A stretch of 63,891 nucleotides of DNA, the filler included, from Thermodesulfobacteriota bacterium (GTDB lineage: Bacteria > DASVDK01): the NCBI GenBank assembly GCA_036381125.1. It is 7 parts of 7 records of this genome, joined end to end, with 100 filler letters (N's around TTAATTAATTAA, not from the genome) between each part and the next. Parts side by side here need not be neighbours in the genome. Positions count along the whole stretch, not along the records: positions 4,318 to 23,449 come from DASVDK010000138.1; 6 more parts are not named here. One strand, given 5' to 3'. The notes under the pieces are model-generated. The model made no database searches, was not told the origin of the DNA, and saw only the letters and a program-made list of their open reading frames with translations. Below, piece after piece: positions 1-63,891 of the stretch; positions within the stretch are counted from its first letter, which is position 1, and each line of letters begins with the position of its first letter. Made by a program: the position numbers and the translations under genes.

Positions 1-124
1 ACTCGGAGGGGTCGATGTAGTACATCCGCTCCTCGTCGGTCGAGTGGATGCAGTCGACCGGGCAGATGTCGACGCAGGCCTTGTCCTTGACGTCGATGCA
101 GGGCTCGGTGATCACGAACGCCAT
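1..124 (-). CDS. Ferredoxin (7Fe/4Fe-4S FdxA-like), runs off window start
   Basis: Hand translation MAFVITEPCIDVKDKACVDICPVDCIHSTDEERMYYIDPSE; GGAGG RBS upstream; not in ORF track. Confidence 0.9.
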   Translation of the reverse strand, partial: MAFVITEPCIDVKDKACVDICPVDCIHSTDEERMYYIDPSE

Positions 125-171
125 GGCTGCCTCCAGGCCACGGATTCTCGCGCGGCCGGGCGCGCGGTGCC

Positions 172-185
172 TTGACCTGTATCAA
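172..185. promoter_or_regulatory. FNR/DNR/NnrR-type (CRP-FNR family) binding site
   Basis: TTGAC-CTGT-ATCAA (consensus TTGAT-N4-ATCAA), extended palindrome CCTTGA..TCAAGG, between ferredoxin and nor cluster. Confidence 0.8.
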
Positions 186-220
186 GGCGGGGGAGCGGCG
201 TGCGGCGGAGGATGACGCGC

Positions 221-796
221 ATGATCCCGCTCGCACGCCTCCACGGCCTCCCGGGGCCGGCCCCGGACTTCTCCGACCCGCTCGGCCTGCTGGTCCACTG
301 TCACGCCCGGATCGAGTCGCGGCTCGACGCGCTCGAGCGGGCGGGTGAGCTGCTCGCGGGCGCCCCGCACGCCGTGCTCGCGTCCCTCTTCCGGGAGGTC
401 GACGCGGCGGTGCGGCACTTCGCCGTCGCCGGAGTCCTCCACACCGAGGACGAGGAGGTGTCGCTCTTCCCCCGACTCCGTCGCCGGGACCGGGCCGCCG
501 GCGACGACGCGCTCGCCGCCATGGTGGGGCTCGAGGCCGAGCACCGCACGGCCGAGGGGGTCCACCGCGACCTGGACGCCCTCGTCGCCCGCATCCCGCG
601 CGACGGCTCGGCGGGCGCGGACGAGATCGAGCGTTTCCGTGAGTTGACCGGCCGCCTGCGGAGCCTCTACACGCCGCACATCCGCCTCGAGAACACGGTC
701 GTCTTCCCGATCGCGGCCCGCGTCCTGGTGCCGGAGGACCTGGGGGTGATCGGCGCCGAGATGCGCGCGCGGCGCCGGCCGCTGCTCGGTTCGTGA
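221..796 (+). CDS. Hemerythrin (HHE cation-binding) domain protein
   Basis: Motifs CHARI, HTEDEE, EH, HIRLEN; start may be 212 or 221. Confidence 0.85.
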   Translation: MIPLARLHGLPGPAPDFSDPLGLLVHCHARIESRLDALERAGELLAGAPHAVLASLFREVDAAVRHFAVAGVLHTEDEEVSLFPRLRRRDRAAGDDALAAMVGLEAEHRTAEGVHRDLDALVARIPRDGSAGADEIERFRELTGRLRSLYTPHIRLENTVVFPIAARVLVPEDLGVIGAEMRARRRPLLGS

Positions 797-874
797 CGAC
801 CGTACGGCCGCCCCGCGAGCCTATGCTATCCTGCCCTCGACGACGTCGTGTCGCGATGCGCAGGAGGTGATCTC

Positions 875-1006
875 GTGCACAAGGGACCGCGGAACCCGAT
901 GTCGTGGCTCAGGGGGCTCGCCTGGGCAGTCCTCGCCCTGATGCTCCTCGCCGGCCTCTACGGCGGCTGGATCACGGTGACGAACTACCACCGGATCGGC
1001 GTGTGA
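875..1006 (+). CDS. Small single-TM membrane protein (43 aa) directly upstream of norC
   Basis: CAGGAGGTGA RBS then GTG; MHKGPRNPMSWLRGLAWAVLALMLLAGLYGGWITVTNYHRIGV; stop 10 nt before norC ATG. Confidence 0.7.
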   Translation: MHKGPRNPMSWLRGLAWAVLALMLLAGLYGGWITVTNYHRIGV

Positions 1007-1016
1007 GCGGGCGGCC

Positions 1017-1832
1017 ATGACGCGGCGCAGCGCTCGGCTCTTCTTCTACATCGGGACGGCCCTCAGCGTCCTCGTCTTCTTGGTCCTCACGGTCGACAGC
1101 CACCGGCAGTTCCCGACGCTGACGAACGAGGCGGACCTCACGCCGTCGGTCGTCGCGGGCAAGAACGTGTGGCACGCGAAGAACTGCGTCAACTGCCACA
1201 CGCTCCTCGGCGAGGGCGCCTACTACGCGCCCGACCTGACCAAGATCGCGCAGCTACGAGGCGACGCGTACCTGCGGGAGTTCCTCAAGGACCCGGCGAG
1301 GTTCTACTCGGAGGAGCGCGACGGTCGCCTGATGCCCAACCCCAACCTGACCGACCAGCAGATCACCGATGTCATCGCCTTCCTGGCGTGGGTGAGCCGG
1401 ATCGACACCCAGGGCTGGCCGCCCAGGCCGATCCTCGTGCGGGGCAGCGCCATCCCCGGCGCCAACGTGGGCGGCGCCCCGCCGGCGCCGGCTTCGGACG
1501 ACCCGGTCGCCCTCGGGCAGGCGCTCTTCAACTCCCAGACGACCGGCTGCGCCGCCTGCCACTCGGTCGCGCCGGGCGTGAACCTGGTGGGGCCGAGCCT
1601 GGCCGGCATCGGGACCCGTGCCGCCGAGCGGATCAAGGCGCCCGACTACCTGGGCCACGCGACGGATGCGGCGGGATACATCAGGGAATCGATCACCGAC
1701 CCGAACGAGTACGTGCTGAAGGGGGTGACGTACTCGTCGAACGGCCGCTCGCTCATGCCGGCGCAGTACGGGACCACGCTGTCCCCGCAGCAGCTCGATC
1801 AGCTCGTCGCCTATCTCATGACCCTGAAGTGA
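1017..1832 (+). CDS. norC: Nitric oxide reductase cytochrome c subunit NorC with extra C-terminal cytochrome c domain
   Basis: N-terminal TM, CVNCHTLLGEGAYYAPDL NorC motif, second CAACH motif; upstream of norB. Confidence 0.85.
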   Translation: MTRRSARLFFYIGTALSVLVFLVLTVDSHRQFPTLTNEADLTPSVVAGKNVWHAKNCVNCHTLLGEGAYYAPDLTKIAQLRGDAYLREFLKDPARFYSEERDGRLMPNPNLTDQQITDVIAFLAWVSRIDTQGWPPRPILVRGSAIPGANVGGAPPAPASDDPVALGQALFNSQTTGCAACHSVAPGVNLVGPSLAGIGTRAAERIKAPDYLGHATDAAGYIRESITDPNEYVLKGVTYSSNGRSLMPAQYGTTLSPQQLDQLVAYLMTLK

Positions 1833-1844
1833 GAGGTCCGGCCC

Positions 1845-3215
1845 ATGCGTTACGCCTCCCAGCGTGTCGCCTATCCGTACTTCGCGGTGGCGCTCCTCCT
1901 CTTCGGCCTCCAGATGGTGTTCGGCCTCCTGATGGCGGCCAAGTACCTCGGCCCGGACCCGTTGATCGACGTGCTGCCCTTCGACCGCGCGAAGGCGGCC
2001 CACACGAACCTCCTCATCGTGTGGCTGCTGATCGGGTTCATGGGGGGCGCGTACTGGGTCATCCCCGAGGAGTCGCGGACCGAACTCTGGAGCCCGCGGC
2101 TCGCCTACTTCAATCTCGCGCTCTTCACCGCGGCCGGGGTCGTCGCCGTCGTCGGCTACCTCTTCGGCTGGACCGCCGGCAACAAGCTCCTCGAGCAGCC
2201 GTACCCGATCAAGCTCGCCATCGTCGTCGTGATGGTGCTCTTCGGGCTCAACCTGATCATGACGATCTGGCGCGCGCGCCGGCTCACGACGACGGAAGGG
2301 GTGCTGGTGGCCGGGCTCCTCCTGGCGGCCGTCCTCTACCTGCCGGCGCTCGTCGATTTCGACAACTACACGGTGAGCGTCTTCTACCGCTGGTGGACGG
2401 TGCACCTCTGGGTCGAAGGGGTCTGGGAGATGATCCAGGGGGGGCTCCTCGCGTTCCTCCTGATCCGGCTGTCGGGCGTCGACCGCGAGGTGATGGAGAA
2501 GTGGCTCTACGTGATCGTCGGGCTCACGTTCATCTCGGGCATCCTCGGCACGGCACACCACTACTACTGGATCGGCGTGCCGGCCTACTGGCTGCCGATC
2601 GGCAGCTTCTTCAGCGCCCTCGAGCCGCTCGTCTTCCTCGGCATGGCGATGTACGCGTACTACGCGATACGCCGCTCGGGTCTCGCGCACCCGAACCGCC
2701 TCGCGCTGCACTGGACGATCGGCAGCGCCGTCTTCTCGGCCCTCGGCGCCGGCGTGCTCGGTCTCGCCCACACCTGGGCCAGCGTCAACAGGTGGACCCA
2801 CGGGACGCACATCACGTCGATGCACGGTCACATGGCCTTCTTCGGCGCCTACGTGATGATCGTCCTCGCCATGATCACCTACGCCCTGCCGGGGCTCACC
2901 GGCGACCGCGACGAGGACCGTGAGAACAGCGTCGGCCTCTGGGCCTTCTGGCTGCAGTCGGGCGGCATGTTCGGCATGACGATGGCATTCGCCGCGGCGG
3001 GGATGACGCAGACCTATCTCGAGCGGATCCTCAGCATCGGCTACCTCGACACGCAGGCGAAGCTCCAGGTGCACTTCATCATGCTCGTCATCACCGGGGC
3101 GGTCTTCGTGCTCGGCGTCGCGCTCTTCCTCTGGGACTTCTTCTTCCTCGCGGGCCGGCCCGTGGCCGCCGCCTCTCCCGCGCGGCCGCCAGGCGGCTCT
3201 GCGGTGCGGGCGTGA
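1845..3215 (+). CDS. norB: Nitric oxide reductase catalytic subunit NorB (cNor)
   Basis: HLWVEGVWE, GTAHHYYWIG, SALEPL, HGHMAFFGAY motifs; 456 aa multi-TM. Confidence 0.93.
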   Translation: MRYASQRVAYPYFAVALLLFGLQMVFGLLMAAKYLGPDPLIDVLPFDRAKAAHTNLLIVWLLIGFMGGAYWVIPEESRTELWSPRLAYFNLALFTAAGVVAVVGYLFGWTAGNKLLEQPYPIKLAIVVVMVLFGLNLIMTIWRARRLTTTEGVLVAGLLLAAVLYLPALVDFDNYTVSVFYRWWTVHLWVEGVWEMIQGGLLAFLLIRLSGVDREVMEKWLYVIVGLTFISGILGTAHHYYWIGVPAYWLPIGSFFSALEPLVFLGMAMYAYYAIRRSGLAHPNRLALHWTIGSAVFSALGAGVLGLAHTWASVNRWTHGTHITSMHGHMAFFGAYVMIVLAMITYALPGLTGDRDEDRENSVGLWAFWLQSGGMFGMTMAFAAAGMTQTYLERILSIGYLDTQAKLQVHFIMLVITGAVFVLGVALFLWDFFFLAGRPVAAASPARPPGGSAVRA

Positions 3216-3997
3216 CCCCGACCCCTCGGGAGCCGTTCTACCTGCCGCAGGGGCAGGAGGTCGACGTCTTCGAGGTCTGCCACCGCCGCGGCCTGCCGGT
3301 GCTCCTCAAGGGCCCGACCGGCTGCGGCAAGACCCGCTTCGTCCAGTACATGGCGTGGCGGCTCGGCCGGCCGCTCGTGACCGTGGCGTGTCACGACGAC
3401 CTGTCGGCGAGCGACCTGACGGGGCGCTACCTGATCAAAGGGGGGGAGACGGTCTGGCAGGACGGCCCGCTCGCGCGCGCCGTCCGCATGGGAGCGATCT
3501 GCTACCTCGACGAGGTGGTCGAGGCGCGCCAGGACACCGTCGTCGTGATCCACCCGCTCACCGACGACCGCCGGATCCTGCCGATCGACAAGACGGGCGA
3601 GACGGTCGAGGCGGCGGCCGGCTTCCAGCTCGTCGTCTCCTACAACCCCGGCTACCAGCACGTCCTCAAGGACCTCAAGCCGAGCACCCGCCAGCGCTTC
3701 GTCGCGATCGAGCTGGACGTCCCCCAGCCGGCGCGCGAGACCGAGATCGTCGCGCACGAGGGGGGCGTCGACCGGGCGACCGCGGCGGCGCTGGTGACCC
3801 TCGCCGGGCGGGTCCGCGCCCTGCGCGACCGCGGCCTCGCCGAGGGGCCGAGCACCCGCGTCCTGGTCGCGGCGGCGCGCCTCGCGAGCGGCGGCGTCCC
3901 GCTCCGGCTCGCCTGCCGGACGGCGCTCGCCGCACCCCTGTCCGACGACCCGGACCTCGTCGCGGCGATCGACGACCTGATCGACGCCTGCCTGTAA
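3212..3997 (+). CDS. norQ: NorQ/CbbQ/NirQ MoxR-type AAA ATPase
   Basis: GPTGCGKT, YLDEVVEARQD, SYNPGYQ..KDLKPSTRQRF; GTGA overlap with norB. Confidence 0.93.
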   Translation: MTPTPREPFYLPQGQEVDVFEVCHRRGLPVLLKGPTGCGKTRFVQYMAWRLGRPLVTVACHDDLSASDLTGRYLIKGGETVWQDGPLARAVRMGAICYLDEVVEARQDTVVVIHPLTDDRRILPIDKTGETVEAAAGFQLVVSYNPGYQHVLKDLKPSTRQRFVAIELDVPQPARETEIVAHEGGVDRATAAALVTLAGRVRALRDRGLAEGPSTRVLVAAARLASGGVPLRLACRTALAAPLSDDPDLVAAIDDLIDACL

Positions 3998-4002
3998 GCG
4001 CC

Positions 4003-4217
4003 GTGGGCGAGCCCGAGGGTCTCCTCATCGAGGCGAGCCGCATCGCCACCGTCGCGGCCCGGGACCTCTGGCGGCGCGCCCGCCCGCCGGCCGATACCGG
4101 CCGCCCGCGGCTCGCCGACCTCCGCCGCCGGCTCGAGCTGTTCGCGGCCGCGGTCTGCGGGGTCGACTGCCCGATCGTCGCGGCCGACCCGCCGCATGCG
4201 CCCAACTGGCTCGCCCG
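4003..4217 (+). CDS. norD: Probable NorD (VWA activation protein) N-terminus, truncated by contig end
   Basis: GTG 5 nt after norQ stop, MGEPEGLLIEASRIATVAARDLWRR; identity inferred mainly from position. Confidence 0.6.
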
Positions 4218-4317
4218 NNNNNNNNNNNNNNNNNNNNNNNNNNNNNNNNNNNNNNNNNNNNTTAATTAATTAANNNNNNNNNNNNNNNNNNNNNNNNNNN
4301 NNNNNNNNNNNNNNNNN
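4218..4317. other. Artificial contig spacer
   Basis: 100 nt of N with TTAATTAATTAA linker. Confidence 0.99.
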
Positions 4318-4332
4318 GGAGGATCAATCCGC

Positions 4333-4941
4333 ATGCCAGGCCACGACACGAGCACGGCGCTGCTTCTTCTCGATCTCCAGAACGAGATGGTCGATCCGAA
4401 CGGCAAGATCGGCGCGGGCGGCCTCGCCCGTGTCGTCCAGGAGCGGCGGCTCCTCGACCGGGTGGCCGCCGTGCTCGGCGCCGTTCGGCGCCGCGGTCTG
4501 CCGGTCGTCCACGTGCGGCTCGGCTTCCGGCCCGACTATCTGGACGCCCTGAGCGTGGCCCCGCGAGTCGTGCGGCTCAGGGAGGCCGGGGCGGCGATCG
4601 TCGGCACCTGGGGCACCGAGTTCCCGCCGGCGGTCGCACCGGCCGACGGCGAGCTGGTCGTCACGAAGGCCTGCGTCAACCCGTTCTTCAACACCGGGCT
4701 CCTGACCTGGCTGCTCAGGCGGGGCGTCTGCCGGGTCGTGCTCTGCGGCGTGGCGACGAACCTGGTCGTCGAGAGCACGGCCCGGTTCGCGGACGACGCA
4801 GGCTTCGAGGTCGTCGTCCTCGAGGACTGCTGCGCCTCGCCGAACCCCGAGTGGCACCGCTTCTCGGTGGAGCAGATGCTGCCGCTCTTCGGGACGGTCA
4901 CGTCCTCCGAAGCGTTCCTGGCAAAGCTGGACCGGCACTGA
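4333..4941 (+). CDS. Isochorismatase/cysteine hydrolase family protein
   Basis: LLDLQNE, GTWG, VTK, GVATNLVVESTAR, EDCCAS. Confidence 0.88.
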   Translation: MPGHDTSTALLLLDLQNEMVDPNGKIGAGGLARVVQERRLLDRVAAVLGAVRRRGLPVVHVRLGFRPDYLDALSVAPRVVRLREAGAAIVGTWGTEFPPAVAPADGELVVTKACVNPFFNTGLLTWLLRRGVCRVVLCGVATNLVVESTARFADDAGFEVVVLEDCCASPNPEWHRFSVEQMLPLFGTVTSSEAFLAKLDRH

Positions 4942-4972
4942 ACGGATCCCTATGCCCACATCGAGGTATGCC

Positions 4973-5935
4973 ATGCAGAGACTGTTGATCGGACTGCTCA
5001 TCGCGGGGCTCGGAGCGGCCCTGCCCGCCTTCGCGGCCGAGACCTATCCGGCGAAGCCGGTCGAGATCATCGTGCCGTACTCCGCCGGCGGCGGCGTCGA
5101 CCTCACGGCGCGCATCCTGGCGGAGCACGCGAAGGCGCACCTCGGTCAGCCCATGGTCGTCGTGAACCGCACGGGCGGCGGGGGCGCCGTCGGCTTCACC
5201 GCCGGCGCGCAGGCCCGGCCGGACGGCTACACGCTGACGATGATGACCAACGCCGCGCTGAGCGACGAGTTCCTCGTCAAGGGGGCCCGATACAACTACC
5301 GCAGCTTCACGCCCTTGCTGCAGGTGGCGTTCGACCCGGCGGTCCTCGTCGTCAAGAAGGGGGGACCCTACGACCTCCCGCTCGAGGGCTTCCTCGACGC
5401 CGCGCGGAAGAACCCGGGCCAGATCCGCATCGGCGCCGGCGGCAACTGGTCGGCCCAGGACATCACGCGAGCCCTCCTCGAGCGGGAGGCGGGCGTCCGG
5501 TTCGCGCGAGTGCCCTTCCCCGGCGGCGCGCCGGCCGTCACGGCCCTCATCGGCGGTCACATCGACGCGGCCGTCGCCTACATCAGCGAGTTCAAGGGCC
5601 ACTACGACGCCGGTACGGTGCGGCCGATCGCGGTGACCGGGGAGGCGCGCTCGCCGTTCCTGCCGAACGTGCCGACGTTCGCGGAGCTCGGCGTCCCGCT
5701 GCCGGTCGGCGTCTGGCGGATCGTCGCGGCTCCCGCCGGGACCCCGCCGGAGGTCGTCCGGACGCTCGAGGCCGCCCTCCTGAAGGGGGTGAACGAGCCG
5801 GCCGCCCGGGAGGCGTTCCGGAAGGCGGGCGTGAACGTCTCGGTCCGCGACGCCGCCGAGACGCGGCGGTACCTCGAGGACCAGTACCGCTTCTACGCCC
5901 AGCTCGTGAAGGACTTCGGGCTTGAGCCGAAGTAG
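4973..5935 (+). CDS. Tripartite tricarboxylate transporter substrate-binding protein (Bug/TctC)
   Basis: Signal peptide, YPAKPVEIIVPYSAGGGVD, NRTGGGG, PDGYTL. Confidence 0.9.
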   Translation: MQRLLIGLLIAGLGAALPAFAAETYPAKPVEIIVPYSAGGGVDLTARILAEHAKAHLGQPMVVVNRTGGGGAVGFTAGAQARPDGYTLTMMTNAALSDEFLVKGARYNYRSFTPLLQVAFDPAVLVVKKGGPYDLPLEGFLDAARKNPGQIRIGAGGNWSAQDITRALLEREAGVRFARVPFPGGAPAVTALIGGHIDAAVAYISEFKGHYDAGTVRPIAVTGEARSPFLPNVPTFAELGVPLPVGVWRIVAAPAGTPPEVVRTLEAALLKGVNEPAAREAFRKAGVNVSVRDAAETRRYLEDQYRFYAQLVKDFGLEPK

Positions 5936-6371
5936 GCTCGCCGGCATCAACTGGGCCGCGGTCGCCCTCGCCGGCGTCGGCGTCGTGGCCGCCGTCGAGT
6001 CGCTCCGCCTCGGCATCGGCCGTCCGGTCGAGCCGGGGCCCGGGCTCCTTCCGCTCGCCGCCGCGGCGGTCCTCGTCGGGTCGTGCGCGGCGGTCGTCGC
6101 GAGGGATCGGGTGCCCGACGAGGCCGTCCGGGAGGTCGGTCGCGCCGAGCGGCTCGCGGCCTCGCTGGTGCTGCTCTGCGCCGCGCTGGCCCTCGAGCCG
6201 CTCGGGTATCGGGTGACGATGCTGTCGACCGTCACGCTCCTGGCCCGGGTCCTCGGGGTCCGCCGGTGGCTCGTGGCCGCCGCCTTCGGCGCGGTCGCCG
6301 CGTTCGGCTCCGACGTCCTCTTCTCGGACCTCCTCGGCATGGCCCTGCCGCGAGGGTCCTGGCGTCTCTGA
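5922..6371 (+). CDS. Tripartite tricarboxylate transporter small subunit TctB
   Basis: 4-TM, PGPG motif, C-terminal LP.G; between tctC and tctA. Confidence 0.8.
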   Translation: MSRSRLAGINWAAVALAGVGVVAAVESLRLGIGRPVEPGPGLLPLAAAAVLVGSCAAVVARDRVPDEAVREVGRAERLAASLVLLCAALALEPLGYRVTMLSTVTLLARVLGVRRWLVAAAFGAVAAFGSDVLFSDLLGMALPRGSWRL

Positions 6372-7879
6372 TGGAGGGCCTCCTCCTCGGCTTCCAGGTC
6401 GCGCTGAGCGCCGGGAACCTGCTCTACTGCCTCCTCGGCGCGCTCCTCGGCGTGCTGGTCGGCATCCTGCCGGGGCTCGGTCCGGCGGCGTCGATCGCGA
6501 TCCTCCTGCCGGCGACGTTCACCCTCGGGCCGTCTTCCGCGATCATCATGCTCGCGGGCATCTACTACGGCGCCATGTACGGCGGCTCGACGACCTCGAT
6601 CCTGGTCAGGCTGCCGGGGGAGGCGGCGTCCGTGGTGACCTGCCTCGACGGCTACGAGATGGCCCGGCAGGGGCGCGCCGGCGTCGCCCTCGGCATCGCG
6701 GCCATCGGCTCGTTCGTCGCCGGGACGCTCGGCGTCGTGGCGCTCGGCCTCCTCGCCCCTCCGCTCGCCGCCCTGGTCCTCCTCTTCGGGCCGATCGAGT
6801 ACTTCGCCCTCATGCTCCTGGGCGTATGCCTGGTCCTCGGTCTCGCCCAGGGCTCTCGGGTGAAGGCGGCCGTCATGGCCGCGCTCGGCTTCCTGCTCGG
6901 CCTGGTCGGGCTCGATCCGGTCACCGGCGAGCAGCGATTCACGTTCGGCATCCCGGCGCTGATCGACGGGATCGGCTTCGTGCCGGTGGCGATGGGGCTC
7001 TTCGGGATCGCGGAGGTGCTGGCCCACGCCGCCGGCGCCGCCGGCGGCCCCGAGGTGGTGGCCAGCCGGATCGGACGCCTCCTGCCCGACCGGCAGGAGC
7101 GCGCGCGCGCCCGCGGCCCGATCCTGCGCGGCAGCCTGCTCGGCTTCCTGGTCGGCCTCCTTCCCGGCGGCGGCGCGGTCCTGTCCTCGTTCCTGAGCTA
7201 CGCCCTCGAGAAGCGGCTCGCGCCCGATTCCGAGCGGTTCGGGCGGGGCGCGATCGAGGGGGTCGCCGGGCCGGAGGCGGCGAACAACGCCGCAGCCTCG
7301 GCGTCGTTCATCCCCATGCTGGCCATGGGGATCCCGTCGAACGCGGTCGTCGCGTTGATGCTGGCGGCGCTGATGATCCACGGGGTGACGCCGGGACCGC
7401 TGCTCGTCAGTCAGCACCCGGACATCTTCTGGGGCGTCATCGCCAGCATGTACGTCGGCAACGCCATCCTGCTGGTCCTCAGCCTGCCGCTCATCACGCT
7501 CTTCGTGCAGATCGCCCGCGTGCCGTACCGGCTGCTGGGTCCGCTCGTCGTCCTCTTCTCCATGGCGGGCGCGTACAGCCTGAACAACGATCCGAGCGAC
7601 GTGCTGATCATGGTCCTGGCCGGCGTGGTCGGCTTCGTGCTGCGGTCGTTCGCGTTCGATCCGGCGCCGTTCGTCCTGACCATGGTCATCGCCCCCATGA
7701 TGGAGATCGCCCTCCGGCAGGGGCTCGTCGTCGCCCGCGGCGACCTCTCGCAGTTCTTCGGCCGCCCGCTCGCCGCGCTCATGTGGCTCGCCTCGGCGGC
7801 GGTCCTGCTCGGGCCGGCGGTGGGCCGGATCGTCCGGAGCGCCCGCGCCGACCGGCGGGCCAGCGACGGGGCCCGGTGA
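6371..7879 (+). CDS. Tripartite tricarboxylate transporter permease TctA
   Basis: [29 protein letters not shown] coupling. Confidence 0.92.
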   Translation: MEGLLLGFQVALSAGNLLYCLLGALLGVLVGILPGLGPAASIAILLPATFTLGPSSAIIMLAGIYYGAMYGGSTTSILVRLPGEAASVVTCLDGYEMARQGRAGVALGIAAIGSFVAGTLGVVALGLLAPPLAALVLLFGPIEYFALMLLGVCLVLGLAQGSRVKAAVMAALGFLLGLVGLDPVTGEQRFTFGIPALIDGIGFVPVAMGLFGIAEVLAHAAGAAGGPEVVASRIGRLLPDRQERARARGPILRGSLLGFLVGLLPGGGAVLSSFLSYALEKRLAPDSERFGRGAIEGVAGPEAANNAAASASFIPMLAMGIPSNAVVALMLAALMIHGVTPGPLLVSQHPDIFWGVIASMYVGNAILLVLSLPLITLFVQIARVPYRLLGPLVVLFSMAGAYSLNNDPSDVLIMVLAGVVGFVLRSFAFDPAPFVLTMVIAPMMEIALRQGLVVARGDLSQFFGRPLAALMWLASAAVLLGPAVGRIVRSARADRRASDGAR

Positions 7880-8075
7880 CCGGCAACTGGCGAGCGCATC
7901 GCCCCTACGCCGGGTTCGCGCGCAGGCCGCGCGTGACAGCCGGGCCACCTCGGTGCACCTCGAGGGGCGCGAGCAGACCACGACGGCTACTCCGGCGAAG
8001 CGATCAGGGGAAAAGCCTGATCGGCGTGGCGTGGTTGGCCTGCGCGACATCCTCCGCCTGGTGGAGCGCGGCGGC

Positions 8076-8307
8076 CGACGCGCAGGTGCTCCACCGCGGG
8101 CTCCTGCGGACCGTTCGCGTGCCGAGCCTCGGGCGCGAGATCCAGGTCGTCGGCCCGGCGGCCCGCTTCTCCGCCGCGCCGGCGTCCGTCGACCGCCCGC
8201 CGCCGCGGCTCGGCGAGCACACGGACGAGGTCCTGGTCGAGGCGGGCTTCGACGCGGCCGCCGCGGCAGCCGTCAGAGCTTCGGGAGCACTCGGCCGCCA
8301 GTCGTAG
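8076..8307 (+). pseudogene. C-terminal remnant of CaiB/BaiF (family III) CoA-transferase
   Basis: DAQVLHRG..PPPRLGEHTDEVLVEAGF with no recognisable N-terminal part. Confidence 0.7.
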
Positions 8308-8363
8308 TAGAATTCCGTTCGAGACAACCGACCGGGAGAGCACGGTCGTACAGGAGGTCCTGC

Positions 8364-9326
8364 ATGACTCGTCTACGCGTTCTGGCGGCCGCGCTGACGC
8401 TGGCCGTCGCCGCGGCCGGCGTGACTCCGGCGGCGGCCGAGCCGCTCAAGGTGATGGTTCCGGCCAACCCGGGCGGCGGCTGGGATTCGACCGGCCGCGC
8501 GGTCCTCAACGCCCTCCAGGCCGAGGGGATCCACACGGAAGGCTCGCAGGTGACCAACAGGGGCGGCGCCGGCGGCACCATCGGCCTCGCGGAGTTCGTC
8601 AACGCCAACCGGGGCAACGACAACGCGTTCATCGTCATGGGCGCGATCATGGTGGGAGGCATCCTCACCAACAAGTCGCCGGTGACGCTCGACCAGGTCA
8701 CGCCGCTCGCCCGCCTGACCAACGAGTACGACGCCATCGCCGTGCCGGTCAACTCGCCCTTCAAGTCGGTCAAGGACTTCACCGACGCGCTCAAGAAGGA
8801 CCCCGGCGCCGTGGCGGTCGGCGGCGGCTCGGCCGGCGGCATCGACCACATCGCGCTCGCCCTCGTCGCCAAGGAGGTCGGCGTCCCGGCCGACAAGATC
8901 AACTACGTGCCGTACCAGGGCGGCGGCGAGATGATCGCCGCGCTCGCGGGCGGCAAGCTCGCGGCGGCCATCTCGGGCGTCTCCGAGTTCAAGCAGTACG
9001 TGGACTCGGGACGGCTCCGGCTGCTCGCCGTCACCGCCGAGCAGCGCCTGCCGGGCGTGAACGCGCCGACCCTGCGCGAGTCGGGCGTGAACGTCGTCAT
9101 CGGCAACTGGCGCGGCCTCGCCGGTCCTCCGGGGATGTCGCCGGGCGGCCGCGAGAAGATGATCGCCATGCTCGACAAGATGCACGGCTCGAAGACCTGG
9201 CAGGAGACCCTGAAGAAGCAGGGGTGGGACGACGCCTACCTCTCCGGGGACAAGTTCGCCGCGTTCCTCAAGGAGGAGAACACGCGCGTGGCCCAGGTCC
9301 TCAAGGACGTGGGCCTGCTCAAGTAG
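8364..9326 (+). CDS. Second TctC/Bug substrate-binding protein
   Basis: AGGAGG RBS; PANPGGGWD, NRGGAGGTIGLAEF. Confidence 0.92.
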   Translation: MTRLRVLAAALTLAVAAAGVTPAAAEPLKVMVPANPGGGWDSTGRAVLNALQAEGIHTEGSQVTNRGGAGGTIGLAEFVNANRGNDNAFIVMGAIMVGGILTNKSPVTLDQVTPLARLTNEYDAIAVPVNSPFKSVKDFTDALKKDPGAVAVGGGSAGGIDHIALALVAKEVGVPADKINYVPYQGGGEMIAALAGGKLAAAISGVSEFKQYVDSGRLRLLAVTAEQRLPGVNAPTLRESGVNVVIGNWRGLAGPPGMSPGGREKMIAMLDKMHGSKTWQETLKKQGWDDAYLSGDKFAAFLKEENTRVAQVLKDVGLLK

Positions 9327-9331
9327 CGCGC

Positions 9332-9835
9332 ATGACTCGCACCCCGCCCGCCGGTCCCGCGACGCCGCGCCCGTGGTGGCTCGGTCTGGCCGTGCTCGCG
9401 GCGGGCGGGGCGTGGCTCTACGGGGCGCTCGCCCTCCCGCAGACCGTGCGATACGCCGTGGTCGGCCCCGGCATCTTCCCGCTGCTCGTCGGGGCCGGCC
9501 TCGTGGTGCTGGGCCTCCTCCTCCTCGTGCAGATCGCGCGCGGCGAGCGCTTCGCGCCCCAGGACGCCGAGGACGTCGACGTCGACGCGCCGGTCTCCTG
9601 GCGGGCTCTGGGCACGGCGATCGCGGCGTCCGCCGTGCCGATCTTCACCATGCGCCGCCTCGGCTTCCCCGTCACGGCCGCGCTGTCGTTCGCGCTCGTC
9701 GCACGGGCCTTCGGCTCGGCGACGCTCCTGCGCGACCTCGCCATCGGCCTCGCGATCGGCCTGATCTGCTGGTACGGGTTCTCCGAGCTGCTCGGCATCG
9801 GGCTGCCGCTCGCGCCCGTCCTGCTGGACCGCTGA
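9332..9835 (+). CDS. Second TctB
   Basis: VGPGIFP, 4 TM, LGIGLP. Confidence 0.85.
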
Positions 9836-9836
9836 C

Positions 9837-11327
9837 GTGGAGGCCCTGGGCGCCCTCGCGCAGGGGTTCGGCGTCGCGCTCCAGCCGATCAACCTGGTCT
9901 TCGCGTTCGTCGGCTCGGTGCTCGGCACGGCCATCGGCGTGCTGCCGGGGATCGGCCCGGCGCTCACCATCGCGCTGCTCCTGCCGGTCACGACCAGGAT
10001 CGCGCCCACGGGCGCCTTCATCATGTTCGCCGGCGTCCTCTACGGCGCCATGTACGGCGGCTCCACGACCTCCATCCTCCTCAACACGCCTGGCGAGGCC
10101 GGCTCGATCATGACCGCGCTCGAGGGCAACCGCATGGCGCGCGCGGGGCGCGGCGCGGCGGCGCTGGCCACGGCGGCCATCGGCTCCTTCGTGGCCGGCA
10201 CCCTCGCGACGCTGGCGCTGACCTTCGCCGCGCCGCTCATCGCCGAGCTGGCCTTCGTGTTCGGGCCGGCCGACTACTTCGCGCTGATGGTCCTCGCCTT
10301 CACGTCCGTCTCGGTCGTGCTCGGCGCCTCGCGCGTGCGCGGCTTCGTCTCCCTCTTCATCGGCCTCGCCATGGGGGTCATGGGGATCGACGCGCAGACC
10401 GGCCAGGCGCGGCTCACGTTCGGCTCGCCCGAGCTGCTCGACGGAATGGAGCTGACGACCGTGCTCGTCGGGCTCTTCGCCGTGGGCGAGACCTTCTACG
10501 TGGCGAGCCGGTTCTCGAGCCAGCCGCCCCAGATCAACCCGCTCGCGGGCGGGGCCTGGCTGACCCGCGAGGACTGGAAGCGGTCGTGGCTGCCGTGGCT
10601 GCGCGGCACGCTCGTCGGCTTCCCCATCGGGGCGCTGCCGGCGGGCGGCTCGGAGATCCCGACGTTCCTGTCGTACACGATCGAGCGGCGCCTCGCGAAG
10701 CGGCCCGACGAGTTCGGGCGGGGCGCCATCGAGGGCGTGGCGGGGCCGGAGGCGGCCAACAACGCGGCCGCGGCCGGCATTCTCGTGCCGCTCCTCACGC
10801 TGGGGCTGCCGACCTCGGCGACGGCGGCCATCCTCCTGGCCGCCTTCCAGAACTACGGCCTGCAGCCGGGGCCGTTCCTGTTCATCAACTCGGCCGACCT
10901 CGTCTGGGGCCTCATCGCGTCGCTCTACATCGGCAACGCCATGCTCCTGGTGCTGAACCTCCCGCTCGTGGGCCTCTGGGTGCGGCTCCTCCTGCTCCCA
11001 CGCAAGTACCTCTACGGCGGCATCCTGGTCTTCGCCATGATCGGCGTCTACGGCGCGTCGAACTCCTGGCTCGAGCTGGTGCTCATGGTGGTCGTCGGCC
11101 TCGTCGGCTACGTGATGCGCGTCTACGACTTCCCCATCGCCCCGGTCCTGATCGGGCTCATCCTCGGGCCGCTTGCGGAGACGCAGCTGCGCCGGGCGCT
11201 CGCCATCAGCCAGGGCGACCCGACCGTGCTCGTCTCGTCGCCCGTCTCGGCGACGATCCTGATCCTGTCGGCGCTCGTCTTCTTCCTGCCGGCGCTGCTG
11301 AAGCGGCTGCGCGCGGCCGCGTCGTAG
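9837..11327 (+). CDS. Second TctA permease
   Basis: [35 protein letters not shown]. Confidence 0.93.
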
Positions 11328-11341
11328 GGGTCTGCCGCGGC

Positions 11342-12181
11342 TCAGGCCCGCGCGGGGAACCGGCCCGACGCCACGAATCGGCCGGCCAGGACGCGCGCCG
11401 CCGGCCCGATCAGGCGCAGGCCGGCCCGCTCGGCCCGCGCGACGACCCGCAGCCGGTCCGGGACGATCCGCCCCGCGACGGCGTTGAAATACGCCACCCG
11501 CAGCCCGGGAACCGCCCGCCGCAGCTCGTCGACGTCGGCCTCGCAGAGCTTTCGCTCGTCCTCGGTGATGTAGAGGGCGCTGCGCTCGGCCGCACCGTGC
11601 ATCCACCGGGCGACGAGCGGGTAGGCCCACCGCTCGACGGGTCGCGTCCGGCGCAGGCGCTCGAGGCTCCGGTGCGTGTACGGCTCGTTGCAGACGAGCA
11701 GGGCGCCGGGCGCCGCCACGCGCGCCAGCTCGCGCAGCGCCGTCGGGATGTCGACGTGGTGGAGGATGTCGACGGCGAGGACGATCTCGAAGGACCCGTC
11801 GCGGTACTCGAGCGCCTCGCACGGCATCCGACGGAACTCGATGTCCCCGTACCCCGCGGCCGCGGCTCGCAGGCGCGCGATCTCGAGCGATTCGGGCGAG
11901 AGATCGAAGGCGGAGACGCGCGCGCCGAGCGCCGCCAGGCGGACGGCGTCGTCCCCGAAGCCGCAGCCGACGACGAGCGCTCGCCGGCCGGCCGGATCGG
12001 CCGCACGCAGCCAGGTCCAGGCGTGCCAGTAGGCGTTCCACCAGCGCCGCCGCGTCGCACGGGCGATGTGCAGCGAGACCGGGTCGAGGCTCGTCCTCGC
12101 GTACTCGGCCGCGCGCTCGCGGTGGTAGTCGATCTCGCGGCGCTGCCGGGCGCTCAGCGTCGGATCCGGGGTCGCACCCAC
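11342..12181 (-). CDS. Class I SAM-dependent methyltransferase
   Basis: LVVGCGFG, AFDLS, ILHH; GTG at 12181 with GGAGGG RBS. Confidence 0.82.
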   Translation of the reverse strand: MGATPDPTLSARQRREIDYHRERAAEYARTSLDPVSLHIARATRRRWWNAYWHAWTWLRAADPAGRRALVVGCGFGDDAVRLAALGARVSAFDLSPESLEIARLRAAAAGYGDIEFRRMPCEALEYRDGSFEIVLAVDILHHVDIPTALRELARVAAPGALLVCNEPYTHRSLERLRRTRPVERWAYPLVARWMHGAAERSALYITEDERKLCEADVDELRRAVPGLRVAYFNAVAGRIVPDRLRVVARAERAGLRLIGPAARVLAGRFVASGRFPARA

Positions 12182-12315
12182 GGCGGATCCCTCCCCGGGG
12201 TGGTGGCCGATCACATGCGAGCAGGATACCGATGGCCGGTAGCGATATCTCCGAGCCGCGGCTTGCGCGCGCGTCTTCGTCGCCGCATCATGTCGGCTTC
12301 GCGCCGGAGACACCC

Positions 12316-13962
12316 GTGACGTTTCTCGCCTTCCTGCTCCGCGCCTCCTGGCGCACCGTGGTCCTCGCCGTGGCCGCCGCGCTCGTGAGCGGCGCCGGCA
12401 GCGCCGGCCTGGTGGCCCTGAGCAACGCCGCGCTCGCCCGGTACGGTCGCGCGCCGACCGCCTTCCTGGCCGCCTTCGTGGCGCTCGCACTGGTCGTGCT
12501 CGTGGCCCGCACCGCCTCGCGCGTCATCCTCGTCCACCTGACGCAGCGGTCGATCTTCGACCTGCAGGTCGGCATCGCGCGCCGGATCCTCGCGGCGCCG
12601 TACCGGCGGCTCGAGGAGGCGGGCAGTGCGCGGCTCCTCGCGGCGCTCACCGACGACGTGCAGGCGATCGGCGAGGCGCTGCCGGCGGTCCCGATCTTCG
12701 CCACGAACGTCGCCACCGTCGCCGGGGTCCTGATCTACCTCGGCTGGCTCGCCTGGCCGGTGCTCCTCGCCGTGCTCGGCGTGGTGGCCGTGGGCGCCCT
12801 CGGCTTCCGGTTCGTCGCGGAGGCCGCCATGCGCGCGTTCGAGCGCGCCCGGGAGGAGCGCGACGGCCTCTTCGCGCACTTCCGGGCCCTCACCGAGGGG
12901 CTCAAGGAGCTGAAGCTCGGCGCCGCCCGGCGCGCGGCCTTCATGGCCGACGTGCTCGAGCCGGCGGCCGAGGCGTACCGCCGGCGCGTGACGCGCGGCC
13001 GCACGCTCTACACGAGCGCGAGCGGCGCCACCCAGGCGCTCTACTTCACGGTGCTGGGCCTCCTCGTCTTCGCCCTGCCGGTCGCGACCGACCTGCCGCA
13101 GGAGACGGCGACCGGCTTCGTGCTCGGCTTCTTCTTCATCCTGTCGCCGCTCGACGAGATCATGGACTGGTCGCCCCTCATCTCGCGCGCCGACGTGGCT
13201 GTGCGCAAGCTCGACGCGCTCGGCCTGTCGCTCGCCGAGGCGGCGGAGCCCGACCCCGTCCCGACGACCCGCCCGCGCGCCGTGCGGATCGACCTCGTCG
13301 GCGTCACCCACCGGTACGCGCGCGAGGGCGAGGAGCGGACCTTCACGCTCGGCCCCGTGGACCTCGCCGTCCGCTCGGGCGAGCTGCTCTTCCTCGTCGG
13401 CGGCAACGGCAGCGGCAAGACGACGCTTGCCAAGCTCCTCACCGGCCTCTACGCGCCCGAGACGGGCGAGGTGCGGCTCGACGGCGAGCCGGTGACCGAA
13501 GAGACCCGGCCGGCCTACCGGGAGCTCTTCGCGGCGGTCTTCTCCGACGGCTTCCTGTTCGACCGGCTCCTCGGCCTCGCCTCGCCCGACCTCGACGCGC
13601 GCGCCCGCGACTACCTCCGCCGCCTCGAGCTGGACCACAAGGTGACGATCGAGGGCGGGGTCCTGTCGACCACGGCACTCTCGCAAGGCCAGCGCAAGCG
13701 ACTCGCGCTGCTGGCCGCCTACCTCGAGGACCGGCCCGCCTACCTCTTCGACGAGTGGGCCTCCGACCAGGACCCGGTGTTCAAGGCGGTCTTCTACCGG
13801 CAGATCCTGCCCGACCTCAAGCGGCGGGGGAAGGCCGTCGTCGTCATCAGCCACGACGACCGTTACTACGACGCGGCCGACCGGGTGGTGAAGCTCGAGT
13901 CGGGCCGGATCGTCGCCGAGACCCGGCCGTCGGTAGCCGGGCGGTCGCGACTGGACGGCTGA
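12316..13962 (+). CDS. Cyclic peptide export ABC transporter (SyrD/PvdE/YojI family)
   Basis: TM domain + GGNGSGKTT, LSQGQRKRLAL, FDEWASDQDP. Confidence 0.92.
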   Translation: MTFLAFLLRASWRTVVLAVAAALVSGAGSAGLVALSNAALARYGRAPTAFLAAFVALALVVLVARTASRVILVHLTQRSIFDLQVGIARRILAAPYRRLEEAGSARLLAALTDDVQAIGEALPAVPIFATNVATVAGVLIYLGWLAWPVLLAVLGVVAVGALGFRFVAEAAMRAFERAREERDGLFAHFRALTEGLKELKLGAARRAAFMADVLEPAAEAYRRRVTRGRTLYTSASGATQALYFTVLGLLVFALPVATDLPQETATGFVLGFFFILSPLDEIMDWSPLISRADVAVRKLDALGLSLAEAAEPDPVPTTRPRAVRIDLVGVTHRYAREGEERTFTLGPVDLAVRSGELLFLVGGNGSGKTTLAKLLTGLYAPETGEVRLDGEPVTEETRPAYRELFAAVFSDGFLFDRLLGLASPDLDARARDYLRRLELDHKVTIEGGVLSTTALSQGQRKRLALLAAYLEDRPAYLFDEWASDQDPVFKAVFYRQILPDLKRRGKAVVVISHDDRYYDAADRVVKLESGRIVAETRPSVAGRSRLDG

Positions 13963-14057
13963 CGGCGCCCCGCTTCTGTGCGACACTTTCCAATCGGGTC
14001 GAGATCGCTCCGTGAACCGCGGGCCCCGGGGTCCGCCAAGGAGGCGGAGACCCACCA

Positions 14058-17024
14058 ATGGCGCGCACGCCGCCGGTCGTCAGGACCGCGCGGGCCGAGC
14101 TGGTCGGCCGAAGCGAGCCGATGGAGGCGCTCGCGCGGGCGTTCGACCGGGCGGCGGGAGGCGAGGTTCTGGCGGCGGCGGTCTCGGGCGAGCCCGGGAT
14201 CGGCAAGAGCCGCCTGATCGCGGACTTCTCCGCCCTCGCGCGGCGGCGCCGCGCGCGCGTGCTCAGCGGAAGCGGCTACGAGGCCGAGGGGATCCCGCCC
14301 TACCGACCGCTGATCGAGGCGCTGCGCCCCCTGCTCGCCCTTCCGGTCGCGCAGCTTCGCCGGGCCCTCGGTCTCGCGGCCGGTGACCTCTCGCACTGGT
14401 TCCCCGAGCTGGTCGACCGCCTCGGCCCGCTGCCGCCGAGCTATCGGCTGCCGGAGGCCGAGGGGCGCCTGCGCCTCTTCGACGCGGTCGTCGCCCTCGT
14501 CACGACCGCGGCCCGCAGCGTCCCGGTCGTCCTCGTGGTGGACGACGTCCAGTGGGCCGACGCCGCCGCGCTCGACCTCCTGGGGTTCCTCGCGCGGCGT
14601 GCCGCGGGTGCGCGATTGCTCGTCGTCCTCGCGCACCGGGACGCCGCCCTCGACGGCGCGGCGCCGCTCGCCCGCCTCCTCGACGACCTCAACCGCGAGC
14701 GCCGCCTCGTGCGCGTGCCCCTTCGCCGCCTGTCGCTCGAGGAGACGGCCCTGCTCGCCGAGCGCCTTCTCGGCGGCCCTGTGAGCCCCGGGCTGTCGAG
14801 CCGCCTCTTCGAGCAGAGCGAGGGGAACCCCTTCTTCGTCGAGGAGTGCCTCCACTTTCTGGTCGAGGAGGGACGGCTTCGCGAAGGGGCGTCCGGGTGG
14901 ACCTTCGACGGCGGGACGTCGTCCTGGCTGCCGCCGAGCCTGCGGGCGACGATCCTGCGCCGAACGGCGCGGCTGCCGCCCGGGGTACTGGCCGCCCTCG
15001 AGGCGGCCGCCGCGGCCGGCCGGCGCATCCGGCCCGCCGTCCTCGCGCCGGCCGCGGGGCTGCCCGAGCCGGCGCTCGACGGCCGCCTCGCCGAGGCCGC
15101 GCGCGCCGGCCTGCTGACGCGCGAGCCGGGCGGCGACTGGCGCTTCGCCCACGACAAGATCCGCGAGGTGATCTACGCCGAGGTGCCCCCGACTCGCCGG
15201 CGCGAGCTGCACGGGCGCCTCGCACGCTCGCTCGAGCGCCGCAAGCGTGCCGGACACCGCGTGCCGACGGCCGAGCTGGCGTTCCACTACGGCCTCGCGG
15301 GCGACGCGCGCCGGGGCATCGCCTGCGCGCTCGACGCGGCCCGCGACGCGGCGGCCGCGCACGCGTACGCGGACGCCGCGGCGCACTACGGCATGGCCAT
15401 CGAGCTCCTCGCGGACGCGCCGCGCGGCCCCGGCATCCCGGACGAGGGGGACATCCGGCTCGAGCTCGCCGACGCCCTGACCGCAGCCGGCGACCTCAAG
15501 GGCGCGCTGGCGAGCCTCGAGCGGGCGCTCGCGCTCGCCGAGGCCGGCAGGGATCGGGCGGCGTGCGGCCGGGCCCTTCACCGCATCGGGATCGTCCACG
15601 CCCGCCAGGAATCGCTCGACCGGGCGCTCGCCGACCTCGGCCTCGCGCTCGAGGCGTGGGCGGGGAGCCGGACCCCGGAGGTGGTCGAGGTGCACGTGCG
15701 GCTCGCGCACATCCACGCGACCGGCAAGGCGAGTTACGTGGAGGGCGAGCGGCACGCCCGCGCGGCGGTAGCCCTCGCGGCGCGACTGCGCGACCGGCGG
15801 CTGCGGGCCGTCGCCGCCGTCGCCCTCGCCACGGTCGTCAGCCGCGCGAACGACCTGCGCGTGGGCGAGCGCCTCCTCCGGGACGCGCTCGCCCTGGCCG
15901 CCGAGGCCGACGATCCGGTGACCGCCGCCGAGGCATCGGCGCAGCTCGCCGTCGTCGCCTACTGGCAGGGGCGGGTCGGCGCGTCGCGCGATGCGGCGCT
16001 GCGGCGCGAGGCGTTCGCCCTGCGCTCGGGCGACGTCTATCAGCTCCGTCACGTCCATGGCTGGCTGGCGTTCCTCGCGGCCTCGCGCGGAGAGTGGGAC
16101 GAGGCCGACCGGTGGCTCGATCGGGCCGAGCCGATCCTCGACCGGCTCGAGAGCCCCGAGCCGAGGGCCTTCCAGACGAAGCTGCGGGGGATCGTCCTCT
16201 TCCAGCAGGGCCGGTTCGCGGAGGCGCTCGCGCACTTCGACGCCGCCATGCGGGAGTTCCGCCGGATGGATCCCGGCGTCCTCGTCTGGTACCTCGGCTG
16301 GCTCGTGCTGGCGCGGCTCGAACTCGGCCGCGCCGAGGAGGCGCAGGCCTCGATCGCCGAGCTGTCGGCGCTCGTCGAGCGGATGCCGGCGGGCGGCCTG
16401 CCCCGGGCGCCGGCGCTCAACTTCCTCGGCATCGCGGCCGCGCGGCTGGGCGACCGGACGCGGGCGGAGGCCGCCTACGCCCGGCTTCGCGCCTACGCGG
16501 GGCAGCAGCATTACGTCCTCTGCGACCGCGTGCTCGGGATGCTGGCCGCGGCGCTGGGCCGGGTGGACGCGGCCGCGGAGCACTTCGAGCGCGCCGCCGC
16601 CCTGGCGCGGCGCGAGGGGATCCGGCCGGAGCTGGCGTGCACGCGGCTCGAGTCGGGCCGGGCAAGGCTCGCTCGCGCGGGCGGGGCCGATCGCGACCGC
16701 GCGGTTGCCGACCTCGGCGAGGGGCTCGCGCTCGCGACGGCGCTCGGCATGGCCGCGGCCGAGCGGGACGCGCGCGCGCTCATCGGGCGCGCCGGGGCCG
16801 ACGGCCCCGCGGCCGCGCGACCGCGGGTGACGCTGAGCCCGCGCCAGCTCGAGGTGCTGCGGCTCGTGGCCGAGGGGCGCTCGAACCGGGGGATCGCCGA
16901 GGCGCTCGACGTGAGCGAGAAGACCGTCGTCAACCACGTCACGGCCCTCTTCAACCGCCTCGGCGTCGACAACCGCGCCGCCGCGACCGCCTTCGCCTTC
17001 CGCCACCGGCTCCTGCCCGACTAG
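14058..17024 (+). CDS. Large LuxR-family regulator with AAA/STAND ATPase, TPR-like region and C-terminal HTH
   Basis: LVGR, GEPGIGKS, VDDVQWAD, GNPFF, FAHDKIR, LSPRQLEVLRLVAEGRSNRGIA. Confidence 0.92.
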   Translation: MARTPPVVRTARAELVGRSEPMEALARAFDRAAGGEVLAAAVSGEPGIGKSRLIADFSALARRRRARVLSGSGYEAEGIPPYRPLIEALRPLLALPVAQLRRALGLAAGDLSHWFPELVDRLGPLPPSYRLPEAEGRLRLFDAVVALVTTAARSVPVVLVVDDVQWADAAALDLLGFLARRAAGARLLVVLAHRDAALDGAAPLARLLDDLNRERRLVRVPLRRLSLEETALLAERLLGGPVSPGLSSRLFEQSEGNPFFVEECLHFLVEEGRLREGASGWTFDGGTSSWLPPSLRATILRRTARLPPGVLAALEAAAAAGRRIRPAVLAPAAGLPEPALDGRLAEAARAGLLTREPGGDWRFAHDKIREVIYAEVPPTRRRELHGRLARSLERRKRAGHRVPTAELAFHYGLAGDARRGIACALDAARDAAAAHAYADAAAHYGMAIELLADAPRGPGIPDEGDIRLELADALTAAGDLKGALASLERALALAEAGRDRAACGRALHRIGIVHARQESLDRALADLGLALEAWAGSRTPEVVEVHVRLAHIHATGKASYVEGERHARAAVALAARLRDRRLRAVAAVALATVVSRANDLRVGERLLRDALALAAEADDPVTAAEASAQLAVVAYWQGRVGASRDAALRREAFALRSGDVYQLRHVHGWLAFLAASRGEWDEADRWLDRAEPILDRLESPEPRAFQTKLRGIVLFQQGRFAEALAHFDAAMREFRRMDPGVLVWYLGWLVLARLELGRAEEAQASIAELSALVERMPAGGLPRAPALNFLGIAAARLGDRTRAEAAYARLRAYAGQQHYVLCDRVLGMLAAALGRVDAAAEHFERAAALARREGIRPELACTRLESGRARLARAGGADRDRAVADLGEGLALATALGMAAAERDARALIGRAGADGPAAARPRVTLSPRQLEVLRLVAEGRSNRGIAEALDVSEKTVVNHVTALFNRLGVDNRAAATAFAFRHRLLPD

Positions 17025-17083
17025 GGAGAACCTCCCAGGGCCGGCCGCCGAGAAAAATATCGCGCCTGGGAGCTTCCCCCGAT
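17024..17083 (+). promoter_or_regulatory. Paired boxes, candidate operator of the adjacent LuxR-ATPase
   Basis: GGGAGAACCTCCCA and GGGAGCTTCCCCCGAT flanking an A/T-rich spacer, immediately after the regulator stop and before the target genes. Confidence 0.5.
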
Positions 17084-17116
17084 TCGCCCGTCCCTCCGGC
17101 GTCGTACAACGCCTCC

Positions 17117-17368
17117 ATGCCCAGGTTCATCGCCCGCTGGACGCTTTCGCCCGGCACCTCGCTCGACGCCCTGACCGGGACGCCGCTCAGGCAGCCGGCG
17201 CTGGAGTACGCGCACTACTGGAACCTCAGCGCGGGGGTGGTGGTGGCGGTGTTCGACGCGCCGGACGAGGCGACCGTCCGGTCCGCCCTCGCCGCGAGGC
17301 CGCCCGAGGCGCTCCACCGGGTGGAGTTCGAGTACGACCGGATCACCAGCGAGATGAGGCGGATCTGA
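17117..17368 (+). CDS. Small hypothetical protein (DUF4242/ferredoxin-like fold candidate)
   Basis: MPRFIARW..YWNLSAGVVVAVFDAPDEATVR; 83 aa. Confidence 0.65.
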   Translation: MPRFIARWTLSPGTSLDALTGTPLRQPALEYAHYWNLSAGVVVAVFDAPDEATVRSALAARPPEALHRVEFEYDRITSEMRRI

Positions 17369-17403
17369 CGGACGAGCGCCGGCAGGCGCCAGGGAGCCCC
17401 ACC

Positions 17404-18471
17404 ATGAGCACTACCATGGCGATCGATCAGGCGAAGCTGAACGCGTTCCTCGGTACGGCGGTCGGCGACATCGGCGCGGCGATGAGCGCCGCGCTGGTCC
17501 TGATCGGCGACAAGCTCGGCCTCTACAAGGCGATGGCCGACGGCGAGCCGATCACGCCGGCCGAGCTGGCACGGAAGACCGTGACCGCGGAGCGGTACAT
17601 TCGGGAGTGGCTGGCCAACCAGGCGGCCGGCGGCTACGTCGAGTACGACGCGGCCGCCGGGACGTATCGCCTCCCGCCGGAGCAGGCGGCCGCGCTGGCC
17701 GACGAGTCGAGTCCGGCCTTCCTGCCGGGCGCCTTCCAGGTGATCTCGGCGGCGTTCAAGGCCGAGCCGCGCATCGCGGAGAACTTCCGTACCGGCCGCG
17801 GCCTCGATTGGGGCGAGCACGACCAGGTCCTCTTCGAGGGCACGGAGCGGTTCTTCCGGCCGAACTACGTCGGCAACCTCGTCGGCTCGTGGATCCCTGC
17901 GCTCGACGGCGTCGAGGCCAGGCTGAAGGCGGGCGCCACGGTGGCCGACGTGGGCTGCGGCTTCGGCGCCTCGACCCTCCTCATGGCCCGGGCCTACCCG
18001 AACTCGCGCTTCCACGGGTTCGACTACCACGCCCCGTCGATCGCCGCGGCCCGGGAGCGGGCCCGGGAGGCGGGCGTCGCCGACCGGGTGACCTTCGAGG
18101 TCGCGCACGCCACCGACTTCCCCGGGCGGGGGTACGACCTGATCGCCTACTTCGACTGCCTGCACGACATGGCCGACCCGGTCGGCGCGGCGCGTCACAC
18201 CCGCCAGGCGCTCGCCGGCGACGGGACCTGGATGCTCGTCGAGCCCTTCGCGGGCGACCGCGTGGAGCAGAACCTGAACCCGGTGGGTCGGGTCTATTAC
18301 GCGGCCTCCACGATGATCTGCGTGCCGGTGTCGCTCGCGGGCGACGGCCCGGCCCTCGGCGCCCAGGCAGGCGAGGCGCGCCTGCGCGAGATCGCGACCG
18401 CCGCCGGCTTCCGCCGCTTCCGGCGCGCCGCCGAGACCCCCTTCAACATCGTCCTCGAAGCCCGGCCGTAA
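17404..18471 (+). CDS. SAM-dependent methyltransferase, Rv2258c-like (winged helix + MTase)
   Basis: IGDKLGLY, ERYIREWL, VADVGCGFG, FDCLHDM, ALGAQAGE, TPFNIV. Confidence 0.9.
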   Translation: MSTTMAIDQAKLNAFLGTAVGDIGAAMSAALVLIGDKLGLYKAMADGEPITPAELARKTVTAERYIREWLANQAAGGYVEYDAAAGTYRLPPEQAAALADESSPAFLPGAFQVISAAFKAEPRIAENFRTGRGLDWGEHDQVLFEGTERFFRPNYVGNLVGSWIPALDGVEARLKAGATVADVGCGFGASTLLMARAYPNSRFHGFDYHAPSIAAARERAREAGVADRVTFEVAHATDFPGRGYDLIAYFDCLHDMADPVGAARHTRQALAGDGTWMLVEPFAGDRVEQNLNPVGRVYYAASTMICVPVSLAGDGPALGAQAGEARLREIATAAGFRRFRRAAETPFNIVLEARP

Positions 18472-18480
18472 CGACACCCG

Positions 18481-18556
18481 GGGGTCAGGTCTTTCCATTT
18501 TCCGCGGGGTCAGGTCTTTCCATTTTCCAGGCTGGAAAACGGAAAGACCTGACCCC
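18481..18556. repeat. REP-like cluster: two direct and one inverted 23-bp units
   Basis: GGGGTCAGGTCTTTCCATTTTCC at 18481 and 18506; inverted copy (1 mismatch) at 18534-18556. Confidence 0.9.
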
Positions 18557-18639
18557 GATCCCGAAACAAAACGGCATTGCAAACCGGCACCGGTGGGAAG
18601 CCGGTCACGACCGGCTGGGCGTGCGCTAGGATGAGTTCC

Positions 18640-19848
18640 ATGGCGCGTCCGCTCATCCTGGCCCTCGGTGTGGTCGCCCTGCTCGCGGTCGGGCTCGCTC
18701 CCGTTCCGGCGTCGGCGCAGTCGACCATCCGCATCGGCGAGATCAACAGCTACAGCGGGATCCCGGCCTTCACCCTCCCCTACCGCAACGGCGCGCAACT
18801 CGCCGTGGAGGAGGTCAACGCCGCCGGAGGGGTCCTGGGGCGCAAGCTCGAGGTCCTCTTCCGCGACGACGCCGGCAAGCCGGGCGATGCGGTGACGGCG
18901 GCCAACAACCTGGTGGCGCGCGAGGGGGTGGCGCTCCTCGCCGGGACCTTCTACTCGCACGTGGGCCTGGCCGTGTCGGACTTCGCCAACCAGCGAAAGG
19001 TCCTCTTCGTGGCGGCCGAGCCGCTCACGGACGCGCTCATCTGGGAGAAGGGGAACCGGTACACCTTCCGGCTGCGGCCCGGCACCTACATGCAGGCGGC
19101 GATGCTGGTCGAGGAGGCGGCGAAGCTGCCGGCGAAGCGCTGGGCGACCGTGGCGCCGAACTACGAGTACGGGCAGGCCGCGGTGGCCGCGTTCAGGAAG
19201 CTCCTCTCCGAGAAGCGCCCGGACGTCGAGTGGGTCGCCGAGCAGTGGCCGGCGCTCGGCAAGATCGACGCCGGCGCGACCATCCAGGCGCTCGCCCGGG
19301 CGAAGCCCGAGGCGATCTTCAACGTGACCTTCGGCGGCGACCTCGCGCGGCTCGTCCGCGAGGGACAGACGGTCGGCTTCTTCAAGGGCAAGTCGGTCGT
19401 GAGCCTGCTGTCCGGCGAGCCCGAGTACCTCGACCCGCTCGGCGCCGAGGCGCCGGAGGGCTGGATCGTCACCGGCTACCCCTGGTACGCGATCGACACG
19501 CCCGAGCACCGGCGCTTCGTCACCGCGTACCGCGAGCGGTTCGACGACACGCCGCGGCTTGGCTCGCTCGTCGGCTACAATACCTTCCTCGCCATCGCCG
19601 CCGCGTTGCGCAAGGCGGGGAGCACCGACACCGACGCGCTCGTCGCCGCCATGAAGGGGCTCACCTTCCAGTCGCCGATCGGTCCGATCACCTTCCGCCC
19701 GAGCGACCACCAGTCGACGATGGGGGCGTTCGTGGGCCGCCTCGCGGTCCGCGACGGCAAGGGCGTGATGGTCGACTGGCGCTACGCCGACGGGGCCCGG
19801 TACCTCCCGGACGAGCGGGCCGCGGCGGCCATGCGGCCGGCCGAGTAG
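18640..19848 (+). CDS. Branched-chain amino acid-type ABC substrate-binding protein
   Basis: Signal peptide, IRIGEINSY, EEVNAAGGVLGRKLE. Confidence 0.9.
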   Translation: MARPLILALGVVALLAVGLAPVPASAQSTIRIGEINSYSGIPAFTLPYRNGAQLAVEEVNAAGGVLGRKLEVLFRDDAGKPGDAVTAANNLVAREGVALLAGTFYSHVGLAVSDFANQRKVLFVAAEPLTDALIWEKGNRYTFRLRPGTYMQAAMLVEEAAKLPAKRWATVAPNYEYGQAAVAAFRKLLSEKRPDVEWVAEQWPALGKIDAGATIQALARAKPEAIFNVTFGGDLARLVREGQTVGFFKGKSVVSLLSGEPEYLDPLGAEAPEGWIVTGYPWYAIDTPEHRRFVTAYRERFDDTPRLGSLVGYNTFLAIAAALRKAGSTDTDALVAAMKGLTFQSPIGPITFRPSDHQSTMGAFVGRLAVRDGKGVMVDWRYADGARYLPDERAAAAMRPAE

Positions 19849-19875
19849 GGCGCGCCGGGCGCGCCGCGCTGCGAG

Positions 19876-21714
19876 GTGGGGCCCTACGTCGTCCAGTTCC
19901 TGAACGGACTGGCCACCGCCTCCTCGCTCTTCCTGGTAGCCGCCGGGCTCTCGATCATCTTCGGCGTCACCCGCATCGTCAACTTCGCGCACGGCGCCTT
20001 CTACATGCTCGGCGCCTACGTCGCGGTGTCCCTCGTGCCGCACCTCGGCGGCGGAGCCGCGGGGTTCTGGGCCGCCGTGCTCGCGGCGGCGCTCGTCGTG
20101 GGGGCGCTCGGCATCGTCATGGAGCGGCTCCTCCTGCGCCGCGTCTACGGGGCGCCCGAGCTGTTCCAGCTCCTCGCGACGTTCGGGGTGGTCCTGGTCG
20201 TGCAGGACGCCGTGCTCCTGCTCTTCGGCCCGGAGGAGCGGCTCGGCCCGAGGGCGCCCGGACTCGAGGGCGCGGTGTCGGTGCTCGGGCGCGCCTTCCC
20301 CGCCTACAGCCTCTTTCTCATCCTCCTCGGGTTCGCCGTCGCGACCGCGCTCGCGTTCCTCTTCCGGCGGACGCGGTGGGGCATCCTCGTCCGCGCGGCC
20401 ACCGAGGACCGCGAGACGGTGGCGGCGCTCGGCGTGAACGAGGCCTGGCTCTTCACGAGCGTGGTCGCCCTCGGCACGGCGCTCGCCGGCCTGGGGGGCG
20501 CGCTGCAGCTTCCGCGCGAGCCGGTTCACCCCGCGATGGACGTGCAGGTCGTCGCCGAGGCGTTCGTCGTCGTGGTGGTCGGCGGCCTCGGCAGCCTCTG
20601 GGGGGCCTACCTCGCCTCCGTCCTGATCGGCGAGCTGCACGCCTTCGGCATCCTGGTCTTCCCCGAGATCACGCTCGTCCTGGTCTTCCTCGTCATGGGG
20701 ATCGTGCTCGTCGTCCGGCCCTCCGGGCTCCTCGGACGCCCGGAGACCGCGGCGCCGGGCCGGGCCTCGGCCCTCGCCGCGCCGCTCCTGCTGCCGCCGT
20801 CCCGGCAAGCGGTCGCGGTCGAGGTCGGTCTCGTCGCCCTCCTGGCGGTCGCGCCGCTCACGCTCGACGCCTACGCCCTCGGCGTGCTCTCGGAGGTCTT
20901 CGTCTACGCGCTCTTCGCGGCGAGCCTCCACCTTCTCATGGGACCGGGCGGGCTCGTCTCCTTCGGCCACGCCGCCTACTTCGGCCTCGGCGCCTACGGG
21001 GCGGCGCTCGCCGCCACGCGGCTCGGCCTGTCGATGCCGGTCGCGTTGGCCGCGGGGATCGCCCTGGCCTTCGCGGGGGCGCTCCTCTTCGGCCGATTCG
21101 CGGTCGGCCTGGGCGGCGTCTACCTGGCGATGCTCTCCCTCGCCTTCGCCCAGATCGCCTATGCCGTGGCCTTCCAGTGGGTGCCGGTGACCGGCGGCGA
21201 CAACGGGATCCTCGGCGTCTGGCCGCCCGGCTGGGCCGCCACGCCGGCCGGCTTCTACTACGTGGCGCTGGCGCTCTGCGGCGGGGCCGTCCTCTTCTTC
21301 CGGCGGGTCGTCTTCGCGCCGTTCGGCTACGGGCTCCGGGCGGCGCGAGACGCGGCCGCGCGTGCCGAGGCGAGCGGCATCGACGTCCGCCGCCAGCGGG
21401 CGCTCGCCTTCGCCCTGGCCGGCGCGGGCGCAGGGCTCGCCGGCGCGCTGTACGCCTTCCTCAAGGGGAGCGTCTTCCCGGAGTCGCTCGGCATCGCCAC
21501 CTCCCTCGACGCCCTCGTCATGGTGCTCCTCGGCGGCGTCCACACGGTGGCCGGGCCGGTCGTGGGGGCGGCGGTCTACAAGGTGCTCCAGGTGATCCTC
21601 GCGACCTACACCGACTACTGGCGCCTCGTCGTCGGCGCGACGCTGGTGGCGCTCGTGGTCGCCTTCCCGCAGGGCCTGGTCGGCTTCGCCGTCGGTCGGC
21701 TGCGGGCAGGCTAG
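19876..21714 (+). CDS. Fused LivH-LivM ABC permease
   Basis: GLSIIFGVTRIVNFAHG and GLVSFGHAAYFGLGAY, TGGDNG. Confidence 0.9.
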   Translation: MGPYVVQFLNGLATASSLFLVAAGLSIIFGVTRIVNFAHGAFYMLGAYVAVSLVPHLGGGAAGFWAAVLAAALVVGALGIVMERLLLRRVYGAPELFQLLATFGVVLVVQDAVLLLFGPEERLGPRAPGLEGAVSVLGRAFPAYSLFLILLGFAVATALAFLFRRTRWGILVRAATEDRETVAALGVNEAWLFTSVVALGTALAGLGGALQLPREPVHPAMDVQVVAEAFVVVVVGGLGSLWGAYLASVLIGELHAFGILVFPEITLVLVFLVMGIVLVVRPSGLLGRPETAAPGRASALAAPLLLPPSRQAVAVEVGLVALLAVAPLTLDAYALGVLSEVFVYALFAASLHLLMGPGGLVSFGHAAYFGLGAYGAALAATRLGLSMPVALAAGIALAFAGALLFGRFAVGLGGVYLAMLSLAFAQIAYAVAFQWVPVTGGDNGILGVWPPGWAATPAGFYYVALALCGGAVLFFRRVVFAPFGYGLRAARDAAARAEASGIDVRRQRALAFALAGAGAGLAGALYAFLKGSVFPESLGIATSLDALVMVLLGGVHTVAGPVVGAAVYKVLQVILATYTDYWRLVVGATLVALVVAFPQGLVGFAVGRLRAG

Positions 21715-21745
21715 GCTCGGCCGTGAGCGATCCGGCGAGCAGCAG

Positions 21746-22013
21746 CCGCGAGCCGTTGCCGGAGGCGCGGCGGCAGCCGCGCCGTGAGGCGAGCGGCCCC
21801 CGGTCGGTTGGCGCGCCGCAGGCGCGCCGAGGAGCGGAGGCCCGGCTGGGCCGGGCCGGAGCGGAAGCCGGCCGCGAGCCGTTGATGGAGGCGGCGCCGG
21901 GAGGCGCCGCAGAGGCGAGCGGCCACCGGGTGGAGCGCGGCGCAGCCGCGCGTGGAGCGGAGCGCGGACGTGCTCCGCGCGGAGCGGAAGCCGGCCGCGA
22001 GCCGTTGATGGAA
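21746..22013 (+). repeat. Structured tandem repeat (126- and 123-bp units, three hairpins each)
   Basis: Anchor CCGCGAGCCGTTG at 21746, 21872, 21995; homologous to 37047-37377. Confidence 0.9.
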
Positions 22014-22742
22014 GCCCGCGGGCTCGCGAAGCGGTTCGGCGGCGTCGAGGCGGTACGCGGCGTCGACCTCGCGGTACGCCGCGGGGAGGTCGCGGCCCTG
22101 ATCGGCCCCAACGGCGCCGGCAAGACGACCTGCTTCAACCTCCTCACGGGACAGCTCCGGCCGGACGCCGGCCGGGTGTGGCTCCGCGGCCGCGACGTGA
22201 CCGGCAGGCCGCCGCACGATCTCGCGCGGCTCGGCGTCGGCCGCACCTTCCAGGTCACGGCGGCCTTCGCCTCGATGACCGTCCGCGAGAACGTGCAGGT
22301 CGCCTGCCTGGCGAGGCACCGCCGGCTGACCGGCCTGGTGAGGCCGGCCGCGGGGCGCTTCGCCGCCGAGGCCGACGCGCTCCTCGAGCGGGTCGGGATG
22401 GCGGACCAGGCCGGCCGCGCGTGCGGCGTCCTCGCCTACGGCGACCTCAAGCGGGTCGAGCTGGCGGTGGCGCTGGCGCACGAGCCGGACCTGCTCCTCA
22501 TGGACGAGCCGACGGCTGGGCTCGCGCCGCCCGAGCGGCACGCGCTCATGGCCCTGGTGAGCGCTCTCGTCGCGGACCGCGGGCTCACCGTGCTCTTCAC
22601 GGAGCACGACATGGACGTCGTCTTCGGCCACGCCGCGCGCGTGCTCGTCATGCACCGGGGCGAGATCATCGCCGACGGCCCGCCCGACGTCGTGCGGGCC
22701 GATCCCCGCGTGCAGGCCGTCTATCTCGGGGGCGGAACGTGA
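22008..22742 (+). CDS. LivG-type ABC ATP-binding protein (may start at GTG 21723, including the repeat)
   Basis: GPNGAGKTT, LAYGDLKRVELA, DEPTAG, EHDMD. Confidence 0.9.
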   Translation: MEARGLAKRFGGVEAVRGVDLAVRRGEVAALIGPNGAGKTTCFNLLTGQLRPDAGRVWLRGRDVTGRPPHDLARLGVGRTFQVTAAFASMTVRENVQVACLARHRRLTGLVRPAAGRFAAEADALLERVGMADQAGRACGVLAYGDLKRVELAVALAHEPDLLLMDEPTAGLAPPERHALMALVSALVADRGLTVLFTEHDMDVVFGHAARVLVMHRGEIIADGPPDVVRADPRVQAVYLGGGT

Positions 22743-23449
22743 CGAAGACCCTCGTCCTCGAGGGGGTCGACGCCTGGTACGGCGCGGCCCAGGTCCTCTT
22801 CGGGCTGTCGCTGCGCGTCGCGCCCGGCGAGGTGGTGGCGCTCCTCGGCCGCAACGGCGCGGGCAAGACGACGACGCTCAGGGCGATCATGGGCCTCGTG
22901 CCGAGGCGGCGCGGTCGCATCGAGTACGGCGGCACCGATCTCACCGGGCTGCCGACTCACCGGATCGCCCGGCTCGGGATCGGCTACGTGCCCGAGGACC
23001 GCCGCATCCTCGCCACCCTCACCGTCCGCGAGAACCTCGAGGTCGGCCGCCAGCCGCCGCGTCCCGGCGCGCCGGCCTGGTCGGCGTCCCGGCTCTTCGC
23101 CCTCTTCCCGAGCCTCGCGCCGATGGCCGACCGGCCGGCCGGCCGGATGAGCGGAGGCGAGCAGCAGATGCTGGCCGTCGCCCGGACGCTCATGGGCAAC
23201 CCGTCGCTCCTGCTCCTCGACGAGCCGTCCGAGGGGCTCGCGCCGCTGGTCGTCGAGGAGCTGGCGCGGACGCTCTCGGGACTGGCCGCCGAGGGCCTCT
23301 CGGTGCTCCTCGCCGAGCAGAACGTCCACTTCGCCCGCCGGCTCGCCGGTCGCGCGGCGATCATCGAGAAGGGCCGCGTCCAGGTGGAGGGGACCATGGA
23401 GGCGCTCGTGGCGGACGAGGGCCTGCGCCGGCGGTACCTGGCGGTCTGA
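22739..23449 (+). CDS. LivF-type ABC ATP-binding protein
   Basis: GRNGAGKTT, MSGGEQQM, LDEPSEGLAP. Confidence 0.92.
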   Translation: MTKTLVLEGVDAWYGAAQVLFGLSLRVAPGEVVALLGRNGAGKTTTLRAIMGLVPRRRGRIEYGGTDLTGLPTHRIARLGIGYVPEDRRILATLTVRENLEVGRQPPRPGAPAWSASRLFALFPSLAPMADRPAGRMSGGEQQMLAVARTLMGNPSLLLLDEPSEGLAPLVVEELARTLSGLAAEGLSVLLAEQNVHFARRLAGRAAIIEKGRVQVEGTMEALVADEGLRRRYLAV

Positions 23450-23549
23450 NNNNNNNNNNNNNNNNNNNNNNNNNNNNNNNNNNNNNNNNNNNNTTAATTA
23501 ATTAANNNNNNNNNNNNNNNNNNNNNNNNNNNNNNNNNNNNNNNNNNNN
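23450..23549. other. Artificial contig spacer
   Basis: N run with linker. Confidence 0.99.
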
Positions 23550-24368
23550 TGCGGGAAGACGACGACCGGGCGCTGCATCCTCCAGCTCGAGTCGCCGACG
23601 GCCGGCCAGGTGATCTTCGAGGGGCGGGACCTCGCCGGCGCGTCGCCGGCCGAGCTGCGGGCGATCCGCCGGCGGCTGCAGGTGATCTTCCAGGACCCCT
23701 TCAGCTCGCTCAACCCGCGGATGACCGTGGGCCAGATCATCGCCGAGCCGATGCGGGTGCACCGGCTGGTCGCCTCGAAGGCCGAGGCCGAGGCGCGCGT
23801 CGCCGAGCTGCTCGGCGAGGTGGGGCTGCCGGCCTCCATGGCGCGCCGCTACCCGCACGAGATGTCGGGCGGACAGCGCCAGCGCGTCGGCATCGCGCGC
23901 GCGCTGGCCTTGAGGCCGGCGTTCATCGTCTGCGACGAGCCGGTGTCGGCGCTCGACGTCTCCATCCAGGCCCAGATCGTCAACCTGCTCGAGGACCTGC
24001 AGACGAAGTACGGGCTCGCCTACCTGTTCATCGCGCACGACCTGGCCGTCGTACGGCACCTCTCGCACCGCGTGGCGGTCATGTACCTCGGGCGGATCGT
24101 GGAGACGGCGCCCGCCGGCAGCCTCTACGACCGACCCCTTCACCCGTACACGCAGGCGCTCCTCGACGCGGCGCCGGTGCCCGACCCCAGGGTCGAGGCG
24201 GCGCGCGCCCACACGGTCCTCGCCGGCGAGGTGCCGAGCCCGCTCAACCCGCCGTCGGGTTGCGTGTTCCACCCGCGGTGCCCCATCGCGGTCGCCGAGT
24301 GCCGCACGGTCGTCCCCGAGCTTCGCGAGGTCCGCCCGGGGCACCGGGTGGCCTGCATCCGGGTCTGA
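23550..24368 (+). CDS. Oligopeptide/dipeptide ABC ATP-binding protein (5' truncated)
   Basis: [37 protein letters not shown]. Confidence 0.92.
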
Positions 24369-24379
24369 ACGGAGCCCCC

Positions 24380-24541
24380 GTGGCCGCTCGCGACCGGGCC
24401 GACGCCCTCACCTTCGACCGCTACGGCACCATCGCCGACATCCGGTGGCCGCGATCGAGCGGCTGCGGCCGTTCGACGAGGCGCCGGTCCGCGGCGCCGG
24501 CGCCCGCCCGGCGCGGCGGGACCGCGCGGCCGGTCGTTTGA
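24380..24541 (+). pseudogene. N-terminal remnant of a HAD-family (haloacid dehalogenase type II-like) gene
   Basis: ALTFDRYGTIAD resembles HAD motif I; similarity is lost immediately after. Confidence 0.5.
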
Positions 24542-24566
24542 CGGCCCAGGTCTAGAACGCTATTTT
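24538..24566 (+). promoter_or_regulatory. Sigma70-type promoter
   Basis: TTGACG-N17-TATTTT upstream of the peptide SBP gene. Confidence 0.6.
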
Positions 24567-24600
24567 TGAACGGTTACGTCCATTTGCGGGGGAGACCACC

Positions 24601-26202
24601 ATGCGCGCACCCTCGATCCATCGCTGGCTCGCCGCCCTGGCGGCCCTGCTCCTCGTCTCCGCGACCACGCTACCCACCGAGGCCCTGGCGCAACAGCCGC
24701 GCAGGGGCGGCGAGCTGACCTTCGTGGTCAGCGCGGAGCCGCCCTCGTACGACGGGCACCGGGAGACGAGCTTCGCGCACATCCACCCGGTGGCGCCGCA
24801 CTACTCGACGCTGCTCCGGATCGACGTCGCCAACAACTACAAGATCGTCGGCGACCTGGCGGAGAGCTGGACGATCTCGCCGGACGGCAAGACCTACACC
24901 TTCAAGCTGCACGACGGCGTCAAGTTCCACAACGGCGACACGCTCACCTCGGCCGACGTGAAGGCCAGCCTCGAGCGCATCGTCAACCCGCCGCCGGGCG
25001 TCGTGAGCGCCCGCAAGGCGTCGTACCAGGCGATCGACCGGATCGAGGCGCCCGATCCCCTCACGGTGGTCGTGCGGCTGAAGTGGCCCGAGGCCTCGAT
25101 GCTCGCGAACCTCGCCTCGCCCTGGAACTACATCTACAACGCCAAGAAGCTCGCCGAGGACCCGCGCTTCCCGGAGAAGAACATCCTCGGCACCGGCCCC
25201 TTCGTCTTCGTCGAGCACGTCCCCGGCTCCCACTGGGTGGCCAAGAGGAACCCGAACTACTTCGTGAAGGGGCTCCCCTACCTCGACGGGTACCGGGCGG
25301 TCTTCATCCGCAGCGCCTCCGCCGCCGTCGCCGCCGTGCGGAGCGGTCAGGCGCAGATCGAGTTCCGCGGCTTCTCGCCGGCGCAGCGCGACGACCTGGT
25401 CAGGGCGCTCGGCGACAAGATCCGGGTGCAGGAGAGCCCCTGGACCTGCGTCCTGACGGTCGTCTTCAACAACGAGAAGCCGCCGTTCAACGACGCCCGG
25501 GTGCGTCGCGCGCTCTCCATGGCGATCGACCGGTGGCAGGGGTCGCAGGTCCTCTCGAAGATCGCCATCGTCAAGGAGGTCGGCGGCGTCCTTCGGCCCG
25601 GCTCCGAGTACGCGGCCAGCGAGTCGGAGCTGGTCGAGTACCCCGGCTACGGCAAGGACATCGAGAAGGCGCGGGCCGAGGCGCGGCGCCTCCTCAAGGA
25701 GGCCGGCCAGGAGAACCTCAAGTTCGTCTTCAAGAACCGTGACACGCAGATGCCCTACGAGCCGGTCGGCATCTTCCTCATCGACCAGTGGCGGCGCATC
25801 GGCGTGACGGCCGAGCACCGCCCGTCCGAGACGGCCACGTGGCAGGGGGACCTGCGCAACGGCAACTACGAGGTCTCCATGGACTACGCCTGCGACTTCA
25901 TGGACGAGCCCGACCTGCAGCTCTTCAAGTACCTCTCGGCCGACAAGAGCCCGGCCAACTACGGGCGTTACAAGGACCCGGTCCTCGACGACCTCTACGT
26001 GAAGCAGGCCCGGGCGACCAACGAGGCCGAGCGCCGCAAGATCGTCCGCCAGTTCGAGAAGCGGGTCCTCGAGCAGGCCTACCAGGTGCCGACCATCTGG
26101 TGGCAGCGGATCGTCCCGCACTGGGACAAGGTCAAGGGCTGGGAGGTCTCGGCCAGCCACTACCTCAACCAGGACCTGCGCGACGTCTGGTTGAGCGAGT
26201 AG
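24601..26202 (+). CDS. ABC transporter family 5 (peptide/nickel) substrate-binding protein
   Basis: Signal peptide, GDLAESWTISPDGKTYTF, GTGPF, PFNDARVRRALS. Confidence 0.92.
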   Translation: MRAPSIHRWLAALAALLLVSATTLPTEALAQQPRRGGELTFVVSAEPPSYDGHRETSFAHIHPVAPHYSTLLRIDVANNYKIVGDLAESWTISPDGKTYTFKLHDGVKFHNGDTLTSADVKASLERIVNPPPGVVSARKASYQAIDRIEAPDPLTVVVRLKWPEASMLANLASPWNYIYNAKKLAEDPRFPEKNILGTGPFVFVEHVPGSHWVAKRNPNYFVKGLPYLDGYRAVFIRSASAAVAAVRSGQAQIEFRGFSPAQRDDLVRALGDKIRVQESPWTCVLTVVFNNEKPPFNDARVRRALSMAIDRWQGSQVLSKIAIVKEVGGVLRPGSEYAASESELVEYPGYGKDIEKARAEARRLLKEAGQENLKFVFKNRDTQMPYEPVGIFLIDQWRRIGVTAEHRPSETATWQGDLRNGNYEVSMDYACDFMDEPDLQLFKYLSADKSPANYGRYKDPVLDDLYVKQARATNEAERRKIVRQFEKRVLEQAYQVPTIWWQRIVPHWDKVKGWEVSASHYLNQDLRDVWLSE

Positions 26203-26221
26203 CGGCCGGAGGCCGGCAGAC

Positions 26222-27175
26222 GTGCACCGCTACATCATCCGGCGCCTGCTCCTCATGATCCCGACGCTGTTCGGGGTGGCGGTGCTGATCTTCCTCCTCA
26301 TGCGGGTCGTGCCGGGGGACATCGTGGCCCTCCGGTACACCGCCGACGGCGGGTCCGTATCGGCCGAGACGCTCGCGGCCGAGCGGGCCCGCCTCGGGCT
26401 CGACAAGTCGATCCCCGCACAGTTCGTCGACTGGATGGGCGGGCTCCTCACCGGCGACCTCGGCCAGTCCATGTGGACCGGGCGGCCCATCAGCTACGAG
26501 ATCGGCATCCGGTTCCAGGTGAGCCTGCAGGTGGCCATCATGGCCACGATCTTCGCGATCCTCCTCTCGATCCCGCTCGGGACCCTGGCGGCGCTCAAGC
26601 AGGACACCTGGGTCGACTACGCCATCCGGATCTTCTCCATCGCGGGGCTCGCGACACCCTCCTTCTGGCTCGGCATCATCATGATCCTGGGGCTGCTCAT
26701 CGTCTTCCGGTGGCTGCCCCCCATGGCCACGGTGTCGTTCTTCCGCGACCCGTGGACGAACCTCTCCCAGCTCATCTGGCCCGCCCTCGCCGTCGGCTAC
26801 CGCTACTCGGCCGTGGCAACCCGCATGACGCGGGCGACCGTGCTCGAGGTGCTGCGCGAGGACTACGTCCGCACGGCGCGCGCCAAGGGGCTCTGGGAGC
26901 GCGTGATCGTCGTCCGGCACGCCATGCGCAACGCCCTCCTGCCGGTCGTCACGATCATCGGCCTCGAGTTCGCCTTCCTGATCGGCGGGCTCGTGGTCAC
27001 CGAGCAGGTCTTCAACCTGAACGGCATCGGCCGCCTCATGGTCGAGTCGATCATCCGTCGCGACTACACCATGACCCAGGCCCTCGTGCTCCTCACGGCG
27101 GCCGTGTTCATCGTCGTCAACTTCGCCGTGGATCTGCTGTACGCCTGGCTCGATCCGCGGATCCGGTACCGGTGA
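26222..27175 (+). CDS. Peptide ABC permease (DppB/OppB-like)
   Basis: YIIRRLL, GDLGQS, EDYVRTARAKG, DPRIRY. Confidence 0.92.
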   Translation: MHRYIIRRLLLMIPTLFGVAVLIFLLMRVVPGDIVALRYTADGGSVSAETLAAERARLGLDKSIPAQFVDWMGGLLTGDLGQSMWTGRPISYEIGIRFQVSLQVAIMATIFAILLSIPLGTLAALKQDTWVDYAIRIFSIAGLATPSFWLGIIMILGLLIVFRWLPPMATVSFFRDPWTNLSQLIWPALAVGYRYSAVATRMTRATVLEVLREDYVRTARAKGLWERVIVVRHAMRNALLPVVTIIGLEFAFLIGGLVVTEQVFNLNGIGRLMVESIIRRDYTMTQALVLLTAAVFIVVNFAVDLLYAWLDPRIRYR

Positions 27176-28074
27176 TGGCGGTCGCGGCCGACACCGGCGT
27201 CGCCGTCCTCGACGAGCGCGGCCGCGCCTCCCGCGCGCTTCGGGCCGTCCTCCGCTTCTGCCGGACCAAGCCGCTCGGCGCGGCGGGCGGGGCGCTCATC
27301 CTCGCCATGGTCGTGGCGGCGCTGCTGGCGCCCTGGATCGCCCCCTACGACCCGCTCGAGACCGACTACGCCGCCATGCTGGCCGCGCCGTCGGCCGACC
27401 ACTGGCTCGGCACCGACGCCTTCGGCCGGGACGTGCTCTCGCGGATCGTCTACGGGGCCCGAACGGCGCTCCTCGTCGGCTTCGGCGCGTCGGTGATCGG
27501 GACCACCGTCGGCTCCGTCGTGGGCGTGGCGTCGACCTACTTCGGCGGGAAGATCGACCTCCTGGTCCAGCGCCTCATGGACGTCATCCTCTCCTTCCCC
27601 ATCATCGTCCTCGCCATGGCGGTGGTGGCGGTGCTCGGCACCGGCGCGACGAACGTCATCCTCGCCATCGCGATCCCGATGATCCCCCGCGCGGCGCGCG
27701 TCATCCGGTCGAGCGCGCTCGCCATCCGGGAGATGCCCTACGTGGACGCGGCCCGCGCCTGCGGCTTCGGGCCGACCCGGATCATCTTCCGCCACATGCT
27801 GCCGAACGTCGTCGCCCCCATCCTGATCCTCCTCACCGCCTTCCTCGGACAGGCGATCCTCCTCGAGGCGTCGCTGTCGTTCCTCGGCCTCGGCGTCGCC
27901 GAACCGACGCCCGCCTGGGGCCTCATGCTCAAGGGCGCGGCCGTGGAGTTCGCGGAGCGGGCGCCGTGGATGGGCGTCTTCCCCGGTCTCGCCATCAGCG
28001 CGGCGGTTTTCGGCTTCAACCTGCTCGGCGACTCGCTGCGCGACGTGCTCGACCCCAGGCTCCGGCTGCAGTAG
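27175..28074 (+). CDS. Peptide ABC permease (DppC/OppC-like)
   Basis: HWLGTDAFGRDVLSR, YVDAARACG, NLLGDSLRDVLDPR. Confidence 0.92.
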   Translation: MAVAADTGVAVLDERGRASRALRAVLRFCRTKPLGAAGGALILAMVVAALLAPWIAPYDPLETDYAAMLAAPSADHWLGTDAFGRDVLSRIVYGARTALLVGFGASVIGTTVGSVVGVASTYFGGKIDLLVQRLMDVILSFPIIVLAMAVVAVLGTGATNVILAIAIPMIPRAARVIRSSALAIREMPYVDAARACGFGPTRIIFRHMLPNVVAPILILLTAFLGQAILLEASLSFLGLGVAEPTPAWGLMLKGAAVEFAERAPWMGVFPGLAISAAVFGFNLLGDSLRDVLDPRLRLQ

Positions 28075-28205
28075 GACGCCGCGCCCCGCCCGGCGCGGCA
28101 CGCGGGCGCGCTCCCGTGAGCGCGCGGCCACGGTGCCACCGACGGGCGGTCTCGAGGCGACCTGACGAGACGGGTCCGGGGCGCCGCCCCGGACGAGGGC
28201 GCGGG

Positions 28206-28349
28206 CTAGATCCGGCCGAGCAGCCTCAGCAGCGCCGAGCCGGCAACGTAGAGGACGACCAGGAAGGCGAAGAGGACGACGAGGTGCTCCGGCTTCACGC
28301 GGTCGCCCCCGCCGTCTCGGATGTACATGTCGTCGCGATGGTCCAGCAC
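28206..28349 (-). CDS. Small membrane protein (47 aa)
   Basis: GGGAGG RBS, GTG start, MLDHRDDMYIRDGGGDRVKPEHLVVLFAFLVVLYVAGSALLRLLGRI. Confidence 0.55.
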   Translation of the reverse strand: MLDHRDDMYIRDGGGDRVKPEHLVVLFAFLVVLYVAGSALLRLLGRI

Positions 28350-28430
28350 GGGTACCTCCCTTTCCAGCGCGCCGGGCGCTCGGGACCGGGCCCTCGCCAC
28401 CCGACTCGTCCTTCCCCTGGCCGGCCAGGC

Positions 28431-28446
28431 TGCAAGGGCCGGGCCG
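28431..28446 (-). promoter_or_regulatory. Candidate sigma54 promoter for the small membrane protein
   Basis: CGGCCC-GGCCC-TTGCA (GG-N10-GC). Confidence 0.45.
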
Positions 28447-28689
28447 TGATCCGCGTTTCACCCTCCAGGTCCGCGGAATCAGGCACGCGCGCCGATCCGG
28501 CGCGGTCGTGGATCGGGCGGCCACCCCCGTGACGGGGGCCTCAGGTTGCCGCCGCGGGGCACCTCGGCGGCCTCGTGCGTCCGGGAACCGGCGTCGCCGA
28601 TGCGGCGTACGGGCCACGATGTGTCGCTCCGGACACGCGCCCGCACGCCCGGGCGAAGCCCCGGCGGTCCGCAGCCGGCCGTCCCGAGG

Positions 28690-29784
28690 TCATCCCCCGG
28701 CGCGCGCGGGACCGGTGTTGCGCGCGGCGGCCGCGACGACGCGCCGCTGCCGCCTGAACTGCGACACCCGCCGCCGCACGAGCGTGAACCGTGCGAAGCC
28801 GCGCGCCCAGCGACGGGGCAACGCGGGCAGGAGCGCGAGCCACGCGGTCACGGCGAGCCGCCCGGCGAGGTCCCGGACGCCGCCGCGCGGCGGCTGCCAC
28901 GCCGCGCGAATGCTCCGGGAGACGAGCCAGAGGGGGCTCTCGCCGGGTCGGGGGTAGCGCTCCGGGTAGGCCACCCGGAGCGCGACGCGGAGCTTGGCGT
29001 GGAAGACGCTCCGAAGGGCGAGGTGCTCCTCGACCGGAAGCCCGAGCGTACGCGCCAGCGCCACCATGGCCGCCTCGCGCTCGAGGGCGCAGCGGACCTC
29101 GTGGACGAGGCGCTCCTCGAAGCTCGGCCGGAAGTTGACCCAGGCGTTCTCCCCGTGCACCCGGTAGAAGCCGAGCGGCTCGTCGAGCGAGACGACCTCG
29201 CCCAGGAGCGCCGCGAGGCCGCTGATGTACGCGTCCGCCGAGTAGCGCCAGGACCGCTCGGGGACCGGGAAGAACCGCGTCAGCGCCTCGCGGCTGTAGC
29301 AGCACCCGCTCATGGGGGGCCTCGTGTACTCGAAGCGCGAGAGGAGCAGGCGCCGCAGGTCTCCGTTCGGCATCGGGGAGCGCGCCGTGGGGTTGAAGGC
29401 CGGCTCCGGCACCCCCTCGCCGTTCAGGATCTGGAGGCGGTACTGGACCACCGCCACGCCCGGACGCCACGCCCGGGCGACGCGCGACGCCACCTCGGGC
29501 GACAGGCAGTCGTCCGCGTCGAGGAAGATCACCAGGTCCCCCCGGCCCGCCGCCAGGCCGGCGTTGCAGGCGGACGCCTGCCCGCCGTTGGCCTTGAGCA
29601 CCGGGACGATCCGATCCCCGTAGCCGGCGATCACGTCGCGGGACTCGTCGGTGGAGCCGTCGTCGACCACGATGACCGTGGTGTGCGGGTAGGTCTGGCC
29701 GAGCGCGCCGTCGATGGCGGCGCGGAGGAACCGGCCGTAGTTGTAGTTGTTGACGACGATGTCGACCGAGGGCGCTTCGGTCAT
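28690..29784 (-). CDS. Glycosyltransferase family 2
   Basis: NNYNYGRFL, VVDDGSTD, FLDADD, YRVHGEN. Confidence 0.92.
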   Translation of the reverse strand: MTEAPSVDIVVNNYNYGRFLRAAIDGALGQTYPHTTVIVVDDGSTDESRDVIAGYGDRIVPVLKANGGQASACNAGLAAGRGDLVIFLDADDCLSPEVASRVARAWRPGVAVVQYRLQILNGEGVPEPAFNPTARSPMPNGDLRRLLLSRFEYTRPPMSGCCYSREALTRFFPVPERSWRYSADAYISGLAALLGEVVSLDEPLGFYRVHGENAWVNFRPSFEERLVHEVRCALEREAAMVALARTLGLPVEEHLALRSVFHAKLRVALRVAYPERYPRPGESPLWLVSRSIRAAWQPPRGGVRDLAGRLAVTAWLALLPALPRRWARGFARFTLVRRRVSQFRRQRRVVAAAARNTGPARAGG

Positions 29785-29787
29785 CGA

Positions 29788-31161
29788 TCACCCGCGCACG
29801 CTCCGGGCGAGCCGCGCAAGCTCCCGCCACGTCGCCGGCAGCAGGGCCGGCACGGCCAGACCGCCGAGCGCCCACCACCCCAGGTACGGCTCGAAGAGCG
29901 CGAGCGCGAAGCCGGCCCACCAGACCGCGGCGAGCCCGTACTCCGGGCGGCCCACCTGCCGCACGACCGACCCGTGGACGACACTGTAGCTCGCGATCGC
30001 CGCCACCTCGGCCCACCCGTAGCCGACGGCGCCGAGGTCCGGGACCAGGAGCCAGGCCGCCGCCACCAGGAGCCCCGTGTGCACCGCGTGGAAGACGACG
30101 ACGTCCCAGTTGCGGCCGAGCGTGTAGAGTGCCGACGAGTGCAGGCTGAAGAAGGCGTTGGTGAGGAGGCCGAACGCGAGGAACGGGTAGATCCGCGCGA
30201 CGGCGTCCCAGCTCCGCCCGAGCGCGAGCGGGATCGCCCAGGGCGCCGCCAGGCCGAAGCCGACGAGGAGCGGTCCGATGGCCAGCACCTGCAGCCGCAT
30301 CCCCTCGCCGATCGCCCGGCTCAGCCGGCTCCTGTCGCCGTGCAGCCGGGCGAGCGCCGGCAAGGAGATGCGCCACGCGGCGTTCTTGATGAAGCTCAGC
30401 GCCTCGGCAAAGCGGCCCGCCAGGGCCACGGCCCCCACCGCCTCCGCCCCGGCGTAGCGTCCGACGATGAAGGGGCTCACGAGGCCCCGCGCGTCCCAGA
30501 CCCAGCCGGACACCGAGAAGCCGACGCCGTAGGCGAGCATGCGCCTCACCACGGCGCGGTCCCAGTGCAGGCGCGGCCGGAACCGGGCGCCGCGAAGCTG
30601 GAGCACCAGCGCGAGCAGGTTCTGCGCCCACCATCCGCCGACGGCGGCCCAGACGCCCGCCCCCACGGCCGCGAGCGGCAGCGAGGCGGCGAAGTACATC
30701 AGGCGGGTGCCGACCTCGATCATCGCCACCCGCTTGAAGTCGAGCCGCCGCTCCAGGCGCGCGAGCGCGACGTCGCCGGCGAGCCAGAGCGGCAGCCAGG
30801 GAAGCATGACCCCCGCGACGCGGCCGAACCCCTCGATGCGGATCCAGCGCTCGAGCAGGGGGAGGCCGGCGAGGCCGATCAGCGCGCCCGCGACGCCGAG
30901 CGCGAGCAGCAGGGTGAACCCCTGCGCGTACTCCTCCTCGCGCTCCTCGCCCTCGCGGCGTACCAGGTAGGTCGCCACGCCCCACTCGCAGAGCCCGCGC
31001 AGGTACTCGAAGACCCCCGCGGCTGCCACGTAGAGCCCGTAGTCGGCCGGACCGATCGCTCGGCTGAGCACGAGGAGGCCGACGAGACCGATCGGCATGA
31101 CGATCCCATGCCGGATCGCCAGATAGAGCCCGCCTCGCAGCACCTGAGCGCGCAACTGCAC
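29788..31161 (-). CDS. Oligosaccharide flippase (Wzx/MOP family)
   Basis: Multi-TM, GPADYGLY, LERRLDFKRVA. Confidence 0.85.
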   Translation of the reverse strand: MQLRAQVLRGGLYLAIRHGIVMPIGLVGLLVLSRAIGPADYGLYVAAAGVFEYLRGLCEWGVATYLVRREGEEREEEYAQGFTLLLALGVAGALIGLAGLPLLERWIRIEGFGRVAGVMLPWLPLWLAGDVALARLERRLDFKRVAMIEVGTRLMYFAASLPLAAVGAGVWAAVGGWWAQNLLALVLQLRGARFRPRLHWDRAVVRRMLAYGVGFSVSGWVWDARGLVSPFIVGRYAGAEAVGAVALAGRFAEALSFIKNAAWRISLPALARLHGDRSRLSRAIGEGMRLQVLAIGPLLVGFGLAAPWAIPLALGRSWDAVARIYPFLAFGLLTNAFFSLHSSALYTLGRNWDVVVFHAVHTGLLVAAAWLLVPDLGAVGYGWAEVAAIASYSVVHGSVVRQVGRPEYGLAAVWWAGFALALFEPYLGWWALGGLAVPALLPATWRELARLARSVRG

Positions 31162-31252
31162 CGGCCCAATCTACTCCCGATCGGGCACGGTCTGCTTGCG
31201 CGGCGCGGCCGGCCGTGCGACGCTGGGCGCGAAGGCAACCCGGGAGCGCGCG

Positions 31253-32311
31253 GTGACGGGGCGGCAGCTTCGGCGCAGCCTGAGGATCGGCATCGAGGAC
31301 GCGCTGCACAACCTCCGATACCGGGGGGCGAGCCGTCGGATCCTCGTGGTCCGGCACGCCGCCCGGTACAAGCGCATCTACAACTCGCACTTCCTCGCGT
31401 GGGTGCGCGCCCGCGTGCCGGCCGCGGCGCCGCTCTTCGAGCTCCGCCGGCTCCCGTGCCGCGTCGGCGACTGGCGGCGCTACGCGCTCTTCCTCCCCTG
31501 GCTCCAGGATCCCCTGAACCGGTTCGACCCCCGGCTCTATCGCTACGCGAGGGAGATGGAGCGCCGGTGCGAGGCGCTCGGGATCCCCGTGGTGAACCCG
31601 GTCGACGCGCTGTCGCGCTCGGTCAAGTCGGTCGCCTCGGAGATCATGAGGGCCGCGGGCGTGCGCACGCCGCGCATGGTGCCCATCGCGGACGTCGAGG
31701 TGTTCCGGAAGACGCTCGGCGGCCTGGCGCCGCCCGTCATCGTCCGCGAGGACGACCGCCATCGCGGCGCGTCGTTCCTCGTCGAGCGCCCGGCCGACCT
31801 CGATCGCGTGCCGTTCGAGCGGCTCTCCGCCCCGGTCGCCGTCGAGTTCGTCGACGTCCGCAGCCCCGACGGGCTCTACCGCGCCTATCGCTACCTCGCG
31901 ATCGGCGACCGCGGCTTCCCCTGCTTCCTCGCCGTGTCACCGTCGTGGGAGGCGCGCGGCGAGGACGAACCGACGGACACGGCGGTCGAGGAGGAACTCG
32001 CGTTCCTGAACGGGGACGACCCGAACCACGACGCCTTGCAGCACGCGCGACGCGCGCTCGGCTTCGACATCGTCGCCTTCGACTACAGCTACGACGCGGA
32101 GGGGCGGCTCGTCGTCTGGGAGGCGAACCCGTTCCCGACGATCTGGGGACAGGACAACTACCTGGCCTACATGCGCTACGCCGACCCGTTCATCGAGCGG
32201 ATCTACGTCGGCCTGCTCACCTACTACCTCGAGCGCGCCGGCATGGCGGCGTCGATCCCGATGCCCGTCCGGGGCGCCGGGGCCGCCCTCGACACCCTCT
32301 TCGGCGTCTAG
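31253..32311 (+). CDS. ATP-grasp-like hypothetical protein
   Basis: VVNP..K, GVRTP, PVIVRED, EFVD, AFDY, WEAN (ATP-grasp ExN-like end). Confidence 0.6.
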   Translation: MTGRQLRRSLRIGIEDALHNLRYRGASRRILVVRHAARYKRIYNSHFLAWVRARVPAAAPLFELRRLPCRVGDWRRYALFLPWLQDPLNRFDPRLYRYAREMERRCEALGIPVVNPVDALSRSVKSVASEIMRAAGVRTPRMVPIADVEVFRKTLGGLAPPVIVREDDRHRGASFLVERPADLDRVPFERLSAPVAVEFVDVRSPDGLYRAYRYLAIGDRGFPCFLAVSPSWEARGEDEPTDTAVEEELAFLNGDDPNHDALQHARRALGFDIVAFDYSYDAEGRLVVWEANPFPTIWGQDNYLAYMRYADPFIERIYVGLLTYYLERAGMAASIPMPVRGAGAALDTLFGV

Positions 32312-32424
32312 TGCCCGGCTGCACGGGCCGGTGGCGAGACCAACCGGCGCGCGCCGACCGCCGGCAGACGGTCACGGCGACGCGGTGGACCGGGCAGAGC
32401 CGCTCGAGGCGGCAAACGACGCGT

Positions 32425-32478
32425 GGAAAATGGAAAGACCTGACCCCATGGAAAATGGAAAGACCTGACCCCGTGGAA
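32425..32478. repeat. REP-like cluster, same 23-bp family
   Basis: GGAAAATGGAAAGACCTGACCCC at 32425 and 32450 (25-bp period) plus partial third; between convergent genes. Confidence 0.9.
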
Positions 32479-33810
32479 CTAGAGGAGCACGCCGCCGAGT
32501 ATCAGCATCGCCACGGTGAAGTAGATGACGAGGCCGGTCACGTCGACGACCGTGGCCACGAAGGGGGCCGAGGCGCTCGCGGGGTCGAAGCCGAGCCGGC
32601 GCAGGACGAAGGGGAGCATGGCGCCGGTCATGGTGCCGAAGAGGACGACGCCGACGAGGCTCGCCGCCACGGTGAGACCGATCAGGACGTAGTGCTCGCC
32701 GTACGCGCGGAAGAGCCACTCCCACGCGAGCACCCGGGCGAGGCCGCCCAGGCCGAGGATCAGGCCGAGGGCGAGGCCGGAGAACGCCTCGCGCCGGAGC
32801 ACCCGCCACCAGTTCCGCAGCCGGACCTCTCCCAGCGCCATGGCCCGGATCACGAGGGTGGACGCCTGCGACCCGGAGTTGCCGCCGCTGCTGATGATGA
32901 GCGGCACGAAGAGGGCGAGCACGACCGCCCGAGCGATCTCGTCCTCGAAGCCGGCCATGGCGGACGCGGTGAGCATCTCGCCGAGGAAGAGGACCGAGAG
33001 CCACCCGGCCCGCTTCCGGAGCAGCTCGGCGAAGCCGACCTCGAGGTAGGGCGCCTCGAGCGCCTCGGTGCCGCCGATCTTCTGGATGTCCTCGGTCGCC
33101 TCCTCCTGCACCACGTCGACGATGTCGTCGACGGTGACGATCCCCTTCATGCGGCCGTCGGCGTCGACGACCGGGATGGCGATGAGGTCGTGCTGCGCGA
33201 AGAGGCGGCTCACGGCCTCCTGGTCCATCTGCTCGGGGACGGTCACGACGTCGGTCCGCATGATGTCGCGGACCTTGCGCTCGGGAGGCGCCGCGAAGAG
33301 CTGGTGGAGCGAGGCGACGCCGAGGAGGCGCCGGTCGGCGTCGATGACGTAGAGGTAGTAGATCGTGCCGAGCTGCTCGCGGACCTGGCGACGGAGGTAG
33401 CGGATCGCCTCGTCCACGGTCATCTCGGGGCGCAGGCGGGCGTACCGGGGGTTCATGAGGCCGCCGGCGGCGTCCTCGGCGTAGGCCAGGAGGGCGGTGA
33501 CCTCCACGCGGGTGGTCCAGTCGAGCAGGGCCAGGAGCCCGTCCCGATGCTCGGGGGGGGACGCCTGGATCACGTCGGCCGCATCGTCCGGGGGGACGAG
33601 GCGGATCCACGACCGCCGGTCCGACGCCGGAAGGGCGAGCAGCAGCTCGGCCTGATCGCGCGCGGGCAGGCTCAGGAAGAAGTCCTCGGCCTCGGGGCGC
33701 GGCAGGAGCCTGAAGCCCTCGAGCCGCTCCTCGAGGGAGAGGACCGGCCAGGCGTCGGCCAGCTCGGACGGCCCGATCGGCGCGGCGTCGGGCGAGAGGT
33801 CGATCGTCAT
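32479..33810 (-). CDS. mgtE: Magnesium transporter MgtE
   Basis: AGGLM, CBS pair, VDDIVDV, PLIISSGGNSGSQ, DPASASAPFVATVVDVTG. Confidence 0.95.
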   Translation of the reverse strand: MTIDLSPDAAPIGPSELADAWPVLSLEERLEGFRLLPRPEAEDFFLSLPARDQAELLLALPASDRRSWIRLVPPDDAADVIQASPPEHRDGLLALLDWTTRVEVTALLAYAEDAAGGLMNPRYARLRPEMTVDEAIRYLRRQVREQLGTIYYLYVIDADRRLLGVASLHQLFAAPPERKVRDIMRTDVVTVPEQMDQEAVSRLFAQHDLIAIPVVDADGRMKGIVTVDDIVDVVQEEATEDIQKIGGTEALEAPYLEVGFAELLRKRAGWLSVLFLGEMLTASAMAGFEDEIARAVVLALFVPLIISSGGNSGSQASTLVIRAMALGEVRLRNWWRVLRREAFSGLALGLILGLGGLARVLAWEWLFRAYGEHYVLIGLTVAASLVGVVLFGTMTGAMLPFVLRRLGFDPASASAPFVATVVDVTGLVIYFTVAMLILGGVLL

Positions 33811-33932
33811 CGGCGCCCGCCGAACGTGTGACGCCCTGCCATCGCGATCCCCACCGAACGGCGCGCGCGCGCCTCGTCCCGCCGGGGACCGTGGCACGGT
33901 CCCCGGCAGGTGTCAAGGGCAGATCGGCGGGT

Positions 33933-34931
33933 CTACTGCGCGTGGACGCGGCGGGGGACGTGGAACCACGCGGCGTCGCACGCGGCGAGCGTCTCGTCGT
34001 CGAACGTGAAGCTCGTCGCCGCCAGGGTGGCGTCGAGCTGCTCGGGCCGGGAGGCGCCGACGATGGCCGACGTGATGCCGGGCTGGCGCAGCACCCAGGC
34101 CACGGCTGCCGTCGCCAGGGACTGGCCCCGCCGCTCGAAGAGCGGCCTGAGGGTCTCCACCACCTCGAACTGCGCGGCCTCCCAGTAGCGCTCCCGGTAG
34201 GTCTCCCCCGCCTTGCCGAGCGTGAAGCGGGTGCCCTCCACCGGCGCCTGTCCCTTCCGGTACTTGCCGGACAGGAAGCCGCCGGCGAGCGGGTTGTAGG
34301 CGATCACCCCGATCCCCTCGGCGCGGCAGAGCGGCAGGAGCTCGGCGTCGGCCTCCCGGTAGAGCAGGTTGTAGCGGGGCTGGAGGCAGTCGAACCGGGC
34401 GATGCCGAGGCGGTCGCTCACCCAGAGGGACTTCGCGAGCTGCCAGGCCTTGAAGTTCGAGCAGCCGGCGTATCGCACCTTTCCGGCCCGGATGAAGTCG
34501 TCCATCGCGCGCAGCGTCTCGTCGATGGGCGTCTCGGGGTCCCAGCGGTGGACCTGGTAGAGGTCCACGTAGTCGGTCCCGAGGCGACGCAGGCTCGCGT
34601 CGAGGGCGGCCGTCAGGTGCTTGCGGGAGCTGCCCCGGTCGGTGGGGCGCGGGCTCATCGGGTCGTGCCCCTTGGTCGCCAGGACGATGTCGTCGCGCCG
34701 GCGGCGCTCCCGCAGCCAGCGGCCGACGATCTCCTCCGTCCGGCCGACGGTCGCGAAGCTGTGGGGCAGCGGGTAGACGTCGGCCGTGTCGAAGAACGTC
34801 ACGCCGCCGTCGAACGCACGGTCCATGATGCGGAACGAGGTCGCCTCGTCGCACTGCACGCCGAAGGTCATCGTCCCGAGGCAGATCTCCGATACCTTGA
34901 GGCCCGTCCGGCCCATCCTCACCGTCTTCAT
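33933..34931 (-). CDS. Aldo/keto reductase
   Basis: GRTGLKVSEICLGTMTFG, FDTADVY, LGTDYVDLYQVH, PLAGGFL. Confidence 0.93.
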   Translation of the reverse strand: MKTVRMGRTGLKVSEICLGTMTFGVQCDEATSFRIMDRAFDGGVTFFDTADVYPLPHSFATVGRTEEIVGRWLRERRRRDDIVLATKGHDPMSPRPTDRGSSRKHLTAALDASLRRLGTDYVDLYQVHRWDPETPIDETLRAMDDFIRAGKVRYAGCSNFKAWQLAKSLWVSDRLGIARFDCLQPRYNLLYREADAELLPLCRAEGIGVIAYNPLAGGFLSGKYRKGQAPVEGTRFTLGKAGETYRERYWEAAQFEVVETLRPLFERRGQSLATAAVAWVLRQPGITSAIVGASRPEQLDATLAATSFTFDDETLAACDAAWFHVPRRVHAQ

Positions 34932-34957
34932 CAGGCTCCTTCGACAGCTCGCGGTGG

Positions 34958-35236
34958 TCAGTCGAGGTCGGCCGGCGAGAGGCGGCCGGCCGCCGTGAAA
35001 CGGCCCTCCCGCCGCGGGGTCGGGACGACCGCCTCCCCCGACGCAGGGTAGACGCCGGTGAGGGCCGAGAGGCTCGACCGGTGCGTCACCGGCACCGGGT
35101 CGCCCCCCTCGGGCGGCTCGCCGACGAGACGCCGGACCGCGGCCGCCTGCTCGGGCTCCCGGTCCAGGTTGCCGAAGCGGGAGTCGAGCGGCGGCCAGGA
35201 CCCGGCCTGCCCGAAGGCGAGGCGTCGTGCCCGCAC
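34958..35236 (-). pseudogene. C-terminal remnant of a histidine phosphatase (PGM-family) gene
   Basis: PPLDSRF..EPEQAAAVR..VTH..LSALTGVYPASGEAVV; no N-terminal RHG motif. Confidence 0.5.
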
Positions 35237-35238
35237 GG

Positions 35239-36243
35239 TCAGAGGGGGACCTCGCGACCGACCCCCCGCGCCTCGGCCAGGCGGACGGCGAGCGTGGCGA
35301 CGGCCAGGTCCTCGATGGCCGCGCCGACCGACTTGAAGAGCAGCACCTCGTCCGGCCCGCGGCGGCCTTCGGCTCGCCCCGAGACCAGATCGGCGAGGTC
35401 GCCGGCGATGTCCTCGCGGCCGAACGCCCCCTCCCCGATGGGGATGAGGAGGTCGCCCGCCTCCGCCAGCGCACCCTCGTACGTGTCCACGTACACGCGG
35501 GCGCGCCGGATCGCCTCCGTGTCGGCCTCCCGCGTCGTGGGCGTGAAGGCCCCCACCAGGGCGACGAAGGCGCCCGGCTTGAGGGCCACACCGTGCACGA
35601 CCGGGGTCGGGCTCGTGGTGGCGCCGACGACGATGTCGGCCTCCGCCACGGCCGCGTCCGCGTCGGTCGTCGCCTCGACGACGAGCCCCGGGTGCCTGGC
35701 GCGCGCCGCGGCGGCGAAGCGCTCCGCGCTGGCAATCGAGCGGGCGACGACGACGACGCGGGTAATCGCCCTGATGCCGAGCATCGCCTCGAGGTGGGAC
35801 GACGCCTGGACGCCGGCTCCGAGGAGCGCCAGGGTCGAGGCGTCGGCGCGAGCCAGCCGGGTGGCGGCGAGCGCCGAGGCGGCGGCCGTCCGCAGGCCGG
35901 TGAGCCACCCCGCCTCCAGGAGCGCGACGGGGCGCCCGGTTGCCGCGTCCTGAAGCAGGAAGACGGCGTGGATGAGCGGCAGCCCGCGCGCCGGGTTGCC
36001 GGGGAAGACCGAGACGACCTTGGCCCCCGAGGCGCCGCCCCCGGCGCCGCCCGGTCGCTGCACCGCCGGCATGTACAGGATGACGCCGCCGGCCGCCGCG
36101 CCGTCGCCCGGCACCGCCACCGGCAGCCGGACCGGCGCGTCCATCCGCCCCTCGGCCGAGGCGAGGAACGCCGCCTCGAGCGCGTCGAGCGCGGCGCGGG
36201 GGGTCAGCAGGCTCTCGAGATCGGCGCGGGAGAGGACCCTCAC
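35239..36243 (-). CDS. Ornithine cyclodeaminase/mu-crystallin family protein
   Basis: KVVSVFPGN, LTGLRTAAAS, GAGVQA, EAGDL, FKSVGAAIEDLA. Confidence 0.92.
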   Translation of the reverse strand: MRVLSRADLESLLTPRAALDALEAAFLASAEGRMDAPVRLPVAVPGDGAAAGGVILYMPAVQRPGGAGGGASGAKVVSVFPGNPARGLPLIHAVFLLQDAATGRPVALLEAGWLTGLRTAAASALAATRLARADASTLALLGAGVQASSHLEAMLGIRAITRVVVVARSIASAERFAAAARARHPGLVVEATTDADAAVAEADIVVGATTSPTPVVHGVALKPGAFVALVGAFTPTTREADTEAIRRARVYVDTYEGALAEAGDLLIPIGEGAFGREDIAGDLADLVSGRAEGRRGPDEVLLFKSVGAAIEDLAVATLAVRLAEARGVGREVPL

Positions 36244-36328
36244 GACCCGGCCCTCGCGTCTGCCCGGACCGCGCCGGCAACGCCGGCGCTCCGGCCGGCT
36301 CGGGCGAGGAGAGCGGCCGTCGCCACGA

Positions 36329-37036
<708 letters not shown>

Positions 37037-37046
37037 CGGCAGTTTC

Positions 37047-37377
37047 CTCCAACGGCTCGCGGCCGGCGTCCGCTCCGGCCGGGGTGAACCCGGCCTCCGC
37101 TCGTCGGCGCGCCTGCGGCGCACCAACCGCCTGAGGCCGCTCGCCTCTGCGGCGCCTCACGGCGCCGCTTCCGTCAACGGCTCGCGGCCGGCCTCCGCTC
37201 CGGCCGGGGTGAACCCGGCCTCCGCTCCTCGGCGGCCCTGCGGGCCGCCAACCGCCTGAGGCCGCTCGCCTCGGCGGCGCCTCACGGCGCCGCCTCCCTC
37301 AACGGCTCGCGGCCGGCCTCCGCTCCGGCCGGGGTGAACCCGGCCTCCGCTCGTCGGCGCGCCTGCGGCGCGCCAAC
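37047..37377 (-). repeat. Structured tandem repeat (125-bp period), runs to contig end
   Basis: CAACGGCTCGCGG at 37050, 37175, 37300; same family as 21746-22013. Confidence 0.92.
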
Positions 37378-37477
37378 NNNNNNNNNNNNNNNNNNNNNNN
37401 NNNNNNNNNNNNNNNNNNNNNTTAATTAATTAANNNNNNNNNNNNNNNNNNNNNNNNNNNNNNNNNNNNNNNNNNNN
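37378..37477. other. Artificial contig spacer
   Basis: N run with linker. Confidence 0.99.
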
Positions 37478-38521
37478 GGCCTCGGCGATGCGCGACTCGA
37501 GCGCCTCGAGCGCCGCCAGCTCCTCCGCCATGCCGGCGGCGAGGGTCAACAGCTCGGCCACGCTCTGCACGCCGTGGCGGCGCTTGAGCCGCGAGAGGAG
37601 CGCCAGGCGCGTCTCGACCTCGTCGAGCCGTCCCGCCTCGGCGTCGACGCTCGAGGCGTAGCTGCGCAGGCCGACGCCCAGCTCCTGTACCGTTCGCAGC
37701 GCCGACTCGAGGTCCGCGACCGCGGCCTCCTGCGAGGGGTCGAGCCGCGAGAGGACGCGGGCCGACTCGAGCGCCTCGCCGATCTTCGCCACGGCCGAGT
37801 CCTCGGCGCCGTAGAGCAGCTCGTGGGCGGCCTCGGCCGCCGCCCGCCGCTTCTCGGCCGACGCGAGAAGCCTGCGCTCCTCCTGGAGCCGCTCCTCCTC
37901 GTCCGGGTCGAGCGCGGCGGCTTCGAGCTCCTCGACCTGGTGCCGCAGGACGTCGGCCCGCTCGCCCCGCCGGGTCTCGGCGTCGCGCAGCTCGGCCAGG
38001 CGCCCGACCGCCTGCCGCCAGGCCTCGTACCGCGCCGCGTAGGCGCGCCGCGGCTCGCCCAGGCGCGCGTAGGCGTCGAGGAGGTCGAGGTGGGTGTCCG
38101 GGCGCAAGAGCCGCTGCGACTCGTGCTGGCCGGCGATGGCGACGAGCCGGTCGCCGATGCCGGCCAGCATGGCCGCGGTGGCCGGCCCACCGTTGAGGTA
38201 CGTGCGGCTGCGCCCCGCGCGGGACAGGGTCCGCTTGACGACCAGCTCGCCCGCCTCCGCCCCCTCGACCCCCATCTCGACCAGCCGGGCGACGAGGGGC
38301 TCGTCGCCCGCGATGTCGAAGCGAGCCTCGACCGTCGCCTCCTCCGCGCCGGCCCGGATCAGGTCCGCGGACGCGCGCGCCCCGAGGAGCAGGTTCAGCG
38401 TGTCCACGATGATCGACTTGCCGGCGCCGGTCTCGCCCGTGAGCACCGTGAGCCCGGCGCCCAGCTCGAGCTCGAGCGACTCGATGACGGCGACCTGCCG
38501 GATCCTCAGCCCCGACAGCAT
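37478..38521 (-). CDS. recN: DNA repair protein RecN (3' truncated)
   Basis: LTGETGAGKSI, GQHE, coiled coil; downstream of NAD kinase. Confidence 0.93.
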
Positions 38522-38543
38522 CCCCTCGACACCTCTCGCGGGC

Positions 38544-39353
38544 CTACTGCCCGCCCCACTTGAGCTTGGTCCGGAGGACGTCGAAGTAGCTCCGGACCGG
38601 CGAATGGACGAGCGGCACGGTGGCCGCCGCGCGCCGCACCTCGACCACGTCGTGGGGCAGGACCGGGTAGCCGATCTGCCCGTCGAGCGTCAGCGCGACC
38701 TCGCCGTCGTCGCGGGTCCGGGTGACGGCCACCACCACGGAGTCGGGCACGACGAGGGGGCGCAGCGTGAGCGTGTGCGGCGCGATGGGCGTGATGAGGA
38801 TGGATCGGTCCTCGGGGTGGATGATCGGCCCGCCGGCCGAGAGCGAGTAGCCCGTCGAGCCGGTCGGGGTCGCCACGATGAGGCCGTCGCCGCGAAAGGT
38901 GGTGATGGGGGTCCCGTCCACGACCACGGTCAACTCGACCAGGCGGGCGAGGGCGACCTTGGTGAGGACGGCGTCGTTGAGCACCGTGTGCTCGGCGATC
39001 GTCTCGCCCCCCCGCGCGAGCCGCGCGGTGAGGAGCATCCGCTCGCTCACCGTGTAGTCGCCCGCGAGCACCCGCTCGAGGGCGTCCAGCATCTCGTCGG
39101 CCGTGACCTCCGTGAGGAAGCCGAGGCCGCCCAGGTTGACACCGAGGATGGGGACCGCGCGGCCGGCGACGAGACGCGCGGAGGCCAGGAGGGTGCCGTC
39201 GCCGCCGAGAACCACGACCAGGTCGAGGCCGTCCGGGGTGGCCGGGTTGCGCAGCGCCTCGCATCCCCTGGCCGCCAGCCAGCGCTCGAGCCCCTCCGCG
39301 ACGTCGGCCGCGGCCTTGCTGTCCGGCTTGGCGACGATCCCGACCCGACGCAC
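38544..39353 (-). CDS. nadK: NAD kinase
   Basis: GGDGTLL, GVNLGGLGFL, LND, TPTGSTGYSLSAGGP. Confidence 0.95.
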   Translation of the reverse strand: MRRVGIVAKPDSKAAADVAEGLERWLAARGCEALRNPATPDGLDLVVVLGGDGTLLASARLVAGRAVPILGVNLGGLGFLTEVTADEMLDALERVLAGDYTVSERMLLTARLARGGETIAEHTVLNDAVLTKVALARLVELTVVVDGTPITTFRGDGLIVATPTGSTGYSLSAGGPIIHPEDRSILITPIAPHTLTLRPLVVPDSVVVAVTRTRDDGEVALTLDGQIGYPVLPHDVVEVRRAAATVPLVHSPVRSYFDVLRTKLKWGGQ

Positions 39354-39477
39354 GAACTGGGCCCCCCGCCTGGCTCACGACCGAGCCGGCCGCCCGCCCG
39401 GACCGGTCCGGGCGGGGCCCCGGCACGTCGCCGAAGCCGCCACAGCCTAGCTCGCCCGGGCCGCAGGGCGCGCATAC

Positions 39478-39514
39478 AGAAAAGCCCGCGGGCGCATCGG
39501 GCGCCCGCGGGCTC
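39478..39514 (-). terminator. Rho-independent terminator after tRNA-Asp
   Basis: AGCCCGCGGGCGC / GCGCCCGCGGGCT stem followed by TTTCT on the minus strand. Confidence 0.8.
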
Positions 39515-39524
39515 TCGTCGAAAG

Positions 39525-39601
<77 letters not shown>

Positions 39602-39693
39602 ACATGTCCGCCCGGCGTGCGGCGGCCGGGCGGGCTCGACGAGCAATCATTATACGACAGGCCGGGGCCGGTTGAGAGAGGCGCCCGACACCC

Positions 39694-39769
39694 TGGTAGG
39701 CGGAACAGGGATCGAACCTGTGACCCTCGGCTTGTAAAGCCGATGCTCTCCCAGCTGAGCTATCCGCCC
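39694..39769 (-). tRNA. tRNA-Val(TAC)
   Basis: GGGCGGATAGCTCAGCTGG..TTTACAA..GTTCGATCC..CCA. Confidence 0.97.
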
Positions 39770-39808
39770 GAAAACACGCGCGCTTCGAGCGACCGGCGCG
39801 AACACAAA

Positions 39809-39837
39809 ATTCTAGACGCGTCGCGGGCGCGCGTCAA
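39809..39837 (-). promoter_or_regulatory. Sigma70 promoter of the tRNA genes
   Basis: TTGACG-N17-TAGAAT. Confidence 0.8.
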
Positions 39838-39981
39838 GGTCGGGTGGTCCCCCTGGCGCGAAGGCCGGGTTCGGCCCGGCCGGAGCAAGCGACCTGCCGG
39901 GGAGGTTCCGCCGCCCCGGCGGCGCGAATCGGTACCCGGCTGGCGAGTCGTCGGGCGGGGGGCGGAGCCCCCCTCCCGGCG

Positions 39982-42429
<2,448 letters not shown>

Positions 42430-42516
42430 AGGCTCCCAGGGTGTGCCTGACGTCGGCATAGCGCGGGCGGTCCGGCGGGAGGCCACGCGAGGCCTCCCGC
42501 CGGGCCCGGCCGCGGG

Positions 42517-43770
<1,254 letters not shown>

Positions 43771-43792
43771 CTGGCGTTCGCCTCCCGGATAG

Positions 43793-44455
<663 letters not shown>

Positions 44456-44582
44456 GTGCCCCTTCTTGTTGGCCTTTGACGACGCCTACCCGGGTCCTCT
44501 TCGAACCCGGGGGCGCGGATAGTATCGCACTTCTCCCGCAGAGGGTAGAAGAAAGCCGCCGGTAGCAAGGCGAGCGACACGA

Positions 44583-45866
44583 TTACCGGGCACCGGCCCT
44601 CGCCACCAGGAACTCGAGCGTCTTCTCCTCGAGGAGCGAGGCCCGCAGGTCCTCCAGCCGGCCGCTCGCCTCGAGCCTCCGGCGGAGGCTCTCCGGGGTC
44701 TGCTTGCCCCCCTCGGCCAGCCGGGCGATGCGGGCGTCGAGTTCCCCGTCGTCCACGGCCAGCCCCTCCTGCCGCGCCACCGCCTCCAGGACGAGGCCGG
44801 CGTGCACCTGCCGGCGCGCCCGCTCCCGGGCCTCGGCGGCCAGGCGCTCGGGATCGACCCGAACCCTCGAGAGATCGAGCCCCTGGTGCTGCATGCGGTG
44901 CTGCCACTCCCGGATCAGGGCGCGCGCCTGGTCCTCGACCAGGGCCGGCGGGATCTCGACCGGGTTGCGCTCGAGGAGGGCGTCGAGGAGCGCCTCCCGG
45001 GCCGCCGCCTGCCTGCGCTCGGTCTCCTCGGCCACGTAGGCGTCGCGGATCGCGGCCCGCAACGCCTCGAGCGAGTCGAAGCTCCCGACATCCTTGGCAA
45101 ATTCGTCGTCGAGCGCCGGCAGGACCTTCTCCTTGAGGTCCTTCACGGTGACCGTGAAGCCGGCCGACTTGCCGGAGAGGGAGGGCTCCCGGTAGTCCTC
45201 GGGGAAGGTCAGCGTGAAGGACTTCGTCTCCCCCACCGACACCCCCTCGAGCGCCTCCTCGAAGCCGGGGATGAACCGATCCGAGCCCAGCTCCACCTGC
45301 ACATCGGTGCCCGTCATGTCGGGCCGCTTCGCGCCGTCGACCTCGCCCTCGAAGTCCACCGTGAGGGTGTCGCCCTTGCGGGCCGGCCTCGGCTCGGCCG
45401 GCGTGCGGAGCTGGGCGTGGACCTCGCGCAACCGCTCGAGGCGGCTCTGGATCTCCCCCTCGTCCGGCGTGACCGTCGTGTCCGGCATGGGGAGGCCGAC
45501 GTAGTCCCTGGCCTGGACCTCCGGCTTCACCTCGAGGATGGCCGTGTACGCGAAGTCCTTCCCCTGCTCGAGCGACGCCTGCTCGATGACCGGCGTGGCC
45601 ACCGGCGTGACCCGGTGCTCGGTGACCGCCGCCGACAGCGAGTCCTGGATCAGCCGGGAGGCGACCTCCTGCTCGACCCGCTCCTTGTAATAGCGCTCGA
45701 GGATCGGCCGGGGGACCTTGCCCTGGCGGAAGCCCTTGAGCCGGACCTCCTTCCTGAGCCCCTCGTAGGCGCGGTCGATGGCGGCGTCGACGCGGTCCTT
45801 CGGGACCTCGACGCTGAAGCGCCTGCGGATCGGGCTGAGCGACTCGACCTGGACCTTGGCGGACAT
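44583..45866 (-). CDS. tig: Trigger factor
   Basis: GFRQGKVP, FIPGFEE, FPEDY, LDDEFAK. Confidence 0.96.
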   Translation of the reverse strand: MSAKVQVESLSPIRRRFSVEVPKDRVDAAIDRAYEGLRKEVRLKGFRQGKVPRPILERYYKERVEQEVASRLIQDSLSAAVTEHRVTPVATPVIEQASLEQGKDFAYTAILEVKPEVQARDYVGLPMPDTTVTPDEGEIQSRLERLREVHAQLRTPAEPRPARKGDTLTVDFEGEVDGAKRPDMTGTDVQVELGSDRFIPGFEEALEGVSVGETKSFTLTFPEDYREPSLSGKSAGFTVTVKDLKEKVLPALDDEFAKDVGSFDSLEALRAAIRDAYVAEETERRQAAAREALLDALLERNPVEIPPALVEDQARALIREWQHRMQHQGLDLSRVRVDPERLAAEARERARRQVHAGLVLEAVARQEGLAVDDGELDARIARLAEGGKQTPESLRRRLEASGRLEDLRASLLEEKTLEFLVARAGAR

Positions 45867-45941
45867 CAGGGACTCGCGAGCGGCGCGGGAACCCCCGCGC
45901 TCGGTGTTGGGGTTGGCAACAGCAACCTGGTCGGACGCGTC

Positions 45942-45970
45942 ATGGTACCAGAGGCGGCCGGCCCGATCAA
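45942..45970 (-). promoter_or_regulatory. Sigma70-type promoter of tig
   Basis: TTGATC-N17-TACCAT. Confidence 0.55.
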
Positions 45971-46434
45971 AGTGCCCGAAAATAAAACCGTTTCTCGGCG
46001 CCGACCGGCCGGTGCCGGGGCCGCGCGTCCCCCGGGCGGATCACGCGGCCGACAACGCCGCCGCTGGCTCGCCCATCGAGCCGCCCCCAGGACGAGGGGC
46101 GGACCGGCCGGATGCGGACGCCTCCCCCTTGTGACGGTGGGGCGCGTGTGCGGGACTCCCCCGCGATGGCTTTTCCTCGAGAACGCGACGGACGACAGCG
46201 CTCGATCTGGGTTCCGCCGAGCCCGGCCGCCGCTCGCCGAGAGCTGTCCCGGGCAGCCGGCCCGGCGATCGGTCCGCGGCCCGCCCGGCCCCGCGCGACC
46301 GGAAGGCCGCCCCGGTCCCCTCGACGCGTCGACTTCGCGTTCTTGCGCAAAAGAGGCGACGCCCGAAGCCCCCGCGTCCCGGGCGTCCGTCCCAACGTTC
46401 GAGAGCGGTCGGTGAGCGGCGAGAGGGACTGCGA

Positions 46435-47310
46435 ATGGCTTCGGGGCTCGGCGAGGAGGCGGTTCGGTTCTCTCGTCCTGTGGATCTGCCCGGCGTCGAG
46501 GTGGCGCTGGGGACGACCCGCATGGCCTGGCGCTGGTTTCACCAGACGTACACGGTCGCCACGATCTTCGCCGGCGGCTGCGAGTGGGCCTACCGGGGCG
46601 CCGCGCACCGCGCCGGGCCCGGCAGCTTGATGCTGAGGGAGCCGGGCGAGGTCCACGTCGAGCAGCCTCCGCGGCCGAGCGCGACCTTCGCGACCGTCTT
46701 CCTCGACCCCTCCGTCGTGGAACGGGCGATGCGGGAGTCGTCATCGGGACCCGCGGCGCCGCACCTCGTGCGGGCGCAGGTGTCCGACCCGGTCCTCTTC
46801 GACGCCTTCACCCGGCTCCACGGCGCCCTGGAGACGTCGGCCACCAGGCTCGAGCGCCAGTCGCGGCTCGCCGCCTGCGTGCAGCTCCTCCTCGGCCGTC
46901 ATGCCGAGCGCGGCCCGACGGGCGGCGCCGAAGGCCGCGAACGGGCGGCCGTGCGGCGCGTGCGCGAGTACCTCCACGAGCGGTACGCGGACAACGTGTC
47001 GCTGGACGAGCTGGCGGCGATCGCGGGCCTCGGCCGCTTCACGCTGGCGACGGCCTTCCGACGGGAGGTCGGTCTGCCGCCGCACGCCTACCACCTGCAG
47101 GTGCGCGTGGCGGCGGCGCGGCGCCTGCTCGCCGGCGGCATGTCGGCCGTGCGGGTCGCGACGACCGTCGGCTTCGCCGACCAGGCGCACATGATTCGCC
47201 ACTTCCGGCGGGCGATCGGTATCACGCCAGGGGCGTACGCCGATGCCGCGCGCGGCCGGGAGTCCCCCATGCCGCAGGCCGGGTCGATCCCCGCGCTCCT
47301 GGCCGGGTAG
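46435..47310 (+). CDS. AraC family transcriptional regulator
   Basis: N-terminal cupin-like (PGEVH), VSLDELA..FRREVGLPPHAY, GFADQAH..F. Confidence 0.92.
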   Translation: MASGLGEEAVRFSRPVDLPGVEVALGTTRMAWRWFHQTYTVATIFAGGCEWAYRGAAHRAGPGSLMLREPGEVHVEQPPRPSATFATVFLDPSVVERAMRESSSGPAAPHLVRAQVSDPVLFDAFTRLHGALETSATRLERQSRLAACVQLLLGRHAERGPTGGAEGRERAAVRRVREYLHERYADNVSLDELAAIAGLGRFTLATAFRREVGLPPHAYHLQVRVAAARRLLAGGMSAVRVATTVGFADQAHMIRHFRRAIGITPGAYADAARGRESPMPQAGSIPALLAG

Positions 47311-47511
47311 CCCCGGGGCCGATCCGACCGCGCCGCCGGCTGGTGGACGCCCGCCGTTCTCGTCCCCGCAACCCGGCTCACGCCGACACCGGCCGCGGCG
47401 ACACGCCGGGGACGACCCGCACCGCGAGGCAGGGGTCGACGAACCCGCGCCGAGGGTACGTACCGCCGGCCGGCGTCCGGGCCGCGCGTACGGACGCCTC
47501 GCACCCGGCGT

Positions 47512-47745
47512 CTAGGGTGACGGCGGCGCGGGCGCTCCACGGCCCAGGGCCGGCCGATGCGAGTCCGGGGGCAGGCGGCCGGTCAAGCTCCACGGACCCG
47601 TCCCGAGCGCCGCACCCTCGGGCGTGGGAGTACGGTCGTCGCGGTCCGGCGTCCCGCTCCGCCCGTGGGAGCCGGTGGTGGAACAGCCGGCCAGGCCGCC
47701 CGAGACGACCAGGCCGACGGCGAGCACAAGACCCAGTACCTTCAT
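47512..47745 (-). CDS. Small putative lipoprotein
   Basis: GAGGA RBS; MKVLGLVLAVGLVVSGGLAGC lipobox. Confidence 0.5.
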   Translation of the reverse strand: MKVLGLVLAVGLVVSGGLAGCSTTGSHGRSGTPDRDDRTPTPEGAALGTGPWSLTGRLPPDSHRPALGRGAPAPPSP

Positions 47746-48340
47746 GGCGTCCTCATCAATGGCGGCGCCGGACCTCCCGCCCCCACAGTCGCTTCGCCGG
47801 CACCGCCGTACGGCGCACGGTTCAGCGTGGAACGAGCGCGGCTTCGCGGCGAAACGTGCCGAGGACCTGACCGATCGGGCACCGATCGTCGCGTGCCGTG
47901 TTCTTGCGGAAAGGACGCCTCGCCTGCGCCCGCGCGTCCCGCGCGACGTCCCAAGGGGAGAGGGATGCGAAGCGATGCGACGACGGCCCCGTCGCCGGGA
48001 GCCGGACGGTGCGGCGCCTGGCAGCGCCCCGTCCGCGTTGACCGGCGGGATCCCCTCGGGCACGCACCGGCCGGCGGCCGCGCCGGAGACGACCAGACCG
48101 ACCACCGCCGCGAGAGCCAGCGTCTTCACCGTGTGCGTCTCCGAAACGCGCGACGGCCGGGCCCCCCGAAGGGCCCGGCCGCCGCCCGCGCCTCGTCGCA
48201 CCGGCTCAGTGTCCGCCGTCGAAGGGCGGCCGCTCACTGTTCGGGTAGGGCACGATCCTCGCGCCGCTGTTCGACGAGGGCGCGGCGCCCATGCCGCTCT
48301 GCCCCGTCGCCCGCCCCTCCTGCGCGGGCGGGGTGGCGCG

Positions 48341-48440
48341 NNNNNNNNNNNNNNNNNNNNNNNNNNNNNNNNNNNNNNNNNNNNTTAATTAATTAANNNN
48401 NNNNNNNNNNNNNNNNNNNNNNNNNNNNNNNNNNNNNNNN
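48341..48440. other. Artificial contig spacer
   Basis: N run with linker. Confidence 0.99.
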
Positions 48441-48642
48441 CGTGCCGGAGTACCGCGAGTCGACGATCGACGAGACAGGGCTCGCCGAGGCGGAGGCGAC
48501 GCTCCGCGCGAGCATCGCGGCCATGCGCGCCCGCATGGCCGATCCGGCCGCCGACCTCGCGGACGTGGCCGACTTCCCCGCCATCGAGTCGGGGGAGCGC
48601 TGTACTGTCTGCCCCTTCCGGCGCCCCTGCCGCGGGGCCTGA
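48441..48642 (+). CDS. C-terminus of PD-(D/E)XK nuclease (AddB/Cas4-like Fe-S tail), 5' truncated
   Basis: FP....CTVCPFRRPC terminal motif. Confidence 0.65.
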
Positions 48643-48649
48643 TCGTCCC

Positions 48650-49081
48650 CTACCCGGCTCGCCGGGCCGGGACCTCCTCGGTCCCGACGAACGCCCGCTC
48701 GAGGGCCGAGCCGTCGAAGAGACGCTCGAGAACCTCCTCGCGCAGCGTCCCTGCCGCGTCGAGGCCGATCAGGTCCGACGCGGCCACGCCGGGCCGGCCG
48801 GCTTGCAGGGCCGCCTCGAGCCGGGCCCGCACCTCGGCCCGCGGCAGGTCGTAGAAGACCCTGAGCGCCCGCGCCAGGGGGGCGCCCCGCAGGGGTGCTC
48901 GATGATCGGGTGACGGGATGTAGCGGATTGCCGTGACCACGCGGTGAGCCTCCTCGTCGTCCGGAGGGACGCCGACAACGCGACGGTGCGGGGAACGCGG
49001 GTAGACCGTGCTCCCGGTCACGAATCTGGCCCACACACCCGAAATGAGGACGACTCTACACCGATCGATCGACCGGGGCAA
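48650..49081 (-). CDS. Hypothetical protein (start uncertain)
   Basis: ORF with protein-like composition in C-terminal ~100 aa. Confidence 0.4.
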   Translation of the reverse strand: MPRSIDRCRVVLISGVWARFVTGSTVYPRSPHRRVVGVPPDDEEAHRVVTAIRYIPSPDHRAPLRGAPLARALRVFYDLPRAEVRARLEAALQAGRPGVAASDLIGLDAAGTLREEVLERLFDGSALERAFVGTEEVPARRAG

Positions 49082-49099
49082 CAGGGGAAGGACGGCTCC

Positions 49100-49549
49100 T
49101 CAGTCCTTTCCCCGTTCCGTCGGCGAGAGGACGACCAGCCCCACCCCTCCGAGGATGACGGCCAGGTTGAGGAGCACGGAGAGCCGATGGCCGGCGTCGC
49201 GAGCGGCCGTGTCTCCGGCCAGGCGGGCGGCCCTCACTTCCGGCAGCACCACCAGCCCGGCGTAGGCCGAGACGGCGAGCATGAGGGCGAGGACCGCGGC
49301 CCGCCAGCGCGCGGCGGGGCCGAAGGCGCGGGCGAGCGCCGCCAGGCCGAGCGTGGCCGCGAGCGCAAGGCCGCCGGCGACCCACCCGGTGGCGTAGTAG
49401 ACGGGGAAGAGCGCAGCGACCGCGCGCGCCGCCTCGTCGCGCGGCAGCGTCGCGAAGATCCTCGGGGCGGCGGCGAAGGAGAAGAAGACGAGCGTGCCGA
49501 CCCAGACCGTCAGCGTGAGCCGGTAGATCGCGCGCAGGACGCCGTGCAT
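49100..49549 (-). CDS. DUF4149/TMEM205-like membrane protein
   Basis: WVG..FFSF.AAP.IF.TL, LFPVYY, HRLSV.LN. Confidence 0.8.
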   Translation of the reverse strand: MHGVLRAIYRLTLTVWVGTLVFFSFAAAPRIFATLPRDEAARAVAALFPVYYATGWVAGGLALAATLGLAALARAFGPAARWRAAVLALMLAVSAYAGLVVLPEVRAARLAGDTAARDAGHRLSVLLNLAVILGGVGLVVLSPTERGKD

Positions 49550-49556
49550 GGCGCGC

Positions 49557-50558
49557 TCACGCCAGCGCCGCGACGATCGCGTCGGTCATGGCGCGCGTGC
49601 CGGCGGTGCCGCCGAGGTCCGGGGTGACCGCGCTCCGCGCGGCGATGACCCGGTGAACGGCCGCCTCGATCCGCTCGGCCGCCCGGGTCTCGCCGAGGTG
49701 ACGGAGCATGAGGGCCGCCGACAGGATGATCGCCGTCGGGTTCGCCCGGTCCTGACCCGCGATGTCGGGCGCGCTGCCGTGGACCGCCTCGAAGAGCGCG
49801 CAGTCGTCGCCGAGGTTCGCCCCGGGGACGACGCCGAGGCCGCCCGCCAGCCCCGCGCAGAGGTCGGACAGGACGTCGCCGTAGAAGTTCTCCATGACGA
49901 GCACGTCGAAGCGCATCGGGTTCATGACGAGCTGCATCGCGCAGTTGTCGATGATGATCTCGTCGTAGGCGATCTCCGGGTAGCGGGACGCCACCTGGCG
50001 GCAGCAGTCGAGGAAGAGGCCGTCGGCGAGCTTCATGATGTTGGCCTTGTGCACGGCCGTGACCTTCCGGCGCCCGTGCGTGCGCGCGTACTCGAAGGCG
50101 TAGGTCGCGATCCGCCTGGTGGCCCGCTCGGTGATGACCTTGAGCGAGGCGACGACGCCCGGCACGATCGTGTGCTCGAGCCCGGCGTAGAGGCCCTCGG
50201 TGTTCTCCCGCACGACGACGATGTCGACGCCGGCGAACTGCGGCCTGAGTTCCGGGATCACCCGCGTCGGCCTGAGGCCCGCGTAGAGGTCGAGCGACTT
50301 GCGCAGCGTGACGTTGGCGCTGGTGAAGCCCTTGCCGATCGGCGTGGTGATGGGACCCTTGATGCCGACGCGGTTCGTGCGGAGCGACTCGAGGAGCGCC
50401 GCCGGGACCACCTCGCCGGTCGACTCGAGGGCCGCCGTCCCGGCGAGCTGGCGGTCCCACTCGACGTCCACGCCCGACGCGGCGACCACGCGAGTCATCG
50501 CCTCGCAGATCTCGGGTCCGATGCCGTCCCCCGGCAAGAGGGTGATGCGATACGTCAC
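49557..50558 (-). CDS. NAD-dependent isocitrate dehydrogenase / isopropylmalate dehydrogenase family
   Basis: PGDGIGPE, SANVTLRK, RENTEGLY, HKANIMK, FEAVHGSAPDIAG. Confidence 0.92.
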   Translation of the reverse strand: MTYRITLLPGDGIGPEICEAMTRVVAASGVDVEWDRQLAGTAALESTGEVVPAALLESLRTNRVGIKGPITTPIGKGFTSANVTLRKSLDLYAGLRPTRVIPELRPQFAGVDIVVVRENTEGLYAGLEHTIVPGVVASLKVITERATRRIATYAFEYARTHGRRKVTAVHKANIMKLADGLFLDCCRQVASRYPEIAYDEIIIDNCAMQLVMNPMRFDVLVMENFYGDVLSDLCAGLAGGLGVVPGANLGDDCALFEAVHGSAPDIAGQDRANPTAIILSAALMLRHLGETRAAERIEAAVHRVIAARSAVTPDLGGTAGTRAMTDAIVAALA

Positions 50559-50627
50559 GCTCGGGCGCCTCCGAAAAGGGTCGCGGTCCGCTGCCGGGCG
50601 GGCATTCTAACACCACCGACTCGCGCC

Positions 50628-50642
50628 CGGCACGAGCCTTGC
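50628..50642 (+). promoter_or_regulatory. Sigma54 promoter of the small lipoprotein
   Basis: CGGCAC-GAGCC-TTGC. Confidence 0.6.
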
Positions 50643-50681
50643 CTCGTACGCGGGTGACGGCTCGTCCGGAGGATTGGCAGA

Positions 50682-50924
50682 GTGACCGATCATCGACTGG
50701 TGTTGACGACGCGCCTCGCGGCGGCCATCGCGGCCGCCGCGCTGGTGCTCGCGCTCGGCGGGTGCGAGAAGGGCCCGGGGGAGCGCATCGGCGAGAAGGT
50801 GGACGAGGTGACCGGCAACCGGAGCGGCGCCGAGCGCGCCGGCGACGAGCTCGAGGACGCCGCGAGCAAGACCCGCGGCGCGGCCGAGGAGGCCGGGCGC
50901 GGCGCCAAGGACGCCGTGAACTGA
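50682..50924 (+). CDS. Small lipoprotein (stress-type)
   Basis: LALGGC lipobox, GPGERIGEKVDE..GAERAGDELED. Confidence 0.75.
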   Translation: MTDHRLVLTTRLAAAIAAAALVLALGGCEKGPGERIGEKVDEVTGNRSGAERAGDELEDAASKTRGAAEEAGRGAKDAVN

Positions 50925-51013
50925 CGGGCCGGGCGTCGCGTTCGAGCCGCCACGGGCTCCCCCGCCCCGCGCAGGCAACCGGCCCGGTCGCGCTCCACGG
51001 TCGGCCCTGCGCG

Positions 51014-51670
51014 TCACCCCTGCTGCACGTCGAGCGTCAGGATGAAGTCGCCGACCGCCTGGGTCACGCGGCGCAGCCGGTCGCGCACCGCCACGGTCTC
51101 GAGGAGCCGCTGCCGCTCGGCCACGTCGGGGACCGCCACCGAGGCGATCACGTCGACGAGCAGGCCGGGATCCCTCGCCCGCGTCACGAACCTCGTCAGG
51201 TCCTCGCTCGCCCCCGGCAGCTCCGCCGCGAGCCGCAGGTAGCAGAGCTTGAGCGTCGTCAGCTCTCGCTCGAGCCCGCCCGGCCCCTCGGGCGGGTACT
51301 CGTCCTCGAGGATCCGCCCGTGCACGACCCGGTAGGGCGTGTCCGTCGCCAGCTCCTCCTCGATCGCCACGCGCGCGACCCCCTTGAGGGCGATGTTGAA
51401 CCGGCCGTCGGGGAGCCGTTCGTCGTGCACGATCACCCCCGCGCCGACCACGCCGTGGACCTCGGGCTGCCGGCCCCCGCCTCTGCCCGGCTTGAGGAGG
51501 GCCATGGCGAGCACTCGCGGCCCGGACAGGCAATCGGCCACCATCCGCCGGTAGCGCGGCTCGAAGATGTGCAGCGGGAGCACCATGTTGGGGAACAGCA
51601 CGGTCTCCGGCAGCGGGAAGATCGGCAAGCGGTCCACGGTGCTCGCGACGCGCGTGAGCGCTTCGTCCAT
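51014..51670 (-). CDS. LON peptidase substrate-binding domain protein
   Basis: LPIFPLP..VLFP..LPLHIFEPRY, LPDGRF. Confidence 0.9.
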   Translation of the reverse strand: MDEALTRVASTVDRLPIFPLPETVLFPNMVLPLHIFEPRYRRMVADCLSGPRVLAMALLKPGRGGGRQPEVHGVVGAGVIVHDERLPDGRFNIALKGVARVAIEEELATDTPYRVVHGRILEDEYPPEGPGGLERELTTLKLCYLRLAAELPGASEDLTRFVTRARDPGLLVDVIASVAVPDVAERQRLLETVAVRDRLRRVTQAVGDFILTLDVQQG

Positions 51671-51735
51671 GCAGACAGCCTACATCCCGCCCGGGGCCGT
51701 GACAAACAGGCCCGCCGCGCTACGATCTCCCGGTC

Positions 51736-51963
51736 ATGGGCCAGCCGGGCGACGCGGCCCCCTCGAAGGGCAAGCGGTACAGCCAGTACTTCCGCAGCGC
51801 GGGCAACATGCTCCAGCGCGGCCGCCTCGAGGAGGCCGTCGGCGTGCTCGAGCGGGGCGCCGCGCTCGCCCGCGAGCAGGGCGACGCCGACTTCGCCGCC
51901 CTCTTCGAGGCCGAGGCGGCGCTGCGGCGCGCGGAGCTGGCCGAGAGGGGAGATCGGGGATGA
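51736..51963 (+). CDS. Small hypothetical (TPR-like helical) protein
   Basis: 75 aa, ATGA-coupled to next gene. Confidence 0.6.
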   Translation: MGQPGDAAPSKGKRYSQYFRSAGNMLQRGRLEEAVGVLERGAALAREQGDADFAALFEAEAALRRAELAERGDRG

Positions 51964-52559
51964 TCACGGGGACGCTGGCCAGCAAGGCGTTCAAGGAGTG
52001 GGCGGTCGTCTGCCAGGCGCTCGCCGCCGGCCGCCAGGTGCTCCTCCTCCGCAAGGGCGGCATCCACGAGGCGAAGGGGCGCTTCCCGACCGAGTTCCGG
52101 CGGTTCTTCCTCCAGCCGACCTACGAGCACCAGAACACCGCCGAGCTCAAGCCCGAGGCCCACGCCGACCTCGCGCGCCTCGCCGCGGCCGCGCCGGCCG
52201 AGGGCCGCATCCGCATCGACGGCTACGCCACGGTCGAGGAGGTGATCGTGGCCGAGAGCCGGGAGCAGCTCGCGCGCCTCGAGGCCGAGCACGTCTGGAG
52301 CCCCGCGTACATCGACATGCGGCTCGGGTGGAAGCCGGAGCGTCCCCTCTACCTCATGCTCCTCCGCTACTACCGGACGCCCGAGGCGCTCGAGTTGCCG
52401 CTGCGCAAGGCGTACGGCGGCTGCCGGTCGTTCATCGACCTCGATCCCGAGGACCTCCCGGCCGACCTCGCGGCGCGCCTCGCGCGTGGGCTCGTCCCCG
52501 CCCTGGACGACGAGACGTTCCGGGCGCGCGTGGCCCGCATCCTCGACCTCGCGCGGTAG
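51960..52559 (+). CDS. DUF1802 family protein
   Basis: AFKEWAVVC.AL..G.Q.LLLRKGGIHE, PTYEHQ, YGGCRS. Confidence 0.9.
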   Translation: MITGTLASKAFKEWAVVCQALAAGRQVLLLRKGGIHEAKGRFPTEFRRFFLQPTYEHQNTAELKPEAHADLARLAAAAPAEGRIRIDGYATVEEVIVAESREQLARLEAEHVWSPAYIDMRLGWKPERPLYLMLLRYYRTPEALELPLRKAYGGCRSFIDLDPEDLPADLAARLARGLVPALDDETFRARVARILDLAR

Positions 52560-52582
52560 CCCCGCCGGAGGCCGGCGGCGAG

Positions 52583-52604
52583 CCGACTCGCCGCGGCGAG
52601 TCGG
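52583..52604. terminator. Palindromic hairpin between convergent genes
   Basis: CCGACTCGCCGCGGCGAGTCGG perfect palindrome. Confidence 0.5.
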
Positions 52605-52609
52605 CCCGG

Positions 52610-52718
52610 TCAGACCTCGGCGATCGGAATCCCGAGACGCCGGGCCGCCTCGAGGAGCCGGTGATCGTACGACGCGAGGCGCACCGTCTGTCCCTGGGCG
52701 CGCAGGAAGTCCATGGAC
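52610..52718 (-). CDS. C-terminus of PIN-domain (VapC-like) protein, 5' truncated
   Basis: Hand translation SMDFLRAQGQTVRLASYDHRLLEAARRLGIPIAEV*. Confidence 0.65.
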
Positions 52719-52818
52719 NNNNNNNNNNNNNNNNNNNNNNNNNNNNNNNNNNNNNNNNNNNNTTAATTAATTAANNNNNNNNNNNNNNNNNNNNNNNNNN
52801 NNNNNNNNNNNNNNNNNN
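52719..52818. other. Artificial contig spacer
   Basis: N run with linker. Confidence 0.99.
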
Positions 52819-53209
52819 CGGGGTGCATCGGGCAGGTCCACTCGGTGCGCGTGACCGGCGCGGCCGGCGCGACCGGCTCGAGCGCCATGCCGCACCTGGG
52901 GCAGGAACCGGGCCCGACCTGCCGCACCTCCGGGTGCATCGGGCAGGTATACTCGGCGCCGCCGGCCTCCCGTCCGCCGGCGGGAGGCGTCGCCTCGTGC
53001 GCGCCCTCCCTGGCCCCGGGGGTCCCGTCGGCGAAGCGGCGCGGGTCGGTCCGAAACGCGTCGAGGCAACTCCGGCTGCAGAAGTGGTAGGTCCGCCCCT
53101 CGAACGTCTCCGACCCGACGGCGTCCTCGGGGCTGATCGTCATCCCGCAGACCGGGTCGACCACGGTCTCGGGCGAGTGGCGATGACGGGCCGTCGCCGC
53201 GTCGCTCAT
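52819..53209 (-). CDS. Heavy-metal (Cu/Ag) P-type ATPase N-terminus (YHS + heavy-metal binding domains), truncated
   Basis: AGGAGG RBS; DPVCGM, YHFCS..C, YTCPMHPEV..CPRCGMALEP, WTCPMHP. Confidence 0.85.
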
Positions 53210-53226
53210 GTCGTCGACCTCCTCAT

Positions 53227-53300
53227 CCCCTCCCCCATGGGAGGGGCGTTGGCACTCTACGACGACCCGGGAGCGGCTGTCAATCCCTTCCCCCCCGGGA
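53227..53300 (-). promoter_or_regulatory. Promoter with flanking C/G-tract inverted repeats
   Basis: TTGACA-N18-TAGAGT; CCCCTCCC..GGGAGGGG downstream and a similar repeat next to the -35. Confidence 0.5.
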
Positions 53301-53949
53301 GGGGTTTCCTCTCCTGGACGGGAACCGGCGCAGGCGCGCGGACCCGGCCCGGTGTCGGGAGGTACGAAAGCGGTGCCGCCGCGGGGGTAACGGTGCGGAC
53401 GATGCGGAACGGCGGGAACGTGGTGATGCGGGGACTGCTGCTCGGGGCCGGATCCCGTCGGGCGATCGACCTCGCGGCGGGTCAAGGGCTGGTCCATGGT
53501 GGCCGCCGTCTCGAGACGACAGTCGAGGGGCCGGCCTGGGGACGCGGCCTCGGCGGGCCCCGTGGAGGACGCGATCCCCGCCAACAGGACCGCCGGCACG
53601 ACCACGAGCGGGAGGCGCATCTTTTCGCTTCATTCGCCCGGCGGCCCACCAGGCAAGCGGCAAGGCCCCGCCATGGCCTGGCGCCTCCCGGGCCCCTGAA
53701 GGCCCCCGTCGCGCCGCGGAACGCCCGCACGCGGCCCGGGGCCCGCCGCAGGGCCCTTGCCGCCAGGCCGGCCGCTCACCCGAGCATCATGAGGGGATCG
53801 AGATGACGGCGATCGAGCGCCGCGCTCGGCCGACTCTCGCCGTGCGGCGGGCCGCCGATCGCACGGAGCGCGACCGTCGCCGCGCCGAACAGGGCTCGGC
53901 CGAGGGGCGCCGCCGCAATCCTCTGTGGTTATCTGTGGTTACAGGCGGT

Positions 53950-54032
53950 TGGTGCGAGAGGTGGGACTCGAACCCACAAGGTTTCCCACCAGATTCTAAG
54001 TCTGGCGCGTCTACCAGTTCCGCCACTCTCGC
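53950..54032 (-). tRNA. tRNA-Leu(TAG)
   Basis: GCGAGAGTGGCGGAACTGGTAGACGCG CCAGA CTTAGAA TCTGG variable arm GTTCGAGTC..CCA. Confidence 0.95.
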
Positions 54033-54303
54033 ACGCAGGTGGTCGAGACTCCTGGCTGCATCGACTGCTCGATTTCTAGCACGGGCGTCGCGGCATCGAT
54101 AGAGGCTCGCGCCGGCCCGTGGGCGAGCCGTCGGGTCGTTCCGCCCGATGGCTTGTCGACAAGCGGCCCCGGGGAAAGCGCTTGACAATGTCCGGTCCTG
54201 TCGCCAATCTGTAGCCGCAAATCATCGAAAGGACAAGGGAATCATCCCGCGGCGCCTGCCCGGCGCCCTCCGGTGCACCGGTCGGCCGGCTCGAGGAGGT
54301 CCC

Positions 54304-54774
54304 ATGATCCGACGAATCGTCGTCGCCACGGGCGGGTCGGAGTGGTCGGACTACGCGCTCCACTACGCTCTCGACCTGGCCGTCGAGTACCGGGCCGACG
54401 AGGTCCTCGTGCTCTATGTCGTACCGCCCACCGCCAAGGTAACGGTCGATCCGATGGGGATGGTCGTGCTGCCTCCCACGCCGGAGACGGCCCCCTCGGC
54501 GACCGGGGAGGAGGTGCTCGCCCGCGCCGCAGCCGACGCAGCGCGGCGAGGCGTCCCCTGCCGCACGGTGCTGCGGCAGGGCCCGGTGGCCGACGAGATC
54601 GTCAAGCTGGCGGCCGAGGAGCGGGCCGACCTCCTCGTCGTCGGCTCCCGCGGCCTCACCGGCATCCGACGCCTGCTCCTCGGCTCGATCAGCAACGAGG
54701 TCGCGGTCAAGGCCCCCTGCCCGGTCCTCATCGTCAAGCAACCGCAGGGACCGCAGACGCAGAACGCAGCGTAG
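54304..54774 (+). CDS. Universal stress protein
   Basis: GGAGG RBS; IVVATGGS, ADLLVVGSRG, LLGSIS, APCPVLIV. Confidence 0.92.
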   Translation: MIRRIVVATGGSEWSDYALHYALDLAVEYRADEVLVLYVVPPTAKVTVDPMGMVVLPPTPETAPSATGEEVLARAAADAARRGVPCRTVLRQGPVADEIVKLAAEERADLLVVGSRGLTGIRRLLLGSISNEVAVKAPCPVLIVKQPQGPQTQNAA

Positions 54775-54857
54775 GCGAGGCCGGAGACGAGGCGCGGGTC
54801 GCCCCGGGAGGCCCGGTTGGACCCTGGTGAGGCGCCCCGCGCGAGGAGCGGCCGGCT

Positions 54858-55529
54858 TCAGGACCGGATCTCGTCGAGGATCGCCTTCGCGGCGCTCGTG
54901 CCGATCCGGGTCGCCCCGGCGGCCAGCATGGCGCGCGTGTCGGCGAGGGTCCGGATCCCACCCGAGGCCTTCACGCCGAGCCGTCCCCCCACCGCCTCCG
55001 CGAGGAGGCGCACCGACTCCACGGTCGCGCCGGGGTAGCCGAAGCCGGTCGACGTCTTCACGAAGCTGGCGCCGGCGGCCTCCGCCACGCGGCAGCCGAG
55101 CCGCACCTCGGCCTCGGTCAGCGCGGCCGTCTCGAGGATCACCTTGACCGGCCGGCCCGCCGCGGCGCGCACGACGGCCGCGACGTCCGCTTCCGCGCGG
55201 CTCGCCTCGCCTCCCCTGAGCCAGCCCCGGTTGATCACCATGTCGACCTCGGCCGCCCCCTGCTCCACCGCCAGGGCTGCCTCGCGCGCCTTCACCTCCG
55301 GGAGCGAGACGCCGTGGGGGAAGCCGGCCACCGAAACGACCGCCACCCGGCCGCCGAGCCGCCGCACGGCCGGCTCGACCAGCGACGGCTGCGCGCAGAG
55401 CTGCCCCACGCCGAGGGCCACGGCCTCGTCGCAGATGGCGGCAAGCTCGCGTTCGGTGGTGTCCGGCTTGAGGGCGGCGCCCCAGTCGATCAGGCGCGCG
55501 AGGTCGGCGCGGGCGAGCGGGTCGGGCAC
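54858..55529 (-). CDS. deoC: Deoxyribose-phosphate aldolase
   Basis: GFPHG, EVDMVIN, VKVILET, FVKTSTGF, VKASGGIR. Confidence 0.93.
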   Translation of the reverse strand: MPDPLARADLARLIDWGAALKPDTTERELAAICDEAVALGVGQLCAQPSLVEPAVRRLGGRVAVVSVAGFPHGVSLPEVKAREAALAVEQGAAEVDMVINRGWLRGGEASRAEADVAAVVRAAAGRPVKVILETAALTEAEVRLGCRVAEAAGASFVKTSTGFGYPGATVESVRLLAEAVGGRLGVKASGGIRTLADTRAMLAAGATRIGTSAAKAILDEIRS

Positions 55530-55541
55530 GAACGGCCCCGG

Positions 55542-56378
55542 CTACGGGTTCATCCGCTCGAGCGCGGCGACGACCTCGTCGATGATCCAGTCGGGCGTGG
55601 ACGCACCGGCCGAGACGCCCACGGTGCGGGCGCCGACGAACCACTCGGGCCTGAGCTCCGCCGCGCTGGCCACCTGGTAGCTGCGCGGGTTGATGTTGCG
55701 CGCGATCTCGGTGAGGCGGCAGGTGTTGGCGCTCGTGAGGGAGCCGATGATCACCATGACGTCGTTCTCGTACGGCATGGTGCGGATCTCGTCCTGGTGG
55801 TTCTTCGTGGGGGCGCAGATGGTGTTGATGAAGCGCACCTCGCGGCTCTTGAGGCAGAGTTCCGCCACGCACTGCCGGACGTTGTCGATGTTCTGGGTGG
55901 ACTGCGTGACGACGCCGATCTTGCGCTTGCGCGGGATGAGCCGCGCCTCGTCGGGGTTCGACACGACGATGGCGCCCGGCACCTGGCCCGCGATGCCGAC
56001 GACCTCGTCGTGGCCGTGATCGCCGATGACGACGATGCTGTACCCCTCCTGGGCGAGCGCCTTCACCTCGTCGTGGATCTCGAAGACCATGGGGCAGGTG
56101 GCGTCGACGATCTTCAGGCCGCGCCGCTCGGCCGCGTCGTAGATCTCCGGCACGGCGCCGTGGGCGCGCAGGATGAGCGTGCTGCCGGCCGGCACCGAGT
56201 CGAGGTCCTTCATCACCGTGACGCCGGCCTCGTCGATCTTCCGGACGACGTGCTCGTTGTGCACGATGTCGCCCAGCATGACGACGCGCTCGTCCGACTT
56301 CGCCGTCTTCATGGCGATGTCGAAGGCGCGCTTGACGCCGAAGCAGGCACCCGCGGTGTCGGCTCTGTTGACGATCAC
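55542..56378 (-). CDS. ispH: 4-hydroxy-3-methylbut-2-enyl diphosphate reductase
   Basis: CFGVKRA, IVHN, RAHG, DATCP, NTIC, SAN, AGASTP. Confidence 0.95.
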   Translation of the reverse strand: MIVNRADTAGACFGVKRAFDIAMKTAKSDERVVMLGDIVHNEHVVRKIDEAGVTVMKDLDSVPAGSTLILRAHGAVPEIYDAAERRGLKIVDATCPMVFEIHDEVKALAQEGYSIVVIGDHGHDEVVGIAGQVPGAIVVSNPDEARLIPRKRKIGVVTQSTQNIDNVRQCVAELCLKSREVRFINTICAPTKNHQDEIRTMPYENDVMVIIGSLTSANTCRLTEIARNINPRSYQVASAAELRPEWFVGARTVGVSAGASTPDWIIDEVVAALERMNP

Positions 56379-56412
56379 GCCTGGTCCTCCGATCGACGAA
56401 ACCTCTGCAAAA

Positions 56413-57141
56413 TCACGATGGTTGTACCCCAGCGGCCGCCGGAAGTAAAGGCGAGCGCGCCCCCCCGGGAGCGGCGCCGGCCGGGGTGAGGGTGAACGTC
56501 GCGCGGAACGCGGCCTCGAGCGCCCGCTTCGCCTCGGCCAGCGTCACCGGGCGGCCCGCCTCGCGGGTGAGCGTCGTCATTCGCACGCCGGCCAGGCCGC
56601 ACGGCACGATCAGCTCGAACCCGGGGAGCGCCTCGTCGGTCACGTTCACGGCGAGGCCGTGCCAGGAGACCCAGCGGCTCACGTGGATGCCGATGGAGGC
56701 GAGCTTGCGGTCGTCGACCCAGACGCCGGTCTTCCCGGCCACCCGCCCGGCGGCGACGCCGAACGCCGCGGCCGCGCGGATGATCGCCTCTTCGAGCGCG
56801 CGGAGGTAACGGTGCAGGTCGCGGCCGTGGCCGCGCAGGTCGACGATCGGGTATCCGACGAGCTGCCCGGGGCCGTGGTAGGTGACGTCGCCGCCCCGCT
56901 CGATCTCGAAGACCTCGACGCCGCGCCGCTCGAGCGCCTCGCGGGAGGCCAGCAGGTGCTCCGGCCGGCTCGCGCGGCCGAGGGTGACGACCGGCGGGTG
57001 CTCGCAGAGGAGGAGCGTGTCTGGCGCCTCGCCGGTCTGGCGCCGGCGGGCGAGGTCGCGCTGGAGCGCCAGCGCCTCGGCGTAAGGGATGCGGCCGAGG
57101 TCGCGGACGGCCAGCGTCCCCTCCCGGGCGAACGCGGTCAC
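56413..57141 (-). CDS. lipB: Octanoyltransferase LipB
   Basis: EHPPVVTLG, RGGDVTYHGPGQLVGY, KLASIG, IVPCGL. Confidence 0.95.
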   Translation of the reverse strand: MTAFAREGTLAVRDLGRIPYAEALALQRDLARRRQTGEAPDTLLLCEHPPVVTLGRASRPEHLLASREALERRGVEVFEIERGGDVTYHGPGQLVGYPIVDLRGHGRDLHRYLRALEEAIIRAAAAFGVAAGRVAGKTGVWVDDRKLASIGIHVSRWVSWHGLAVNVTDEALPGFELIVPCGLAGVRMTTLTREAGRPVTLAEAKRALEAAFRATFTLTPAGAAPGGARSPLLPAAAGVQPS

Positions 57142-57193
57142 GTCGACCTGGGCCCCCCGGCGGTCTCCCGGCCGGGGGCCTGCGAGCTGCGGG

Positions 57194-58585
57194 TTACGCG
57201 TGAATCGCCCTCCCGTCCACCGCGAGCGCCGCCTCCTTGAGGACCTCGGCGAGGGTCGGGTGGGCGTGCGTGGCCCGTCCGAGGTCCTCGGCGGAGGCGC
57301 CGAACTCGATCGCCACCGAGGCCTCCGCGATCAGGTCCCCGGCCCGCGGCCCCACGATGTGGACGCCGAGGATGCGGTCGGTCTCGGCGTGCGCGAGCAT
57401 CTTCACCCGGCCGTCGATCTGCCCGAGGGCGCGCGCCCGCCCGTTGCCGCGGAAGAAGAAGACGCCCTTGCGGTACGGGATGCCGGCGGCCTTCAGCTCC
57501 TCCTCGGTCTTCCCCACCGAGGCGACCTCGGGGTTGGTGTAGACGACGTTCGGGATGGCGTCGTAGTTGACGTGGCCGTAACCGGTGACGATCCGCTCGA
57601 CGCAGGCGACGCCCTCCTCGGAGGCCTTGTGCGCCAGCATGGGGCCGCGGATCACGTCCCCGATGGCGTAGATGCCTCGGGCGGTCGTCTCGAAGTGGTC
57701 GTTCACCGGGATGCGACCCTTCTCGTCGGTCCTGATCTCCACCGACTCGAGGCCGAGGCCGTCGGTGTTGGGGATGCGGCCGACGGCCACGAGGACCCGG
57801 TCGGCGGTGATCGGCTCCATCCCTTCCGCCTCGACGACGGCCGTCTTGCCGTTCACCTTCGCGCCGGTGACGCGGGCGCCGAGGCGGAAGTCGAGCCCCT
57901 GGCGCGCGAGGACCCGCCGCGCCTCGGCGGCGATCTCGGCGTCCATCCCGAGGAGGATCCGGTCGGCGTACTCGAGGACGGTCACCTTCGAGCCGAGCCG
58001 CGCCCAGACCGAGCCCAGCTCGAGCCCGATCGCTCCGGCGCCGATCACGACGAGCCGCTTCGGGACCTCGGGATAGGCGAGCGCCTCGGTGGACGTGCCG
58101 ATCCGGTCGCCGTCGGTCGTCACGCCCCTGAGCGGCGCCACCTTGCTGCCGGTGGCGATGAGGACGTGGGTCGTCTCGAGGTCGACCTCGCCGTCGCCGC
58201 CGCTCACCACGACGCGGCCGGGACCGGCGAGGCGGCCGTGACCGAGGTAGCGCGTGATCCTGTTCTTCTTGAAGAGCCCCTCGACCCCGTTCGTGTTGGC
58301 GCGGACGACCTCGTCCTTGCGCTTGAGCATCGCCGCCAGGTCGACCTCGACCTTCGGCACGCGGATCCCGTGCGCCGAGAAGCCGTTCTTCGCCTCGTGG
58401 ACCAGCTCCGAGGACTCGAGCATCGCCTTGCTCGGGATGCACCCGATCCTGAGGCAGGTGCCGCCGAGGGCCGCCTCCTTCTCGACGCAGGCGACGTTCA
58501 GGCCGAGCTGCGCGCCGCGGATGGCCGCGACGTAGCCGCCCGGGCCCGACCCGATGACGACGAGGTCGTGCTTCGCGCGTGCCAC
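57194..58585 (-). CDS. lpdA: Dihydrolipoyl dehydrogenase
   Basis: GSGPGGY, GGTCLRIGCIPSK, HAHPTLAE. Confidence 0.96.
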   Translation of the reverse strand: MARAKHDLVVIGSGPGGYVAAIRGAQLGLNVACVEKEAALGGTCLRIGCIPSKAMLESSELVHEAKNGFSAHGIRVPKVEVDLAAMLKRKDEVVRANTNGVEGLFKKNRITRYLGHGRLAGPGRVVVSGGDGEVDLETTHVLIATGSKVAPLRGVTTDGDRIGTSTEALAYPEVPKRLVVIGAGAIGLELGSVWARLGSKVTVLEYADRILLGMDAEIAAEARRVLARQGLDFRLGARVTGAKVNGKTAVVEAEGMEPITADRVLVAVGRIPNTDGLGLESVEIRTDEKGRIPVNDHFETTARGIYAIGDVIRGPMLAHKASEEGVACVERIVTGYGHVNYDAIPNVVYTNPEVASVGKTEEELKAAGIPYRKGVFFFRGNGRARALGQIDGRVKMLAHAETDRILGVHIVGPRAGDLIAEASVAIEFGASAEDLGRATHAHPTLAEVLKEAALAVDGRAIHA

Positions 58586-58588
58586 GCC

Positions 58589-59538
<950 letters not shown>

Positions 59539-59638
59539 NNNNNNNNNNNNNNNNNNNNNNNNNNNNNNNNNNNNNNNNNNNNTTAATTAATTAANNNNNN
59601 NNNNNNNNNNNNNNNNNNNNNNNNNNNNNNNNNNNNNN
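59539..59638. other. Artificial contig spacer
   Basis: N run with linker. Confidence 0.99.
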
Positions 59639-59809
59639 GCCCGACAGCGACACCGTGCGCTCGACGACGAGCGGCAGGGTGCGCGTGTCGACCATCAGGA
59701 CGGCGAGGGCGCGCGCCGCGGTCGCGAAGAGGTCGTCCAGGTCCCGGCCGGTGGCCTCGATCGCGGCGTCGGCGAGCGATCCCCGCTCGAGGAAGCGGAA
59801 GTGCCCCAT
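59639..59809 (-). CDS. Archease (3' truncated)
   Basis: FRFLE...AD..IEATGRDLDDLFATAARAL. Confidence 0.8.
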
Positions 59810-59815
59810 CGCGAC

Positions 59816-60508
59816 CTAGCCAGCCCGGCCGGTGCGGCCCGCCCGCTCCTCGCCCCGCTTGTACTCGATCGCCTCGCCGCGGATGCGCGCCTCGCAGGCC
59901 CGGCAGAACGCGGCCGGCGACGGCCGCCCGCACGCGAGGCACCGGCGCTCCGGCGAGGCGGGACCGCCGGCGGTCGCGGCCGCGCCGGCGGCCGCGGCCG
60001 GCTCCGCAGCCTCGGCCGGCTCCGCAGCCTCGGCCGGCCCCGCGACCGCGAGCCGGCGCCCGGCGCGCGGGCTCACCGTCACCACCGGGCAGGGAGCCTT
60101 GCGCGCGACCGCCTCGGCCACGCTGCCCATGGCCAGGCGGGCGAGCCCCCCGCGGCCGTGCGTGGACATGACCACGAGGCTCGCCCCGCACGCTTCGGCC
60201 TCGGCCATGATCTCCTCGGCCGGGTCGCCGAACCGGACCGCCCGCTCGACGGCGAGCCCGGCGAGGCGGGCCGCGACCCGGTCCAGGCGGTCCTCGGCCT
60301 CGCCGCGGAGACGATCGGCCTCCTGGTCGGCGTAGGCGACCACCGTCCCGTCGCCGACGACCGCGCGGGGGTGCGGGGCGACGTGGAGCAGCCGGATCGA
60401 CGCACCCGTCACCCGCGCGAGCAAGCCGGCGACCTCGAGCCCCGCGCTGCCGAGCTCGCTCAGGTCGAGGGGAACGAGGATGGGGCCGGGTCGTTGCGCA
60501 TCGCTCAT
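59816..60508 (-). CDS. Universal stress protein with C-terminal Cys4 tail
   Basis: ILVPLDLS, GDPAEEI, VVMSTHGRGG, MGSVAEAV, then CLAC..CRAC. Confidence 0.88.
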   Translation of the reverse strand: MSDAQRPGPILVPLDLSELGSAGLEVAGLLARVTGASIRLLHVAPHPRAVVGDGTVVAYADQEADRLRGEAEDRLDRVAARLAGLAVERAVRFGDPAEEIMAEAEACGASLVVMSTHGRGGLARLAMGSVAEAVARKAPCPVVTVSPRAGRRLAVAGPAEAAEPAEAAEPAAAAGAAATAGGPASPERRCLACGRPSPAAFCRACEARIRGEAIEYKRGEERAGRTGRAG

Positions 60509-60560
60509 GGCATCCTCCCGCATGGCATCCTCCCGATCGAGGGGTCCATCCTGGCCGACT

Positions 60561-60576
60561 TGCAAGTCGGGCGCCA
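60561..60576 (-). promoter_or_regulatory. Sigma54 promoter of USP-archease
   Basis: TGGCGC-CCGAC-TTGCA. Confidence 0.75.
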
Positions 60577-60599
60577 GGGCGCGCTCGGACGGCACGCGC

Positions 60600-61736
60600 C
60601 TAGCCCTCCTGCCGGAGGACGAACTCGCGATCGAGCGCCGCGAGCGTGTCGACGATGCCGGTGTAGGCGAGTTCCGCGTGCGAGGCCATCGTCGGCCCCA
60701 CGAAGCCCTGCCTGCGCCACTCGTCGGCCTTCTGCTGGACCTTCGCGCGCGTCGCGTCCCAGGCGACGTTACCGAACATGTCGACCGGCTCGGCCGCGAA
60801 GCGGCCCTCGCCGTCCATCGAGAAGGCCAGGCACGAGACGATCGGCAGGCAGTAGGCGCCGGCGACCGCCGTGTCGATCGCCACGGGCATGAGCGGCATC
60901 ACGTGCGACCCGCGCGTGTCGCCCGTGACGAAGTGGCCGAGGGCGTACGGGTGCACCACCTCCTCGGGCGCCGGGAAGATGCCCTGCGTGCGGACGATGG
61001 CGACCGGGTCGTCCTTGCCGGTGTACTTCCCCGCGATGTTGTGCAGGCGGGTGGCCGACACCGCGACGATCTGCTCGTCCGGCTTGTGGCGGGAGTGGAT
61101 CGCCTCGACGGCGAACCGATCCGGGTTCTGCAGGAGCGCGGCCACGTCCCAGACCCGTTCCGGCACCGGCAGCCGGATCAGGCGATCGGCCCCCTTGTGG
61201 TCCATGTCGATGATGGTGAACGTGAAGCCCTTGTGGAGCTTCGGGCTCAAGAGCAGGCCGCCGTTGTGCATCGGGTCGCAGAAGACCGAGTAAAGGGGGT
61301 AGTTGTAGGCGCCCGGCGAGCACTTGTCGCCGGCGAAGACGAGGAACGCCTCGGCCGGACGTTCGGGGCTCGCCGGGTCCCGATCGAACTCGATCTCGGC
61401 GACCGCCGGGCCGGCGCCGCGGACATTCCCCGACGGCGCGTCGACCAGCAGGTCCTGCCCCGCCCCGTAGAGCCCCCCTTGCCTGGCCGCCTCCGTCGCC
61501 GCGAGGAACGCGTCCCAGGCGAAGCGGTGGATCGCCCGGGCCCCCGGGCCGTGCGTGTGGCTCATGACGATCGCGATGTCGTCGCCGGTGTGCGTGACGA
61601 GACCGTCGACGACGAGGCCCCGGCCGAGCGCCTCCCGCAGCCGGCCGCGCACGGTCTCCATCATCCGCTTCGAGGGCCGCGTGTGCCCTCCGATCGACCC
61701 CACGTCCGCCTTGATGACCGACAGCGTCACCTGCAT
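60600..61736 (-). CDS. fbp: Bifunctional fructose-1,6-bisphosphate aldolase/phosphatase (class V FBPase)
   Basis: [53 protein letters not shown]. Confidence 0.93.
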
Positions 61737-61899
61737 GCCACCCTCCTCCCCCGGCCCCGGGCTCGCCGCCGCGGCGGGTGCGGGGCTTGCCCGCCCCGCT
61801 GGGGCCGCGATGTCACAGCGCCTCGCCTGGCGACGTGCACGGGGCACCGTGTGCGGCCGTCGCACGGCCGGGCGGGACCTCCCGTCCGGCCACTCGTGT

Positions 61900-61915
61900 T
61901 GCAAGTCGGGGACCA
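61900..61915 (-). promoter_or_regulatory. Sigma54 promoter of fbp
   Basis: TGGTCC-CCGAC-TTGCA. Confidence 0.65.
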
Positions 61916-61948
61916 GCCGACCTCTCCGTTCGTCCGCCCCGGGGCCGC

Positions 61949-61964
61949 TGGCCTCCGGATTGCA
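61949..61964 (+). promoter_or_regulatory. Sigma54 promoter of groEL
   Basis: TGGCCT-CCGGA-TTGCA. Confidence 0.65.
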
Positions 61965-61977
61965 TTCCCCGTCGGCC

Positions 61978-63594
61978 ATGACGTACACACAGCTCCTCCT
62001 GCGCGACCAGGCCCGCGCCAAGATCCTCGCGGGCGCCACCACCCTCGCCGACGCCCTTCGCGTGACGCTCGGCCCCCGCTCCAGGTCGGTGCTGATCGGC
62101 AGGAAGTGGGGCAGCCCGATCGTCTGCAACGACGGCGTGACGATCGCCAGGCAGGTGACCCACAAGGACCCGGAGGAGAACCTCGGGGCGCAGATGATCC
62201 GCGAGGCGGCCGTCAAGACGGGCGAGGTGGTCGGCGACGGCACGACGACCTCGACCCTCCTCGCCCACGGGATCTTCGCCGACGGCCTGCGCAACGTCGT
62301 CGCCGGCGCGAACGGCATCGAACTCAAGCGCGGGCTCGACCGCGCCCTCGCGGCCGCGGTGGCGTCGATCAAGACCCTCGCCCGGCCGGTGGCGAGCCGC
62401 AAGGAGAAGGCCCAGATCGCCGCGGTGTCGGCGCACAACGACGCGGCCATGGGCGAGCTGGTGGCCGAGGCGATGGAGCGGGTCGGCGCCGAGGGGGTGG
62501 TCTCGGTGGAAGAGGCCAAGGGAACCGAGACCTCGCTCGACGTCGTCCAGGGGCTCCGCTTCGACCGGGGCTACCTCTCGCCCTACTTCGTCACCGACGC
62601 CGAAAAGATGGAGGCGGTACTCGACGACCCGCTGATCCTCCTCGCGGATCAGCGGATCGGCAACCTGGAGGACCTCCTGCCGATCCTCGAGCAGGTGGCC
62701 AAGGCCGGGCGCGCCCTCCTGGTCGTGGCCGAGGAGGTCGAGGGCGAGGCGCTGGCGGCGCTCGTGGTCAACAAGCTGCGCGGCGTCCTCCACTGCGCCG
62801 CGGTCAAGGCCCCCGGCTTCGGCGACCGGCGCAAGGCGATGCTCCAGGACATCGAGATCCTGACCGGCGCGCACCTCGCCTCGAGCGAGCTGGGCGTCAA
62901 GCTGGCCAACCTGGCCCTCACCGACCTCGGCTCCGCCCGGCGCGTGGTGGTCGGGCGCGACGCCACGACGATCATCGGCGGCGGCGGCGACCGCCGGGCC
63001 ATCGAGGTGCGCTGCCGCGACCTTCGGCGCCAGATCCAGGAGGCGACGAGCGAGTACGACCGCGAGAAGCTCGAGGAGCGCCTGGCCAAGCTCGCGGGCG
63101 GGGTGGCGGTCATCCGGGTGGGCGCCCCCTCGGAGGCCGAGATGAAGAACCGCAAGGAGGCCTTCGAGGACGCCATCAGCGCCACGCGCGCCGCCATGGC
63201 CGAGGGGATCGTCCCCGGCGGCGGCGTGGCGCTGGTCCGGGCGGTCGACGCGATCGAGCGCGAGGCCGCGCGGGCCGACGGTGACGAGCGCACCGGGATG
63301 CTCGTCCTCGCGCGCGCGCTCGAGACGCCGCTGCGCCAGATCGCCCTCAACTCCGGCGTGGACCCCGGCGTCGTGGTGGACCGCGTCCGCGCGGCGAAGG
63401 GGGCCGTCGGCTTCGACGCCGCGCGAGGCGTCTACGGCGACCTGGTCGAGGCCGGGATAATCGACCCCGTCAAGGTCGTCCGCGTGGCGCTCGAGAACGC
63501 GGTGTCGGTGGCCGGCGTGCTGCTGCTCGCGGAGGCGACGCTCACAGAGATCGAAGAACCCGAGGCCAGGCCCAGGGCGAGCAACCTGGAGTAG
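61978..63594 (+). CDS. groEL: Chaperonin GroEL (divergent paralog, no adjacent groES)
   Basis: [53 protein letters not shown]. Confidence 0.95.
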
Positions 63595-63596
63595 CC

Positions 63597-63891
63597 GTGC
63601 GCTCCCCGCCGCGGGCCGCGCGGCCGGTCCATCCGCCCGGGCTCGCCCTGGCGACCGACCTGTACCAGCTCACCATGGGGGCGAGCTACGCGGCGCTCGG
63701 CATGGACCGGCCGGCGGTCTTCAGCCTGTTCGTCCGGCGGCTGCCCGCCTCGCGGCGGTTCCTCGTCGCCGCCGGCCTCGCCGAGGCACTCGACCGGCTG
63801 GCCTCGCTGCGGTTCGAGGAGGACGACCTCCGCTACCTGCGCACCCTGCCGATCCGGCCCGAGTTCCTCGACCGTCTCGCCGCCCTCCGCT
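63597..63891 (+). CDS. pncB: Nicotinate phosphoribosyltransferase (runs off window end)
   Basis: Hand translation LATDLYQLTMGASY..AVFSLFVRRLP..FLVAAGL. Confidence 0.88.
   Translation, partial: MRSPPRAARPVHPPGLALATDLYQLTMGASYAALGMDRPAVFSLFVRRLPASRRFLVAAGLAEALDRLASLRFEEDDLRYLRTLPIRPEFLDRLAALR

Follow-up and report, generated by a model that had tools for sequence, protein, structure and literature searches.

REP sequences are single palindromes of 20–40 nt, found in either orientation or in inverted pairs; they are linked to RAYT genes and can stabilise mRNA. Rickettsia palindromic elements (RPEs) lie within genes and become parts of the encoded proteins. In bicistronic designs, a short ORF holds the Shine-Dalgarno (SD) sequence of the downstream gene and ends in an overlapping stop and start, making initiation less dependent on sequence context. 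Synthetic designs of this kind, and short leader ORFs that deliver ribosomes downstream, are mentioned in PMC12548453. The closest precedent for the element described here appears to be the MIRU of mycobacteria (Supply et al. 1997, as relayed in PMC12548453 and PMC3184786), a comparison absent from the sequence-only reading of this DNA. According to PMC3184786, MIRUs are 40–100 bp long, present in 40–50 copies, polycistronically transcribed and endowed with GC-rich internal inverted repeats, and both empty and filled sites occur.

The window, by which we mean the whole stretch of 63,891 nucleotides that was analysed, consists of seven contig pieces chained by six N...TTAATTAATTAA...N linkers. 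Its source genome, G000, is a draft of 382 contigs and 4.33 Mb with 73% G+C and a completeness of 96%. The sole congener is G001, and these two genomes are the only members of their phylum in GTDB. Below, C-numbers designate contigs or loci of G000 and L-numbers designate loci of G001.

The element resembles the MIRUs of these sources in several respects: it consists of short repeats at tens of dispersed sites together with variable tandem arrays; it lies between operon genes and at start codons, in the orientation of the genes; it contains internal GC-rich inverted repeats; relatives show empty and filled sites (here C102/L022, C223/L011+L031 and C177/L005); and an ORF within the repeat forms 4-nt overlaps with the stop and the start next to it, as at 11 of the 18 junctions scored below. 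It differs in that its host phylum is unrelated to mycobacteria, its unit measures ~125 nt against the 40–100 bp given for MIRUs in PMC3184786, it has a conserved fold in which a long-range helix covaries and certain strands are invariant, and many of its copies stand in plain leaders without coupling. We therefore consider the element MIRU-like by function, but set apart by host phylum and unit size, and would not file it as a MIRU by descent. With REP/BIME sequences and REPINs it shares the character of abundant GC-rich extragenic palindromes within transcription units, but it is composite and strictly oriented, and the RAYT-like gene of this genome is flanked by a different repeat family. 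Like RPEs, its palindromic repeats are able to lie in frame in annotated ORFs, but it stands at the edges of genes, and a copy that is in frame forms an N- or C-terminal run-on. The SD inside a short ORF with an overlapping stop/start end recalls a bicistronic design, although the present part occurs in nature as a structured repeat, with an effect that is predicted.

Two arrays of the element in the window

Tandem Repeats Finder reported one array at 21745–22023 (period 123, 2.2 copies, score 336) and another at 37050–37377 (period 125, 2.6 copies, score 586). The two are mutual reverse complements, with arms 86–89% complementary, and both are placed alike, in sense orientation and immediately upstream of a start codon. 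Rereading both arrays, with each unit taken to begin right after one anchor and to close with the following one, we found the sequence as the sequence-only reading had described it and its list of stem variants correct.

The first array, on the plus strand, separates two genes. Upstream is a fused branched-chain amino acid permease of 612 aa from the ORF list (19876..21714, plus strand, stop TAG at 21712–21714; Pfam BPD_transp_2 in two stretches, E 8.5e-67), and downstream is a LivG-type ABC ATPase (22008..22742, plus strand), whose ATG directly follows the last anchor. The array opens with a solo anchor, GCCGCGAGCCGTTG (21745..21758), which is a copy of the 3' strand of the long-range helix P2 described below. 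Unit 1 (21759..21884, 126 nt, anchor end at 21884) comprises an SD-like GGAGG (21761–21765), hairpin H1 (21764–21783, loop GGCA), the P2 5' and 3' strands (21788–21798 and 21870–21880), H2 (21810–21828, loop GCA) and H3 (21840–21856); its minimum free energy is −87.3 kcal/mol (z −2.71), and its ortholog in G001 matches it at 97.7% identity. Unit 2 (21885..22007, 123 nt, anchor end at 22007) has H1 at 21891–21910 (loop GGGA), P2 strands at 21914–21924 (5') and 21993–22003 (3'), H2 at 21935–21951 (loop GCA) and H3 at 21962–21980, with a minimum free energy of −80.2 kcal/mol (z −3.82). This second unit is missing in the G001 ortholog, and its closest relative is the unit at C298, not the neighbouring unit 1.

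The units of 126 and 123 nt (21759–22007) do indeed contain no stop into the ATPase gene, as had been claimed, and zero stops are found in the whole frame that leads there from a GTG at 21723..21725 (plus strand), 8 nt past the permease stop. The open frame carries little weight, however, because the same frame is open from 19230 in this 73% GC DNA. GTG 21723 is a possible reinitiation start, with a leader of 95 codons; the permissive path at livG takes this GTG, with a gap of +8, and continues as a 339-aa ORF. In G001 the permease stop is TGA, overlapping the GTG equivalent to 21723 as GTGA, and an in-frame unit follows. The Pfam domain ABC_tran begins at residue 17 counted from ATG 22008, as it does in the second ATPase of the window, and BCA_ABC_TP_C lies at the C-terminal end, while the 95-aa extension has no Pfam family match. 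Comparison with the ortholog, which had been proposed earlier, identified the second unit as an indel (two units in G000 against one in G001), so the 95-aa extension is not a conserved protein segment.

The second array lies on the minus strand ahead of another ABC ATPase gene (36329..37036, minus strand; ABC_tran E 3.7e-33), which starts at GTG 37036–37034, 14 nt past the anchor and with GGAGGAA between (peptide VLRLEDVHTSYG). Its gene-proximal unit (37050..37174, 125 nt, H1 loop GTGA; 109.8 bits, minimum free energy −85.2 kcal/mol, z −4.32) is 96% identical to the unit at C365, and its second unit (37175..37299, 125 nt, H1 loop again GTGA) is 98.4% identical to a unit ahead of a gene on C167, an unrelated locus. 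The partial third unit (37300..37377, minus strand) covers model positions 43–118; the array is truncated there by the contig end at 37377/37378, and the sequence reads N from 37378.

Contigs from four DNA runs were also placed on the window. Most of the placements were noise from other organisms, for example over an ATPase P-loop, and summed depth was raised over 21833–21914. One 328-nt contig from run X4 (record 27) bridges 21705–22019, with 46 letters of its own where the window has 313.

A covarying fold in a lineage-restricted family

An iterated nhmmer profile returned 42 matches at 33 loci on 31 contigs of G000, several of them at contig ends, and a covariance model (R1) returned 34 matches in the same genome. 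The two arrays are thus a small part of the family. The covariance model also gave 39 matches in G001 and 0 in 59 other sampled genomes. A BLAST search of 41 genomes agrees with this restriction save for two matches of 27–41 nt at chance level. Among 185,579 species, each represented by one genome, the exact 27-nt anchor motif occurred in one MAG only, and the metagenome collection held a single occurrence. That metagenome copy stands between two permease genes (DppB- and DppC-like by eye), with the upstream TGA inside a GTGA hairpin loop and a bridging ORF that stops 4 nt before the next ATG. Across these searches the element family is confined to this one lineage of soil bacteria, which is itself rare. 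In the window, the only Rfam matches are three tRNAs: Rfam 15 gave no match to the element at the gathering score, and a search of 21700–22060 at E ≤ 10 yielded a best hit of E 2.1 and 16.3 bits against a threshold of 40. A literal motif search of the literature returned nothing relevant. The description of the repeat as an uncharacterised, multi-copy, non-autonomous element is supported.

From 5' to 3', a unit comprises an SD-like GGAGG, H1, a P2-closed domain with H2 and H3, GTTG(A) and the next GGAGG. P2 is a long-range helix in which GGCGAGCGGCC pairs with GGCCGCGAGCC around tandem G.A, enclosing H2 and H3. Of the proposed architecture of three hairpins joined by linkers, the hairpins stand, whereas the linker and anchor are not single-stranded spacers but pair with each other as P2. 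This fold was assessed on a MAFFT alignment made without reference to structure (A2), containing 40 of the 46 full units; it omits L031, L062, L046, L032 and L057, which have large insertions or are very divergent, and one of two identical L018 units. RNAalifold applied to A2 recovers H1, H3 and P2, with pairing of 92.2% in H1, 99.7% in P2 and 98.6% in H3, and 17 of the 32 pairs are changed on both sides. Overall, 84.4% of cells are paired against 74.5% in shuffles, and the covariation score is 0.223 against 0.061. All five measures lie above all 500 shuffles and all slid controls, in keeping with the earlier claim that the stems covary, although these statistics are inflated by the relatedness of the copies to one another. 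In a larger alignment of 68 matches (A3), which was fitted to the model and leans towards it, 87.8% of cells are paired and 29 of 31 pairs are changed on both sides.

Both P2 strands are identical in 33 of the 40 units, and compensated variants occur in six units: L023 has an A-U pair, L029 a U-A pair, L030 and L008:1514 each one swapped pair, and L045 and L070 each a double swap. The stems are hypervariable, with 23 versions of H1, 21 of H2 and 24 of H3 among the 40 units, while the purine-rich strands flanking H3, both with GAGCGGA, are invariant. H2 varies in length and is not scorable by column (43% paired in A2, 53–63% in A3); folded unit by unit, it forms a hairpin of 7–11 bp in most parsed units. 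Several SD-like GGAG motifs lie between the hairpins, and single-sequence folds of three units gave the same architecture.

Several properties of the fold depend on the strand. G.U cells outnumber A.C cells by 21 to 7 in H1, P2 and H3, and the sense folds (z −2.7 to −4.3) are stabler than the antisense folds by 8–12 kcal/mol in three of three units. The H1 loop is of the GNRA type in 35 of 51 parsed units (GTGA in 14, GGGA in 10), and a GTGA loop is at the same time a GTG start overlapping a TGA stop. H2 is capped by GCA, GAA or GGA triloops or by GNRA tetraloops, and the H3 loops are U-rich (CUUG, UUCA or UUCG). The G.U/A.C ratio, the predicted fold energies and the loop types favour the sense strand, and so the mRNA, as the folding molecule. 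Hairpins with G...A loops are also stable as single-stranded DNA, however, which makes a role at the DNA level possible.

Orientation, gene starts and stop/start overlaps

The element is strictly oriented and positioned at gene starts. With coding frames called from GC content by codon position, element and downstream gene point the same way at all 29 determinable loci of the 33 in G000, for which the probability under random orientation is ~2e-9; of the remaining loci three are unclear and one lies at a contig end. One of the unclear loci is a co-oriented tRNA-Ala gene that starts 5 nt past the anchor. In G001, the downstream gene is co-oriented at 19 of 19 loci (23 in total). Arrays are head-to-tail only, and we found no inverted pairs and no copy antisense to its downstream gene. 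Several copies lie in leaders without a co-oriented upstream gene. As far as they are readable, the genes that follow are functionally unrelated; they include ABC ATPases (by Pfam) and PurB-like, L17-like and YbaB-like genes (judged by eye on their N-terminal peptides).

The 3' end of the element is near-constant, running ...GGAGCGGAnGCCGGCCGCGAGCCGTTG, one to three bases, GGAG(G) and the start codon. Copies terminate in ...GGCCGCGAGCCGTTG followed by nnGGAGG and the start codon, which commonly lies 11–18 nt past the anchor. Among the 25 G000 loci with an assigned start, 14 starts fall at this distance and 4 at 30–65 nt, and at the other 7 the anchor's own TTG or GTG lies in the frame of the gene, at least 4 of these having an ATG shortly downstream. 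The nnGGAGG motif follows every internal anchor as well as the array ends; its presence at internal anchors indicates that the repeat itself contains the ribosome-binding site of the downstream gene.

Stops and starts overlap at the junctions between the element and its neighbours. We scored 18 junctions of G000, each with a co-oriented gene upstream and a readable one downstream. At 11 of these, the upstream gene ends at the TGA of an element NTGA motif that lies within H1 or beside it, and from there a chain made up only of −4 and −1 overlaps reaches the frame of the downstream gene. Bridge ORFs of 33–50 codons occur at C52, C59, C99, C153, C166, C167, C171, C214 and C343; at C174, an ATGA-started ORF passes in frame through the unit; and at C298, the upstream ORF crosses 1.4 units and its stop overlaps the next start. 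When gaps of up to 10 nt are allowed, the count rises to 13 of 18 with the addition of C285 and the livG locus C138, leaving five junctions with no coupling path (C78, C308, C314, C329 and C376). NTGA motifs are enriched in the element (49 against 31.6 ± 4.9 in dinucleotide shuffles, of which 0 of 500 reach 49).

In a control at the loci with a native path, deletion of 1 or 2 nt in the element left a strict path in 101 of 192 trials. The path survives because two or three NTGA sites near the 3' end catch the other frames and shift them stepwise, which makes the relay a property of the element consensus (anchor TTGA, GGAGG and the GTGA of the H1 loop) and not of unit length. Selection on unit length modulo 3 is accordingly not demonstrable. 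A fixed three-frame stop 'funnel' in each unit was also rejected, as stops show no constant frame relative to the anchor and stops in all frames are present in 3 of 40 units. The frame through the units has GC3 values of 0.85, 0.74 and 0.81, against ~0.95 at the third positions of flanking genes; this is not a coding-type signature, and peptides encoded by the element are therefore unlikely to matter.

Taken as a whole, the element is probably a lineage-specific intercistronic repeat of the MIRU kind, unstable in copy number, carried in mRNA in sense orientation directly ahead of start codons. Its transcription and folding, and reinitiation on it, are inferred from sequence. A ribosome that meets the upstream stop within an NTGA motif of the element would reinitiate there, and a throw-away ORF of 33–50 codons or a short cascade of NTGA overlaps would hand it to the start of the next gene. 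At livG, and wherever else no stop stands in between, the ribosome would instead read in frame into the next protein. By either route, relay or in-frame run, an insert would leave translational coupling intact, and the in-frame livG arrangement, on which the sequence-only reading had centred, is one of several layouts that would keep ribosomes moving into the next gene. The element would also provide the ribosome-binding site of the downstream gene, and its stable fold may in addition protect or insulate the mRNA. A translating ribosome would melt that fold, so relay and folding may each belong to different copies or to different moments.

Differences between sister species and competing explanations

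The two species differ in copy number or presence of the element at seven orthologous sites, with orthologous flanks that are mostly ~90–96% identical. Two units in G000 correspond to one in G001 at livG (C138/L002), whereas single units in G000 correspond to two at C285/L009, at least two at C214/L018 and two at C78/L026. At C177/L005 (a YbaB-like gene by eye), G000 has a 36-nt 3' tail where G001 has three units. Two sites are empty in G000: C102/L022, an ATGA junction of permease and ATPase genes (by eye) that holds 1.2 units in G001, and C223/L011+L031, where G001 has an array; at both, the upstream protein keeps its length and the downstream protein its N-terminus. Since only two species are compared and there is no outgroup, these differences may be insertions or deletions alike. 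For the orthologs of C153 and C308, the search of G001 ended in one case at a contig that stops at the repeat and in the other gave only matches to the repeat itself.

Orthologous arrays contain non-orthologous units, and units at unrelated loci of G000 are 96–98% identical to one another. As these are closer than most orthologous flanks, copying between loci has been recent. The three empty/filled comparisons revealed no constant target duplication, and we found no mobilising enzyme for the element. The H1 5' arm pre-exists in the empty site C102, compared with L022, but not at C223, and at C308 the C-terminal codons and stop codon of the upstream gene (RpoA-like by eye) form the H1 5' arm and loop. 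The pre-existing arm at C102 and the codons at C308 suggest an extended reading, which we consider rather unlikely: the P2-closed junction with its invariant GGAGCGGA strands would be a working RNA device and not merely tolerated junk, acting as a portable leader for ribosome recruitment or handover and for mRNA shielding, and it would spread by an undescribed route targeting Shine-Dalgarno/start junctions, taking H1 from the last codons of the upstream gene.

If the element were instead a cis-acting RNA module of the host, for example one that stabilises mRNA, a processing site, a ribosome standby platform or a protein-binding leader, its value to the cell would explain both position and conservation, and mobility would be secondary. 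The six compensated P2 variants and the invariant single-stranded GAGCGGA strands beside H3 are what such a module would lead one to expect, as are the preference of pairing and energies for the sense strand, the SD-like GGAG motifs between the hairpins and the copies that stand in leaders without an upstream gene or ahead of tRNA-Ala. We nevertheless judge this explanation improbable, since the downstream genes are functionally unrelated (partly read by eye), copy number varies at the same gene between sister species with non-orthologous units in the arrays, no Rfam family matches, and the genome, at 96% completeness, has 0 matches to the CsrA family PF02599. The last result also leaves a CsrA sponge, suggested by the many GGA motifs, unsupported. 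Other identities fared no better: an integron attC site lacks the inverse core at the 5' end (by eye), and neither a hammerhead core nor the template or variable repeats of a DGR fit (by eye). As for the features of a MITE, the only inverted repeat is the internal P2 pair, which covaries as a helix, and no constant duplication appears in the three comparisons.

Movement as single-stranded DNA by a HUH enzyme (RAYT/TnpA), which would make the repeat a REP/REPIN-like or IS200/IS605-derived element, was suggested as a possibility by the sequence-only reading, and the genome does contain four Y1_Tnp matches, three of them above the Pfam cut-off. The GC-rich hairpins with G..A loops would suit such an origin, and we also count in its favour the frequent TTGAT at the end of the anchor, which presumably resembles the target of one IS200/IS605 member. 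Against it, the element is present on none of the four contigs with Y1_Tnp matches, and the best RAYT-like gene (C227:2119-3183; 354 aa, Y1_Tnp with a weak DnaA-C-like tail) has on its two sides inverted copies of a different repeat, of 25 nt, which has 269 matches on 111 contigs and is present in the window too. It is this gene and the 25-nt repeat that look like a classical REP/RAYT pair. Together with the lack of inverted pairs or of any copy antisense to the downstream gene, and with a G.U/A.C ratio and fold energies that favour the mRNA strand, this makes a HUH-mobilised element very unlikely. Still harder to credit is an RPE-like coding insertion by which LivG and other proteins would gain a peptide segment. 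The livG units of 126 and 123 nt have no in-frame stop, G001 has a single unit of 126 nt there, an ATGA-started ORF traverses the unit at C174, and upstream ORFs run through units at C285 and C298; yet copies lie at gene starts and junctions, always in sense, and not inside genes as the comparison with RPEs would imply. Moreover, the extension differs by 41 codons between the sister species, the X4 contig joins 21705 to 22019 with 46 letters against 313, the frame through the units lacks the coding GC3 signature, the 125-nt units of the second array shift the frame from unit to unit, and the extension has no Pfam match, the ABC domain starting at residue 17 when counted from ATG 22008, just where it starts in the paralog.

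The MIRU-like intercistronic repeat that we prefer has practical consequences. Many copies lie at contig ends, so the element breaks assemblies, and it misleads gene callers: livG may be called at 339 aa or 244 aa, and several neighbouring genes gain element-encoded termini. As a natural portable cassette that combines a ribosome-binding site with a relay ORF, it is a candidate genetic part for high-GC hosts. In the literature searched, coupling-preserving repeats are described only for mycobacteria. The version found here has a larger unit and an unusually well-supported fold, and the family shows that repeats of this kind extend beyond mycobacteria, an unrelated and barely sampled phylum having evolved or acquired its own version.

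Variant copies of the ~125-nt element

Some ~125-nt units carry an extra ~30–40 nt within hairpin 3, as observed in three loci of the only congener, G001 (L031:42-206, L026:310-475 and L032:1441-1593), and in one locus of the window's own draft genome, G000 (L062:145-304, on contig C314). A perfect 12-bp hairpin (CCCCACGGAACC...GGTTCCGTGGGG) is common to the three G001 insertions, which suggests that the insertions represent a smaller element nested within the larger one.

Solo tails of 36–41 nt, comprising the hairpin 3 end, the GGAGCGGA strand, the anchor and GGAGG, were found without a unit in G000 (C177:58772-58807, C153:3-40, C19:1203-1241, C300:13617-13657 and C343:34-69). As the C177 tail occupies a site that holds three units in G001, these tails may be leftovers of collapsed arrays. 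At locus L058 (G000:C185:8106-8354), a full unit is preceded by a mini-unit made up of hairpin 3 between two anchors. A tRNA-Ala(CGC) gene starts 5 nt 3' of the last anchor, and this is the only copy of the element seen before an RNA gene.

Other features of the window

Artificial contig linkers, N runs around TTAATTAATTAA, lie at 4218-4317, 23450-23549, 37378-37477, 48341-48440, 52719-52818 and 59539-59638; gene neighbourhood spanning them is not real, and the second array of ~125-nt units terminates at one of them. Stretches with 71–85% identity (6416-6715 vs 9891-10190; 7230-7513 vs 10705-10988) belong to two gene copies 3475 nt apart, indicating that a pair of membrane-protein genes has been duplicated in tandem. 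Across the whole window, the sole Rfam matches at gathering score were three tRNA genes (39528-39601, 39697-39769 and 53953-54032, - strand).

A second repeat family and a RAYT-like gene

A 25-nt repeat (core GGTCAGGTCTTTCCATTTTCC), distinct from the ~125-nt element, gave 269 matches on 111 G000 contigs with up to 3 mismatches allowed, frequently as 2–3 tandem copies, and is present in the window at 18481-18528 (+) and 32424-32478. The best Y1_Tnp gene, RAYT-like and encoding 354 aa, is bracketed by inverted copies of this repeat (G000:C227:1991-3189), and together they look like a classical REP/RAYT (REPIN) system.
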